From Haliotis rubra (Eukaryota): a stretch of DNA of 64,000 bases. A program made the position numbers and the translations under genes. This document shows positions 1-64,000 of the stretch, one piece after another. The notes under the pieces are model-generated. The model worked only from the letters and a program-made list of their open reading frames with translations, was not told the origin of the DNA and did not search any database. Position 1 is the stretch's first letter. The number at the start of each line of letters is the position of its first letter. The DNA is taken from contig NW_025765669.1 of the NCBI RefSeq assembly GCF_003918875.1, forward strand, positions 310,001-374,000, written 5' to 3'.

Positions 1-758
1 GATAGTCGAATGTTATACGGTTTATGATCGTCTTAGTGCTAAGGTCGTTCGTGGAACGGGACCCACACATGCAGTACCTTCATTAAAGTTAAAATAGAGG
101 AAAAGTGAAATAGTTAAATTGATACCTCGAATTGTCTGTACAGTACACCTCGAACTAGTTAGTGTGCATTTTTAATAGGAACAACGATGTAAATTCCAAT
201 ACCCGTGTAAGTGGCACAGAAACCTTATGGGATTTTAAGTAGTTTTCGTCAATTTCGTGAAACAGAGTTCAAGGAAATGTTTGGAATAATGCCCGTCACA
301 ACATTTATAATAAGGGAAAAGACCATAGTGTTAAGGAAACTTGAGTATATATGGAACCATTTCTAAAGATCGTTAAAATATAACTTTGATAGTTTGTAAT
401 TAAATAAGAGGAAAATAAACGACCAGTCTTCCGATGCATTAGCAACTTTTAAAATCGACAACCGTGAAATTGTTAGCAAAATCCGTTGGTCTTCGACATA
501 TAATCTTGCTAGTACTTCGGAATTCTGAGATTTCTCCGCTAGAGGACACTCTGCTAAGCGGTGATTTCCAAAACAAGCTCTCCACAGCGACTACTCATTC
601 AGTCAACTCCAAACATATAATACAGAATCGGGTAGCACGCGCTGGTGACGAGCTCTATGATATAAGGCAATCACTTCCGCATTTAGTAACTCGGCCTCCA
701 CGAAATGTGATTTCCACTTTCAAGAACGTTGTCAGTAATAATCATTCATTCCACCATT

Positions 759-810
759 ATGAAGTGTATACACTTGGTCGTGATGTATGTGTGTATGAAA
801 TTAGTGCAAG
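759..810 (+). CDS. ADAM17: ADAM17-like exon 1 (signal peptide [17 protein letters not shown])
   Basis: ATG at 759, hydrophobic leader, donor AAG|gtaaga, phase 1 fits exon 2. Confidence 0.75.
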
Positions 811-3800
811 GTAAGATAAGAAACGCTCCGTTGCATGTGATATTTCGGGTGAACACAAGATATTCTGTTTAATGTAAGATTCTCGGATATTCTTAGAGAT
901 GTCATTTAGTGGATGTCTAAAAATAACCATGACAATCACAAAAGTGTAACAAAGTTGATTTTCTTTCTAAAAGTCAAAGCAATGAAATTCATTTAGAACG
1001 CAGTTAGACAGTAATGCCATTGCCACGTCCATTCATCTAGCCGTCACTGCACAATGGCTACTAAACTGCAAAATATATTATGGGTCGTGTTATTCTTTTC
1101 CACTGACACGGGTAAGCTGCGGCCTCATAAACTATCTTTATTATGACAGCGTTTAGAAATATATTATTACCTGTCTAACTCATACCAACGTAAACATTTA
1201 ATCTTATGTATGAGATCAGGTTAGGAAATATCAGGTGTTGCAGTTATCTGGGAATCCTGCACTGTGACACCCCTGTATACACCAGGTCTAACTATGCTAA
1301 GTATAGCATGATCAATAACAGTTCATCCTTTGGCTGTGGGTGTTGAAAGTAACTCAATAACATTGCTGTATTGACATTACAAATGATTTTAAGATGTGTT
1401 ATTCACCTTTAATGCAGTTCATGCATTATTTGCATTATGTCAGATTTATTTTCTGAAACGAATTTATAGATATTGATTAATTGATTAAGTTGTTAGATTG
1501 TGAAGAATGTGTAGTAACTATCCATTCAGCAAATTTCATTCATATTCATACTCTGTTAGGCCTCAAAGTGTGGTTTTGGTGATGAATATGCATGAATTTT
1601 GTTAAAACGTCCTGTTGTGCAGGCCATATGTATGATGGTGTTATTAACAGAACATATTTTATTTACAGGTAATATAAACAGTAAATTACATTATTTTGAA
1701 ACCCTGAAATCAGTGGAGGTGCGGAGCCGTGTTAAGAGAAGCACTGATGGACACAGTACAGCTTATAAGGAAGTCTGGTTCAGTGCCTTAGGAAGGTATG
1801 ACTTTTATAAGCCTTTGTATTGTAAACAGGTTCCTATTTTTAATTCTGGTGTCCCCCTGCGATATTGCTGGAATATTGCTAAAAACTCACTCACTGATAT
1901 TTTTAAAGCTTTTAGTATCTGCTTTCAGATTATGATTCATGTTAGGTATTTGATATATATTTGGCATACTTCATTATTTTTACTCCAATGGATCTTTAAA
2001 CTGCAGTGAGTAAACCATTATAAAATTTAATTCTTACTGAAATTCTGGATCACTCTCATCTGGTTTCTAATTTTAGTCTGTCCATATGATGCCCTGAGTG
2101 TGTTAAGTATCTCATGAGCTCATGACAGTGAGCTGAGTGCAGCATAAAAATAAACTCACTCACTCACTCCAGGCGGACAGACGACACAGTCCACACCTAA
2201 AAATGATAATCCAGGACAAAATACATCCTCTGCAGCCCAGGCAACTGACAGGCTAGATTTGTCAGGTTCATAGACATGGTTTATGCACATCATCATAATC
2301 AGCTTGTGTAGATCAGTGCTCATGATGTCAATCACTAGATTGTCCAGGCTCACTTATTTACAGACCTCTGTTACATGGCTGGAATACTGCCCTGCGCTGC
2401 ATAAAACACACACACTTTGGTTAACATGGGAATATATATTGCAGCCAATGTGTAAACTGACAAATGTATGATTGGGTGATTAGGTCAACTTCTAGTACTA
2501 GCATAATTAGTCTCTTAAAATCACATTGCTGTTTCTAAGCCCTTTTGAACTTTGTAAACGAAATATTTGGGCATTTTGTTCCTTGCCTAAATGAATTTTA
2601 GTTTACAAAATTGCCTGAAATTTTCATTTGTTTCACACATGACTTTAACATGTATTCATTGTTAAATATTTTCATTACCTTGTGTGTTTTGACCGCCTCC
2701 GTGGTGTAGTGGTTAGAGCGTCCGCCCGGAGAGCGGAAGGTCGCGGGTTCGATCCCCGACCGTGTCATACCAAAAGACATTAAAATATGGTGCTTGTTGG
2801 TCCCTGCCTGGCGCTCGGCATTAATGAGTACAACAAGGACAGGTTGGCTCGGAGTCAGTATAATGAGTCTGAGTGGGGTATTCATGCTTCACTGCGGCAT
2901 GGTATCTCAGTGGGCTAGCACTATAAAACCAGCTTCAGTCTGGGCTAGTACAAGCAGCCGCACATATACATACACACGCATGCACGTCGTCATATGAGCG
3001 AAATATTCTCAAGCACGACGTTAAACACAATTTCACCTCACCTCACCTCACCTGCCTTGTGTGTTTCAGAAATTTCAATATGGTAATAAAACCTGATGTC
3101 AGCGTGTTGTCCAACTCTTTCCAATCTTACACAGTCAATGAAGATGGGCAGACGGAGCCATTTCATGTCAACAGGAATAATTTCTATACTGGACATTTAA
3201 CAGGTTTGTTTGTTTGAAAGTTTTCAATTTAGTGTTTCAGTTCAGCATGGTTTTTGGCTTCCACCCTCACTTGCACATTAATTCAGAGTTATCTCCCTTA
3301 GCTTCATGCTTGCTCAGTTCCAATTTTAAACAAACATACAGTAATAATACCCAACAATGCTTAATATGTCATGTCATCTCTGATATTGTTCCCATTGGAA
3401 TCATCAACCACCTTAAATATAAAATATGTTTTATCTTTATCTTAAATATTGTTTATCATTTTCAGATGGAGATGGCCATGTTGATGCTCATTTAGAAGAT
3501 TCAGAGTGGAATATTCAAGTAGCAATGAAAGATGACATATATTCTGTTGAGGTAATGAATTTCCCTGAAGTTGTATGTTTCTCATATACAACAACCAATT
3601 CTCGGTCACTGTCAGAGAGCTCGCCAGAATAAGGACATTTTGCACTTATGTTGAAGACATGTAAATGCTTATGATATCAATCATTGGTTTGCCTGGGGTT
3701 AGTTACAGGGATGGAAATTACCGCACAAAGCAAGCCCACTAGGAGTGACTATTGAGGGGGAAACAACTATTGCGATAGCGATAGTCTATTGCAACATACT

Positions 3801-6800
3801 ATTGCGATACCGATAGTCTATTGCGACCCTGCCGAAGGCCCGGGTACAATGGGTACAATGTGTGAAGCCCATTTCTGGTGTCCCCCACCGTGATATTGCT
3901 GGAATATTGCTAAAACGGCGCAGAACCATACTCAGTCACTCACTCACTCTTCCTTATGTGTATCAGGGCGGTGGGTAGCCTAGTGGCTCAAATTCCGAAG
4001 ACCGGGTTCGATTCCCCACATGGGTACAATGTGTTAAGCCCATTTCTGGTGTCCCCCACCGTGATATTGCTGGAATATTGCTAAAAGCGGCGCAGAACCA
4101 TACTCACTCACTATTGCGACCCACTATTGCAATACTATTGCGACCCACTATTGCAATACTATTGCAATAGGTTTTTTTCTCCTTCAAATTGTCTCATTTG
4201 AATTCATTTCCCAAATGAATGTATAGTTTATATGAAATACAAACAAGTTGAAGTAGTTTCAGTCTCTTTTAATGAGTGACAAGAAGCTTGAGACCCAAAT
4301 CAAGTAAACAGTTAAAACACAAACTCAATGAAGCTGCAAGTCTGCACCCAAACATCCTGCATTTCACGCTGTGCATTTATCAACGGAAGTCAATTACTAA
4401 ACTATCGATAGTCACACATAGTATCAATGCATTGATAGTTTTTCATTTCTACCATCGATTAATTGCTATCGGAGACTCTATAATTGCAATGCATGGATAG
4501 TTCGATGCATCGTTACAGCCCTAAAGCCCACCACTATTCTGGTCACTGGTGTAAACTGTTTATTAGCCAGTAACATATGACAGACACCAGTAAGTTATAT
4601 AACGCACCAGTGTTAGCTCCCAGCTAACTGAACTCCAAGATAAAAATGGCTATGGAAACATTGGCCCACAGTGCTACAGGGATTTGTTTCTGTAGCCCTA
4701 AAAATGATCGCTGATCCTTTTTAAAATACCAAGAAGTCAAATTTCAAGTTTTTAAATTTAGGGACCATGTGTTTTGGCAAACATGAGATCTAGTCTTCTC
4801 GTGTTCACTCTACTGTGGATGGATTTCAACCTTGCTTTTCTTATCAGGAAGTGTGCAGCCTCATGTTGACATAGTACGAACACACTAGAGTAAACAGCAG
4901 GTTAGCCCATGTAGACATACTCATTACAATTCAGGGAATCTACTCATTGTTGTTGTTTATGCTTGGGTAAACTTCAAGAATGATGAAATACACAATGCCA
5001 TTTTAGAAAGTGGTCAAATGTAACATATGTTATATTTGGGATTACACTTTCTCAGTAAAGTACAAATTCTAGTACGTTTGGGTTGAGTCCCATCTGGGAT
5101 TCGAACCCATACCCTCAGAGTCAGGCACCTAATCGCCAGCACACAAAGTCAGACGCCTAGACCGCTCAGCCACCGCGGCTTCCACAAAAATGGAAGTCGG
5201 ACAACTGGTAGTCTAGACTGGTAGCATTAACTTCAAGAATGATGTTAATGCAACAATGGTTCAAGGAGTTAAGTCCGTGTGAGTTCAGTTAATCCTGGCC
5301 GACAATTACAGTATGGCCTTGACCGGTAATATACCTTGATGCTTATATTATATTTGAACTTGTTAAGCATCCAAAGTAGGTGGTTAGGCATTTTGTGAAG
5401 TCCATTCTCCGATTTTATAGAGATTATATGAGGGCTTCACATATGTTTACACAGTTCACAAATTAGGTGACATTGTATAATGTGGGTCAGTAGCAGTTGG
5501 TTGGGAGACCTTGTTCGGCCAGTTCATTTCAAAGGCTTTCGCTAATATCGGTCCTGTGTCACACTGAAGCATGTGTTGCATGTCACATCAGGCAAGAGAC
5601 TTTGTTCCAAATATGTGTGTGTTCACCCATGAGTTGATGGTCATGTGACTGTTAACCTTACAGCACCTGTCAGGCAGCCTGGGTTGTATACTTCCCAGGG
5701 AGCTGGGAATGAAAATGTTGACTGATCCACTGACCAGGGTAATAATCATTCATGCTCTTTGATGCATCATATGCATCAGGGAAAAGCGCCAAAAAATTGT
5801 GTTTTACGTTTAGGCCAGAATTTTATTTCTTGTTTTACGGATTTTTGTACTCAGAAAACCTAAAGGCAGGAGGGGAACAAAAATAAAATAAAAATCACCA
5901 GTCAAAGTAATATTCCTTTAATTACTATAAGTGTTTTACTTTCGGCAATTTATATATGGCAAGTGTGTGTATATGGGGAAAATAACAATCAAAAAGATTT
6001 TTTGTAAGGTTACATTTTTGGCCAATAAAAACATTAGGATTTTATTTTTTGAACGGGGAAAATTAATTATTATTTTTTTCTTATTCTTGAAAAGATACGA
6101 CCGGCGGATCCATAAAACAAGAAATAAGATTGGTCTGGCCTTATTATAAAATAAAACAGAATCATTTTCCCTGATTAATTAATGATGTTTCAGCCTTCAT
6201 GGAGACACCTGCCTCCCTCCGACAACCACACCCTTATTGCATACCGCCACTCCGACATCAAGTGGGACCACACCTACCCTCATCTAGCCAACCACAGCAA
6301 CAAGAGGTGGGTGTAGGACGATGTACGGAGCTAAGACATAGCTAGGAGGAATTATAGAAATCTGTCTTAAGAGAATTAGCCCATAAACATACCCAGTTTC
6401 CTATTAAGAGGCCTGAATTGTAAATTTGACAGCTGTAACTTTCATTCAAAACTGAATGTCTCAACATGGTGTGAGGAATTATATATAGACTACCAGTATA
6501 TGTCCATCATGTGAATAAGATATTCAAACTTTGGATTCATGGCACAGTAGGTTTATCCAGGAATATTTAGCAAGGAAAACACTCTGTAACTATGGCAACA
6601 TATTTCTATTTCCAGACAAAGTATGTGTGAGAGTATTCATCCTGATATAGGAGATGGAGAAATTGATGAGGGAGGTGATGAGAACCAGACAGATTCAGCA
6701 GGTGTGTGTTAAATTTGAAATACAATAAAACATTGAAATTTGAATTCCATATACCTGACACAGTGATAGAGACGAATAAACATTTTGTCATCTGCAGAAA

Positions 6801-9800
6801 CCCATCAATGTGTATCAAATGGTGCTAGAAGTACTGCAAATCTAGAAGCTAGAGTAAATGCAACCCTTTCAAACTAATTTCTCATGTACATCCTTACTGG
6901 GGCCCCAAAGTATTTGTCCTATAGATATATGGCTGTATTATATGTTGTGTTTCTCTCTCAAATGCTGGTTTAATAAACCAGTTAAACTCGGCAAAGGCAC
7001 CTTTGTCAGTTACTTTACGTTTAGTTGAACCTGGGAGATAAACATGCTGTGTTCCTAATGTACTGTTGCTGGTAACCATGGTAACATTGTACAATTAAGA
7101 CTGAAATTCAAACTAATTGCTAAGAGGTTGTTTATATAATTGGAAACTTTTGATTAACCAATCAGAAGTGAGTATTTCTTAAAGTAATGATTCAGTAACA
7201 AAGGATTCTGCCTGTTATCATGATATTTTGGTTTATCAAGCTCTTTTCATTTGTCTTCCAGATCATGGACGTCAGAAGAGGCAGGCATGGCTGCTGAATA
7301 AAAACACATGCAACATAATGGTGGTCGCTGACTACTTGTTTTATGAAGGTGTTGGTGGAGGTTTCAAACATCGAACTGCAAACTATATGGTAAGAAAGGA
7401 GTGAGGTATCAAATGGTGTAATACTTTTCTCAGTGTCTCATTGATGTTGGATGGTAGCAGACAGGATAACTGATGATCAGACGCGAAATTGTTAACTGTA
7501 ACACCCTGGGTGAGTGTGTTTACAAACCAGTAGAAATGGCCTCTCAAAGTACAATAGTGTTTGATGTTGCCTGATATTGTGTTAATTAGAGAAAAATGAA
7601 TAAGCTTTGAAACAGTAGACATTATCTTCCCTACATGAGAGATTGGTGTTAATCCTGAGCCTTTGGTTAGGAATATAGCATTCATTCTTGATGCACAGAT
7701 AATCAGTTGTTCCAGGTTGCAAAGTTGTTCTCTTTGCTACTCAGTGACACTTTAGGAGAGAAAATAAAGTAGAAATGTATGAAATATTGATCCTGCAGAG
7801 AAACCTCACTGAAGGCAGCATATTGTAATGGGGACTTAATGTCATAATGTAAACAATTTGTCATATGGACAATTGTTGACGCCATATCATGGGTTTATAT
7901 CTATACGCTGATCTTACTAGACCAGAATAAATATGGACTGTTATAAGCTGATCTTACTAGACCAGAAGATTAAATATGGACTGTTATAAGCTGATCTTAC
8001 TAGACCAGAAGAAATATGGACTGTTATAAGCTGATCTTACTAGACCAGAAGATATATGGACTGTTATAAGCTGATCTCTACTAGACCAGAAGAAGATATA
8101 TGGACTGTTATAAGCTGATCGCCAGAAGATGATCTTACTAGACCAGAAGAAATATGGACTGTTATAAGCTGATCTTACCAGAACAGAAGATATATGGACT
8201 GCTATAAGCTGATCAGACCAGAAGATATATGGACTGCTATGGACTGTTAGCTGATCTTGATCTTAGAACAGAAGAATATGATGTTATATGGACTGACCAG
8301 AAGATATTATGAGCTGATCTTACCAGACCAGGACTGTTATAAGATCTTACTAGACCAGAAGAAATATGGACTGTTATAAGCTGATCTTACTAGACCAGAA
8401 GAAATATGGACTGTTATAAGCTGATCTTACTAGACCAGAAGAAATATGGACTGTTATAAGCTGATCTTACTAGACCAGAAGAAATATGGACTGTTATAAG
8501 CTGATCTTACCAGACCAGAAGATATATGGACTGTTATCTGCTATAAGCTGATCTTACTAGACCAGAAGATATATGGACTGTTATAAGCTGATCTTGGACT
8601 GCTATAGACCAGAAGAAGATATATGGACTGCTATAAGCTGATCTTACTAGACCAGAAGAAATATGGACTGCTATAAGCTGATCTTACTAGAGACCAGAAG
8701 ATATATGGACTGCTCTTATATATGGACTGTTATAAGCTGATCTTACTAGACCAGAAGAAATATGGACTGTTATGAGCTGATCTTACTAGACCAGAAGATA
8801 TATGGACTGTTATAAGCTGATCTTACTACCAGACCAGAAGAAATATGGACTGCTATAAGCTGATCTTACCAGACCAGAAGAAAAATGGATATAAGGACTG
8901 TTAGACCAGAAGATAAGCTGATCTTACTTACTAGACCAGAAGAAATATGGACTGTTATAAGCTGATCTTACTAGACCAGAAGATATATGGACTGTTATAA
9001 GCTGATCTTACTAGACCAGAAGAAATATGGACTGTTATAAGCTGATCTTACTAGACCAGAAGATATATGGACTGTTATAAGCTGATCTTACTAGACCAGA
9101 AGAAATATGGACTGCTGATCTTACTAGACCAGAAGAAATATGACTGCTATAAGCTGATCTGTTATAAGCTACTAGACCAGAAGAAATATGGACTTATATG
9201 GACTGTTATAAGCTGATCTTACTAGACCAGAAGAAATATGGACTGCTATAAGCTGATCTTACTAGACCAGAAGAAAAATGGACTGCTATAAGCTGATCTT
9301 ACTAGACCAGAAGATATATGGACTGCTATAAGCTGATCTTACTAGACCAGAAGAAATATGGACTGTTATAAGCTGATCTTACTAGACCAGAAGAAATATG
9401 GACTGTTATAAGCTGATCTTACCAGACCAGAAGATATATGGACTGTTATGAGCTGATCTTACTAGACCAGAAGAAATATGGACTGTTATAAGCTGATCTT
9501 ACTAGACCAGAAGAAATATGGACTGTTATAAGCTGATCTTACCAGACCAGAAGATATATGGATCTTACTAGACCAGAAGAAATATAAGCCAGAAGATGAT
9601 CTTACTGATCTTACAGACCAGAATAAGCTGATCTTATATATGGACTGCTGATGAGCTGATCTTACTAGACCAGAAGAAATATGGACTGCTATAAGCTGAT
9701 CTTACTAGACCAGAAGATATATGGACTGTTATGAGCTGATCTTACTAGACCAGAAGATATATGGACTGTTATAAGCTGATCTTACCAGAACAGAAGATAT

Positions 9801-12800
9801 ATGGACTGTTATAAGCTGATCTTACTAGACCAGAAGAAATATGGACTGTTATAAGCTGATCTTACCAGACCAGAAGATATATGGACTGTTATACGCTGAT
9901 CTTACTAGACCAGAAGAAATATGGACTGTTATAAGCTGATCTTACTAGACCAGAAGATATATGGACTGTTATACGCTGATCTTACTAGACCAGAAGAAAT
10001 ATGGACTGTTATAAGCTGATCTTACTAGACCAGAAGATATATGGACTGTTATAAGCTGATCTTACTAGACCAGAAGAAATATGGACTGTTATAAGCTGAT
10101 CTTACCAGACCAGAAGATATATGGACTGTTATAAGCTGATCTTACTAGACCAGAAGAAATATGGACTGTTATAAGCTGATCTTACTAGACCAGAAGAATA
10201 TATGGACTGCTATAAGCTGATCTTACTAGACCAGAAGAAATATGGACTGTTATAAGCTGATCTTACTAGACCAGAAGATATATGGACTGCTATAAGCTGA
10301 TCTTACTAGACCAGAAGAAATATGGACTGTTATAAGCTGATCTTACTAGACCAGAAGAAATATGGACTGTTATAAGCTGATCTTACTAGACCAGAACAAG
10401 AAGACTGCTATATGGACTGGACTGCTATAAGCTGATCTTACCAGACCAGAAGAAATATGGATGGACTGTTATAAGCTGATCTTACCAGAACAGAAGATAT
10501 ATGGACTGTTATAAGCTGATCTGATCTTACTAGACCAGAAGAAATATGGACTGTTATAATAAGCTGATCTTACTAGACCAGAAGAAATACTGTTATAAGC
10601 TGATCTTACCAGACCAGAAGATATATGGACTGTTATAAGCTGATCTTACAGAAGATATATGGACTGTTATAAGCTGACCAGAAGAAATATGGACTGTTAT
10701 ACGCTGATCTTACTAGACCAGAAGATATATGGACTATTCTTACCAGTAATGGACTGCTGATCTTACTAGACCAGAAGATATATGGACTATTGTAAGCTGA
10801 TCTTACTAGACCAGAAGAAAATGGACTGCTATGAGCTGATCCTACAAGACCAGAAGAAACTGGGCTGCTATGAGCTGATCCTACAAAACAGGAAGAAACT
10901 GGACTGCTATAAGCTGATCTTAATAAACCAGGAGATATTTTCCTAGACAGAAGCTTCAGACAAGGTGTAGCTTCACCAACAAAAGTGTGGCTATCACTCA
11001 CTACAGGTCATCACTCACTACAGGTTTGTGTGTAAAAGTGTGGCTATCACTCACTACAGGTTTGTGTGTAAAAGTGTGGCTATCACTCACTACAGGTTTG
11101 TGTGTAAAAGTGTGGCTATCACTCACTACAGGTTTGTGTGTAAAAGTGTGGCTGTCACTCACTACAGGTTTGTGTTTTCAGATTGGGCTAATTCAAAGGA
11201 TAGACAACATTTACCGTGAGACGCTGTGGAATAAAGAAAGGGGACAGACAGGATTTGGATTTCAGATCAAAGAGGTCAGATTTTGTTTGACCTTGAGTCA
11301 CAGCATGTTATCCTGCTAGACTTTAATCACTGTGGTATAGGCCTGAGGTGGAGATGTCAGACTGTAGATGTGTGTTCAATTCCAACACACGTACAGCAAC
11401 TTTTGCAACCATATTTGGATTTGTCCATCAAAGAGTGTTGCCACACATTCTGATACAGATGAAATAAGCTGGAATGCTGACTAGATATGAAAACCTACAT
11501 AATATTAGCATAGGAATGGCAGGATCAGATCCAGGATTTGGGAGAAGGGGGGGATGCACATAAAGCAAAGGTTAGGGAGAATTGTTGGAGGGAGGGGGTG
11601 CACACCCCCACTCTGGATCCGCCCATGAATGGTTAGCTGAGGAACCCATGGGTTTACCTCAACTCTCAACTTTCTCTGAGGCCATTGTTTAGCCACAAGC
11701 TTGCATGACATGACCATAACAATTCACAATTGGTATCAAATATTTCACAATCCCTCAGCATTTACAGAACTCAAAACATTTTACAAATATTTTTTCACAA
11801 TTTTTACAGTGTTTAAATACCCTAATTCCTTGAGAACCATATCCTATTTTCCTAACCACAAGCAAGTGAAACTGGTCAGGGTCAGGACAATGTCTTTATG
11901 ATTGATGAATCCACAACTTGGTACATACACCTGAAAATAGTTAAGCGCCATTAACTATACATTTCAATATTAAATAGCCTTTTGAAAACAATTATTTTCT
12001 GATAAACACATTTACCTTTGTTTTCAAAGATGCATTCTGGTATTCATAAAACCAAACTGACTGGCAGCATGCTGTAGCAGTTTATAAATAACTCTTTGGC
12101 TGGCATATATGGACAAATTGAGATATTGTTCAAAATCATTAAACATGAATAGGAAATATTGATTTTAAACTTAATTATTTTGGTCATTTGATCCCGACTT
12201 TGGGCCAGGTGTCGACCTAAGAGCAGGCCCAGATAAATCCCTGGAAACTTATGAAATATAGGTCCATTCTCATGATATTTACGAATGGATGTGTGGCATA
12301 GTGAATGTTCCATACATTATATCTTGATGTGTGCTTATAGTATCATAGCAGTACATGTTATCTCTGGGTAGTGGCTAATTTTAACATCTAGTCTCTGAAA
12401 TAAACATATTTTACACATAAAATATTTAAAAAAGGATCCCGAGGGTTTCTTTATTTTCAGAAACTGTGAAACATACCACATATTCTAGACATGCATGGGC
12501 TGCATTGGGTATATTTGTTTCAGGGTCTGTGTGACAGAGTAGGTTGTGGCTAGCAATACTTCCAATTGTAGAGTCAGACTTTAAGTTTGACTTCTAAGCG
12601 GATCGTTGTTCGTTGTTCACAGATGCGTATCCACAACAGACCTACATCTGTTGCTAAGGGCGAGCAGCATTACAACATGAAGAACGCCAACCCATGGGAC
12701 ACGCGCGAACTGCTGAATGTAAGGCTGTCATCTTTGTAGTAATCACATATATATATATCCATTTTAACATGTTCTTGTTCTTCGACTTTATGAAGTGCGA

Positions 12801-15800
12801 ACAATTTTGAATCAGGATCTAAGATTAACAATGAAAGTTCTTAGCAGTTTTGTAGGGGCCAATATCTTGGTTTCCAAATGATTACCGTTTTGACTAAATT
12901 AGAATTAATAAAAACTTTTCAGAAAAATATAATAGCACAAGATTTTGTTTCAAAGAGTGGATGATGAAAAACGTTTCTGCTTTATGTGAATCATTTCAGT
13001 GACAGTTGCCTAAAGCATTTTATTTCTATAAAAAAAATGTTAAAAAATGTTGCTCCTGCCTTTTTTGAAAAATTGCCATGAAGACCTACCGGTAACAATA
13101 TGTTCTCACCACAAATGTCAGAGTGATGTTCCATGTAGTAATTTAGTTATTGTTCCATTATTCGTTTAGGAGTTCAGCAGCCATGTCTTCTTTGGCCGAT
13201 TCTGCCTAGCTCATCTGTTCACGTACCAGACTTTCAGTGGCGGCGTCCTGGGCCTGGCGTACATAGCGTCACCGCGACTTCGGCACTGTAGGGGGGATAT
13301 GTTCCCAACGTAAGTGATGTCTCATATTGGCCTCGTATCTCCAGCACTTGGCGCCATTTCAGGAAAATGATTGCCATAAAAATGTCTCATGTTGTATGCT
13401 ATGTTTTCTGGCCCATGGGGTAACCTAGTGGTTAGAGCGTTCACTTGCTACGCTGCAGACCCAGGTTCGATTCCCCACATGGTCATGTGTGAAGCCCATT
13501 TTTGTTGTCCCCTGCCATGATCTTGTTGGGATATTGATAAAAGCAGGGTAACACCATACTCACTTACTCACTATAAGCTTGGGGGAACTATGAAGATTGT
13601 GCCAACCGAAAAATACTAGAGAGTCTGTAGAAACTGGTTCTTGTTCAGGGGACGGTGAGGTAGCCTAATGGTTAAAGCGTTGGCTCATCAAGCCGAAGAC
13701 CCAGGTTTTCGAATCCCCACATCGGCACAATGTGTGAAGCCCATTTCTGGTGTCCCCTGCCGTGATGTTGCTGGAATATTGCTAAAAGCGGCGTAAAACT
13801 AAACTCAGTCAGTCAGTCTTGTTCAGTCTGTTAATGTTTCACATGTTTTGACATCAATATAACTTGTCATTAGGGTTGAATGGTATTACCGGTATATTAC
13901 AATACGCTTTAGAAACAGTAGGTATTGCAATACTTTTTTGGAGAACTTGAATACTAGGTAACAAAAATTACATGAAGTTTTATTATTATCTCAGTGGTTA
14001 AAGTTCAAATCTACACAGGCTTTTGTTCATACACAACTGATGTTTCCTTTTGTAATCAATTGACAAAACTGCTTACTTTACATATTATGACTTGTATAAA
14101 ACAGAGAATAGACTCCCTGACAAACCAACCTAATTTTGAGATTGCCCGTTATTCTGAAACATGTAGAAACCTGGATCTGTTTACAATCAGTGTCACTGTC
14201 AAATACTCTCATGACCTTGTATCATGGTACACTTCTGTATCTCATTACACCAGTGTAAGAAATAGTTTCCAAATTTTGCAAGCCAGTCGGGCTATCTATG
14301 CCTGAAAGTTACTAGGCCACAAAATAATTCACTAGCCGAAATTTGAATGTAGAAACTAAGCAAAATATTACAGAAAGGTAAAATACCATCATTTATCAGG
14401 CCATAATCTTGCATAATTTAAAAGTGTATTATAACTTAACAAGTGGGAGAGAATGATGTATTTAAAAATTGAACCCGTGAAAATTCATTAGACAGTCGGG
14501 CCAGTGACTGTAGAGATTTACTGGCCTGACTAGATTTTTACTAGCCACGGGCTAGCAGGCCAGTGGCTATTTTGCACACTGCATTACACCACTGACATAT
14601 ATGGATTTACATTCAGCTTATACAAGGCGGGGCAAGAAGCGCTACCTCAACACAGGTTGGAGCAGCTCCCTAAACACAGCAGGCATCAGGCAACTCACCC
14701 AGGAGTCCATGCTGGTTACAGCTCATGGTAGGTACCTGTCTACAGCTCATGGTAGGTACCTGTGTACAGCTCATGATAGGTATCTGTCTACAGCTCAGAG
14801 TAGGTGCCTGTGTACAGCTCATAGTAGGTGCCTGTGTCCAGCTCATAGTAGGTACCTCTCTACAGCTCATAGTAGGTACCTCTCTACAGCTCATGGTAGG
14901 TGCCTGTGTACAGCTCATAGTAGGTGCCTGTGTACAGCTCATAGTAGGTACCTCTCTACAGCTCATAGTAGGTACCTGTGTACAGCTCATAGTAGGTGCC
15001 TGTGTACAGCTCATAGTAGGTGCCTGTGTACAGCTCATAGTAGGTGCCTGTCAGCTCACAGCCTCATAGTAGGTGCCTGTGTACAGCTCATAGTAGGTAC
15101 CTCTCTACAGCTCATAGTAGGTAGCTCATAGCTAGGTACCTGTCTACAGCTCATTGTAGTAGTGTACAGCTCATACCCTCTGTACAGCTCATAGTAGGTA
15201 CCTCTCTACAGCTCATAGTAGGTACCTCTCTACAGCTCATAGGTACCTGTGGTAGCCTGTGTAGGTACCTCTCTACAGCTCATAGTAGGTACCTCTCTAC
15301 AGCTCATAGTAGGGTACCTGTGTACAGCTCATGGTACAGCCTCTCTACAGCTCATAGTAGGTACCTGTGTACAGCTCATGGTAGGTACCTCTCTACAGCT
15401 CATAGTAGGTACCTGTGTACAGCTCATGGTAGGTACCTGTGTACAGCTCATGGTAGGTACCTCTCTACAGCTCATAGTAGGTACCTGTGTACAGCTCATG
15501 GTAGGTACCTCTCTACAGCTCATGGTAGGTACCTGTGTACAGCTCATGGTAGGTACCTGTGTACAGCTCATAGTAGGTACCTGTGTACAGCTCATGGTAG
15601 GTACCTCTCTACAGCTCATAGTAGGTACCTGTGTACAGCTCATGGTAGGTACCTCTCTACAGCTCATAGTAGGTACCTGTGTACAGCTCATGGTAGGTAC
15701 CTCTCTACAGCTCATGGTAGGTACCTGTGTACAGCTCATAGTAGGTACCTGTGTACAGCTCATTGTAGGTACGTCTCTACAGCTCATAGTAGGTGCCTGT

Positions 15801-18800
15801 GTACAGCTTATAGTAGGTACCTGTGTAAAGCTCATAGTAGGTACCTCTCTACAGCTCATGGTAGGTACCTCTCTACAGCTCATAGTAGGTGCCTGTGTAC
15901 AGCTCATTGTAGGTGCCTGTGTACAGCTCATAGTAGGTACCTCTCTACAGCTCATAGTAGATGCCTTAGTCTGTCTCACAGTCCCTGAACCACATTAATT
16001 TCCCTACTGCCAAGCCCTCTCTGCAGTGCTAAAGTCCTAAATAAAGCAAGTCTAGATTTCCTCAGGTTCTGAATCTCTGGTCTCCTTAGGGCTCCTTTTC
16101 AATATAAATGGGCTTGTTTGTTACTATCAAAATTATATATATTCACAGACTAAGCCTTAGTCTATAGGTGCCTGTGTACAGCTCATAGTAGGTGCCTGTG
16201 TACAGCTCATGGTAGGTACCTCTCTACAGCTCATAGTAGGTACCTCTCTACAGCTCATGGTAGGTACCTCTCTACATCTCATAGTAGGTACCTGTGTACA
16301 GCTCATGGTAGGTACCTCTCTACAGCTCATGGTAGGTACCTGTGTACAGCTCATAGTAGGGACCTGTGTACAGCTCATAGTAGGTACCTGTATACAGCTC
16401 ATTGTAGGTACCTCTCTACAGCTCATGGTAGGTACCTGTCTACAGCTCAGGGTAGGTAAATGTCTATGCCACACACTAAAATCTATGCTGGTTACAGCTC
16501 ATATTGGCTACCTGTGTGTTGCTGAAGGTGGGTATCTGTTTATTGCTCAGTGTACATACACATTAACATCCATTTTTTTGTGCCTATGGTATACTCTTTA
16601 CCACATACTTCATATGAAATAAAAACATTGATGATCTCATTGGTTGATCACTGGTTAACTTCATGGACAGTACAGATCCAATCTTCTTCAAGCAACCTAT
16701 CCATATGTCATTCATGCTTTCATTTATACCATAGCTTCTAAATGCCTCTTGCAGACATGCCATAATATATATAATTTATGAATATTTATTTTGTCTTTTC
16801 ATTATTCCTGGATCATCAACAGAATTCGGTAAGTATTCTTTTTACAGTCTGATCAAAAGAGTATTCTGTTGACAAAAAATAACCTGAACAAAAGATTATA
16901 AAAATGTATTCAATACAGATACTGTTATAGTACTAATCATGTCGTTCAAGGAAACAAATAACGAGCCACTGATTCAGCTGACATGCTCATTAGGTTAGGG
17001 GTGGTTGAGAGTGGCTTTGTGGATGGAGTGTTCAAGCAGCACACCACAGAATTGGGTTCTTTTCCCTGCTATGATACTGCTGGAATACATCTGTGATGTG
17101 ACTCTACTCTCTCACTATCTACCAAAAGACGTTAAAATATGGTACTTGTTGGTCCCTGCCTGGCTTTCGGCATTAATGGGTACAACAAGGACTGGTCGAC
17201 TTGGAGTCAATATAATGTGTCTGAGTGGGGTATTCATGCTTCACTGCGGCATGGTATCTCAGTGGGCTAGCACTATAAAACCAGCTTCAGTCTGGGCTAG
17301 TACAAGCAGCCACAACTCGGGAAATTATGTACCATTTGCAAAACATGCAAAATAGGTAACTATTTTTGAAGGTATATGTGATCCTGATGTGTCTGTAAGT
17401 ATATATGGTAAGGATGTGTATGTAAGTATATATGGTAAGGATGTGTCTGTAAGTATATATGGTAAGGATGTGTCTGTAAGTATATTTGGTAAGGATGTGT
17501 CTGTAAGTATATATGGTAAGAATTGTGTTGGAAACGCCTGTATACATGTACAACAAGCATGTTTTTTTAAAGGATATAAGGTAAGCATTTTTATGTTAAT
17601 ATATATGGTAAGGATGTGTATGTAAGTATATATGGTAAGGATTTTTATGTAAGTTTATTGTAAGGATTTTGTTGTGTAGCTTCATTTTGTTTCAGGTCAT
17701 AACTGGGGCAGTGAGCATGACGTTGATACAGACGAGTGTGCCCCTGACTCCTTCAACAAGGGACGCTACATCATGTATCCCTACGCCGTCAGCGGATGGG
17801 AGGAGAACAACTATGTAAGAAGTTCCATCTTTGTCTTGACATGTTCATCATGTTGAGCTGATTCCATGCAATAAACTACCCCTGAAGATCCAGATTGGAA
17901 CTGATCTTCTGTAAACCCATGCTTGTCGTAAGAGGCGACTAACGGGATCGGGTGGTCAGGCTTGCTGACTTGGTTGACACATGTCATCGGTTCCCATTTG
18001 CATAGATCGATGTTCATGCTGTTGATCACTGGATTGTCTGGTCCAGACTCGATTATTTACAGACCGCTGCCATATCACTGGAATATTGCTCAGTGCGGCG
18101 TAAAACTAAACTCACTCACCCATGCAATAAACACAAGATACTTGGATCATTGTGTCAGTGCGCTGAAACAAAACTCTCAGCTCCCAGGGGAATATGCAGC
18201 CTAAGCTGGTATTCAGACATTGAAAGGGAACTCATTTCACATGCTTAATGGTAGGCTGGCTTGCACACTGTTCTCACAATTAAGCATGAAGTTCTTGAAT
18301 ATCTTAATGTATGGTTATTAATGACATGCTAAGGATCTGTAAATGCTGGCCATGCTTTGAAGACCCATGAAGATCCTGGTTAGAATTGACCTTCAGTAAC
18401 CCATGCTTGTCGTATGAAACAACTAACGGGATCAGGTGGTCACGCTCGCTGACTTGATTGACACACATCATCGTATCCCAATTGCGTAGATTGATGCTCA
18501 TGATGTTGATCACTGGATTGTCTGTTGTCTCAATTCTTCTCAGCCCGCCACCATACAGCTGGAATATTGCTGAGTGCGTCATTAAACAAACAACCATGCT
18601 TTAAATATGGTGGAGCACTCAGACCCTCTGCGTTCCAGACTTGAACCAGTTCAACCATTAGACACAAGTGTGCACTAACCTATAGTAGTGAGTAGTTACA
18701 GGTAGTGAATAAGAAAGTAGTGTTAGTCCAGACTGATTGATGAGCTGTATTCTGCCCAGGTGTTCTCCCCCTGCAGCATGCGTTATGTGTCCGGATGTGC

Positions 18801-21800
18801 TGAGATCTAAAGCTTACAAGTGTTTTGTAGGTAAGTTCACTGAACTGTCCTTGCCGTCTTGCTCTGACACGGTGCACTTATACGTAGAAAAGCAGCTCAT
18901 TGGCCTATAATTGGCTCGTCACACCAACATTCGATACTATGCAGTCAAATGTGTTGAACTTTTATGTGTCAACTTTATGGTTGTCTCAAAGTGAAAGCTT
19001 TGTTGCTGCGTATTCCATATTTATTCATCAGTTTGCTCTTGGGTAAAACCTCGGATAACCTAAAGTATTGACATCACTCCCCTCAGATGTGTCACAACAG
19101 TGTTTCTTCTTTGCGTGGCATTTAGAAGCTGGTGTGATGAACAAGTGGTATAGTTCTATTGGAGTTATTTGCTTGACAACAGTGTTACCACATATATTGT
19201 CATAAAGGAGTTGTATATCCATAGCACTATATATCTGTATATCCCCTGTTCACAATAGTGTTTGGCTGTATTTCCCACAGGGGTACAAGATGTGATATAC
19301 AGGGCGGTGGGGTAGCCTAGTGGTTTAAGTGTTCACTCATCATGCCAAAGACCTGGGTTCGATTCCCAGCATGGGTGTAATATGTGAAGCCCATTTCTGG
19401 TTTCCCCCTCCGTGATATTGCTGGAATTAGCAGTTCCCAGAGTTATTTATGAATATGGTCCCACATGCAGGAACTGTCATATCTCTGCACATCTATACTG
19501 TTATATTGAAGTAGAGAAAATTGTGCTACAGACAGTTAATGTAAATGAAAGAATCAGTGAAATTCTTCCCTCACTATCAGCCAATGGCAAGTCTGTTACA
19601 GCTGGATGTCACTTGACGTGATCCCTGACTTCTCGTGTTGACAGAGAGGAAGGACAATGTGCCGTACTGTGGGAACGGCATCGTGGACAACCTGGAGAAC
19701 TGTGACGCTGGACCTGACGGCGACGACTGCTGCACCAGCAAATGTCGGTTCAAGTCAGGAGCCATTTGCAGGTAGATAAACTTAGTGCAGGTAGAGGGGC
19801 GGTAGGGTAGCCTAGTGGTTAAGGCGTTTGCATCACGCCAAAGACCCTTGTTCGATTCCTCACAATGTTGGTGTCCCCTGGCGTGATATTACTGGAATAT
19901 TGCTAAAAGTAGCGTAAAAGCGATACTCACTCATCCCATCACATCCACCGTCATCACATCCCACCCATCGTCACATCGCATCACATCACATCACATCGCA
20001 TCACATCGCATCACATCATCACATCACTCACTCACTCACTCACTCACTCACTAGTACAGGTAGATACACATAGTACAGATATATGAATGTAGTGCAGAAA
20101 GGAAGAGAGTTATGAACCTGGTGTTCGGAATGTTACGACCTATCGTAAATCTATATTTTATCATAGTCTTAAGCATAGCATAGAGCTACAAACATTTAGC
20201 GGATCGGGCTTCTGGTCCGATATGTGCACCGCCTCTGTGGTGTAGTGGTTAGAGCGTCCGCCCGGAGAGCGGAAGGTCGCGGGTTCGATCCCCGACCGCG
20301 TCATACCAAAAGATGTTAAAATATGGTACTTGTTGGTCCCTGCCTGGCGCTTGGCATTAATGGGTACAACAAGGACTGGTCGGCTCGGAGTCAGTATACT
20401 GAGTCTGAGTGGGGTATTCATGCTTCACTGCGGCATGGTATCTCAGTGGGCTAGCACTATAAAACCAGCTTAAGTCTGGGCTAGTACAAGCAGCCGCACA
20501 TACACATACACCCGCATGCACGTCGTCATATGAGCGAAATATTCTCAAGCACGACGTAAAGCCCAATTTCACCTCACCTCTGATATGTGCTTCACTCCAG
20601 TGAGTGAGTTTTCATGTTTGGTTGGTTTGCTGTTTAACGCCGCACTCAGCAATATTCCAGCTTTATGACAGCGGTCAGTACACAATCGCGTCTGGACCAG
20701 ATAGCCCAGTGATCAACAGCATGAGTACTGATCTACGCAATTGGCGATACAATCTGACCACCCAATCTCATTAGTCACCTCTTACGGTGAGTTTTGAACC
20801 AATCCTGGTCTGTGATTCTGGCCAGTGAGAAAGGTATGACCTTGACCTTGTCTCTGTTTCAGCCCAATGAACTATGAGTGCTGTGAGGACTGCCAGATGG
20901 CCAGCGTGGACTACCAGTGCCGAAGCTCCTCCCCCAACAGCTGTCTACAGTCCACCAAGTGCAAGTATCCTTGGCAACCATCACCCCAGAAACCGACAAT
21001 TTTATGCTTAGTCTCCCAAAAATTATGTTACAAATGTCCTATATATCACAGCATGTAATTTTACATGTTAGCAAATAGCAAAAGAGGGGTTTTGTCAAAA
21101 CTGAACACACATTCATGATACTTTGATATTTTTTACAAAATAAAAGTTATAAATCTATCCTTTTTGAGGGTCTGAATACTAGTACTTATTATAGGTAGAG
21201 AGGCTTCATGGGAAAATAAATGTTGCATAAAATGGTGGAGAGACGAACAATAACACCAACCTCAGTGGCACTTCATGTATGATACAATAGAGACTTGTGG
21301 TTGCGGTATTAAGGTGCAGTTCTTTCTTAGAAATAAATAAGTATAAAATAAAAAAATTGACATCGCTGAAATATTTAGCAATTGATAACATTTCTTGTGA
21401 TCAGAAATATATGTTTTTCCTTAATGCTGTCCCAGTGGATCTAGTTTTGACTGTCCAATGGCAGAGCCTAAAGTGAATGATACAAAGTGTATAGATGGGT
21501 AGGTATAGTTTAAGGTTATATTTGGGGATTAATCCCCAAACATAATCAGTGATTGATTTTGCTAACAAAATAGGTGTTGGGCAAGCCTAGTGGTTAAAGT
21601 GTTCGCTTGTTAAAGTGTTCGCTTGTCACACCGAAGACCATGGTACAGTGTGTGAAGCCCATTTCTGGTGTCCCCCGCCGTGATATTGCTGGAATATTGC
21701 TAAAAGCGGCGTAAAACTAAACTCACTCACTACTAACAAAAGAAGCTGGATCTGAAGGAATTTAAAGTTTGTTAGTTTATTGACTGAACGATCATGCAAT

Positions 21801-24800
21801 TATGTGGAAGGGTTAACTGTAACAAACAGGAATGTGTATATGACTTACACACTTGCATATTAATATACTGCACAAAATAGGTTAGGGATATTGGTATTTT
21901 TATGACTGATATTTTATCAGTGTAACAATGAATAAATAGATCATTATTCATAATTTCAAAGTTTGCATATATCCCCAACTATTTTTGTCCAGTATATTTC
22001 TGATTTACAGGACCCGGTTGTATCAAACCTTTATAAGTGATGGCTACATTAAACCCAAATGATATTTTTAGTACCCCAGATTCAGGCTGTAATTCATATC
22101 TCGGGTGATAGCATTTAAGTTGCATGTCTTCTTACATCAATAAGCTTGGCTGATCTTTTCCATTGCTTATGGATTTAAGTGGCTGAGTTTCTATTAGGTT
22201 CAGTTTCTATGAATAATCACCATCTTCCTTCTAGGATCCTGAACGTCCAAACATTGTTTCATGGAATTAGAGTTGTTTTTTTAAGTAGCCTCAATTCATG
22301 TCCTACGACTTTCCTTTAGTCTTTGAGTCTTGAATGAAAATACAACATCATTAAAGCTTTGGTCCAACTCTGTATAATGATGTATTATTTAATGAAGGTT
22401 TTCTGACGCCATCCACAAAGGTTGACACCACCGGGTCCAAGGGCCCGTTTCACAAAGCTCTTGTAAGCCTATGGTCCTGTTACTTTTCTCCTGGCATTCG
22501 TACCTCCTATACTGTAACATAAGAGGTACGAATGTAACATAAGTGGTACGAATGCTACGAGAAAAGTTACGAGATCTTAGGCTTACGAGAGCTTTGTGAA
22601 TCGGGGGCCAGGTGTCTCTTAAAGTATCTGATAATGACATGATCTATTGGTTACGACTGGTTTGTTCAGGTTTGCTTGTTCATGCACATGTGATCAATAC
22701 ACCTTTTGCAGTGGGACATGCTACGATGGAGTCTGCAAGTCTTTCTGTGAAGTCATGGATATGGAGCCGTGCATCTGTGCGGACAGTAAGAGATATTCAT
22801 CTATCTACTCATATACATAACCCTCAGCCCCAAACTACTTATATACATGCTTGATTTGCATTTTAGAAGATGATAAATTTATGAACATAGAGATTTTTAC
22901 TGGGTTACATCTTCTTTTTATTCTCGAGTACAACATTTCAGGGCTTGTTCTGGCCCCATCATCAGATAAAACTGAACAGTAACTGTTAACTCTGGCCGTG
23001 ACGTCACAATGCTTCTGACTTATATACATAACTCTCATTCCCAAAATGGTGAATTGTATGTCATCATATCTCAAAGAATTGTTGCAGATTCTGTTAGAAC
23101 TGATCTTCTGCAACCTATGCTCATTTTAAGAGGCACCCAACTGAGTCGCATGATGAGGCTCACTGACTGGGTTGACACATGTCATCAAATCCCAGTTGCG
23201 TAGATCGATGCTCATGATGTTGATCACTGTCTGGTCCAGACTCAGATTATTTACAGATTGGTGTCCAATAATAGAAACTTGCTGACTTTGACAAACAGAT
23301 GTTGATGATAATTTCAAACCATTGATTTTCTGGTTCAGCCTTGATCGTTCACAGCCCACCTTAATATACACTCACGTAACCTTGATTCGTGGATATAAGG
23401 GAAGTGCGGCGAAGTTCATATTTTAAATACAAGATTTCATTTTGTATAGGCACTGATTATCTTATTTATTGATTCAGCAAATTGAAAATGCCTAATATTC
23501 CCCTTGTGAATAAAACGTTTGTTTACCAAAGCCATTTGAAATCATCAGCCATTCAAAAGTACCGCTTCGTGACGTCAGTCGAGACTTAATTCCGAGCTAG
23601 CATGATAATTATTGCAATCCACGAATCAAGGTTATCCATGTATCTAGGTTACGGTTCTGTAACTGGAATATTGTTAAGTGAGCAAACAAACAAAACCTTA
23701 AAATGGAAGAATCAGTTGTTCCTCAACTTATTTTGAGTGGTATTGTAAGGCTTGACACTGAATAATGATATGTGGGGACCATGAAGACATCGTCAAACTC
23801 ATTCAGTAGAGAGCACAACTGACTTATTTGCTCCTGTGAGTGAGTATCACTCAGAGAGTCTTTTGGTAGTTTGGTAGGTATGGAACCAAAACAAGGGACC
23901 TCATCCTCAGAGAATAAGCGGTCCAGTACAGCAACTTGTTCCTAATGACAATAAAAATGTACTTATATGTTTTCTGTTGCATTTATAAAAAATCAAATCG
24001 CAACACACTGATTAGTATGTTCAAGCAATGTCAAGATTTTCTTGCCATGTTCCTGCGGTTTAACCTTGACCTTTATCATTGGGCCGAAAGTTAATTTTCA
24101 CATACTGACACATAAGTATTACTGCTCAAATCTACATGTATTCATGCATTACCTCCCCTTGAGAGTTAACTGACCCTTAGATTTCTGAACATTCTCAGGT
24201 AGTCAAGACTCCATGAAATTGGTTGATCCTAGGCGGATCCAGAAATTTTCAAAGGGCAAAAATTTGCCTTCAATGGGGTCTTTAGTCATTTTCAAAAGGG
24301 GGGGTTCGAACCCCCTGAGGCCCATGAAGATCCGGGGTAGAATAGGTCTTCAGCAACCCATGCTTGCCACAAAAGGCGACTATGCTTGTCGTAAGAGGTG
24401 ACTAACGGGATCGGGTGGTCAGGCTCGCTGACTTGGTTGAAACATGTCAATGGTTCCCAATGGCGCAGATCGATACTTATGCTGTTGATCACTGGATTGT
24501 CTGGTCCAGACTCGATTATTTACAGACCGCCGCCATATAGCTGGAATATTGCTGAGTGTGGCGTAAAACTAAACTCACTCACTCACCCATGCAGTAAACA
24601 CAAGATACTTGGTACAGTACAGATTCTAGAACTTTTTGGGGGGTTGAGTCCCATCCGGGATTCAACCCACACCCTCAGAGTCAGGCACCTAATCGCCAGC
24701 ACACAAAGTCAGACGCCTAGACCACTCAGCCACCGCGGCTTCCACAAAAATGGAAGTCGGACAACTGACTTTGTGTACTGGTGATTAGGTGCCTGACTCT

Positions 24801-27800
24801 GAGGGTGTGGGTTCGAATCCTGGATGGGACTCAACCCCCAAAAAGTTCTGTACTTTACTGAGAAAGTGTAATCCCAAATCTGTACTTTATTGAGAAAGTG
24901 TAATCCCAAATATAACATATGTTACATTTGGCCACTTTCTAAAATGGCATAGTGTATTTCATAGCTTTCGGCTGTGGGAGCCGTGCCAATTAACACTTAT
25001 CAGAGGGGTACACTAAGTCCGCAGTCTAGACTACCGGTTGTCCGACTTCCATTTTTGTGGAAGCCGTGGTGGCTGAAGCGGTCTAGGTGTCTGACTTTGT
25101 GTGCTGGCGATTAGGTGCCTGACTCTGAGGGTGTGGGTTCAAATCCTGGGTGGGACTCAACCCCCAAAAGGTACTAGTATCTGTACTTTACTGAGAAAGT
25201 GTAATCCCAAATATAACATATGTTACATTTGACCACTGTTTAAAATGTCATTGTGTATTTCAATATATCTCTATGATGTTGATACCTAGTGGTTGTTCAG
25301 TACTAAGATGAGGATTTTGATTTCTCTCTACAGAAAAGAATGCATGTGCCAGGTGTTGTAGACAAAGAGGCAGCGACCAAACCGAGTGTAAACCCAAGGG
25401 TGGGTTCCTGGAAGAAGGCAGGCCTTGTTACCAGGGTTACTGCTCAAAGGTGGGTCAGCTCGTTTGGATGTACAGTACACAACCCTGTGCACTTAAAAGA
25501 ACCCACGAATCCGTTGGTATTTGACCAGATGGTGGCCACATGAATACGTGCAAACACCTAGTTGCGGGTACAGCAACGTGCAGTGAACATGGACAAAGTA
25601 CTGTGACTATGTGTCCCAGTCCAACCAGCTGTGAATGGGTACCTCGTTAGGATGAGAAAGCCACAATAACTCGGTGCGCCTAGTGGCTGCAAGAGTTGTA
25701 TACCCCCCTAGGGAGATGAGATTGATAATGCGATGTGCCGTTGAGATTGACATCCAATGATCGAGGCAAAAAATACCAGCGCCTTGAGCATGCACTAGTG
25801 CGTGGATATGTGCGCTATATAAATATCCTATAATAATAATGTCGATTGTAGGGGATGGAGGATAGCGTGTGATGGTTGATGGAGTGGGAATGGAGGATTG
25901 TGTCCGGTAGGATTGTAGCTGGTTTTAGTCGCTGATATGATTACTTGTTACAGTGGGGCCAGTGTTTGCCTTAGGCATACAAATTTAGGAGTCATCATGA
26001 CTCCCTGGTGTATGAGAGGGAGTTATGCACATGTTTGGGAGTCAACTTCAGTTTGGAACTTTCATCAAGACATCAACTGTGATTGTTTAATAACAACAAA
26101 AAAACAAGGTAAGGCAGGTCAGGTATTTAATCAGCACTGAGCAGTTAACTGGCAAACATTTAGTTTTAGAAGTTAAGATTATCTGAACTATGGGCCCAGT
26201 AGCATTGCGTCAACATTGATGCAAGCTTCTAAATTCACTGAGTATTTGAGATAATTTGTGCGTCAAATATGCAGGTTTTCTGCATCATGGCAAACACTGT
26301 GGTGCTATTTAAACTTTTTTTTTAATTGATAATTTTTATTTCCTGCTTCCCCAGTTACAGAAGAGGCAATAGAGCCAGGGGACTCTAAGGTCATTTGCAA
26401 GAAAACTTCATTGATAACAGGAAAAACAGGATTTGTTTCTAACAAAGCACAAAACAACAACACCAGACACCACAACACATTCACTCACCAATCACACTTA
26501 CAAGCTTCAAATATTTACAGAAAGTTTAAGTTCAAGTTCATTCAGCCTATATATTTTTTCATTAGGGAACAAGAAGAAAGAATTCAGAAAGTCATTTAAA
26601 ATTTGCAAAATCATGATATAACATCCACTTTTTATATAACTTATCCTGTTCACTTTTACTGATATATTTTTTTCAATAAAATACCTATCTTGTAAATGAA
26701 ATCTAAAATGTTTAAAACTAAGAGTAGTTTTTAATACTTTACATTTATATATGAAGAATTTAGCTAACAACAATATTAAATCAAACACATCATCAGTATA
26801 TACATTTGTTCTCATTCCAAACACAGTAAGTTGCAGGTCCAATTTCATGTTGTGAACATGTTGACATTTATCATTCAATAATTCTAGAAAACATTTCCAA
26901 AAAGCTTGCACATGTTCACAATACCAAAACAAGTGGGGAATTGTTTCAACCTCACATTGACAAAAGGTACATAAGTTGCTTTCAGCTAATTGGATCTTAA
27001 ATAAAAATGAATTAGTTGATGAAATACAATGTATAATCCTGAACTGAAACCATTGAAGTTTAGTATCCCTTGTAGTCTTTAAAGGTTTTAAAAATATGTT
27101 TTCACATTCAAGTTCAGCAAGCATACAATCCTCCCACTCATTCTTAAATCTTAAGTTAACATCAGATGCAATCAAAACATAATAATAATACTTGGCTCCC
27201 CTCTCAACAGACATCAGTTTTTGATTAACTGTATTACCATCTAACTGCTCAAAAGAAACTCATTAAGCCCGAGAGCCACCTCACTACTCAACACCTGGAA
27301 CCCCTCGCTGATTGTCTACTCACTGTGCCGAGACTAATTAGTGCTAATCACACCTGATTTCCCTGGCATGTTTCGGGGATGACAGGAAACTGTCTAGTCG
27401 TACAAACAAGTCCTGATTGTTTAATTGTGTCATAAAAATATATGTTGAAGGAAAGCAGGTGTGAATACATATCGTGTATTGCAAAGTTTTATGTAATTTG
27501 ATTGCAAGTTTCTCTTGTAGACCATTGGCGGCTTGTACATTTATATTTTGTCACAATATGCATGTATTCTTTGTATGTAAGAGATGAGACGCACATAAAT
27601 AAATCCTTTCTCTCATATCAGTGTGTGAGGTTTAAATTTACAAAACATATATGACAATGACATACTGTAAAGAAGAATTTACTTACATACTTTATAATCT
27701 TCGATGAAAATAGCGTTTTTGCCGATACATTTCTAGTGTATACAAATTATTCTAATGAAAGTACCATTACACTAGTCTGTGACTAACATAGAGCACATTC

Positions 27801-30800
27801 ATAGCTTGGCACTTTGTTTCATCTAGATTTAATGCAGAAAAGATACGTGACCATACAAACATACATATATAAAATGTATACTACATATTCCTTGCATAGA
27901 CATAAAACAAAGGGTCACGTGATAGGGCGTCATCAAATTTCCTGAATAGAACGTTCGGTATCTCAACTGTTCAATATAGTGGCTGGTCATATGTTATCTG
28001 TGACCAATCGTATCATGAGATACCTGTCACAGAGGAAAGGACAGGTGATGGGGCGTGGGAGAAATTCCCGAAGAGCACGTTTGGTCACTCAACAGCTTGG
28101 ATAGACATTGATTATTGGCTATAACGTTGACCAGTCGATATACTGGGTTTCGGCTTTATCAACTCAAGCTATCATGTAACAGTTTGCGTCTTGTAAACAT
28201 ACACACTGGTAACGATGTATGAAATATACAAATAAGACAAATAGGAGTAGATAGACCACATTTTAGTGTTTTTCGATAAGTAAAACAAAGCGATTGAAAT
28301 CCAACCATTGAGTAGAGATAGTATTTATTTTCATATACATTTTACTCACACAACTAGTACATAAAACATAATGGTTTGCTGTACATGTGAATATAATCTT
28401 CACCTTGATACGAATGAATATCCAAACTAAAGTACACGTATTACAGAATTCACGAAATGACAGTATACTGAATTATTATAGTGTATAAACTTGCAGTTTT
28501 ATATTCGATTAGGTAACATTATCAACTTTAGATTATGGAAAATAACTATTTACAATTGAGTAAGCTTCCAATTAGTAAGTTAAATTATGCCTAATCTATT
28601 CGAGCTTGGATGTATAATTATTTGTGTTTATACATTATGTTTCATTATATGTAACATGACAACGTAATAATACCTAAAAAGTAAATTCAAACTAGTCTAT
28701 TGTGTTTGAATTCTTTGTATGTCCTTGAAATTTCGTATATTGTTTCCTATTTATTAGGAAGTTGAAGAAAATATAATCTTCAGTAACCTCTAAACCATTA
28801 CATCTAATTCAATCAATGTGCATACGAAGTATTTTAGTATCCATTTCCAATGAAGAGTACCAGACACTTACCTCTGTAAAAACATCATAATCCCCTTTCT
28901 CTCCGACATGTGTTCATTTGCCTAACGATGTACAAGCCTATATTCTGTTGACGAATATATGTGGCTCTCGCTGTGAGAAACTGCTAATTACCTACCTCAT
29001 AAACACGTCACTTGCTGTGATGAGCTGATTATTTTGCCCCATATATGTCTCTCTGCCTTAATGAGTTAACTTAGTTTGATAACTTTTACTAGCCATAAAA
29101 TTCCTCGAGAGTGCGATATGTTCTGTCTAAATTAATAAAATCACAAATTTGACTAACACCTCTCTCAAACCAAGCAGAACAGAAAATAACTTCTTTACCA
29201 ATTTTTAAGTGCTTGTTATAATAGATTGGTTCTGTGATAATTCATCAAATGAACATGGTTGAATCTTATGTGCAAACTTGTCAAAAGCAGAAATACAATC
29301 AAGCCAAAATTCATTCTCAATATCTTTGGAGAGTGTACCTGGAATTTTTTTTTACCAAATACAGCTACATTTTCCATTTTGGGGGAGGAAGCATAGCACA
29401 AACATTTCCATTTGGATTCATAGCCAATATCCAACAACTTGGTACTATTTAAACTTGGTGCCATCTGTTTTCAGGAAGGATCTTGCATCAAGACCACAAC
29501 TGAGCTTATCTACAGGTTCTTTGATTTTATAGAGAAACTCACTCCTAGTAAATTTGGTAAGTTGAATATCTGGAATGTGTATTTATTTGAAATTACACTT
29601 CTAATCCCAGATGGAACTCACACCCCCAGCTCAGCTCAGCTCGGCATCAAAACTTTGATGCTCCATAACATCATGCAAATTCTGAAGCCCCATATCAATC
29701 ATGTTTAGTAATTTCCTTGTTTCAAACAAAACTTCATCACAAGAGATCAGAATAGTAAAATCCATTCAATTTTACATACATTTTGTTTCAATGACTCACC
29801 TATTGTATAATTTTCATCATTGTGAGTCCAGAAAATTCTCAGTATGTATTTTTCTTTGTTCCAGTGGAAATCATGAGAAGCAACATAGTGGGGACGGTCA
29901 TCGTGTTGTCCTTGATCATCTGGGTACCAGCAAGCTGGGTATTCAGCTGTATAGTAAGTTCACAATCAAACAGATGCTCTACACACATGAGAGTCATCCT
30001 GCACATTAGCTGTCTTCTTTCCGACTGGGGAGGTGGGGTAGCCTAGTGGATAAAGCATTCATTCCTCATACCGAAGTGCTAGGTTCAATTCCCACATGGG
30101 TACAATGTGTGGAGCCTATTCCTGGTGTCCCCCGCCGTGATATCGCTGGAATATTGCTGACAGTGGGACAAAACTAAACTCACTCACTCACTCACTCATT
30201 CTTTCAAACCCAAATTACCCTTGTTTCATCTCTTTAATTACTGATTTCTTAATGATGCCAACATCAATATTAGAGATAGGTGGTGAGGTGGCCTAGTGGT
30301 TAATGCTTTCACTCATAATGCCAAAAACCCAGGTTTGATTCCCCACATGGGGCCAAGTTGTGAAGCCCATTTCTTGTGCCCCCCACCATGATATTGCTGG
30401 AATATTGCTAGAACTAAATTCACTCACTCAATCAGTATTATAGGGATGAAGCATGAACTTGCCAGCTAAAAATCATTCAAACATTTCTGAGTGAATATGC
30501 ATGTTAGAATAATTTCTGCAAATACAAAATCTATATTTACATGAGTTCCAGAAATCCTGTATTTGGCTTTTATCATTCTTTCCAAATCCTACGATTTTCA
30601 AAAGAGTTGCAATGAGCACTTCTTAAAAGGGGGCCTTGCTCCAGTATCTCATATGTTGATTTATTCAGTTCTCTTCAAGATGATACAGATTCAAATTTGT
30701 ATTTCAGGACAAGAGACAGGAAAGAGAGGATAAAGATTTGCGAGATTGGAAAGTGGTAAGTGGATGTTGCCGCCTTTAGTAGAAATGCAACTACCCAGTA

Positions 30801-32145
30801 TACCTGATGAACTGATGTACAGCCAGGGGACTGGGGTTAGGGTTTGTCTCCAGAACCCCATTGTTAGTCATGAGAGGTGACTTAGGTACACATAGATGTG
30901 TCATGGATATTATGTCAAGATGTGACATTAATACCATATAGAAAAATGACCAGTAGAGATATGTCGTGAATAACAGGAGAGATATGTCGTGAATTCCAGG
31001 AGAGATATGTCGTGAATAACAGGAGAGATATGTCGTGAATAACAGGAGAGATATGTCGTGAATACCAGGAGAGATATGTCATGAATACCAGGAGAGATAT
31101 GTCATGAATACCAGGAGAGATATGTCATGAATACAAGAGAGATATGTCGTGAATAACAGGAGAGATATGTCGTGAATACCAGGAGAGATATGTCATGAAT
31201 ACCAGGAGAGATATGTCATGAATACCAGGAGAGATATGTCATGAATACCAGTAGAGATATGTCATGAATAACAGGAGAGATATGTCGTGAATACCAGAAG
31301 AGATATGTCATGAATACAAGAGAGATATGTCATGAATAACAGGAGAGATATGTCATGAATAACAAGAGAGATATGTCATGCATACAAGGAGAGAGATGTC
31401 GTGAATACCAGGAGAGATATGTCATGAATAACAAGAGAGATATGTCATGCATACAAGGAGAGAGATGTCGTGAATACCAGGAGAGATATGTCGTGAATAA
31501 CAGAAGAGATATGTCATGAATACCAGGAGAGATATGTCGTGAATAACAGGAGAGATATGTCATGAATAACAGGAGAGATATGTCATGAATACAAGAGAGA
31601 TATGTCATGAATACCACATAGAAAAATGAAAGAATACCAGTAGAGATATGTCATGAATAACAGTAGTGCTATGTCAAGAATACCAGCAGAGCTGTCAAGA
31701 ATACCAGTAGATATATGTCATCAATACCACTAGAGATATGTCAATACCACTAGATATATGTCATCAATACCACTAGAGATATGTTATCAATACCATGTAG
31801 TTATGTCACGAACACCACATAGAGATATATAATGAATACCATGTAGAGACTTTTTGAGAAATGACATGAAAATGATGTAGAGATATTTATTATAAATACA
31901 GTAGTGATTTGTCATGAACACCAGTAAAGTTATACACTGACCATAAGAGCTGACTTATCATCTTGTTTACACCAGGTGAAGATAAAGGCTTATAATGATG
32001 TTTTTCTCGGCAGAGTCGCTACCTTATATCCCATGATGAAGTCTTGGAGAGAAACATACATGTGTCAACAATCCGGCGCCTAGGCCCGACCGATGCCACC
32101 AAGGAGGGCCTTGTCCCAATCCACAGGATCAGTCCAGTCCATTGA
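759..32145 (+). CDS. ADAM17: ADAM17/TACE-like disintegrin and metalloproteinase, 23 exons, about 730 aa; two apparent +1 frameshifts in exons 10 and 14
   Basis: Exons 759-810, 1669-1795, 3070-3203, 3466-3551, 6194-6306, 6616-6701, 7262-7389, 11182-11274, 12623-12718, 13170-13309, 14617-14727, 16823-16828, 17696-17814, 18760-18830, 19645-19771, 20863-20964, 21436-21498, 22712-22785, 25334-25449, 29475-29556, 29865-29953, 30708-30755, 32014-32145. All introns are GT-AG, with matching phases apart from the two frameshifts. Signal peptide, prodomain, RQKR furin site, [20 protein letters not shown], Met-turn YIMYP, disintegrin [21 protein letters not shown] (CANDIS-like) and [18 protein letters not shown] favour ADAM17 over ADAM10. 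Confidence 0.9.
1669..1795 (+). CDS. ADAM17: ADAM17-like exon 2 (prodomain [24 protein letters not shown])
   Basis: tttacag| and |gtatga; resembles ADAM10/17 prodomain. Confidence 0.85.
2692..3054 (+). mobile_element. tRNA-headed SINE with Meta/MESC-like core; TSD ccttgtgtgttt
   Basis: A and B boxes, (TCACC)n tail, TSD 2678-2689 and 3055-3066; core assignment from memory of mollusc SINEs. Confidence 0.8.
3070..3203 (+). CDS. ADAM17: ADAM17-like exon 3 ([17 protein letters not shown])
   Basis: tttcag| and |gtttgt; FYTG prodomain motif. Confidence 0.85.
3466..3551 (+). CDS. ADAM17: ADAM17-like exon 4 ([19 protein letters not shown])
   Basis: Splice sites and phase; Y-x-V-E|P prodomain motif. 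Confidence 0.85.
3740..4523. mobile_element. hAT-like non-autonomous element (8-bp TSD aagcccac) with two nested family A SINEs
   Basis: tagg..ccta ends; TSD 3732-3739 and 4524-4531; internal ctattgcga repeats. Confidence 0.65.
4970..5244 (-). mobile_element. About 260-bp repeat with an internal tRNA-like segment, bounded by a 16-bp direct repeat
   Basis: aacttcaagaatgatg at both ends; further copies within 24610-25262 (three, mixed orientation) and 59243-59340. Confidence 0.65.
5813..6140. mobile_element. PIF/Harbinger-like MITE, TSD TTA
   Basis: About 30-bp imperfect TIR ggccaga..ttatttcttgtttta; second copy at 37629-37943. Confidence 0.8.
6194..6306 (+). CDS. ADAM17: ADAM17-like exon 5 ([17 protein letters not shown]..)
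   Basis: Splice sites, phase, PSWRH and YRxSD motifs. Confidence 0.88.
6616..6701 (+). CDS. ADAM17: ADAM17-like exon 6 (cysteine-switch region SMCES, acidic linker)
   Basis: ttccag| and G|gtgtgt; phases 2 and 1 bridge exons 5 and 7. Confidence 0.75.
7262..7389 (+). CDS. ADAM17: ADAM17-like exon 7 (RQKR furin site, [15 protein letters not shown])
   Basis: Start of catalytic domain; canonical splice sites. Confidence 0.9.
7907..10925. repeat. 40-bp minisatellite, roughly 75 units
   Basis: Unit gctgatcttactagaccagaagaaatatggactgttataa; some scrambled stretches. Confidence 0.97.
10981..11175. repeat. 36-bp tandem repeat, about 5 units, abutting the exon 8 acceptor
   Basis: aaaagtgtggctatcactcactacaggtttgtgtgt. 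Confidence 0.95.
11182..11274 (+). CDS. ADAM17: ADAM17-like exon 8 ([24 protein letters not shown])
   Basis: Resembles ADAM17 IDRVDDIYRNT..GYGIQI; splice sites. Confidence 0.9.
12623..12718 (+). CDS. ADAM17: ADAM17-like exon 9 (..[15 protein letters not shown])
   Basis: ADAM17-type HYNM and WD..LL motifs. Confidence 0.9.
13170..13309 (+). CDS. ADAM17: ADAM17-like exon 10 ([26 protein letters not shown] / GTVGGICSQ), one extra base near 13278-13281
   Basis: Conserved motifs lie in two different frames. Confidence 0.88.
14251..14581. mobile_element. hAT-like MITE, 8-bp TSD cattacac
   Basis: TIR cagtgtaagaaatag / ctattttgcacactg. Confidence 0.8.
14617..14727 (+). CDS. ADAM17: ADAM17-like exon 11 (..[16 protein letters not shown], first Zn ligand)
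   Basis: Resembles ADAM17 YLNSG..EADLVTTH; donor G|gtaggt. Confidence 0.9.
14717..16460 (+). repeat. 24-bp minisatellite derived from the exon 11 end plus donor site, interrupted at 15967-16164
   Basis: Unit tacagctcat(g/a)gtaggt(a/g)cct(g/c)t(g/c). Confidence 0.97.
15967..16164. mobile_element. About 195-bp element with inverted repeat and 3' hairpin (Helentron/HINE-like or MITE) inserted in the 24-bp array
   Basis: tagtctgt / acagacta, then hairpin agactaa-gcc-ttagtct; second copy 37001-37189. Confidence 0.65.
16823..16828 (+). CDS. ADAM17: ADAM17-like exon 12: 6-nt micro-exon AATTCG giving E-F-G of HEFGH
   Basis: caacag|AATTCG|gtaagt; exactly fills the gap between CAT G and GT CAT AAC TGG. 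Confidence 0.85.
17385..17665. repeat. 27-bp minisatellite rich in GTAAG motifs
   Basis: Unit gtaaggatgtgtctgtaagtatatatg. Confidence 0.9.
17696..17814 (+). CDS. ADAM17: ADAM17-like exon 13 ([26 protein letters not shown])
   Basis: Second and third Zn-binding His, Met-turn. Confidence 0.93.
17877..18119 (+). mobile_element. Family B element, full length; TSD ccatgcaataaac
   Basis: TSD 17864-17876 and 18120-18132. Confidence 0.85.
18760..18830 (+). CDS. ADAM17: ADAM17-like exon 14 ([11 protein letters not shown] / [12 protein letters not shown]), one extra base near 18791-18794
   Basis: FSxCS and K..CF motifs in different frames. Confidence 0.85.
19645..19771 (+). CDS. ADAM17: ADAM17-like exon 15 (disintegrin [18 protein letters not shown])
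   Basis: Disintegrin cysteine pattern. Confidence 0.92.
19930..20052. repeat. (CACAT)n/(CACT)n microsatellite grown from a SINE tail
   Basis: Direct reading. Confidence 0.85.
20228..20581 (+). mobile_element. Second full copy of the Meta/MESC-like SINE; TSD gatatgtgc
   Basis: Near-identical to 2692-3054; partial copy about 17120-17315; diverged minus-strand relative about 58130-58335. Confidence 0.8.
20863..20964 (+). CDS. ADAM17: ADAM17-like exon 16 (disintegrin [17 protein letters not shown])
   Basis: Cysteine pattern; ends at U12-type donor gtatcctt. Confidence 0.9.
20965..21435 (+). other. U12-type (minor spliceosome) GT-AG intron
   Basis: 5' site GTATCCTT; branch TTTTCCTTAAT at 21415-21425, about 10 nt before the AG; no long pyrimidine tract. 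Confidence 0.88.
21436..21498 (+). CDS. ADAM17: ADAM17-like exon 17 ([16 protein letters not shown])
   Basis: G..CP..T.C pattern; phases match. Confidence 0.88.
22441..22609. mobile_element. Short palindromic MITE
   Basis: About 30-bp TIR gggcccgtttcacaaagctcttgtaagccta / taggcttacgagagctttgtgaatcggggg. Confidence 0.7.
22712..22785 (+). CDS. ADAM17: ADAM17-like exon 18 ([17 protein letters not shown])
   Basis: Membrane-proximal domain cysteine pattern. Confidence 0.9.
25334..25449 (+). CDS. ADAM17: ADAM17-like exon 19 ([15 protein letters not shown])
   Basis: CxxCC and G.PC..G.C motifs. Confidence 0.9.
25600..25840 (+). mobile_element. SINE fragment with Nin/Deu-like core and (TAA)n tail
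   Basis: gtgaatgggtacc..ggctgc..gggag..gcgctatataaat(aat)n; relatives near 5615-5800, 51775-51960 and 18140-18270 (-). Confidence 0.55.
25960..26299. mobile_element. MITE with cagtgtttgcc TIR
   Basis: 11-bp perfect TIR; no clear TSD. Confidence 0.5.
26314..27260 (-). mobile_element. 5'-truncated LINE (L1/Tx1-like ORF2 C-terminus with CCHC zinc-binding region) with AATAAA and poly(A)
   Basis: ORF 26507-27214: [26 protein letters not shown]; T-run at 26315-26323 with tttatt nearby. Confidence 0.8.
29475..29556 (+). CDS. ADAM17: ADAM17-like exon 20 ([20 protein letters not shown]-like stalk)
   Basis: Resembles ADAM17 RFWDFIDQL. Confidence 0.88.
29865..29953 (+). CDS. ADAM17: ADAM17-like exon 21 (transmembrane helix)
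   Basis: [24 protein letters not shown] resembles ADAM17 NIVGSVLVFSLIFWIP. Confidence 0.9.
30708..30755 (+). CDS. ADAM17: ADAM17-like exon 22 (juxtamembrane [16 protein letters not shown])
   Basis: DK follows the TM as in ADAM17; tttcag| and |gtaagt. Confidence 0.8.
30950..31850. repeat. 23-bp minisatellite
   Basis: Unit atgtc(g/a)tgaata(a/c)caggagagat, degenerating at the 3' end. Confidence 0.95.
32014..32145 (+). CDS. ADAM17: ADAM17-like exon 23 (short cytoplasmic tail, TGA 32143-32145)
   Basis: Acceptor tttttctcggcag, open phase-0 frame of 43 codons; no homology support. Confidence 0.6.
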   Translation, partial: SRYLISHDEVLERNIHVSTIRRLGPTDATKEGLVPIHRISPVH

Positions 32146-33207
32146 GAAGGAATCCAGAGTTTGATCACTGAATGCAGCATAGCTTACATTAATCAAAGAA
32201 AAAAGAGTGGGCATATGTCCTTCACATGTTGTTTGTGCAATGGTTGGTTGTGCATGTGTGAAACATTCACAGATAATGCACTGATAGCTCCATGTTTGAC
32301 AAACACTTGCAAGAGGTCTGACTGCACAGATTTGATGTAGATTTGACATCTGAACTGTGAGTCTATGTTGGGCTAAATGTCAACATTCTTGTGGACACAT
32401 CATAAAGCTGGGTAAGCATTGCCCACTGGTCTCTCACATGTTGAAACTTGCTTGACAGAGTGGTGTCCCTTTACCTTGTCAGAATCTGCTGATCATGGGA
32501 CTAAATCCCATATTGATCTTCATTATCCTTCATCAGCTGTGTACCTGGTTAGTTGGTTTCACCAAAGTGGTAGACATCAGTCAGCTGCATCACTTTGGGC
32601 TGTTGGGACCAGTAGCTGACGCACAGTGATGTTGCTGAAATATTCACTTCATCATCACAAGTTATTTCTTTGTGATAACTGTAATTTTCATTCTCACTCA
32701 ACGTTATTGTTACTGATATTTGTCAAGACAATAAGAACTTTCACAGATAATCTCCCAACTTGGTACAAAGATTGAAATATAGAAATGTGAACAAAAATCG
32801 TGAAATCAAAAACAGTGGGCTTCTCATTTACAAACCAGAAGTAAATACAAGGTTAAAAAAAATACTTTTTGCTATCAGTATTAAATTATTAAAATACATG
32901 TACTACAATCAAAACATGTAGAAATTTATCTTCCTCAATTGTTTCTTATTTGTATTTAAATATAAAAAAATCTATTTATTAAATTTTGAGAATAGAAATC
33001 AAGATATATTATTATTGTTGTTATTTAAGCGTACCTATTAGGGTGTTTGGGGAAAAACGTCCCCCAATCCCCTAAGAGAGTGCTTTTTTACTCTATGCAC
33101 TGGTTAAATTGGATATTCGAAGTGAAGCAGGAGAGAAAAAATGAAAACTTTACTTTTAGCACAAATGAAAATACAGCTTATTTATAAAACGTTGTTCTGA
33201 TGATAGA

Positions 33208-33477
33208 GTGAGTGAGTGAGTTTAGTTTTAAGCCGCACTCAGCAATATTCCAGCTATATGGCGGCGGTCTGTAAATAATCGAGTCTGGACCAGACAATCC
33301 AGTGATCAACAGCATGAGCATCGATCTGCGCAATTGGGAACCGATGACATGTGTCAACCAAGTCAGCGAAACTGACCACCCGATCCCGTTAGTCGCCTCT
33401 TACGACAAGATAGTCGCCTTTTTATGGCAAGCACATGGGTTGCTGAAGACCTATTCTACCCCGGATCTTCACGGGTC
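33208..33477 (-). mobile_element. Non-tRNA-headed SINE-like retroelement, family B, full length with duplicated head hairpin; TSD tctgatgataga
   Basis: Shares the 3' tail with family A. Further copies near 17877, 18360, 23085, 24319, 41030, 42788, 52390, 54945, 60883 (+) and 20600, 38452, 40225, 41410, 42090, 45105, 45295, 58050, 59410, 61215 (-). Confidence 0.85.
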
Positions 33478-33589
33478 TCTGATGATAGAAATTGTCTTAG
33501 CTATATGTAAAAGCCTGGAGTTGTTCTGTAGCCATTGATCTATGCAATATGATTTCCATGTGAAATGTTAAGTGGCCATAATATAGGTA

Positions 33590-35160
33590 CAGCATAGATA
33601 GAGCATAAATGTAGTATTGATATAGCATAGGTGCAGAGATATGGTATAGGTGCAGAGATATGGCATAGGTGGAGAGTTAAAAAACTTGATGTAGATACAG
33701 TGTTTGCTATAGCTTAGGTGCAGGATTTAAAAAATGTAACTGATGTATTTTTTTTATCTGGAATGGATGCTGTATATGATATAACATAGGTGCAGTATCC
33801 GATATAACATAGGTGCAGTATCCGATATAACATAAGTGCAGTATCTGATATAACATAGGTGCAGTATCCAATATAACATAAGTGCAGTATCTGATATAAC
33901 ATAGGTGCAGTATCTGATATAACATAGGTGCAGTATCTGATATAACATAAGTGCAGTATCCGATATAACATAGGTGCAGTATCCGATATAACATAGGTGC
34001 AGTATCTTATATAACATAGATCTATCTGATATAACATAAGTGCAGTATCTGATATAACATAAGTGCAGTATCTGATATAATATAGGTGCAGTATCCAATA
34101 TAACATAGGTGCAGTATCCAATATAACATAGATCTATCTGATATAACATAGATGCAGTATCTAATATAACATGGATGCTGTATCTGATATAACATAAGTG
34201 CAGTATCTGATATAACATAGGTGCAGTATCCGATATAACATAAGTGCAGTATCTGATATAATATAAGTGCATTATCTGATATAACATAGATCTATCTGAT
34301 ATAACATAGGTGCAGTATCCAATATAACAAGTGCAGTATCCGATATAATGTAAGTGCAGTATCTGATATAACATAAGTGCAGTATCTGATATAACATAGG
34401 TGCAGTATCCGATATAACATAGATCTATCTGATATAACAGATGCAGTATCTAATATAACATAGATGCAGTATCTGATATAACATAGGTGTGGTATCCATA
34501 TAACAGAGGCAGTATATGATATAACATAGATGCACTATCTGATATAACAGATGCAGTATCAATATAACAGAGGCGGTATATGATATAACAGATGCAGTAT
34601 CCATATAACAGATGCAGTATCCATATAACAGATTTATCTGATATAACATAGATGCAGTATCTGATATAAGATAGGTGCAGTATATGATATAACATAGATG
34701 CAGTATCCATATAACAGAGGCAGTATGATCTAACATAGATGCAGTATCCATATAACAGATTTATCTGATATAACATAGATGCAGTATCTGATATAAGATA
34801 GATGCAGTATCCATATAACAGATGCAGTATGATATAACAGATGCAGTATCCATATAACAGATGCAGTATGATATAACATGCAGTATCCATATAACAGATC
34901 TATCTGATATAACAGACGCAGTATCTAATATAAGATAGATGCAGTATATGATATAACATAGATGCAGTATCCATATAACAGGCAGTATGATATAACAGAT
35001 GCAGTATCCATATAACAGATCTATCTGATATAACATAGATGCAGTATCTGATATAACATAGATGCAGTATCCATATAACAGAGGCAGTATATGATATAAC
35101 AGATGCAGTATCCATATAACACAGATGAAGTATTTGATATAGCATAGATACAACAGTATA
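33590..35160. repeat. 19-23-bp minisatellite
   Basis: Unit atataacataggtgcagtatctg and shorter variants. Confidence 0.95.
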
Positions 35161-37628
35161 TTTTACAGCATAAGTAGAGTATTTGAGACAGCAAAGATCT
35201 AGTATTGAATCGCATGAACATAGTAATGCATTCATGCAGTGTTTGGTCCAGATGCAGTATTTGATACAGGAGTGATGCAGTATTGTTATAGCATAGATGA
35301 TGGGCCATTATTCCAATATTCAGTCAAGATGCTGTGTATATTAGAGCATTGATGCAATATATGGAATAAAGACATGATCAACACAGCATAAATCTGTTCA
35401 ACACACAGCAGGGATCAAATTTGTGTAGCATAGATTTTATGTTAAAATCATAGGTTTAATATAGGATATAAGTCTTGCATGAATGTTGAATATATATGTA
35501 TATAGGTTGTACAAAATATTATATTTAAGCCTGGTTCGAGAATATCTGAGTTCTGATGCATTGTGGGTTCAGCAGTATAGCAGGGTAATTATGTATACGA
35601 GGGATGCTATAATGAGGCAACCAGTACTGTACTACTTGCAAGGTTCCAGTTTCAATACTTTGTTATGCAAGGGCTTTATTGTGATACAAATTCATAATTG
35701 TAGAATTAGGATGAAATAGATAAATATGAAGACCAGTTTAAATGTCCAACAGAGAAGTCAATACATACATTATGTTAAAGTCAGGTATCTGTATATACAT
35801 CAAGTGAATACTCTCTACGACACATGGTTTGTTATCATACTCTATGTCTATGGCATGCGGAGTGTTGAATGTAGAATAAAGAAACATTTTGATGGACACC
35901 AGATTGTGTGTTTGATAACTATACTGTACCATGTTCAATTTAGCACCTTGCTTTAATTTAGCACAAATCAGCTTGGATGTATTTACCGACATCCAAATTG
36001 AAGTGTCCCTCTGACTGAGACCCCAATACCACTTTCTACATCTGTACATCTAACTGTTATCATGGGTTATGCCCACTTCAGGATAAAGATACAAAATTAT
36101 ATATAATTATCTCAGATTCTCAATAAGCTGGCAGATTTGTATGTATATATATAGGGAGGTGGTGAGGACCAGCAATTAGATGATAACTGTGTTCAGAATA
36201 ACACAATTCAGCTGTATTCAATACATAAAATCTTGATGAAATGTTTTGAGACTTATGCTTATCTCCCTTTATTCAGGGTCATTTGTGTATTTATTTAATC
36301 TATGGGAAGTTGTTCATACAAGAGGCAACAGGCTTGTCTTATTGCTGCTTATTTTGGTGTGCTTGTGCTATATTTGGCCATGTGCTTGTTATAGGTTTGT
36401 AGAGTAGAAAACGGTTTTATCGTGTGATGCAGAATATTTGAAAGTGCTGGCACATGTGTTCGTTTGTGCCTCAGGTGGCTCACCTAAATACCATGCACAG
36501 TTCAAATGGGCATTATTTGATTGTCATAGTTTGGTATGACACATGGAATCAAACCACAGAGGATGCGAGCTCTGGACACACACCCCTAACCACTACACCA
36601 TCTACGTGATAAACTTGATAGATTGTCTTTGTTGATTCTTATCAAATAACATGTTTATCTCGTGTGATATAAAAACATGTGCTAATTGTGTCATGTAACA
36701 ATAACATTTTTGTATTACTGACATTTTCAGTTAGTTTTCTTAATTTTCTTCTTTGAAATGACAATGGGTAATTCAGAAAAGAACAAAACCCTGAAATGTT
36801 TAATAACAGATTATGTGCCTCTCATATATGATTAGAATATCTGTTAGAACATGAATTTCATAGAACATCCTTCATGATCATTTTACTTCTGTGTTTATTT
36901 AGTTGATTTACATATTTAAAAACGAAAATGTATAGTCCATGGTAAAAACATCTGTGCTTGTAGGTTTTTGCCAAAGTGGTCAAGACCTGTATCACCTGTC
37001 TAGTCTGTCTCACAGTGCCTGAACCACATTATTTTCCCTACTGCCTAGCCCTGCAATGCTAACACCCTAAATGAATCAAGTCTAGATTTCCTAGTTAATC
37101 TCCCATTGTACTGGGGCTCCTTTTCCATATAAATTGGTTTATTTGCTGCTATCAAAATTATATATATTCAGAGACTAAGCATTAGTCTACACTTTTGCTT
37201 TCATCCTACATTAATCAGACAAAAAGTAAAATTGTTTGAAAAATTATCTATAGTCATGTAAAAAAATGAGTGATTAGAGTAACATTTATATTGATGTATG
37301 CCAACTTGCACACATCCTAGATAACTCCAAGTTATCAAGGATGACTTGCATAATGAAACCTTTTTATTCTTCTCTGATCTCTGGACATGTCTTGTTACAT
37401 GTTCAACTTCAACTTATTTTTATCATGGTAACAAAGATATTATACAATAAGATTTGGGGGAAATTGTTTTTTTCTGTTGATCTTAATTAATTTTTAACAT
37501 GAAACAAATACTCTTGTGCTTTGTGATCAAAACTGTTTTCTGAGATTGTTTAAGGATTCACTTTTTAAGGGTCCTTTTAAAATCAAACTTAGAGAATAGT
37601 CTCATGATAAGAAGGGTAATAGTGCTAA

Positions 37629-37943
37629 GGCCAGACCAATATTATTTCATGTTTTACATATTTTTGTCCTCATAAAACCTACAGGCAGGAGGGAAATAAA
37701 TAAAAATCACAGTCAAAGTAATATTACATTTAAATACTAAAAGTGTTTACTTTTGGCAATTTATGAAGTGTATATGGGTCAAAAAACGATCCAACATTTT
37801 TGGGGGGTAAGTTTACATTTTTGGCCAATAAAAACATTAGGATTCTATTTTTTGAGTGGGGAATTTTTTATATATATATATTATTATTCTTGAAAAAATA
37901 CGACCGACAGATCCGTAAAACAAGAAATAAAATTGGTCTGGCC
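37629..37943. mobile_element. PIF/Harbinger-like MITE, TSD TAA
   Basis: TIR ggccagaccaat / attggtctggcc; homologous to 5813-6140. Confidence 0.8.
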
Positions 37944-40900
37944 TAAAGAAAGTTTGTGAGATATATTTTGAGTTTGATCTTTTCTCATATATGCCATTGT
38001 GATTTGTTTACTTGGTGCCTTGTTTCTGAGGAATGATTTGTGAGGAATATCCATATATGAAATGTTCCAGTATTTCTCTCAGGAATGCCATGCTTGGGGT
38101 ACATGTTGAAAGAGCTTGTCCTCCTGTTCATTTTATCAAGCATACATGTGTAAGTCTTGCCACTGGATTCATGCAAGGGTCAATTTCGCTCTACACAGGT
38201 AGCAGCAAAGCAGGTAAAATATTGTTACTGAAGCAACTATCTAGTGTAAGTGTGCAGAGATCATGTTCCATCACAAGAGAATGTCATCACTTTTTTGTCG
38301 TACATAGAAACCTTATGGTTATGATTTACTAAATGACCAAATGTTGTCTTTTTTTCACTAACACAATTGACATTTGCTACGACATTTTCTCGACCACCAA
38401 TTTCCCCAATTGCAATGAAACTCATATTAAGACAGTTTATTTATAGCTAGTATGTTTGTTGTTTACGCCTCACTCAGCAATATTCCAGCTATATGGCGGC
38501 CGCCTGTAAATAACCGAGCCAGGGCCAGACAATCCAGTGATCAACAGCATGAGCATCGATCTACAAGGATGTGAGACTGGGATTAGGACTGTATCATACT
38601 TTGCTGCCAATCTCCCCTGCCACATTCTGTGTAATATTGTTTTATGCTGTCACCATACACGAATGAAACATTTTGAGTGTCACCTTTTTGTTGATGTATG
38701 CTCATACTATTGACCACTGGTTTACCTTCTCCAGAACAGAACCTACACTAGTGTTGTGACAGACTATGATCATAAGATGGGATAAGTGCAAGGAATGTTT
38801 CAGTGTGTGTTCTTTCATGTGTAGAATTTTAGTATGGTGAGATTTTGAACAAAGAGTGTTTGTAAAGTTTTTAATTTTATATTTAAAATGTTGTTCATGC
38901 TTAATATGTCAAATTCCCTGCAGATTCAGCATTCATTTCAGGATAGTCCAGATCAGGTTTTTGTTTTGTTTTTACAGCAATTTTTGCATTGCAACTCTTT
39001 CTTTTTTTAACAGTATCAATTTTATGATTATCCTTTTTTGATTATAAAGCAAAATTACACTTTAAGAGTTTGAGGGGGCACTTAAACACAGTTTTGACTT
39101 TTTGATAATGCATGCAGATCTTCAAATGGTGGGACTGTTTTGTGACTGAAGGGAATCTATGCTGTCTCTCACAATCTGCCTTAACTTGACATCAAACCTT
39201 GTCACAGGTACAAACATTACTCTATCTTAACCATTGTCTGGGGGCATAGTGCCAATTTCTCCTGCAGAGCTACAACTCTGTGACATGCAATAAATCAATA
39301 ATGATGTGACAACTCCACTTTACCCTGATCATTATCCCCCACCACGAGGTGTGAGGGGGATATTGGTTTGAGCTCCGTCCCTCCATCCATCCGAGATGAT
39401 GAGGGCGGATTTGTTAAAAAAAATGTTATAGATAGGGAAACCAAATTTGGGATGTGTTTTGGGCTTTCTTTTCTGTTTGTTAGGGGCAGTTGGGTAGCCT
39501 AGTGGTTAAAGGGTTGGCTCGTCAAATCACACCGAAGACCTGGGTTCAATTCCCCACATGGGTACAATGTGTGAAACCCATTTCTTGTGTACCCCGATGT
39601 GATATTGCTGGAAAATTGATAAAGCCAGCGTAAAACCATACTCACTCACTCACACACTCACTGTTTTCTGTTAGAGGAAGAAGCTATGATATTTACGTTT
39701 TTAGGATATATGGACACTTAGGGTGTGCGGCAAATAATATGTTTTGGGAGTAAAGCCTTGACACTGAATCATTCCAGTGTTTTCCATAAGCCAACATGCA
39801 CCTTATTCCAGAGATTTGATGCCTTGATGGTAGACACTGCACAATTCATGTTCTGAACAACCTTCAGTTGGTTTGGAACATGTCTGTCAACTGCTATGAT
39901 CTCATGTACATAAATGTGTGTACTACCTGTGTATCATGACCTCGCATCACTGTATATCAGTAACATATATCACTGTATATCAGTAACTTATATCACTGTA
40001 TATCAGTAACTTATATCACAATAAATCAGAAGAGAATGATGGATGCTGCATGTGTGAAAACGCATACCTTCGGAGTACTGACGTCAACGTCTTTGTATAC
40101 TATTAGTTCAAAATTGTACATGTGACATTTTTCCTATGCAGACTCAACTGTTTATGAAGGGTTCATTTTCAATGTAATGTCAATAAATGGTTATTTTTGT
40201 AGAATGTACTTTTTTGTTATTTATTACTTGTTCTTTTAACACATGGGTTCTGTCAGCAATGTTCCAGCTATATGACAGCGGTCTCTAAATAATCGAGTCT
40301 GAACCAGACAATCCAGTGATTAGCATCATGAGCATCAATCTACCCAATGGGGATATGAAGACATGTGTCAACCAAGTCAGTGAGACTGACAACCCTTACC
40401 TCTTACAAGCATGGGCTGCTGACGACCAATTTTAACCCAGATTTTCGTAGGTCCAGTTTCCAGGAAATACTAGTTATATCCTATTTTTCCCTCATATCAT
40501 ATTTGATTGGTCAAGGGCACGTAATATGCCATGGCTTGAACCAGGGGAAGGGGTTATCTGGTCCAGAATCGATCAAACCCCCACCAAAGAGGTTGAATAT
40601 TTCAGAGTGCAGAGGTACACAATAAACAAAAAAAAACGAAACGTTTTGCTCCAAATCCTACATTTATAAAAATCACAATCAATGTAGGAAGTATTAAATA
40701 GCCATTTCAGTATGGTCCGGTTGCACTAGCAAAAAAGTGAAGTGTGGTTACGGGCGGACATCGTTCCGACCTTTCTCTTACAGTAGGAACAAGCCCTACT
40801 ATATAGTGGAGAGTGATCATAACGTATACCCTGGAGATTATCGAGGACGGAACAAGCCCAGAACTTTATTTATGTCAATCTAACATTGATATCTCCTTGA

Positions 40901-42291
40901 TCAAGGGATCACAAATCAAGTAAAACGTGCGTCATGATACCAGACTGGGTCCCCATCTTCAAGTATTGTTACCCTACCCACGTACCTCAGCTGAGAATCC
41001 TCCAGGTAATTCCTCATCCTGGTGGAATTCGTGGCCATTTACGTAGATTGATGTTCATGATGTTGATCACTGGATTGTCTGGTCCAAACTCGATTATTTA
41101 AAGACCGCCGCAATAAAGCTGGAATATTGCAGTGCGGCGTAAAACTAAACTCACTCACTCAGAGTCTTGTGGACCTATAATTCAGTGGGCCCCACAATAT
41201 GTCAACCAGAAAAGTTTGATGAGAGGCATCAACAATAGTTCTTTACAATAAAATATATTCCTCAAAATGTTTATCAACAAAGCGGTCTTAAAGCAACATG
41301 AATATTATTGATTTAAATTAAACCCCATTTAACACCATGTTTATGACTGCACACATGCTGAATTTGATTTTGAATTAAATGAAAACCGTTATTACAATCC
41401 GTCGCTGTTGGTTGATTGGCTAATTTGTTGTTTAACGCCACACTCAGCAATGTTTCAGCTATATCACGGCGGTCTGTAAATAATCGAGTCTGGACCACAC
41501 AATCCAGTGATAAACATCCTGAACATCGATCTACGTAACTGGGAACCGATGACATGTGTCAATCAAGTCTGCGAGCATGACCACCCGATCCTGTTAGTCG
41601 CCTCTTGCGACAAGCATGGGTTACTGAAGACCAATTCTAACCCGGATCTTCACGGGTACCAGCGCAGTCATGAATCAGTGTAACACCATTATCACTGGCG
41701 AATTCGCATAACAAGTGACCAGGCTTTTCTCTTGTTTCTTAACAAACGCTGACATTCTTCGGTCCGAACAAACTGGCCTAATGTAAGGCTTTACATATTG
41801 TTTCGCATAATAAAACAGATATAGAACAACAACTGTCGAGGCGTCAGCGTTTTATACATCAAGGACTGGTAGTTACACATAGGCGGATCCCTAAGGCGGA
41901 TCCATATATGTTTGCATTTGCGCAGACCACAATTATTGTCCTGAAAGTTTATCAAATGACCCCGCTTTCTCAATAACCTGTATCCGGCCCTGGTTACACA
42001 TAACAGTTAACAAATTGCAAGAGTTGACGTCTGGTAGTCATGCACAGGGACTTGGGCACCCTCTCCGCCCCTGTTCATTTCAAGTTTTCAAGTCCCACTC
42101 GGCAATATTTCGTTATTTTACGTTGTCAGTAAATAATCGCGTGTGTACTGGACAATCGAGTGATTGGCATGAACATAGAACCACGTATGTGGATACAAGG
42201 ACACGGAAGCCAAATCATAAAGCTGGATCCACTTAGTCGCCCCTGACAACCATACGGGTAGGTTGCTAAGGGACCGTTCATAATTTATGGC

Positions 42292-42292
<1 letters not shown>

Positions 42293-42342
<50 letters not shown>
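42293..42342. repeat. (GT)n microsatellite
   Basis: Direct reading. Confidence 0.95.
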
Positions 42343-42344
<2 letters not shown>

Positions 42345-45300
42345 TGATGATTTTTATGGAGAAGCATGTACAATGTGAATGACGCCCCCCACCCCCCTAA
42401 ACTTTATGTACAAAGTAAGTGACACCCCTGCATGTCACGTACAAAATCAATGACCCCCTCCCCTTCCCATAATTTTTTAGCATATTTTTTTAATAATGGT
42501 TATGTACAAAGTTGCTGACCCCCCTAGTAGATGTGTACAACATTGATGACCCCCCTAACTCCCCAGAACATGTCAATCTAACATTACAATCCCCTTCTGT
42601 GATATCATCTTAAACTCATTGAAACCAAGTGAAACGTGCGTCCTGGTGCCAGCCTTGATCCCCATGTTCAAGCCTCGTTACCCGACCCTCTTATATCTGT
42701 CAGGAAATTTCTCGTGGAATTGGTAATCAATTGGCTCTGTGTGAAACTGAGATATTGTCTGTCCTACTGTACGTGGTAGTCTTGTAACCTATGAAGATAT
42801 GGGTTAGAATTGATTGTCGTAAGAGGCGACTAACGGGATAGGGTGGTCAGGCTCCTTGACTTGGTTGACACATGTCATCGGTTCCCAATTGCGTAGAATA
42901 GATCGATGCTCATGCTGTTTAGCACTGGATTGTCTGGTCAAGACTCGATTATTTACTGACCGCCACCATAAAAATGGACTATTGCTGAGTGTGGAGATAC
43001 ACAAAATACAAAACATTGGTCTTCAGCACTCAGTCGTAGTCTTGTAGACCTGTAATTCAGTGGGCATCCCAGGTGACAGGGGCGGATACAGTTTTTAGAA
43101 AGGAGGGGTGCATACTATTGAGAAAAGGGAGGGTGTACATTTCATTTTCTCCCGAGTTTCAATGGTCATTTAATAAACTTTCAGGACATAAGTGGGGCTG
43201 CGCACCCCCTTCTGTATCCGCTTAGGGTGAGAGCACGCCAGCCATTATGACAACAAGAAAACTTTGATAAGAGGCATTAACTATTGTTTTTACAATAAAA
43301 TGTGGTTAGAAATTGTTCACATCACAATCTGATTATAGCGATTAAGTGGGTGAGATTTGCATGGCTTGGCATTAGTCCAACACCATAGGGATAACAGAGA
43401 TGGGCTGCAGTAACTGGAGAATAGAACCCTAACTTACGGCATGTCCAGCAAACCCTCAAACCACAACGCTACACTACAGCTTCTGTGCATCATATGTTTC
43501 CTCTAAAGATAAGTGGCGGTGGGGTAGCCTAATGGTTCATGCGTCCGCTAGTCACCTGAAGACCCGGGTTCGATTCTCCACATGGGTACAATGTGTGAAG
43601 CCCGTTTCTGGTGTCCCCGTGATGGTATTGCTGGAATTCTGCTAAAAGCGTGGAAAAAACATACTCACTCACTCACTCTAAAGGATAAACAACACGTAGA
43701 ACAAAAACGTAAACACAAGTTCACTGGTCGAGGCTATATCTACATGCGGACACGCGAGTCAGCAAAGAGATCACTCAACACCTCGCCAGAACGCGCAGCA
43801 CGGAGATCAGAACAGCCATTGTTTTGGATCTATCCATCCTCGTCTGTCATCTGTCAGGAGAGGATAACCCCATCTCGCCAGTGCGTCTGCAGTCAAAGGA
43901 CAATGTAACTGCTACATCAACAAACATGTAGACGAGGCAGCATTTGAGAGTTTGTTAGTACACAGTGTTATTGACATGTTCCTGTGTTAAAAATCCCACT
44001 TGTACATGAGACTACAAGATATTTCCAAAGTGTGATGGCACACCAGGTAAATGATAAAAGATTATTTTGATTCCAGGCATCCACTAGACAACAATTTATC
44101 TACCGTCATTAAAATGGCAGACTACATTTTACAATCAACTAATTAACAGGGGCAGTGGGGTAGCCTAGTGGTTAAAGCGTCCGCTCGTCATGCTGAAGAC
44201 ACGGGTTCGATTTCCCACATGGGTACAAAGTGGGAAGCCGATTTTTGGTGTCACTCACACACACACACACACACACACGCTGTGATATTGCTGGAATATT
44301 GCTAAAAGCGGCGTAAAACCAAATTCACTCACCGAAAATGTAACATGTGGGTGTGAAGTGATGGAAGTGGTGTTGGTAGTTAGGACAGACCTAGAACATC
44401 CTGTACAATATAGATGACACCCGTTACTACTGTGTACATATACTAAGTTGGCCCTCCAACGTCTAATACACATCACTGAGCCCTCTCCCTGAATATTCAG
44501 ATATGACAATATATAAATATGGTCTTCACGTTCGTAGGAGACAGGGCACGCTGTTTCGGTCGTTTAAGACACCGCTGCATACACTCTGACCTGGGCGGAG
44601 GGGTAGTCTCGTGGTTAAAGCGTTCGCTCGTCACGCCGAAGACCGGGGTTCGATGCCCCACATGGGTACAATGTGTGAAGCCCATTTCTGGTGTCCCCTG
44701 CTGTGATATTGCTGGAATATTGCTTAAAGCTGCGTAAAACCAAACTCTCTCACTCACTCAATCGCACTCTGACCTGGGTGTATGAATATTTATTTATTTT
44801 GTTTTACAACCTTGTGTATTTACTCTTCGAAAACAGTTCTCTCCCAGGGACGGGACTCCGGTGCCAAGCGTCAAATTACAGCTATATACTGTACATATTA
44901 TCTCCCTTAGCCGAACCAGAATCCGCTTATAGATTGCTAATTACGCAGATTCCATGATTCTAATCGATATCGGTCTGTTGTTGGCAACATACGCTTACTC
45001 GTATGTTACTCGAACGTGGTCGATCAACGACCTCTAGAATTAGCACTTTATTCTGCAAGACACAGTGCCCAGTGACGTCATGTTCCAACTGACCGTTGTT
45101 CTTTCAGTTTGTTTGTTGTCTGCTATTTAACGCCGTACACAACATTGTTCCGACAGCGGTCTGTAAATAAGCGACTCTGGGCCAAAATATCCAGATCCAC
45201 ACATGGGATACAATGATATACATGAACCAACAAGCTTGGTTACTCGATCGCGTTCGTCGCCACATACAAGCAGGGGCTGCTGAAGACCAATGATTTGTTT

Positions 45301-46042
45301 GTTTGTTGTTTAATGCCACACTCAGTAGTATTCCAGCTAAACGGTGACGGCCTATAAATAATCAAGTCTGACCAGACAATCCAGTGATCAATATCATGAG
45401 CATCGATTTACACAACTGGGAACCTGATCACCCAAGCCCGTTAGTCGCCTCCTACAATCAGGGGTTGTTGAAGGCCAATGGTATAGCTGGCATCTTCACG
45501 GAGAAATCAGAATTGTCAAAACTACCACTTACTTATTTTAACACTTCTTTGACAAAACAATTTGTAATTATTTCTGTTGTTTGTGCGTAAACGCACACAT
45601 GTTGAATTTTATGGTATAGAGTTTCAATTCATGAAACGCTTCATAAATCATTGAATTTCTTTAAAAAAGCAATTACATATGTCCAAACTGATGTATGTAT
45701 ATATACTATTAATAAATATATGGTCGATTGAACTTCATTTGATCTTAAAAGGCATGAAAAAAACTACATTCCGTAAAGCAGAATAATAATTACACGATTT
45801 TGTGCTTGTTAGCTGTTTTATACGCCAAGCGAGAATTTTTGTGGAAACAGACAAACATGTTCACTGGGTCGACATGTTCATGATTAATTCTTGGATTATT
45901 TGTCGGATGATGAGATTTCAACACATTAAAATACATCAGCGAGAAACAGTAAAATATACCAGCTGTGCATCTGATTTTCATCTAGATGTGTCTCGTTTTT
46001 TCCGTGCCTTACCCTCCTGAATCCACAGAATAAAGATGGCGG

Positions 46043-46071
46043 ATGGATCCGAATAGATCGATTTCATCAGC
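46043..46071 (+). CDS. Probable first coding exon of innexin (MDPNRSISSA)
   Basis: ATG 46043, donor GC|gtaagt, phase 2 matches the acceptor at 49095. Confidence 0.55.
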
Positions 46072-49000
46072 GTAAGTGATTGATTCTGTTTTACATTCAG
46101 ATGTATATATGCCGTGTATAGCAAAATGGCCTGTTGGGATCCCGTGGGTTAACTATTGCGAAAAATACATGTTTAAATTACTTCAATTCATCTATGGTGA
46201 TCAAAAACTGGTTAAAATCAAGCTGGTTAATTTGCCTCATATTTTCAAAATGGCAATGCTGCATATTGTGACGAGTAATGTTAGAAAGGGCGCGTATTCA
46301 CTGCGTAGCGGTCGTTAATAATTTATGAATAGTGGTGGGGGGGGGGTGGGGGTGGGGTTGATGTTAAGGGCTCATCCGTGTGTGTGTGAGGGTGGGGTAT
46401 CGTCAATTTTGTACACGTGTACTACGGAGGTCAGCAATTTTCACATTGTTCATACTTAACCAACACACCCCCTCCCCCTCTCGCGAGATCTCTCTATCTC
46501 CAAAAACATATATAATATCCAACGATAATGAATCAGCATGGATCACGATCATGGTTATATTTTGCTACATTATTTTCAAAGCCACTTTTTTAAACCAATG
46601 ATATCATGAAATATATATTTAAGCATGTTTAGCTGATTTACAATTACAATGTAGTTTTTGAGTATGGTATTTTAACAGTGGACCAAAACTATAATTATAT
46701 TTTTTAGTCAGTGTTTGTTACCAGAATGAGAACTGAAACCATGTTATGTGTACTTGATAACATGTTCGTTGCCCAATGGGCCCATCAATCACTGCTGCTT
46801 GTCGCTTTCATATGTAGTTTGTCATCACATCCCCTTCTACAGGCAGTCTGTGACCGGACGTGACGTCAGAACCCTCAAAGGTCAAGGCTGTTGGTTGTGA
46901 AAGTTGTGAATGGCGGTAACACATTCAGGAATTTGCAGTCAAGACTATTTGCCTGGCATACTGTGAGAGAGAAAGGGTTTGGGTAAGTGAAATTTGAAAG
47001 AGAATCGTTTCAATTGATAATAATGATATCTTTCAAGCAAGTGTTTGTTTAAATGTTGACTATGGTGCCATGAATATACGAACTTACTGCGTTCAACAAA
47101 ACCGATTTCAAGCTTTGCCTTTAGCGCTAGTTCAGCCGTTCATTAAAACTGTTTCCATTGTGTTTGTCACCATGTTTGTCGACTATGAAAGCAGGGATCA
47201 GGGATCCCTGAAACCATATTTTTCAGAAACCAGCCAACAATTTTAGTGTCGTTGGGCAGCAAAGGGAAAATATTTGAAAATAGATCTACCTTATCTTCAT
47301 AGATGAAGTACGTATAAGCCCTTCTTAATGTCATGATGTATTTCTCTTTTCGCACATGACCAAAGCGAATAGGTACCGTTCAATTCTACAGCCAACTTTT
47401 GTCCCCCCGAGCTCCACAGAGGTACTGAACGCGTTTTCTAGGCTTGCTAGATTTGAATTTACTTTTGTATTTATTGTCAGTAGGCAATATATTAATGCTT
47501 ACAAATTGCACACACATGCACTGAAGAGGTAATTCATCACGACCATCTGATGACTGTACGTTTCTACTGGGTTGAATGCACTAAACACCACCAGCTGGTT
47601 ACGTTGCTTGTTTGGAAAATGTTGATTAAGGGAGACTACTCTTGTTGTCAAGGACTGGCTTCGAAGTAGCTGTTAACGCAACATGCTGGTTTTTCTGGCT
47701 TTCCCTAATCCTTCATGTATAATAAATATGAAATGGGAACATGAATTAATGTTTCTACCAACAGATTGTCTTGGAGAGTCAGGAATCCTGTGTATATGTT
47801 TACAGTCATCTGCATATCATTCTGTCATACAGATTGAAAGTACAGTGAAAGCACAATTAGATCTAGTGAGGGCTATATGATTACCTGGCAAATAATAGTT
47901 TTGAAAAATATGACCAGTGATTCCATATTAAGAAAAACATATACAGTAAAAAGGGTCCTACTTCACTAGTGACCCTCCAAGTTTGATAAGTGCATGCCTT
48001 TATGCTGTAACCAGTAATGTTATTTATTAGGAAGGTGACCGTAATTTCATATATTTCAGCTGTCCTGTCTCCAGGGATCATATTCACACACTACTGAACT
48101 ACTAGTAGGTGTATGTGGGAAAAGCAAGGCCATGTCGTAAGTATTTGAGTGCTCATCAGTTAAAATGCTGGCTGAACATACTTCTTCAGATAAAGAGATC
48201 TTTAGTATACTATTTTCTTAAGTAGTTGTGTATGGTATGATCTTGCAGTGGGGCTTATTTAGCAAAATGTATCTTTAACAAACAAATTCAAACGCTTCAG
48301 ATACAGTACCTAATTTGTAGTCAACAAAATTTACGGTTTTATGATCATTTGGTATTTTTTCCTATGATCATATAGCACACACTAAGTCTAAATGCCTTAA
48401 CGAAGAAGAGACCAACATTTCATATTTCTTCAACATGATAATTACGATTTATAAGAACTTGTTTTACTGAACCATAAGGGTATTTGTGCAGTAGATTGAC
48501 TTATCTGTCCTAGATCAGTTTATGACATTTATGTCACCTGGTGGTTCAAAAAAGCACACATGTACAGCATTTACTGGAGAAATCGTATTTAAAATCTTTT
48601 GAAAATCATTACCAATATTGACATAAACCGTAATGTCTACCAGCCACAACTATTCATGTCTGTAAATGTGTATGTCTATAACTAATAGCTTGTTTATAAA
48701 TTTGCTGTGCATGTGATGGTGTTTTAAATTGTAAATGATATTCTAAACCTGAAATGTGTATATACAGAAATTCCTAAATATGACTTTGTATTTATAATGG
48801 ACTTATGTTTATGTGTAGACTTGGTCTCCTCGGTATATGGTTAAAATAAAAACGATGTGATCTTAAATTTGAACTCTCACCAGTAAGGTTACTAACCCAC
48901 AATATGAGATGAAATAGTAGAATTGGTAAGGTTCTCAAAGGCAAAATGCATCATTACACGCTGAGGTTTCACAATCCGACCAGGAATCACTTTTTTTTTA

Positions 49001-49094
49001 TGCAAATGAATATACTTTATTCATAACATGACGACTTTTACTCCAAAAATCATGTTTACCGAAAAATCCCTCATCATGTTCTTTTTATTTTCAG

Positions 49095-50310
49095 CATCAA
49101 CTACATTTTGGGTGGTTTTGCCACGTTTGCAAAGCTCCGGTCCAGCTGTGACGATGACTGGGTAGACCGACTAAATCACCTGTACACTGTCATCATCCTG
49201 ACCGTATTTGCTGTGTTTGTTGGCTATGGTCAGTTCCTTGGCAATCCTATTGAATGTTTCTGTCCACCAGATTTTTCGGCAGCGAGGGTTGCCTATGTCA
49301 AGTCACTCTGCTGGGTTAAAAACACCTACTATGTTCACATCGACGAAGTGATCCCATCTCAAGAGGAACACCGGAAGTCGACCGAAATTCCGTACTACCA
49401 ATGGGTTCCCATAATCCTCCTCTTCATGGCATTCCTTTTCAAGCTTCCGTCTGTATTCTGGCGTTTGCTCAATGGCGCGACTGGGTTGAGCCTTGATAAG
49501 CTGGTTACTATGGCGGTTGACACCCAACTATGTCCAGCCGAGAAGTCGGAAGAAACGATTAGGCATATTGCGCAGTATATCAACCGATGGCTTCAGGCTC
49601 ACAGGGACTACCACTGGAACATATGCGTGCGCATACGTCACAGGATGTCCAGACTCTGTTGCTGCATGTGCGGCAAGCGGGATGGAGTGTATCTCACGCG
49701 ACTTTATGTCTTCATTAAGCTTCTCTACATTGTGGTAGTTCTTAGTCAGCTCTACCTCTTGAATGCCTTCCTTGGACAATGGTACAGCTTGTATGGTTTC
49801 GAAGTCATCAATTCGCTCATGGCGGACAACAGCGACCTTATGCTGAATTCTCCCCGTTTCCCGTTCGAAACGCTATGCGACTTCAAGGTCCGCCAGTTCA
49901 CAAACGTCCAACCCTACACAATCCACTGCAACCTGCCGTACAACATCCTAAACGAAAGAATCTTTGCCTTCCTGTGGTTCTGGTACGTGTGCGTGGCAAC
50001 CATTACCATTGCAAACTTCCTGTTCTGGATTGTCAGGAACAATGTGCGCGTGAAGCAATTCGGTTATGTCAAGAAGTATCTCAAGGTCATGGACGAGCTT
50101 CACGGAGACGAAGACCGGAAGTTGGCTCGAAAGTTTGCAGAGCAGTATCTCCGGAGTGACGGCATCTTCGTCCTGCGAGTGGTCGGCAAGAATACCAATG
50201 AGATAGTCCTCGGTGATATCATACAGAATCTATGGCGACTCTATAAGAACAACCCCATGATGGAAAAAACAGCTCGTCGGGCGGAGAGAGGAGACTACAT
50301 GGCGGCATGA
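49095..50310 (+). CDS. Innexin (gap junction protein), main exon
   Basis: DDDWVDRLNH, IECFCP..CW, YYQWVP, SPRFP..LCDF..HCNL, NERIFAFLWFW; four hydrophobic segments; acceptor ttttcag ending 49094; TGA ends 50310. Confidence 0.96.
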
Positions 50311-52389
50311 TCTACAAGTCCTTGAAATTTCAAGTGCAGGTTGATAAGAAGGCTAACCAATTTCTTATCATTTATCCTTTTGTTTTGCTAATAGATAAAC
50401 AATGAACTTCTTATTAAGCCTAGGGCTCAAAAATCAATATTTGGATGGTCATGTGATTCTCCGTATTATCAGAATACATATACAATTTATCTACATGTCC
50501 ACTAAACTTTAGGGACATTTTATTTTTTCCAGTACAGGTGTAAAGATGCAAAATGACTTTCTAGTCTTGTAACACCTAATCATGGCATACAGAGTATAAT
50601 ATGCATTAAGACTGATCCAACAATGTCTTTTTCCAGTTAATCTAGGGATGTGGCTACTGTAAGTCTATGGTGTTAGGAGTTAATGAAGTCGTAGCGCTAC
50701 GATAATCTTCGTGAACAGGGTCCAAGAAACTCCCTGTTGCAGTTAAGTATCCAGCAGCAATATTTCACTCGTCCATTATGAAAGTTACCAGCCATGGCCA
50801 ATGGGTCGGTGATAATTTCTAACACTGCTACATATTTTAAAGTAAATATTAGATTATTGTCATAACATGTTACAGGTTCTGCACGCATGAAAGTATCATA
50901 ATGTTCTTTGGCTGGATGGTTCTATTACCAGAACGGAAATCAAGACAAATTGTTTAATTTTAAGACAACTACAAGAAGCTGCCGAATGTGGTTTGTTTAA
51001 GTTGATTTGTCAAACAACACCTTTATTCACGTATTTCTTTTCATCTTTAATTGATGGATTGTTCCAAAATCAAGTCAAGCGAAATATTCATACTGCAGTT
51101 AGACCTGTGAATCACAAACGTGACAGTTAATGTCCATGATGATAGTATGAAAAATATGATGCCTCCCGACTCTCAGTTTCGGGAGAAACTGTTGAAAATC
51201 AATATGTCCTTCCATATTTGACTTCCTCCAGTTATAACGCAATACTACTTTTGGAGAGAGAAAATACAAAACCAAGAAAAGGTTGTGCTGTGCAAGTTGA
51301 AACACCTGGACAAAGTCTTAAATTACATATTCATGTTTGGCTACAAAATTTACAATGCAAAACATTATTGTATTTGCAATATCAACTCGTTGCCATGACC
51401 ATTGTAACGTCGGTTTATTCGATTAAATCACAGATTAGTGATTATCATCATACGATGATAGAAACGCCAGCTCTTGTAACCGTATCTATGCTCTGCTCCC
51501 TATCACTTAGTTTGGTATTGACGTGACCTTTTACAGAGCATGCATTGTCCAATAGTGTTTTCCACAAAGATTCCAGTGCAAATTTATCTTACCTTATATA
51601 TGTCAGCCATGTGTATGCGGCGTGAAACTCTCTAACTGTAACAATTTCATACCTTTTTCGATGATTTCCAAACAGAAAAGCACATAGACACTTCATGGTT
51701 CAAGTCCACTCATTTTAATGCATGAAAAAAACAGAGGTGAAGGGGCTACGTCACATCTGTATGTTTGTTCAAAATTGCCTCTGTTCACCCAGCAGAAAAT
51801 GGGTACCCGGTGGGATAAGTCATGTGGCTATTAACCTTCTAGCGCTTCACGGGCAGCTTGGAATATCCGGGGTAATAATAATCAGATTGCTTGTGCGCTT
51901 TAAGCATGCTTAGACATGGATATATGCGCGGTATAAGAATGCTATTATTATTATTATAATGGTTTGTGATAGGTCTGAAAACAATGTACCAGTTTGTGAC
52001 TTTGGTACATGACGATACACTACAGAGACTTCACCGGAATCGCTTCTACGTACCAAGTTTTATGCTGTTAGACTGGTTCAGTCACCGGAATCGCTTCTAG
52101 TACCAAGTTTTATACTGTTAGACTGGTTCAGTCATGAGTGATTCATTATCGATGAAACGAACAGTCAATTCGTCTTATATTGACTAATCCCAATACATTC
52201 TTCACCCATCAGCAGATAAATAGATAGATATATGTGCTTTCTCATTCAGAACCTTTTGACTGTTCAGACATCATCCTCTTTCTGCATTATGTACTGTTGA
52301 TTTGTGTTAATGAACTTTGTTTCATTGTTGCCGATTGCCATGAAATATTACATTAGCAGATCTGTAACGTCAGATGTATTTCCTATGTG

Positions 52390-52636
52390 ACACGTGAAGG
52401 TCCAGGTTAGAATATTGATCTTCAGTAACCCATGCTTGTCGTAAGAGGCGACTAACGGGATCGGGTGGTCAGGCTCGCTGACTTGGTTGACACATGTCAT
52501 CGGTTCCCAATTGCGTAGATCGATGCTCATGCTGTTGATCCCTGGATTGTATAGTCCAGACTCGATTATTTACAGATCGCCGCCATATAGCTGGAATATT
52601 GCTGAGTGCGACGTACAACTAAATTCACTCACTCAC
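52390..52636 (+). mobile_element. Family B element, full length; TSD tatttcctatgtg
   Basis: TSD 52377-52389 and 52637-52649. Confidence 0.85.
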
Positions 52637-55600
52637 TATTTCCTATGTGTATTGCTTGAGGCCTTTGAGTTTGGGTTGGGATGGGGTACACCTTTATATG
52701 CTGGTATAATCCATTATATTGGAATAGTGACTATGTATGGTTGTGTGTCGTCGCTTATGCTATCAATAACTCTTTCTGGTTTGGTTCAAGTCTCTCCTCT
52801 ACATCATAATAAAACTGTTACTGAACCAAACTGACTCACAAATATTGCGTCTTATATGAATAAGTGTGAAAAGACGCGCCTAATTTTTCATTGTGTGTCT
52901 TTGGGGACGAAAAACTCCAAGTCGTCGTTTTATAAATATAATTATGTATAAAGCCTTAAGGTACATATTCATATATGATATGTAACCCATTCTGTACTTG
53001 TTATCACACGTACAGCTCTCAGGCTTCTGGCGTTTTTCAGAGTATGGTAAACGAATTCTATGCTTAAAAGTGTCGTGTTGGGACATATATTAATGTTAAT
53101 ATTCATGAAAAAAACTTAACCTTCTGAATGTATTAAGGTGGTGACTGCTTATGAAATTTTGGTTGCCGGATTTATATTGCGGTGTGTTTTGTCGCTGTGT
53201 GTAGAGGAATATATGACGCATACTGAATGTTCCACAGGGTAGGGACAATCAACGAGTTCTAGAAATAACATCCAGGAATAAAATGAGATGGAAAGATTTA
53301 ATGTGACTAATCTGACATTGGTCTAAAGTTATAAATTCATGTCCTGTTTGATCAAAGAAGGATAGATTATCCCACTACGTCAAAGGACAAGCATTTGCGA
53401 TCTTATATCCGAATTTGGCTCAATTTCGATGTTGATGGCAAATATGATGTATAATTTCCATTCATATACATTGTCCACTAACTTTTAAGGTGTCATGTTG
53501 CTGTAGTTTATTGATGTCTTAAGAATTTCATCTTTGGTTTAATGTGGTTCAAATAGATAACGGATACTGTCTTAAGGCGGTTGGTCGGGAGAAGGATGTC
53601 CATTAAGCGTTGGAAACATGAATAACAATACATGTAATATGTTCTTTTGGTCGATGTATATTTTGGCGAAAATATGTCATTCAACAGTTTATGCTTCTAA
53701 ACAAAAGGGTTGGGTGCGTGCCCACCGGTCTGGGTGAAAGTTGGTATCATCATTCTACTGTTTGATGAATCTATGACATACAACGGGTCCGTTAATCCGG
53801 ATCCTTCAAACAATCTGCTCTAGACAGATTGGAATCTTGATGGAGTTGGCTATCTTGTATCTTATATGTTACAGTCTGTGTATAACTTCTTTAACGTTAT
53901 GATTTTATTTGAAAGAGTTTAGGTGAAGTTAAACACGATCACAGACTACGATGCAATAACCTTTGTGTTTGATTGTGTATACTGTCAAGTAACTCAACTT
54001 AATAACACACTTGTCTTGTGGACGTTCTCTGTTAAACCTTAAAAAATGAATTCTTAGACAGCTTGTTAATGAACTGATTGAGACATGTACTGTAGCTCAT
54101 ACAATGACGAGATATTTTAGCGAAATTCATTCAAATTCCATGGGACCCTTGAAGAAGGGTTTGATCCTTGAATAGTCATGGACTTCGCTAAAGTGTTCTG
54201 TGATACAGTGAACATTAGGCCATCCTGTATGTGTTTCTCCTCTCCAGCCTGAACCAGCAAGAAATCGGTCGGGTGACAAAAGTAAAGATACATTGTATAT
54301 AGAAAAATCCCTTTCACTAATTGTATAAGTTTCTTGTGAAATTATAAAATTTAATCACTTGGTTTTGTTTAGTTTTTGTTTGTGTGTAGAGTCGGAAACA
54401 GGTTTTCAGTAAATGTAGAATGATGCACCTGCTTTGTTACGCAAGTGTACGAGTATTTATGTTTCTTTCATGACAAGAAGACATACATTTCCACAACTTC
54501 GGGGAAAACTGAGAAAAGAAAATGTTTTATTGTTTCACGTCTAAACGAAATTTCAGGGCTGCGGGAGATCGGAAGCACAGAAACAAATACGGACAGATAA
54601 GTTCGGTTTAACGAGGGACAACGCCTCCCTCAGTAACGGGCTTCACTGTATGTGAACCCTCAGTAATCAGGACGATATCACCAGTTGGAAGCCTGAAAGC
54701 TGTATTTTTATGTACATATGCATTCATTAAACGTTTTGATAGTTCTGATCATGTTAAGATTTAAATTGATTGGTGTTTATATTTTCGAAATAAATTTGAT
54801 CTTTTTAATCTTTTTGTTTCGATTTTGGAATAGCCTTTTATTTTTCAATAGCTCCCAATGTAAAGGGCCCAGTACCCCGTTCTGCGTACAGAGAGTGTGA
54901 TTTAGTGTTAAAGTATGGAAGTTACAATTGTCTTGGAACGGGGGCCGAGGAAGGTCCGGGTTAGAATTGGTCTTCAGTAACCCCTGCTTGTCGTAAGAGG
55001 CAGGATCGGGTGGTCAGGCTCGCTGACTTGGTTGTTGCATGTCGTCGTATCCCAGTTGCGTAGATCGATGCTCATGATGTTGATCAATGGATTGTCTGGT
55101 CCAGACTCGATTATTTATAGACCGCCGCCATATAGCTGGAATATTGCTGAGTGCGGCGTAAAACTAAACTCACTCACTCACTCACTCATTCTGCAACGGG
55201 ACCCTGTCCCAGCTAAATCACTATGCGAGGCAGTTATGTTGTTGCGAGGACACACTAATTCAACTCTCAAAAAAGAGTCCTAAGGCGACCATCATTACTG
55301 ACTAAGCAGTGGACGAGTAAATATTGATTTAGCCTGTTGAATGGCACTGCAGCTTTGTGGTCAAAGGTGTAGGTTCGAATCCAGGATTCGCACCTACTGA
55401 TCCCATGGCGCAGCTTTCTCTAAAGGTATTTGCCTGCGAACATCAGTATCCATACCGTGACAGCTGCATGATACATGGTTTGGAGCGGCGTTAAACAAAA
55501 TTCACTCGTATTGCGTATCCTTTAGGACATCATCGTGCACAGAACCATCAATATCACTTCTAGTAGTTATTAAATATTAATGTATTCAGTGGATGATGAA

Positions 55601-56720
55601 TATATGCTCGCATGTTCAGTTTCAAACCTGATGTAACAGCGTCATATGCTTTACAAAGCGGCGAAACTCATTGACTCTTTTACGGTCCCACCAGCTAAAG
55701 GTTGTATGGCAAGGCCATCTATGGCCGACAAGTGAGTATGATTGCCGATGGCTTTGGAGAAAATGTCTGCCTACTGTCGAGGAAATGATTTGTAGATGTT
55801 GCAATAAGATTTTAGACCCGTGGAATGCCGCTGCAGATCGAATCTAGCCCTACATAAGTTCTGTCAACGTGGCTGGAATTAATAAACGAATTTAATAGGT
55901 GAGTTTTCGCTGTCTTGGGTGATCCATGATTTTGGCTTGGAATTGCGGAGGTAGCTGTTTGTGGTGAGTCGTGGCGTATAACTTTTGAAATAATGATCCG
56001 ATTGTGACCATTTATAGCTCATTTTGTAGGGAAATCATCTCGCTTTTGATCCGTAGGCCTCGAAGGGGCCTTAAAAAAGGTTAACGTGGTGAAATCTAAC
56101 TTTGATTGAGGAGGGGGTGGTTTCGTCGTTACATCCCTTTCCTTTTATATAGTACTAGGGTAGGGTCTATATACCTATATGTCTTTCTAACGCTGTTTCT
56201 AAGCGTGACACGCCCCTGTGCTGGCAGCTAAGATGTTTTAATGTTGGAAGCAAGCTCATTCAACGAGGATCAATCACAATTTCCAGAATATCCGCCGATC
56301 TGTACTTTAATTCCTATCAACGATACACATTTAGATTATCTCACTCTGTTCGTGCATTGTTTCTCAGTCTCGTGTAAACTTTTTAAATTGTACAAAAATA
56401 TTCGAATATTGCCCTGTTCAGTAGATGCGCCATGTTTACGATGCCTTGCCAGTAAACACTTTCCTACCCAGAATTCCATGCGCTCACCAAAGTGTCTCCA
56501 ACAGGAAACCGCACAGTCGTCACCTCCTTCAGAGTCCTTCCAATATATTGCTTACTTGTTTTTATCTTTCTCAGGTTTTTTCACGATTCTCCACATCAAT
56601 ATAACCATATATGATAGAACAGTTTCTTTCATTGACAAAATAACAAAAACTATTTCCATCTGCGTAGTTACTTTACTTATTTACACTGGTTGTACAGCTT
56701 CGCGTGACGTAGAGCTATGT

Positions 56721-56885
56721 GGGGCGGTGGGGTAGCCTAGTGGTTAAAGCGTTGGCTCGTCACGCCGAAGACCCGGGTTCGATTCCCCACATGGGCATAA
56801 TGTGTTAAGCCCATTTCTGGTGTCCCCCGCCGTGATGTTGCTGGAATATTGCTAAAAGCGGCGTAAAACTAAACTCAGTCAGTCA
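56721..56885 (+). mobile_element. Short (about 165 bp) tRNA-headed SINE, family A, representative copy; TSD gtagagctatgt
   Basis: ggggcggtggggtagcctagtgg..ggttcgattcc..gctggaatattgctaaaagcggcgtaaaactaaa plus short-repeat tail. Other copies near 1840, 3830, 3966, 13415, 13649, 19302, 19797, 21575, 30028, 30278, 39482, 43514, 44149, 44592, 58392, 60499, 62098 (all +) and 58805-58943 (-). Confidence 0.88.
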
Positions 56886-57086
56886 GTAGAGCTATGTTGT
56901 CATGCTCCGTCGCAGTTGTAAATTAAGTAGCACATCTATATGATTCTGTAAATAATATGTAGTGCGTACGGAAAGGCTTAGATTAAGCCAATATGTTCTG
57001 AGTTTAGAATACAAACAAGAGAAAAGTCCGGGCAAGTGATATACAAGTTAGCATGCGTCTGTAATAGGGCAATTCTGAATGTTGAA

Positions 57087-60000
57087 TCAGAAGTCCCATT
57101 CATCTTCATCATCATCTTCTTCGCCGCAATTGACCTCCACATTTTCCACTTTGCAATACTTACTATCCGGGCAAAGAGCTGACTTAGTTACCTCCTTCAG
57201 AAATGATTCCTTCACTTCTATATTACCAGGATTGCACTGTCCCGTAAAATAGTAATTCTCCGGCAACCTGAATCTGTCGCCAAACTCACGATCTGAAAAT
57301 AGAAACGTTTTTCATGATGTTCAAAGGGGACCGTTCATAATTTATGGGGGTGGGGGTGGTCTGATAAAATTTGAGATAACATGTTCGATGCATCTGGGTA
57401 ATTTACTTCGGGTTGTCTGGTCTCGTTAAATCCATTTTTGTCTGGTAACATTTTGAAGTTACCACCAACCCTGATATCTGGCTGGGTTGTGGGCTTGTTC
57501 CACACAGTGCATGTATTTTTGGAGAGTGAGAGAGAGAGAGAGACATGCAGGGGGTCACTTACTTTGTACATAAACTTTAGAGAGTTGACAATCACATTGT
57601 ACTTGCCTCTCTAGAAAATTCATCAACACCCTTCCCCTTCCCCCCGCTTTATAAGGTTTCGTCACATTATATACCAGGACATACACATCTGAAACGCCTG
57701 ATACAGGAAAATCTATCCCTTTGTCACGACCCCCAAAACATATGACACCACACCTCATTTACGTGTATCGTTATCGTAATTGATCCAACATGTGTATACT
57801 TACATGTACAATGTGGTACATTCTGGTGATTCCAAACACCATCACGGGAGCAGAGGAAAGCGGTCTGCATGAAGTTTTTACTGATTGAAATGTCATATCC
57901 TTCTCTGCACTGTAGCTGGCAAGATGAACCGCCGGACCATTTATCACAAACAAGAGCACCATTGCGAGGTGCTGGCAGTGGTGGACATGTTGGTACTGCA
58001 ACAGAAAACAATGGTTGTTATGGAATTACAGGATGGTTGAGATTCATTGCTTGCTGTTTAACGCCGCACTCAGCAGCCTCCCAGCTATATAGCGGCTGTC
58101 TGTTAAAATAATCAATAGTCTGCTTGTTCTAGTAAGTGCCAGTATCCCATTGCTGAGCCACTGAGATACCAATCCGCAGGTTAACATGGCTGCTCCGCCG
58201 AGCCAGTGTACCCTTTATCTCCTAAACGCTCCAGACAGGGAGACACCAAGTAACCGCAATTGGTATGAAGCGATCGGGGCTAGAACCACTGACCTCCCGC
58301 CCTCTTGGTAGACGCTCTATCCACTAGGCTACGGATAACAACGTTTCCACTAAAGATCTCTTAAAGTGTAGAGATGCTACTTTATGCATCTGGGAGGTGG
58401 GGTAGCCTAATTGTTAAGGCGTTCGCTCGTCACGCCGAAGCCCCGGGTTCGATTCCCCACATGGGCACATTGTGTGAAGCCACTTCTCGTGTCCCCCGCC
58501 GTGATATTACTGGAATATTGCTAAAAGCGACGTCAAATTAAACTCACTCACTCACTCTGACCCAGAGTGTTCTTGAAAGATCTGTCTCTGCGTTGAATTT
58601 TCAAGCAATATATTGTTGTGTATTGCTGGAGCGCTGGCTTTTGTTTGTCATCTCAGTCACATCTCATAGCATCGTGTGTAAAAACCTTTTTGTGATCGTA
58701 TTTCTGTTATACAATCAACCAAGCGGTACGTCTCTTACACCATTTACTGTTAAGTATTCTGAATCCTCGCCTCCACTAAGTTCCTTATCATCAGTCTGTG
58801 CGAGTTTAGTGAGTGATTATGTTTTTACGCCGCTTTTGGCAATATTCTAGCAATATCACGGCGGGGGACACCAGAAATGGGCTTCACACATTGCACCCAT
58901 GAGGAGCGAACGCCTTAACCACTAGGCTACCCCGCCAACCCCCCATCAGTCTGTTTTTTGTGGTACTTACCATCACACTTTGGCTCTTCACCGTCGACTG
59001 CCGCCCAGTAGCCTGTATAGTCATTTGCAGATCGAGTGCACGTGATGTAAGCAGGTCCCCTCAGTGGAACTGACATGGGACACTTGAGCTTACACGTCTG
59101 ACCCTCCGTGAATGGCCCTTTACAACCCACCTCCAGTAATTTATCAGACAACACAGGATATGGGCAGTAGATTGCTAAAACAGACGAAAATCATCGTGAC
59201 ATGAAAGTGTCATTCATGATACGAAACATGTTATAGAATGTTATTAGGTGCCTGACTCTGAGGGTGCGGGTTCGAATCCCGGATGGGACTCAACCCAACA
59301 AAAGTACCAGAATCCGTTCCTAAATATAACAGATGTTACATGTTATAGAATAATACTTGAAGCACGTATACGAAAATTGCTTCAAAAACTTATTTTTTGT
59401 TTTCTGTCTCTTGTTTAACGCCGCATATGGCGGCAGTGTGTAGATATTCGAGTTCAAACAAACCAATGATCAACCTCATGAGCATCGATTTAAGCAATTG
59501 TGATACGATGACCTGTCAACCTATTCAGTGAGCCTGACCACCCGATAACATTTGTCGCCTCTTACGACAAGCATGTGTTGCTGCAGACCGAGTCTGATCC
59601 GGACCTTAAAGGGTCAAAATCTTAGATACAATGCTCAAACGAAGGCCTGGTAAGCTCTTATCAATAATTATCATTAATAAATCATACTTTTAAAATACCC
59701 AGTCTATTATACGTGTTATGCTAGACGCTTTTGAAGTTCAGTGTTTCTCCGACGAGAATTGACGTATAAGCCTGGACACCCAGAAGTGAATGGGTACCGA
59801 TAGGAGGAGACAGTAATGTGGCTGTTTACCTTGGAGCGCCTCATAGTCAACATGGATTGTTTTCTGAGAGCTAAAAACGAAACTGAACCAATGGCACGGG
59901 CAGTAGTACAATCTATCATGACCTGAGCACATTTGTGCAGCTAAACACTGGAAAATGCGCTACAAATGTCTCTCTGTAATACACAAACAGACACAGTATT

Positions 60001-60266
60001 TTGTTGTACTTACGTATTTCAGGCATCCCAGCCCACTTCCGGAAAAGATACTTGACACGTTCCTCAATACGATGGTTAAGTCCACGTTTCAGTGTCTCAA
60101 TTTCCAGTCTCTGTTTGTCCTGAATAACAGCTATCCTCCTGGTATTGTCACCCATCAATTGCTTAAGAAGAAGGAATTGACGAGGTTCTTGATGTGCAAG
60201 GCCACCGGGCAGTAACAAAGCCATCACAACAAGACACAAAAGAGGACCACTGATCTGAAACCCCAT
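57087..60266 (-). CDS. Secreted protein, 284 aa: signal peptide, helical N-terminal region, two sushi/CCP domains, Cys-containing C-terminal module, acidic tail
   Basis: Exons 60266-60014, 59174-58971, 57995-57804, 57292-57087; all phase-1 GT-AG introns; CCP cysteine/tryptophan patterns (CPPLPAPRNG..CREGY..C..W..P.C). Confidence 0.85.
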
Positions 60267-60321
60267 GGTGACGGCCAGAACTGTCTCAGCCCATCAATGT
60301 GTGTTTCCTAGGTCAGAGTCG

Positions 60322-60329
60322 CTTATATA
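60322..60329 (-). promoter_or_regulatory. TATA box (TATATAAG) of the sushi gene
   Basis: About 55 nt upstream of the ATG at 60266 on the minus strand. Confidence 0.55.
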
Positions 60330-63300
60330 GGTTGATGAAGACCAAATCTAACCCGGATGTTCATGGGTCTAAAGGTTAATGACTGACGTCTTCTGTGACA
60401 CCAACAACATTACACCGGTAAGATAAGAGCAGATAACTGGGGGTGAGATCCGGCTCATGATGAGGGTTATTGACGCAAACCAAAGCACACATAATTATGG
60501 GGTCGGTGGGGTAGCCTTGTGGTTAAAGTGTTCGCTCGTCACGCCGAAGATCCGGGTTCGATTCCACATATGGGTACAATGTGTGAAGCCCATTTCTGGT
60601 GTCCCCCGTCGTGATATATACTGCTTGAATATCGCTAAAAGCGGCGTAAAACTAAACTCACTCACTCATAATAATTATGTGAAGGAGGATGCCCTGATAT
60701 GCCCTGATGAAAGATACTGGAGTGCTTTAATCACACCGGTGGACAAGGTTTCCTCGAGCTCTTGACGGAGATTTGAAGTCCTCTCTGGCAGAAATTACTA
60801 TACTCATTCTTTTGTAGTTAATATTTTCTGCACACTATTTATATGTTTGTTAATATATATGTGTAGTTGTCCTTCAATTATGTGCAGATCTTGGTTAGAA
60901 TTATTTTTCAGTAACCTATGCTTGTAGTCAGAGGCGACTAACGGGATCGGGTGGCCAGTCTCGCTGACTTGGTTGACACATGTCATCATATCCCAACTGC
61001 GTAGATCGATGCTCATGCTGTTGATCACTGAACTCGATTATTTACAGACCACCGTCATATAGCTTGAATATTGCTGACTGCGACGTTAAGCAACAAACCA
61101 AATCCCTCCACGGATGCTTGTCACCATGGAAACGTAATAGTAACGGCACCAAATATATGTAAGGTGCAAAGTGTATGCACAGGATGTGCAGGAAACACAT
61201 TAACTGTATTCTTAGTTTATTGTTTAACGTCGAGCTCACCTATTTTCCATCTATATGACAGCGTCCTGTAAATAATGGAGTCTGGTCCAGACAATCCAGT
61301 GATGGAATCATGAGCATTGATCTACACAACTGAAATACGATGGCATGAACCAAGTCAGTCGTCTCTTACGACAAACTATTGCTATAATCCGGTTGACTCC
61401 ATCCTATCCTAACATCCTACACCAGAGGCGTATTAAAATCATGTAAGTATTCCTATTGTTTTATAGTCGTGGTCTCCCAGGAAAATGGTGGTTCGAACCC
61501 CGGTTCTTGTTGATTTCCTGGCTGGGTTCAAGTAGGGGATCCGTGTTCAGTGATTGATTGAGTGAGTGAGGGAGTGAGTGACACATGTGTAGTAACAATG
61601 AACGTGACGTTATAATCTCATTTCAACTTACTAGGATGGGTATTGCAGGGAATTTTCGTATTGCGAACTATTGCGATCCGAAAGCATGTAGTGCGATATG
61701 TATTGCAATATATTGCAAGAATAATTTTTTTTAACAAAAAAAATACTTATAATCGAGTTAATGCTTGATTTGTAAAGCAAAAACACAACAAAATCACAAT
61801 GCTTGATTAGGCTTTAAAAAAACTTTTAATCATGGCAAAAAATAAATGTAAGTAATGTTTGGCACAAATGAAACAAGGAAAGGAACAATTTAAAAAAACG
61901 GAAATATGCGAAGATTTCCGAGTGTTTTCCGAATTCATGTCAAAATACCGGTTTTCGATCAGCGTATCGCAATACGTATCGATTCCATGTCTGAACCGGT
62001 AAATACCGGTAAACCGGTTATATTGCGCAGCCCTACAACTTACATTTCTAACGTTTCACAGCCTGGTGCCATGTTCAACAAATATTAGCCCTTTTTGAGG
62101 GCCGGTGGGGTAGCCTAGTGGATAAAGCGTTCGCTCGTCACTCTGAAGACCCGGGTTCGATTCCCCACATGGGTACAATGTGTGAATTCCCTTTCTGGTG
62201 TCCCCCTGCCGTGATATTGCTGGAATATTGCTAAAAGCGTCGTAAAGCCAAACTTACTCACTTCGCCCTTTTTGTAAGTGCTGGTATTGTCACACAACCT
62301 GCGATACGATACATCACGATACTAAAATTTTAGTCACGACGATATATTGCCAAAGTATTGTGCACTGAAGCTGCGATACGATACGAATCCCGATAAAAGG
62401 GTGGCGATACGATACGTATCACGATACTAAAATCTGTAATTAATTCTAACATCAACTATAAAACACCTGATATCAACCTCGTCAATTGTATAAACTCCAT
62501 TATCCTTCATGTATATATGTATTCTCTTTATCCATAATGTTGTGTATAGCTTGCTTGTTACTTCTGTTGCTTGTTGGGACGGTGGGGTGCGAAATATACC
62601 ATCATGTCGGAATGCGCACGTAAAATCTCCAACTCATCGCGCTCATGCTGTTGATTTGCGAGGACTACAAATAACGCATGCAGGATACCGTGCAATGACG
62701 TCGCTTTTGACGTTGCTCCCCGGAAGTGGTCATGAACAAAGGGGGGATAACTCCAAACATAATACGATTTAGTTTTTAAAGTGGACTATGTGTTGATATG
62801 CACTGTTCCTGTATTCCATTGTGCATTTATCCGATATTTATGTTGCATTTATAACACGATATCTCACTTGAGTAAACGTACACTTCAGGCCTAAACTTAT
62901 TTCAGTCTTACTCAGTGACGCTGTTTCACTGTTGGCCGTGCACCGCACGAGATGATCGCGTTACAGGTAGTTTCCTCAGATGAGTTTAATGTTCAGCTGG
63001 ACACACGTGGATTAACTTGTGGATGGACGTCACCTGTTTTTATTTGGATACTTGTATATCGGGACTGTAGATTTATACAATATTATGAATGCAAATTGTG
63101 AAGAAGTTTCGTATGAAGGATGTGTTCATGTGTTAAGATCATGAGGCGATTGATCCAGGACATGGATTCCTTTCCAATGCATATATATCATGAGGCGATT
63201 GATCGAGGACATGGATTCCTTTCCAATGCATATACCAGGTTGGGGAAACCTACTGAACGGCCTATTATAGCCCATAAGACCGATAACGAAATAGGCCGAA

Positions 63301-64000
63301 CGAGCTATCATGTCACGTTTCCGACTCGTATGCGACATAGCCAAAATACCGCATTTTCCGTCGCTCGGTATTCAATGCTCCGTCAACACCACTACATCAT
63401 CACACAACTTTCAGAATTTGAAACGATATCGTATTTCATGCACAGTCAATAAACAACAACCACCCACCATTACACAAACAAGAAAATGGGCGAATGAAGT
63501 CATTACAAACCGTGAAAGTTCTTGTTGTTGCAACCCACATGTGAGCGTCTCCTTGACTGACGCAATGCGCATGCGTTCATGACGGGAAACGGACCTGTAA
63601 AAAACGGAGAAAACAGCAAAACCCAAACGTTAGCAATAAATGTATGGAACACTGTTGTGCCACGTTTTTAACAAAAGATGTAAAGGATAGAAAATGAAAA
63701 GCGTTTAAAAAAATAACAATTAATCCACATTCTGATTGGATAAGAACGCCATACAAAACACACGTTTTAGGTACAAAAAGGTCCATAAAGCATAATAATT
63801 ATCATGACTGCAACATGGACAGTGGGCGTAAAGAACATGACCGTTTTTCATCAGGAAAATACTTTAAGATATTGAAAATTAGGTGGCGGAAGATTCCTGC
63901 AAACATTGTTTACTTAGCAATTTGATTGAAAATGAACTTTCAACGTCAACCACCAAGTCTGCATTGTGCACAGCATGCGCCGATTGTGCCAAGAAAGAAC

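What the first reader, a model, noticed from the sequence alone, without database searches (positions are those of the whole stretch)
16823..16828. Catalytic glutamate of the ADAM17 HExxH motif depends on a 6-nt micro-exon: a possible splice switch for protease activity
Seen: exon 11 ends ACA GCT CAT G (TAH) and exon 13 begins GT CAT AAC TGG GGC AGT GAG CAT GAC (GHNWGSEHD). The only fit I found for the missing E-x is cag|AATTCG|gtaagt, which gives H-E-F-G-H. Established: the Glu of HExxHxxGxxH is the general base in metzincins. Inference: the exon is symmetric (phase 1-1, 6 nt), so skipping gives an in-frame [12 protein letters not shown] product with no premature stop. That product would be full-length and membrane-anchored but lack the Glu and correct His spacing, i.e. 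a dead or decoy sheddase. No TGC motif sits just upstream of the acceptor, so it may be constitutive rather than an Srrm3/4-type neural micro-exon. Automated annotation would probably miss it and call the enzyme inactive.
Basis: partly seen in the sequence, partly recalled or inferred. Interest (0 to 1): 0.87.

Follow-up and report, generated by a model that had tools for sequence, protein, structure and literature searches.

The report
Six-base exon encodes ADAM17 catalytic glutamate
In this abalone's ADAM17-like sheddase gene the catalytic glutamate sits on a real six-base exon that is conserved across molluscs and annelids, appears to be included as a rule, and is often missed by gene annotation; no evidence was found that it works as an on/off splice switch.

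Summary
Exon 14617-14727 ends VTAH+G. Exon 17696-17814 starts GT-CAT (GHNWGSEHD). The only good source of the missing Glu-x is cag|AATTCG|gtaagt at 16823-16828, about 0.002 expected by chance.

The exon looks real and ancient. One YAG|AR-NNN-G|GTAAG exon lies in the matching intron of two other abalones, a snail, two bivalves, a cephalopod and an annelid. Among abalones only the wobble base of the second codon varies. A nemertean has only the upstream intron, so the exon probably arose by gain of a second intron 6 nt downstream.

Two RNA contigs bridge the flanking exons. Their depth figures fit five unplaced letters between the exons (inclusion), not skipping. This is indirect, because the letters themselves were not shown.

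The H. rufescens RefSeq and Capitella JGI models already contain HEFGH.

The "splice switch" is unsupported. No skipped transcript was seen, the splice signals are strong and conserved, and only assembled contigs were available. My reading is a constitutive micro-exon, a new member of a known kind. The scan had not noted this exon on other DNA.

The parts
14617..14727 (+). It encodes ...[36 protein letters not shown] plus the first base (G) of the Glu codon. Its donor is G|gtaggt.
   Evidence: Translation. tblastn of the Haliotis ADAM17-like proteins. RNA contigs X2 record 12 and X3 record 17 cover exactly 14617-14727.
14728..16822 (+). Intron a (2,095 nt, phase 1 inside the Glu codon). Its position is shared with the annelid and nemertean orthologues.
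14717..16466 (+). 24-nt minisatellite (about 72 units). Its unit is the last 10 nt of the exon plus the 5' splice site. It sits at the start of intron a.
   Evidence: Also present in H. rufescens (L002:16610-17377). It is the subject of the separate note s1-347367.
16783..16822 (+). Pyrimidine-rich tract and acceptor (...ttttgtcttttcattattcctggatcatcaacag) of the micro-exon. It is nearly invariant among three abalone species.
   Evidence: Alignment A1.
16823..16828 (+). 6-nt micro-exon AATTCG. It gives bases 2-3 of Glu (the catalytic general base), Phe, and base 1 of Gly in H-E-F-G-H.
   Evidence: Sequence. Uniqueness. Orthologous exons in nine further loci. RNA contig arithmetic. A DNA run shows C>G at 16827 (Phe to Leu).
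16829..17695 (+). Intron b (867 nt, phase 1 inside the Gly codon), with donor gtaagt. It is present in molluscs and annelids and absent in the nemertean Tubulanus. It holds a 27-nt tandem repeat rich in gtaag motifs at 17386-17670.
17050..17055 (+). Decoy 6-mer cacag|AATTGG|gttctt inside a SINE-like element. It would read Glu-Leu. It is not conserved and has a weak donor. It may be where the H. rubra RefSeq model (HELGH) placed the six letters; that is an inference.
17696..17814 (+). It starts GT CAT... and encodes (G)[39 protein letters not shown], carrying the 2nd and 3rd zinc-binding His.
   Evidence: RNA contig X1 record 6 covers 17695-17814.

Best explanation
The window is the ADAM17-like (TACE-type) metalloprotease gene of an abalone. 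It is identical to the Haliotis rubra assembly.

The zinc-binding motif [12 protein letters not shown] is split by two phase-1 introns only six bases apart. The Glu-Phe dipeptide, including the catalytic general-base Glu, is therefore carried by a 6-nt exon at 16823-16828. The exon has a long conserved pyrimidine tract and a consensus gtaagt donor, and it is spliced into the main mRNA. I infer that it is a constitutive exon needed for any active enzyme.

The arrangement dates back at least to the common ancestor of the molluscs and annelids sampled. It most likely arose when a second intron was gained just downstream of an older intron. The nemertean Tubulanus still has only the older one.

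Because six bases cannot be aligned reliably, gene-prediction pipelines often drop the exon or misplace it. That produces public protein models that look catalytically dead.

Shown: the sequence, its uniqueness, its conservation, and its presence in some curated models. Indirect: its inclusion in this genus's RNA. Inferred: that it is constitutive.
For: 1. Sequence and reading frame.

2. It is the only strong candidate in the interval. Chance expectation is about 0.002.

3. Exactly one YAG|AR NNN G|GTAAG site lies in the orthologous interval of each of these, with expectations of 0.0000-0.004 each:
- H. rufescens: AATTTG
- H. asinina: AATTAG
- Bulinus: AATTCG
- Tegillarca: AATTAG
- Mytilus: AAATTG
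- Argonauta: AAATTG
- Capitella gene 157290: AATTCG

4. Among the three abalones and a DNA run, only the third base of the second codon varies (C, T, A, G, giving Phe or Leu). About 40 nt of acceptor flank and the donor are nearly invariant.

5. Models that contain the two residues match the genomic micro-exon. H. rufescens XP_046344498.2 reads HEFGH, Capitella 157290 reads HEFGH, and the octopus models read HEIGH, as the Argonauta exon predicts.

6. RNA contigs X1 record 6 and X3 record 17 join the two flanking exons. The binned depths 1.11 and 1.03 match five unplaced letters between them (expected 1.110 and 1.033). They do not match direct joining (1.221 and 1.127).

7. All 16 models of 300 aa or more that lack E-x come from molluscs or annelids, the clade that has the micro-exon.

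8. Family identity: Reprolysin_2/5 and ADAM17_MPD Pfam hits. The catalytic domain matches human ADAM17 at E = 2.9e-73, with [12 protein letters not shown] aligned to HELGHNFGAEHD.
Against: - The RNA evidence in this genus is indirect. Only Logan contigs were available. The six letters were not printed, because the joint tables were swamped by repeats. Inclusion rests on depth arithmetic for two low-depth contigs (3.7x and 4.4x).
- Contigs drop minor isoforms, so constitutive inclusion is not demonstrated.
- The RNA runs differ from the window by 1-5% in exons, so they may come from another individual or a sister species.
- The H. rubra RefSeq protein reads HELGH while the assembly's exon encodes EF. 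The model therefore did not simply use 16823-16828 as assembled.
- Some oyster RefSeq isoforms differ exactly at this site (E385D, and a 6-aa insertion after HEF). These could be artefacts or real alternative splicing.
Confidence: 0.8

Rival explanations
1. Regulated cassette. In some tissues, stages or immune states the 6-nt exon is skipped. The result is a full-length, membrane-anchored ADAM17-like protein reading TAH-GHNWG, with no general base and broken His spacing, which acts as a dead or decoy sheddase.
For: - The exon is symmetric (phase 1-1), so skipping is in frame and should escape nonsense-mediated decay.
- Micro-exons are inherently hard to define.
- Annotated oyster isoforms differ exactly at this spot. 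C. virginica X1 and X2 differ only by E385D, and XP_078311484.1 has six extra residues after HEF.
- A Capitella tandem paralogue carries GATTTG (Gly-Phe), so catalytically dead relatives of this protein do exist.
Against: - No skipped transcript was observed. Both bridging RNA contigs fit inclusion.
- The donor is consensus gtaagt and the pyrimidine tract is strong and conserved in every mollusc and annelid locus examined.
- The 'skipped' public models occur in pipelines known to lose tiny exons. They sit beside sister-species models that include the exon, so they are not evidence of skipping.
- The oyster isoform differences are what misplacing six letters on decoy sites would produce. The window itself has such a decoy at 17050-17055.
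Confidence: 0.07
2. The true source of the two residues is the other 6-mer, cacag|AATTGG|gttctt at 17050-17055 (Glu-Leu). This would match the HELGH of the H. rubra RefSeq protein.
For: - It has AG and GT flanks and the right phase.
- The RefSeq protein for this assembly reads HELGH, not HEFGH.
Against: - The donor is weak (gttctt) and there is no pyrimidine tract.
- It lies inside a SINE-like repeat that recurs in the window.
- No counterpart appears in the strict-pattern scans of the H. rufescens or H. asinina introns, where the 16823-type exon is conserved with its flanks.
- A DNA run carries G at 16827, which turns the conserved exon itself into AATTGG (Glu-Leu). That explains HELGH transcripts without the decoy.
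Confidence: 0.03
3. There is no such exon. The abalone protein really reads TAH-GHNWG, as in the H. cracherodii and H. asinina RefSeq models, and is a pseudo-protease.
For: Two RefSeq abalone models and 14 other mollusc or annelid models lack the two residues.
Against: - A splice-competent 6-mer encoding Glu-x is conserved in every one of those lineages examined, including H. asinina itself.
- Sister-species models include it.
- The RNA contig arithmetic fits five extra letters.
- Everything else in the zinc motif and the Met-turn region is under clear conservation.
Confidence: 0.02

Closest known systems
Human ADAM17 / TACE (PDB 1BKC, 2I47; metzincin motif HELGHNFGAEHD)
   Same: - The catalytic domain aligns over about 255 residues at E = 2.9e-73, with [12 protein letters not shown] on HELGHNFGAEHD.
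- The same Pfam set is found, including the ADAM17 membrane-proximal domain.
- The Glu is the general base of metzincins (established knowledge).
   Different: Here the Glu-x dipeptide has its own 6-nt exon. Whether vertebrate ADAM17 has an intron at either position was not tested here. Sheddase activity of the abalone protein is untested.
Conserved constitutive micro-exons of animals and plants (exons of 3-30 nt that aligners and annotators miss; example: the 3-base exon in MAP4K5, PMC8632122)
   Same: - Tiny, symmetric and in frame.
- Flanked by strong canonical splice sites.
- Deeply conserved.
- Lost or misplaced by standard pipelines.
   Different: It carries the catalytic residue of an enzyme, rather than a surface loop or linker. 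Four searches of the paper library found no description of it.
SRRM3/SRRM4-dependent neural micro-exons of bilaterians
   Same: The size class (27 nt or less) and frame preservation.
   Different: No UGC motif lies between the pyrimidine tract and the acceptor in the window. A TGC in H. rufescens is not conserved. No tissue data are available, and skipping would abolish the function rather than tune an interaction surface.
Catalytically dead protease relatives (for example non-proteolytic ADAMs lacking HExxH, or iRhoms)
   Same: The hypothetical skipped isoform, and the Capitella paralogue 224264 (HGFGH if its GATTTG exon is used), would be such proteins.
   Different: In those families the inactive form is a separate gene, not a splice isoform. 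No skipped isoform was seen here.

Membership tests
ADAM17/TACE-type M12B metalloprotease | Reprolysin-type catalytic domain | tested here: met
   Pfam Reprolysin_2 (9.2e-32) and Reprolysin_5 (5.2e-30) on the H. rubra model P0152, whose locus is 100% identical to the window over 14500-17900. Match to human ADAM17 structures at E = 2.9e-73.
ADAM17/TACE-type M12B metalloprotease | Complete zinc motif HExxHxxGxxH with the general-base Glu | tested here: met
   Met only when 16823-16828 is spliced in, giving [12 protein letters not shown]. Without it the motif is H-G-H-N-W-G.
ADAM17/TACE-type M12B metalloprotease | ADAM17-specific membrane-proximal domain | tested here: met
   PF16698 ADAM17_MPD, 32.5 bits against a cut-off of 26.2, residues 562-618 of P0152.
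ADAM17/TACE-type M12B metalloprotease | Ectodomain shedding activity | not testable with these tools
   Needs expression and a shedding assay.
Micro-exon (real, spliced exon of 30 nt or less) | Canonical AG...GT flanks, in frame with the neighbouring exons | tested here: met
   cag|AATTCG|gtaagt, phase 1-1. It is unique in the interval apart from a weak decoy.
Micro-exon (real, spliced exon of 30 nt or less) | Present in mature mRNA | tested here: inconclusive
   The depth arithmetic of two bridging RNA contigs fits five extra letters. The H. rufescens RefSeq model contains EF, matching its genomic AATTTG. The letters themselves were not displayed for this genome's runs.
Micro-exon (real, spliced exon of 30 nt or less) | Conserved in orthologues with a coding-type substitution pattern | tested here: met
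   Nine further loci from Gastropoda, Bivalvia, Cephalopoda and Annelida. Only wobble-position variation among abalones.
Alternative cassette exon (splice switch) | Both inclusion and skipping isoforms observed in RNA | tested here: not met
   Only inclusion-compatible contigs were seen. Contigs cannot show minor isoforms, so this is weak negative evidence.
SRRM3/4-type neural micro-exon | UGC motif close upstream of the 3' splice site | tested here: not met
   No TGC in the 40 nt upstream of 16823.
SRRM3/4-type neural micro-exon | Neural-specific inclusion | not tested
   No tissue-resolved raw reads were available.

The most novel reading that the evidence does not exclude
The micro-exon is a regulated toggle. 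Either skipping it (TAH-GHNWG), or choosing an alternative 6-nt exon (as the E385D-only difference between the two C. virginica RefSeq isoforms would imply if real), yields a full-length, membrane-anchored but catalytically dead or weakened ADAM17. That protein would compete for substrates or iRhom-type partners, giving lophotrochozoans a splice-level control of shedding.
Probability: 0.07. Interest if true: 0.8.

Novelty: new member of a known kind. Interest (0 to 1): 0.42.

Why it matters
Practical value. At least 16 public ADAM17-like models from molluscs and annelids lack the catalytic Glu only because a 6-nt exon was dropped, and others may have it misplaced. These include RefSeq models of abalones, Biomphalaria and Littorina. 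Anyone inferring "inactive sheddase" from these records, or building alignments or trees from them, is misled. A simple pattern, YAG|AR NNN G|GTAAG between the TAH and GHNWG exons, repairs them.

Evolutionary value. This is a clean example of a micro-exon created by two phase-1 introns six bases apart. The nemertean shows the single-intron state.

Functional value. It marks a place where in-frame skipping would silently kill the enzyme. It is worth one cheap test on raw reads or by RT-PCR, but nothing yet says the cell uses it.

Tried and rejected
1. Searching short transcript-derived protein fragments for abalone cDNA across the junction (search for homologous proteins with a 96-aa piece and with region 330-450 of P0151). 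No Haliotis transcript fragments beyond the RefSeq cluster were found. The hits were mostly arthropods.

2. Read laying. The joint and "letters between" tables were filled by SINE and minisatellite joints (3,278 and 501 rows not shown). The exon-exon joints and the six letters were never printed, so I fell back on depth arithmetic.

3. Littorina and Lingula loci: no gene on record for those exact proteins.

4. Paper searches for ADAM17 with microexon, microexon with HExxH, microexon with metalloprotease and catalytic glutamate, and missed microexons in molluscs. Nothing relevant turned up.

5. I considered that the E-x might come from an alternative donor within the minisatellite, or from a longer exon. 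This was rejected because HExxH fixes the gap at exactly six bases and only two 6-mers fit.

6. I considered the decoy at 17050-17055 and rejected it on splice strength and lack of conservation.

Vertebrate and arthropod intron positions were not examined in genomic DNA.

Full report
**What is in the window**

The + strand carries an ADAM17-like gene from about 760 to 32160 (tblastn with four abalone RefSeq proteins). The stretch 14500-17900 is 100% identical to Haliotis rubra assembly GCA_003918875.1, contig QXJH01000017.1.

- The exon at 14617-14727 ends ...LVTAH plus one G, followed by gtaggt.
- The exon at 17696-17814 starts, after tttcag, with GT CAT AAC TGG..., i.e. (G)HNWGSEHD....
- A metzincin needs HExxH, so exactly six bases of the form AR NNN G must come between these two exons.
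- In the 2,968-nt interval only two AG|AR NNN G|GT sites exist.
  - 16823-16828 reads cag|AATTCG|gtaagt and lies behind a long pyrimidine tract.
  - 17050-17055 reads cacag|AATTGG|gttctt and lies inside a SINE-like repeat.
- With YAG and GTAAG required, the chance expectation is about 0.002.

The observation therefore stands as written. One addition: the exon end plus its donor is also the unit of a 24-nt minisatellite of about 72 units at 14717-16466. This is why ACAGCTCATG occurs 21 times.

**Is it a real exon? Comparative evidence**

A search with the downstream exon and cluster look-ups returned many ADAM17-like models. I fetched the genomic loci for ten of them.

| Species | Locus and coordinates | Exon | Residues |
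|---|---|---|---|
| H. rufescens | L002:18737-18742 | AATTTG | Glu-Phe |
| H. asinina | L003:15081-15086 | AATTAG | Glu-Leu |
| Bulinus truncatus | L008:10769-10774 | AATTCG | Glu-Phe |
| Tegillarca granosa | L006:15675-15680 | AATTAG | Glu-Leu |
| Mytilus coruscus | L007:23886-23891 | AAATTG | Glu-Ile |
| Argonauta hians | L004:21376-21381 | AAATTG | Glu-Ile |
| Capitella teleta gene 157290 | L009:3340-3345 | AATTCG | Glu-Phe |

- In each of these loci the interval between the ...TAH and GHNWG... exons contains exactly one YAG|AR NNN G|GTAAG site.
- Composition-based expectations are 0.0000-0.004 per interval.
- In Capitella 157290 the flanking introns are only 72 and 56 nt.
- In an alignment of three abalones, the roughly 40 nt before the exon and the donor are almost invariant, while the surrounding intron diverges. 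Inside the exon only the wobble base of the second codon changes.
- A DNA run adds a fourth state, 16827 C>G, giving Leu.
- The nemertean Tubulanus has the upstream intron at the same phase, but AATTCG is fused to the next exon (ctag|AATTCGGACACAAC).
- The micro-exon therefore most likely arose by gain of a second intron six bases downstream of an older one, before annelids and molluscs split. Loss in nemerteans is the alternative.

**Is it a real exon? Transcript-level evidence**

- The RefSeq model of H. rufescens reads HEFGH, as its genomic AATTTG predicts.
- The JGI model of Capitella 157290 reads HEFGH.
- The octopus models read HEIGH, as the Argonauta exon predicts.

For this genus, only Logan contigs of four small RNA-type runs and two other runs were available. 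I laid X1, X2, X3 and X5 on 13100-19000.

- Contigs X3 record 17 (442 nt) and X1 record 6 (371 nt) run from the upstream exon into the downstream exon.
- The joint tables were swamped by repeats, so the six letters were not printed.
- The binned depths are fully accounted for only if five letters lie unplaced between the exons.
  - X1's piece starts one base early, at 17695. That is consistent with either reading, because the exon-11 end and the micro-exon both end in G.
  - X3 in bin 17631-17827 reads 1.03. Inclusion predicts 1.033 and skipping predicts 1.127.
  - X1 in bin 14676-14872 reads 1.11. Inclusion predicts 1.110 and skipping predicts 1.221.
  - Control bins reproduce exactly: X1 2.68, X3 0.98, X2 0.56.
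- This is indirect and rests on low-depth contigs, but two independent runs agree.

**Annotation**

- Of the retrieved models of 300 aa or more, 159 have HExGH and 16 read ...H-GHNWG.
- All 16 come from molluscs or annelids: H. cracherodii, H. asinina, Biomphalaria, Lymnaea, Bulinus, Plakobranchus, Nucella, Littorina, Argonauta, Tegillarca, Mytilus, Capitella 224264 and Paralvinella.
- The hole occurs only in the clade that has the micro-exon.
- The H. rubra RefSeq protein is tagged LOW QUALITY and reads HELGH, although the assembly's exon encodes EF.
  - Two things seen here can explain this. Other individuals carry G at 16827, which gives AATTGG. An exact AATTGG decoy lies at 17050-17055.
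  - The tag itself is explained by an extra G at 18792/18793 in the next exon. That base shifts the frame into a stop in the assembly, and both an RNA contig and a DNA contig lack it.
  - Where the RefSeq model placed the six letters could not be checked with these tools.

**The switch hypothesis**

- The logic is sound. The exon is symmetric, so skipping stays in frame and would remove the general base and the His spacing.
- Nothing observed shows that skipping happens.
  - The bridging contigs fit inclusion.
  - The splice signals are consensus-strength and conserved in every mollusc and annelid locus examined.
  - The "skipped" database models sit beside sister-species models that include the exon.
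- Two leads keep a small probability alive.
  - C. virginica RefSeq isoforms X1 and X2 (740 aa each) differ at one residue only, the catalytic Glu (E385D). A newer oyster model carries six extra residues right after HEF.
  - Both are what misplaced six-letter alignments or an alternative acceptor would give. The Candidula model reading HDLCH shows that such decoys do get chosen. I could not fetch the oyster locus to decide.
- A Capitella tandem paralogue (224264) has GATTTG at the homologous spot, which would read HGFGH, a naturally Glu-less copy.

**Comparison and verdict**

- The protein is a bona fide ADAM17/TACE-type enzyme on domain content and on alignment to the solved human catalytic domain.
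- The feature is a conserved, most likely constitutive micro-exon. That is a known kind of thing, but this one is notable for carrying a catalytic residue and for how often it is mis-annotated.
- Four literature searches found no description of it. It is already implicit in several public gene models.
- I rate it a new member of a known kind, of moderate interest.

**Unexplained**

All three RNA runs show a small depth (1.0-1.5) in bin 16646-16842, which contains the micro-exon. The neighbouring bins show none. This is far more than six letters can give. The DNA run is also somewhat elevated there, so a low-copy repeat or pre-mRNA fragments are the likeliest cause. An alternative longer exon ending at the same donor is not excluded.

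Noticed in passing
window 14717-16466; L002:16610-17377: A 24-nt minisatellite (about 72 units) has as its unit the last 10 nt of the active-site exon plus its 5' splice site. Twenty-one units keep the exact CATG|gtaggt junction, and each unit also parses as cag|CTCATG|gtaggt. It is present with 33 units in H. rufescens, so it is old. It is already the subject of note s1-347367.
   Followed up: partly
window 18792-18793: The assembly has TCCGGATGTG where the abalone proteins require TCC GAT GTG. The extra G shifts the frame of the next exon into a TAA stop. An RNA contig (X1) and a DNA contig (X5) both lack this base. It is probably an assembly error or a null allele, and it is the likely reason for the LOW QUALITY PROTEIN tag on the H. 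rubra RefSeq model.
   Followed up: partly
window 16827: The DNA run X5 reads G instead of C here, at full depth (78.9 of 78.9). That turns the micro-exon into AATTGG (Glu-Leu instead of Glu-Phe). It is either a Phe/Leu polymorphism or a species difference at the x position of HExxH.
   Followed up: partly
window 17386-17670; L002:20276-20374: A 27-nt tandem repeat (5 + 4 units) is full of gtaagt/ggtaag donor-like motifs. It lies in the intron just upstream of the GHNWG exon and is also present in H. rufescens.
   Followed up: no
window 16646-16842: The three RNA-type runs each show depth 1.0-1.5 in this bin around the micro-exon and zero in both neighbouring bins. Six letters cannot explain this. 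Possible causes are a low-copy repeat, pre-mRNA fragments, or a longer alternative exon.
   Followed up: no
L005:4239-4244 (Capitella teleta gene 224264), compared with L009:3340-3345 (gene 157290, same contig): There are two tandem ADAM17-like paralogues. One has the micro-exon AATTCG (HEFGH). The other has tag|GATTTG|gtaagg, which would give HGFGH, i.e. the catalytic Glu replaced by Gly. It is a candidate natural pseudo-protease.
   Followed up: partly
proteins P0094 vs P0261, and P0255 (Crassostrea virginica RefSeq): Isoforms X1 and X2 of one oyster ADAM17-like gene differ only by E385D, at the catalytic Glu. Another model has VLWLFI inserted between HEF and GHNWG. This is either misplacement of the six letters and an alternative acceptor, or real alternative splicing at the micro-exon.
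   Followed up: no
window 49027-50307: A 427-codon uninterrupted open frame on the + strand contains a YYQWV motif and several hydrophobic segments. It looks like an innexin (gap-junction) gene encoded in one large exon.
   Followed up: no
window 2710-2994, 16999-17352, 20246-20470 and others: There are repeated SINE-like elements with extremely high depth in both the RNA and DNA runs. One of them holds the AATTGG decoy at 17050-17055.
   Followed up: no
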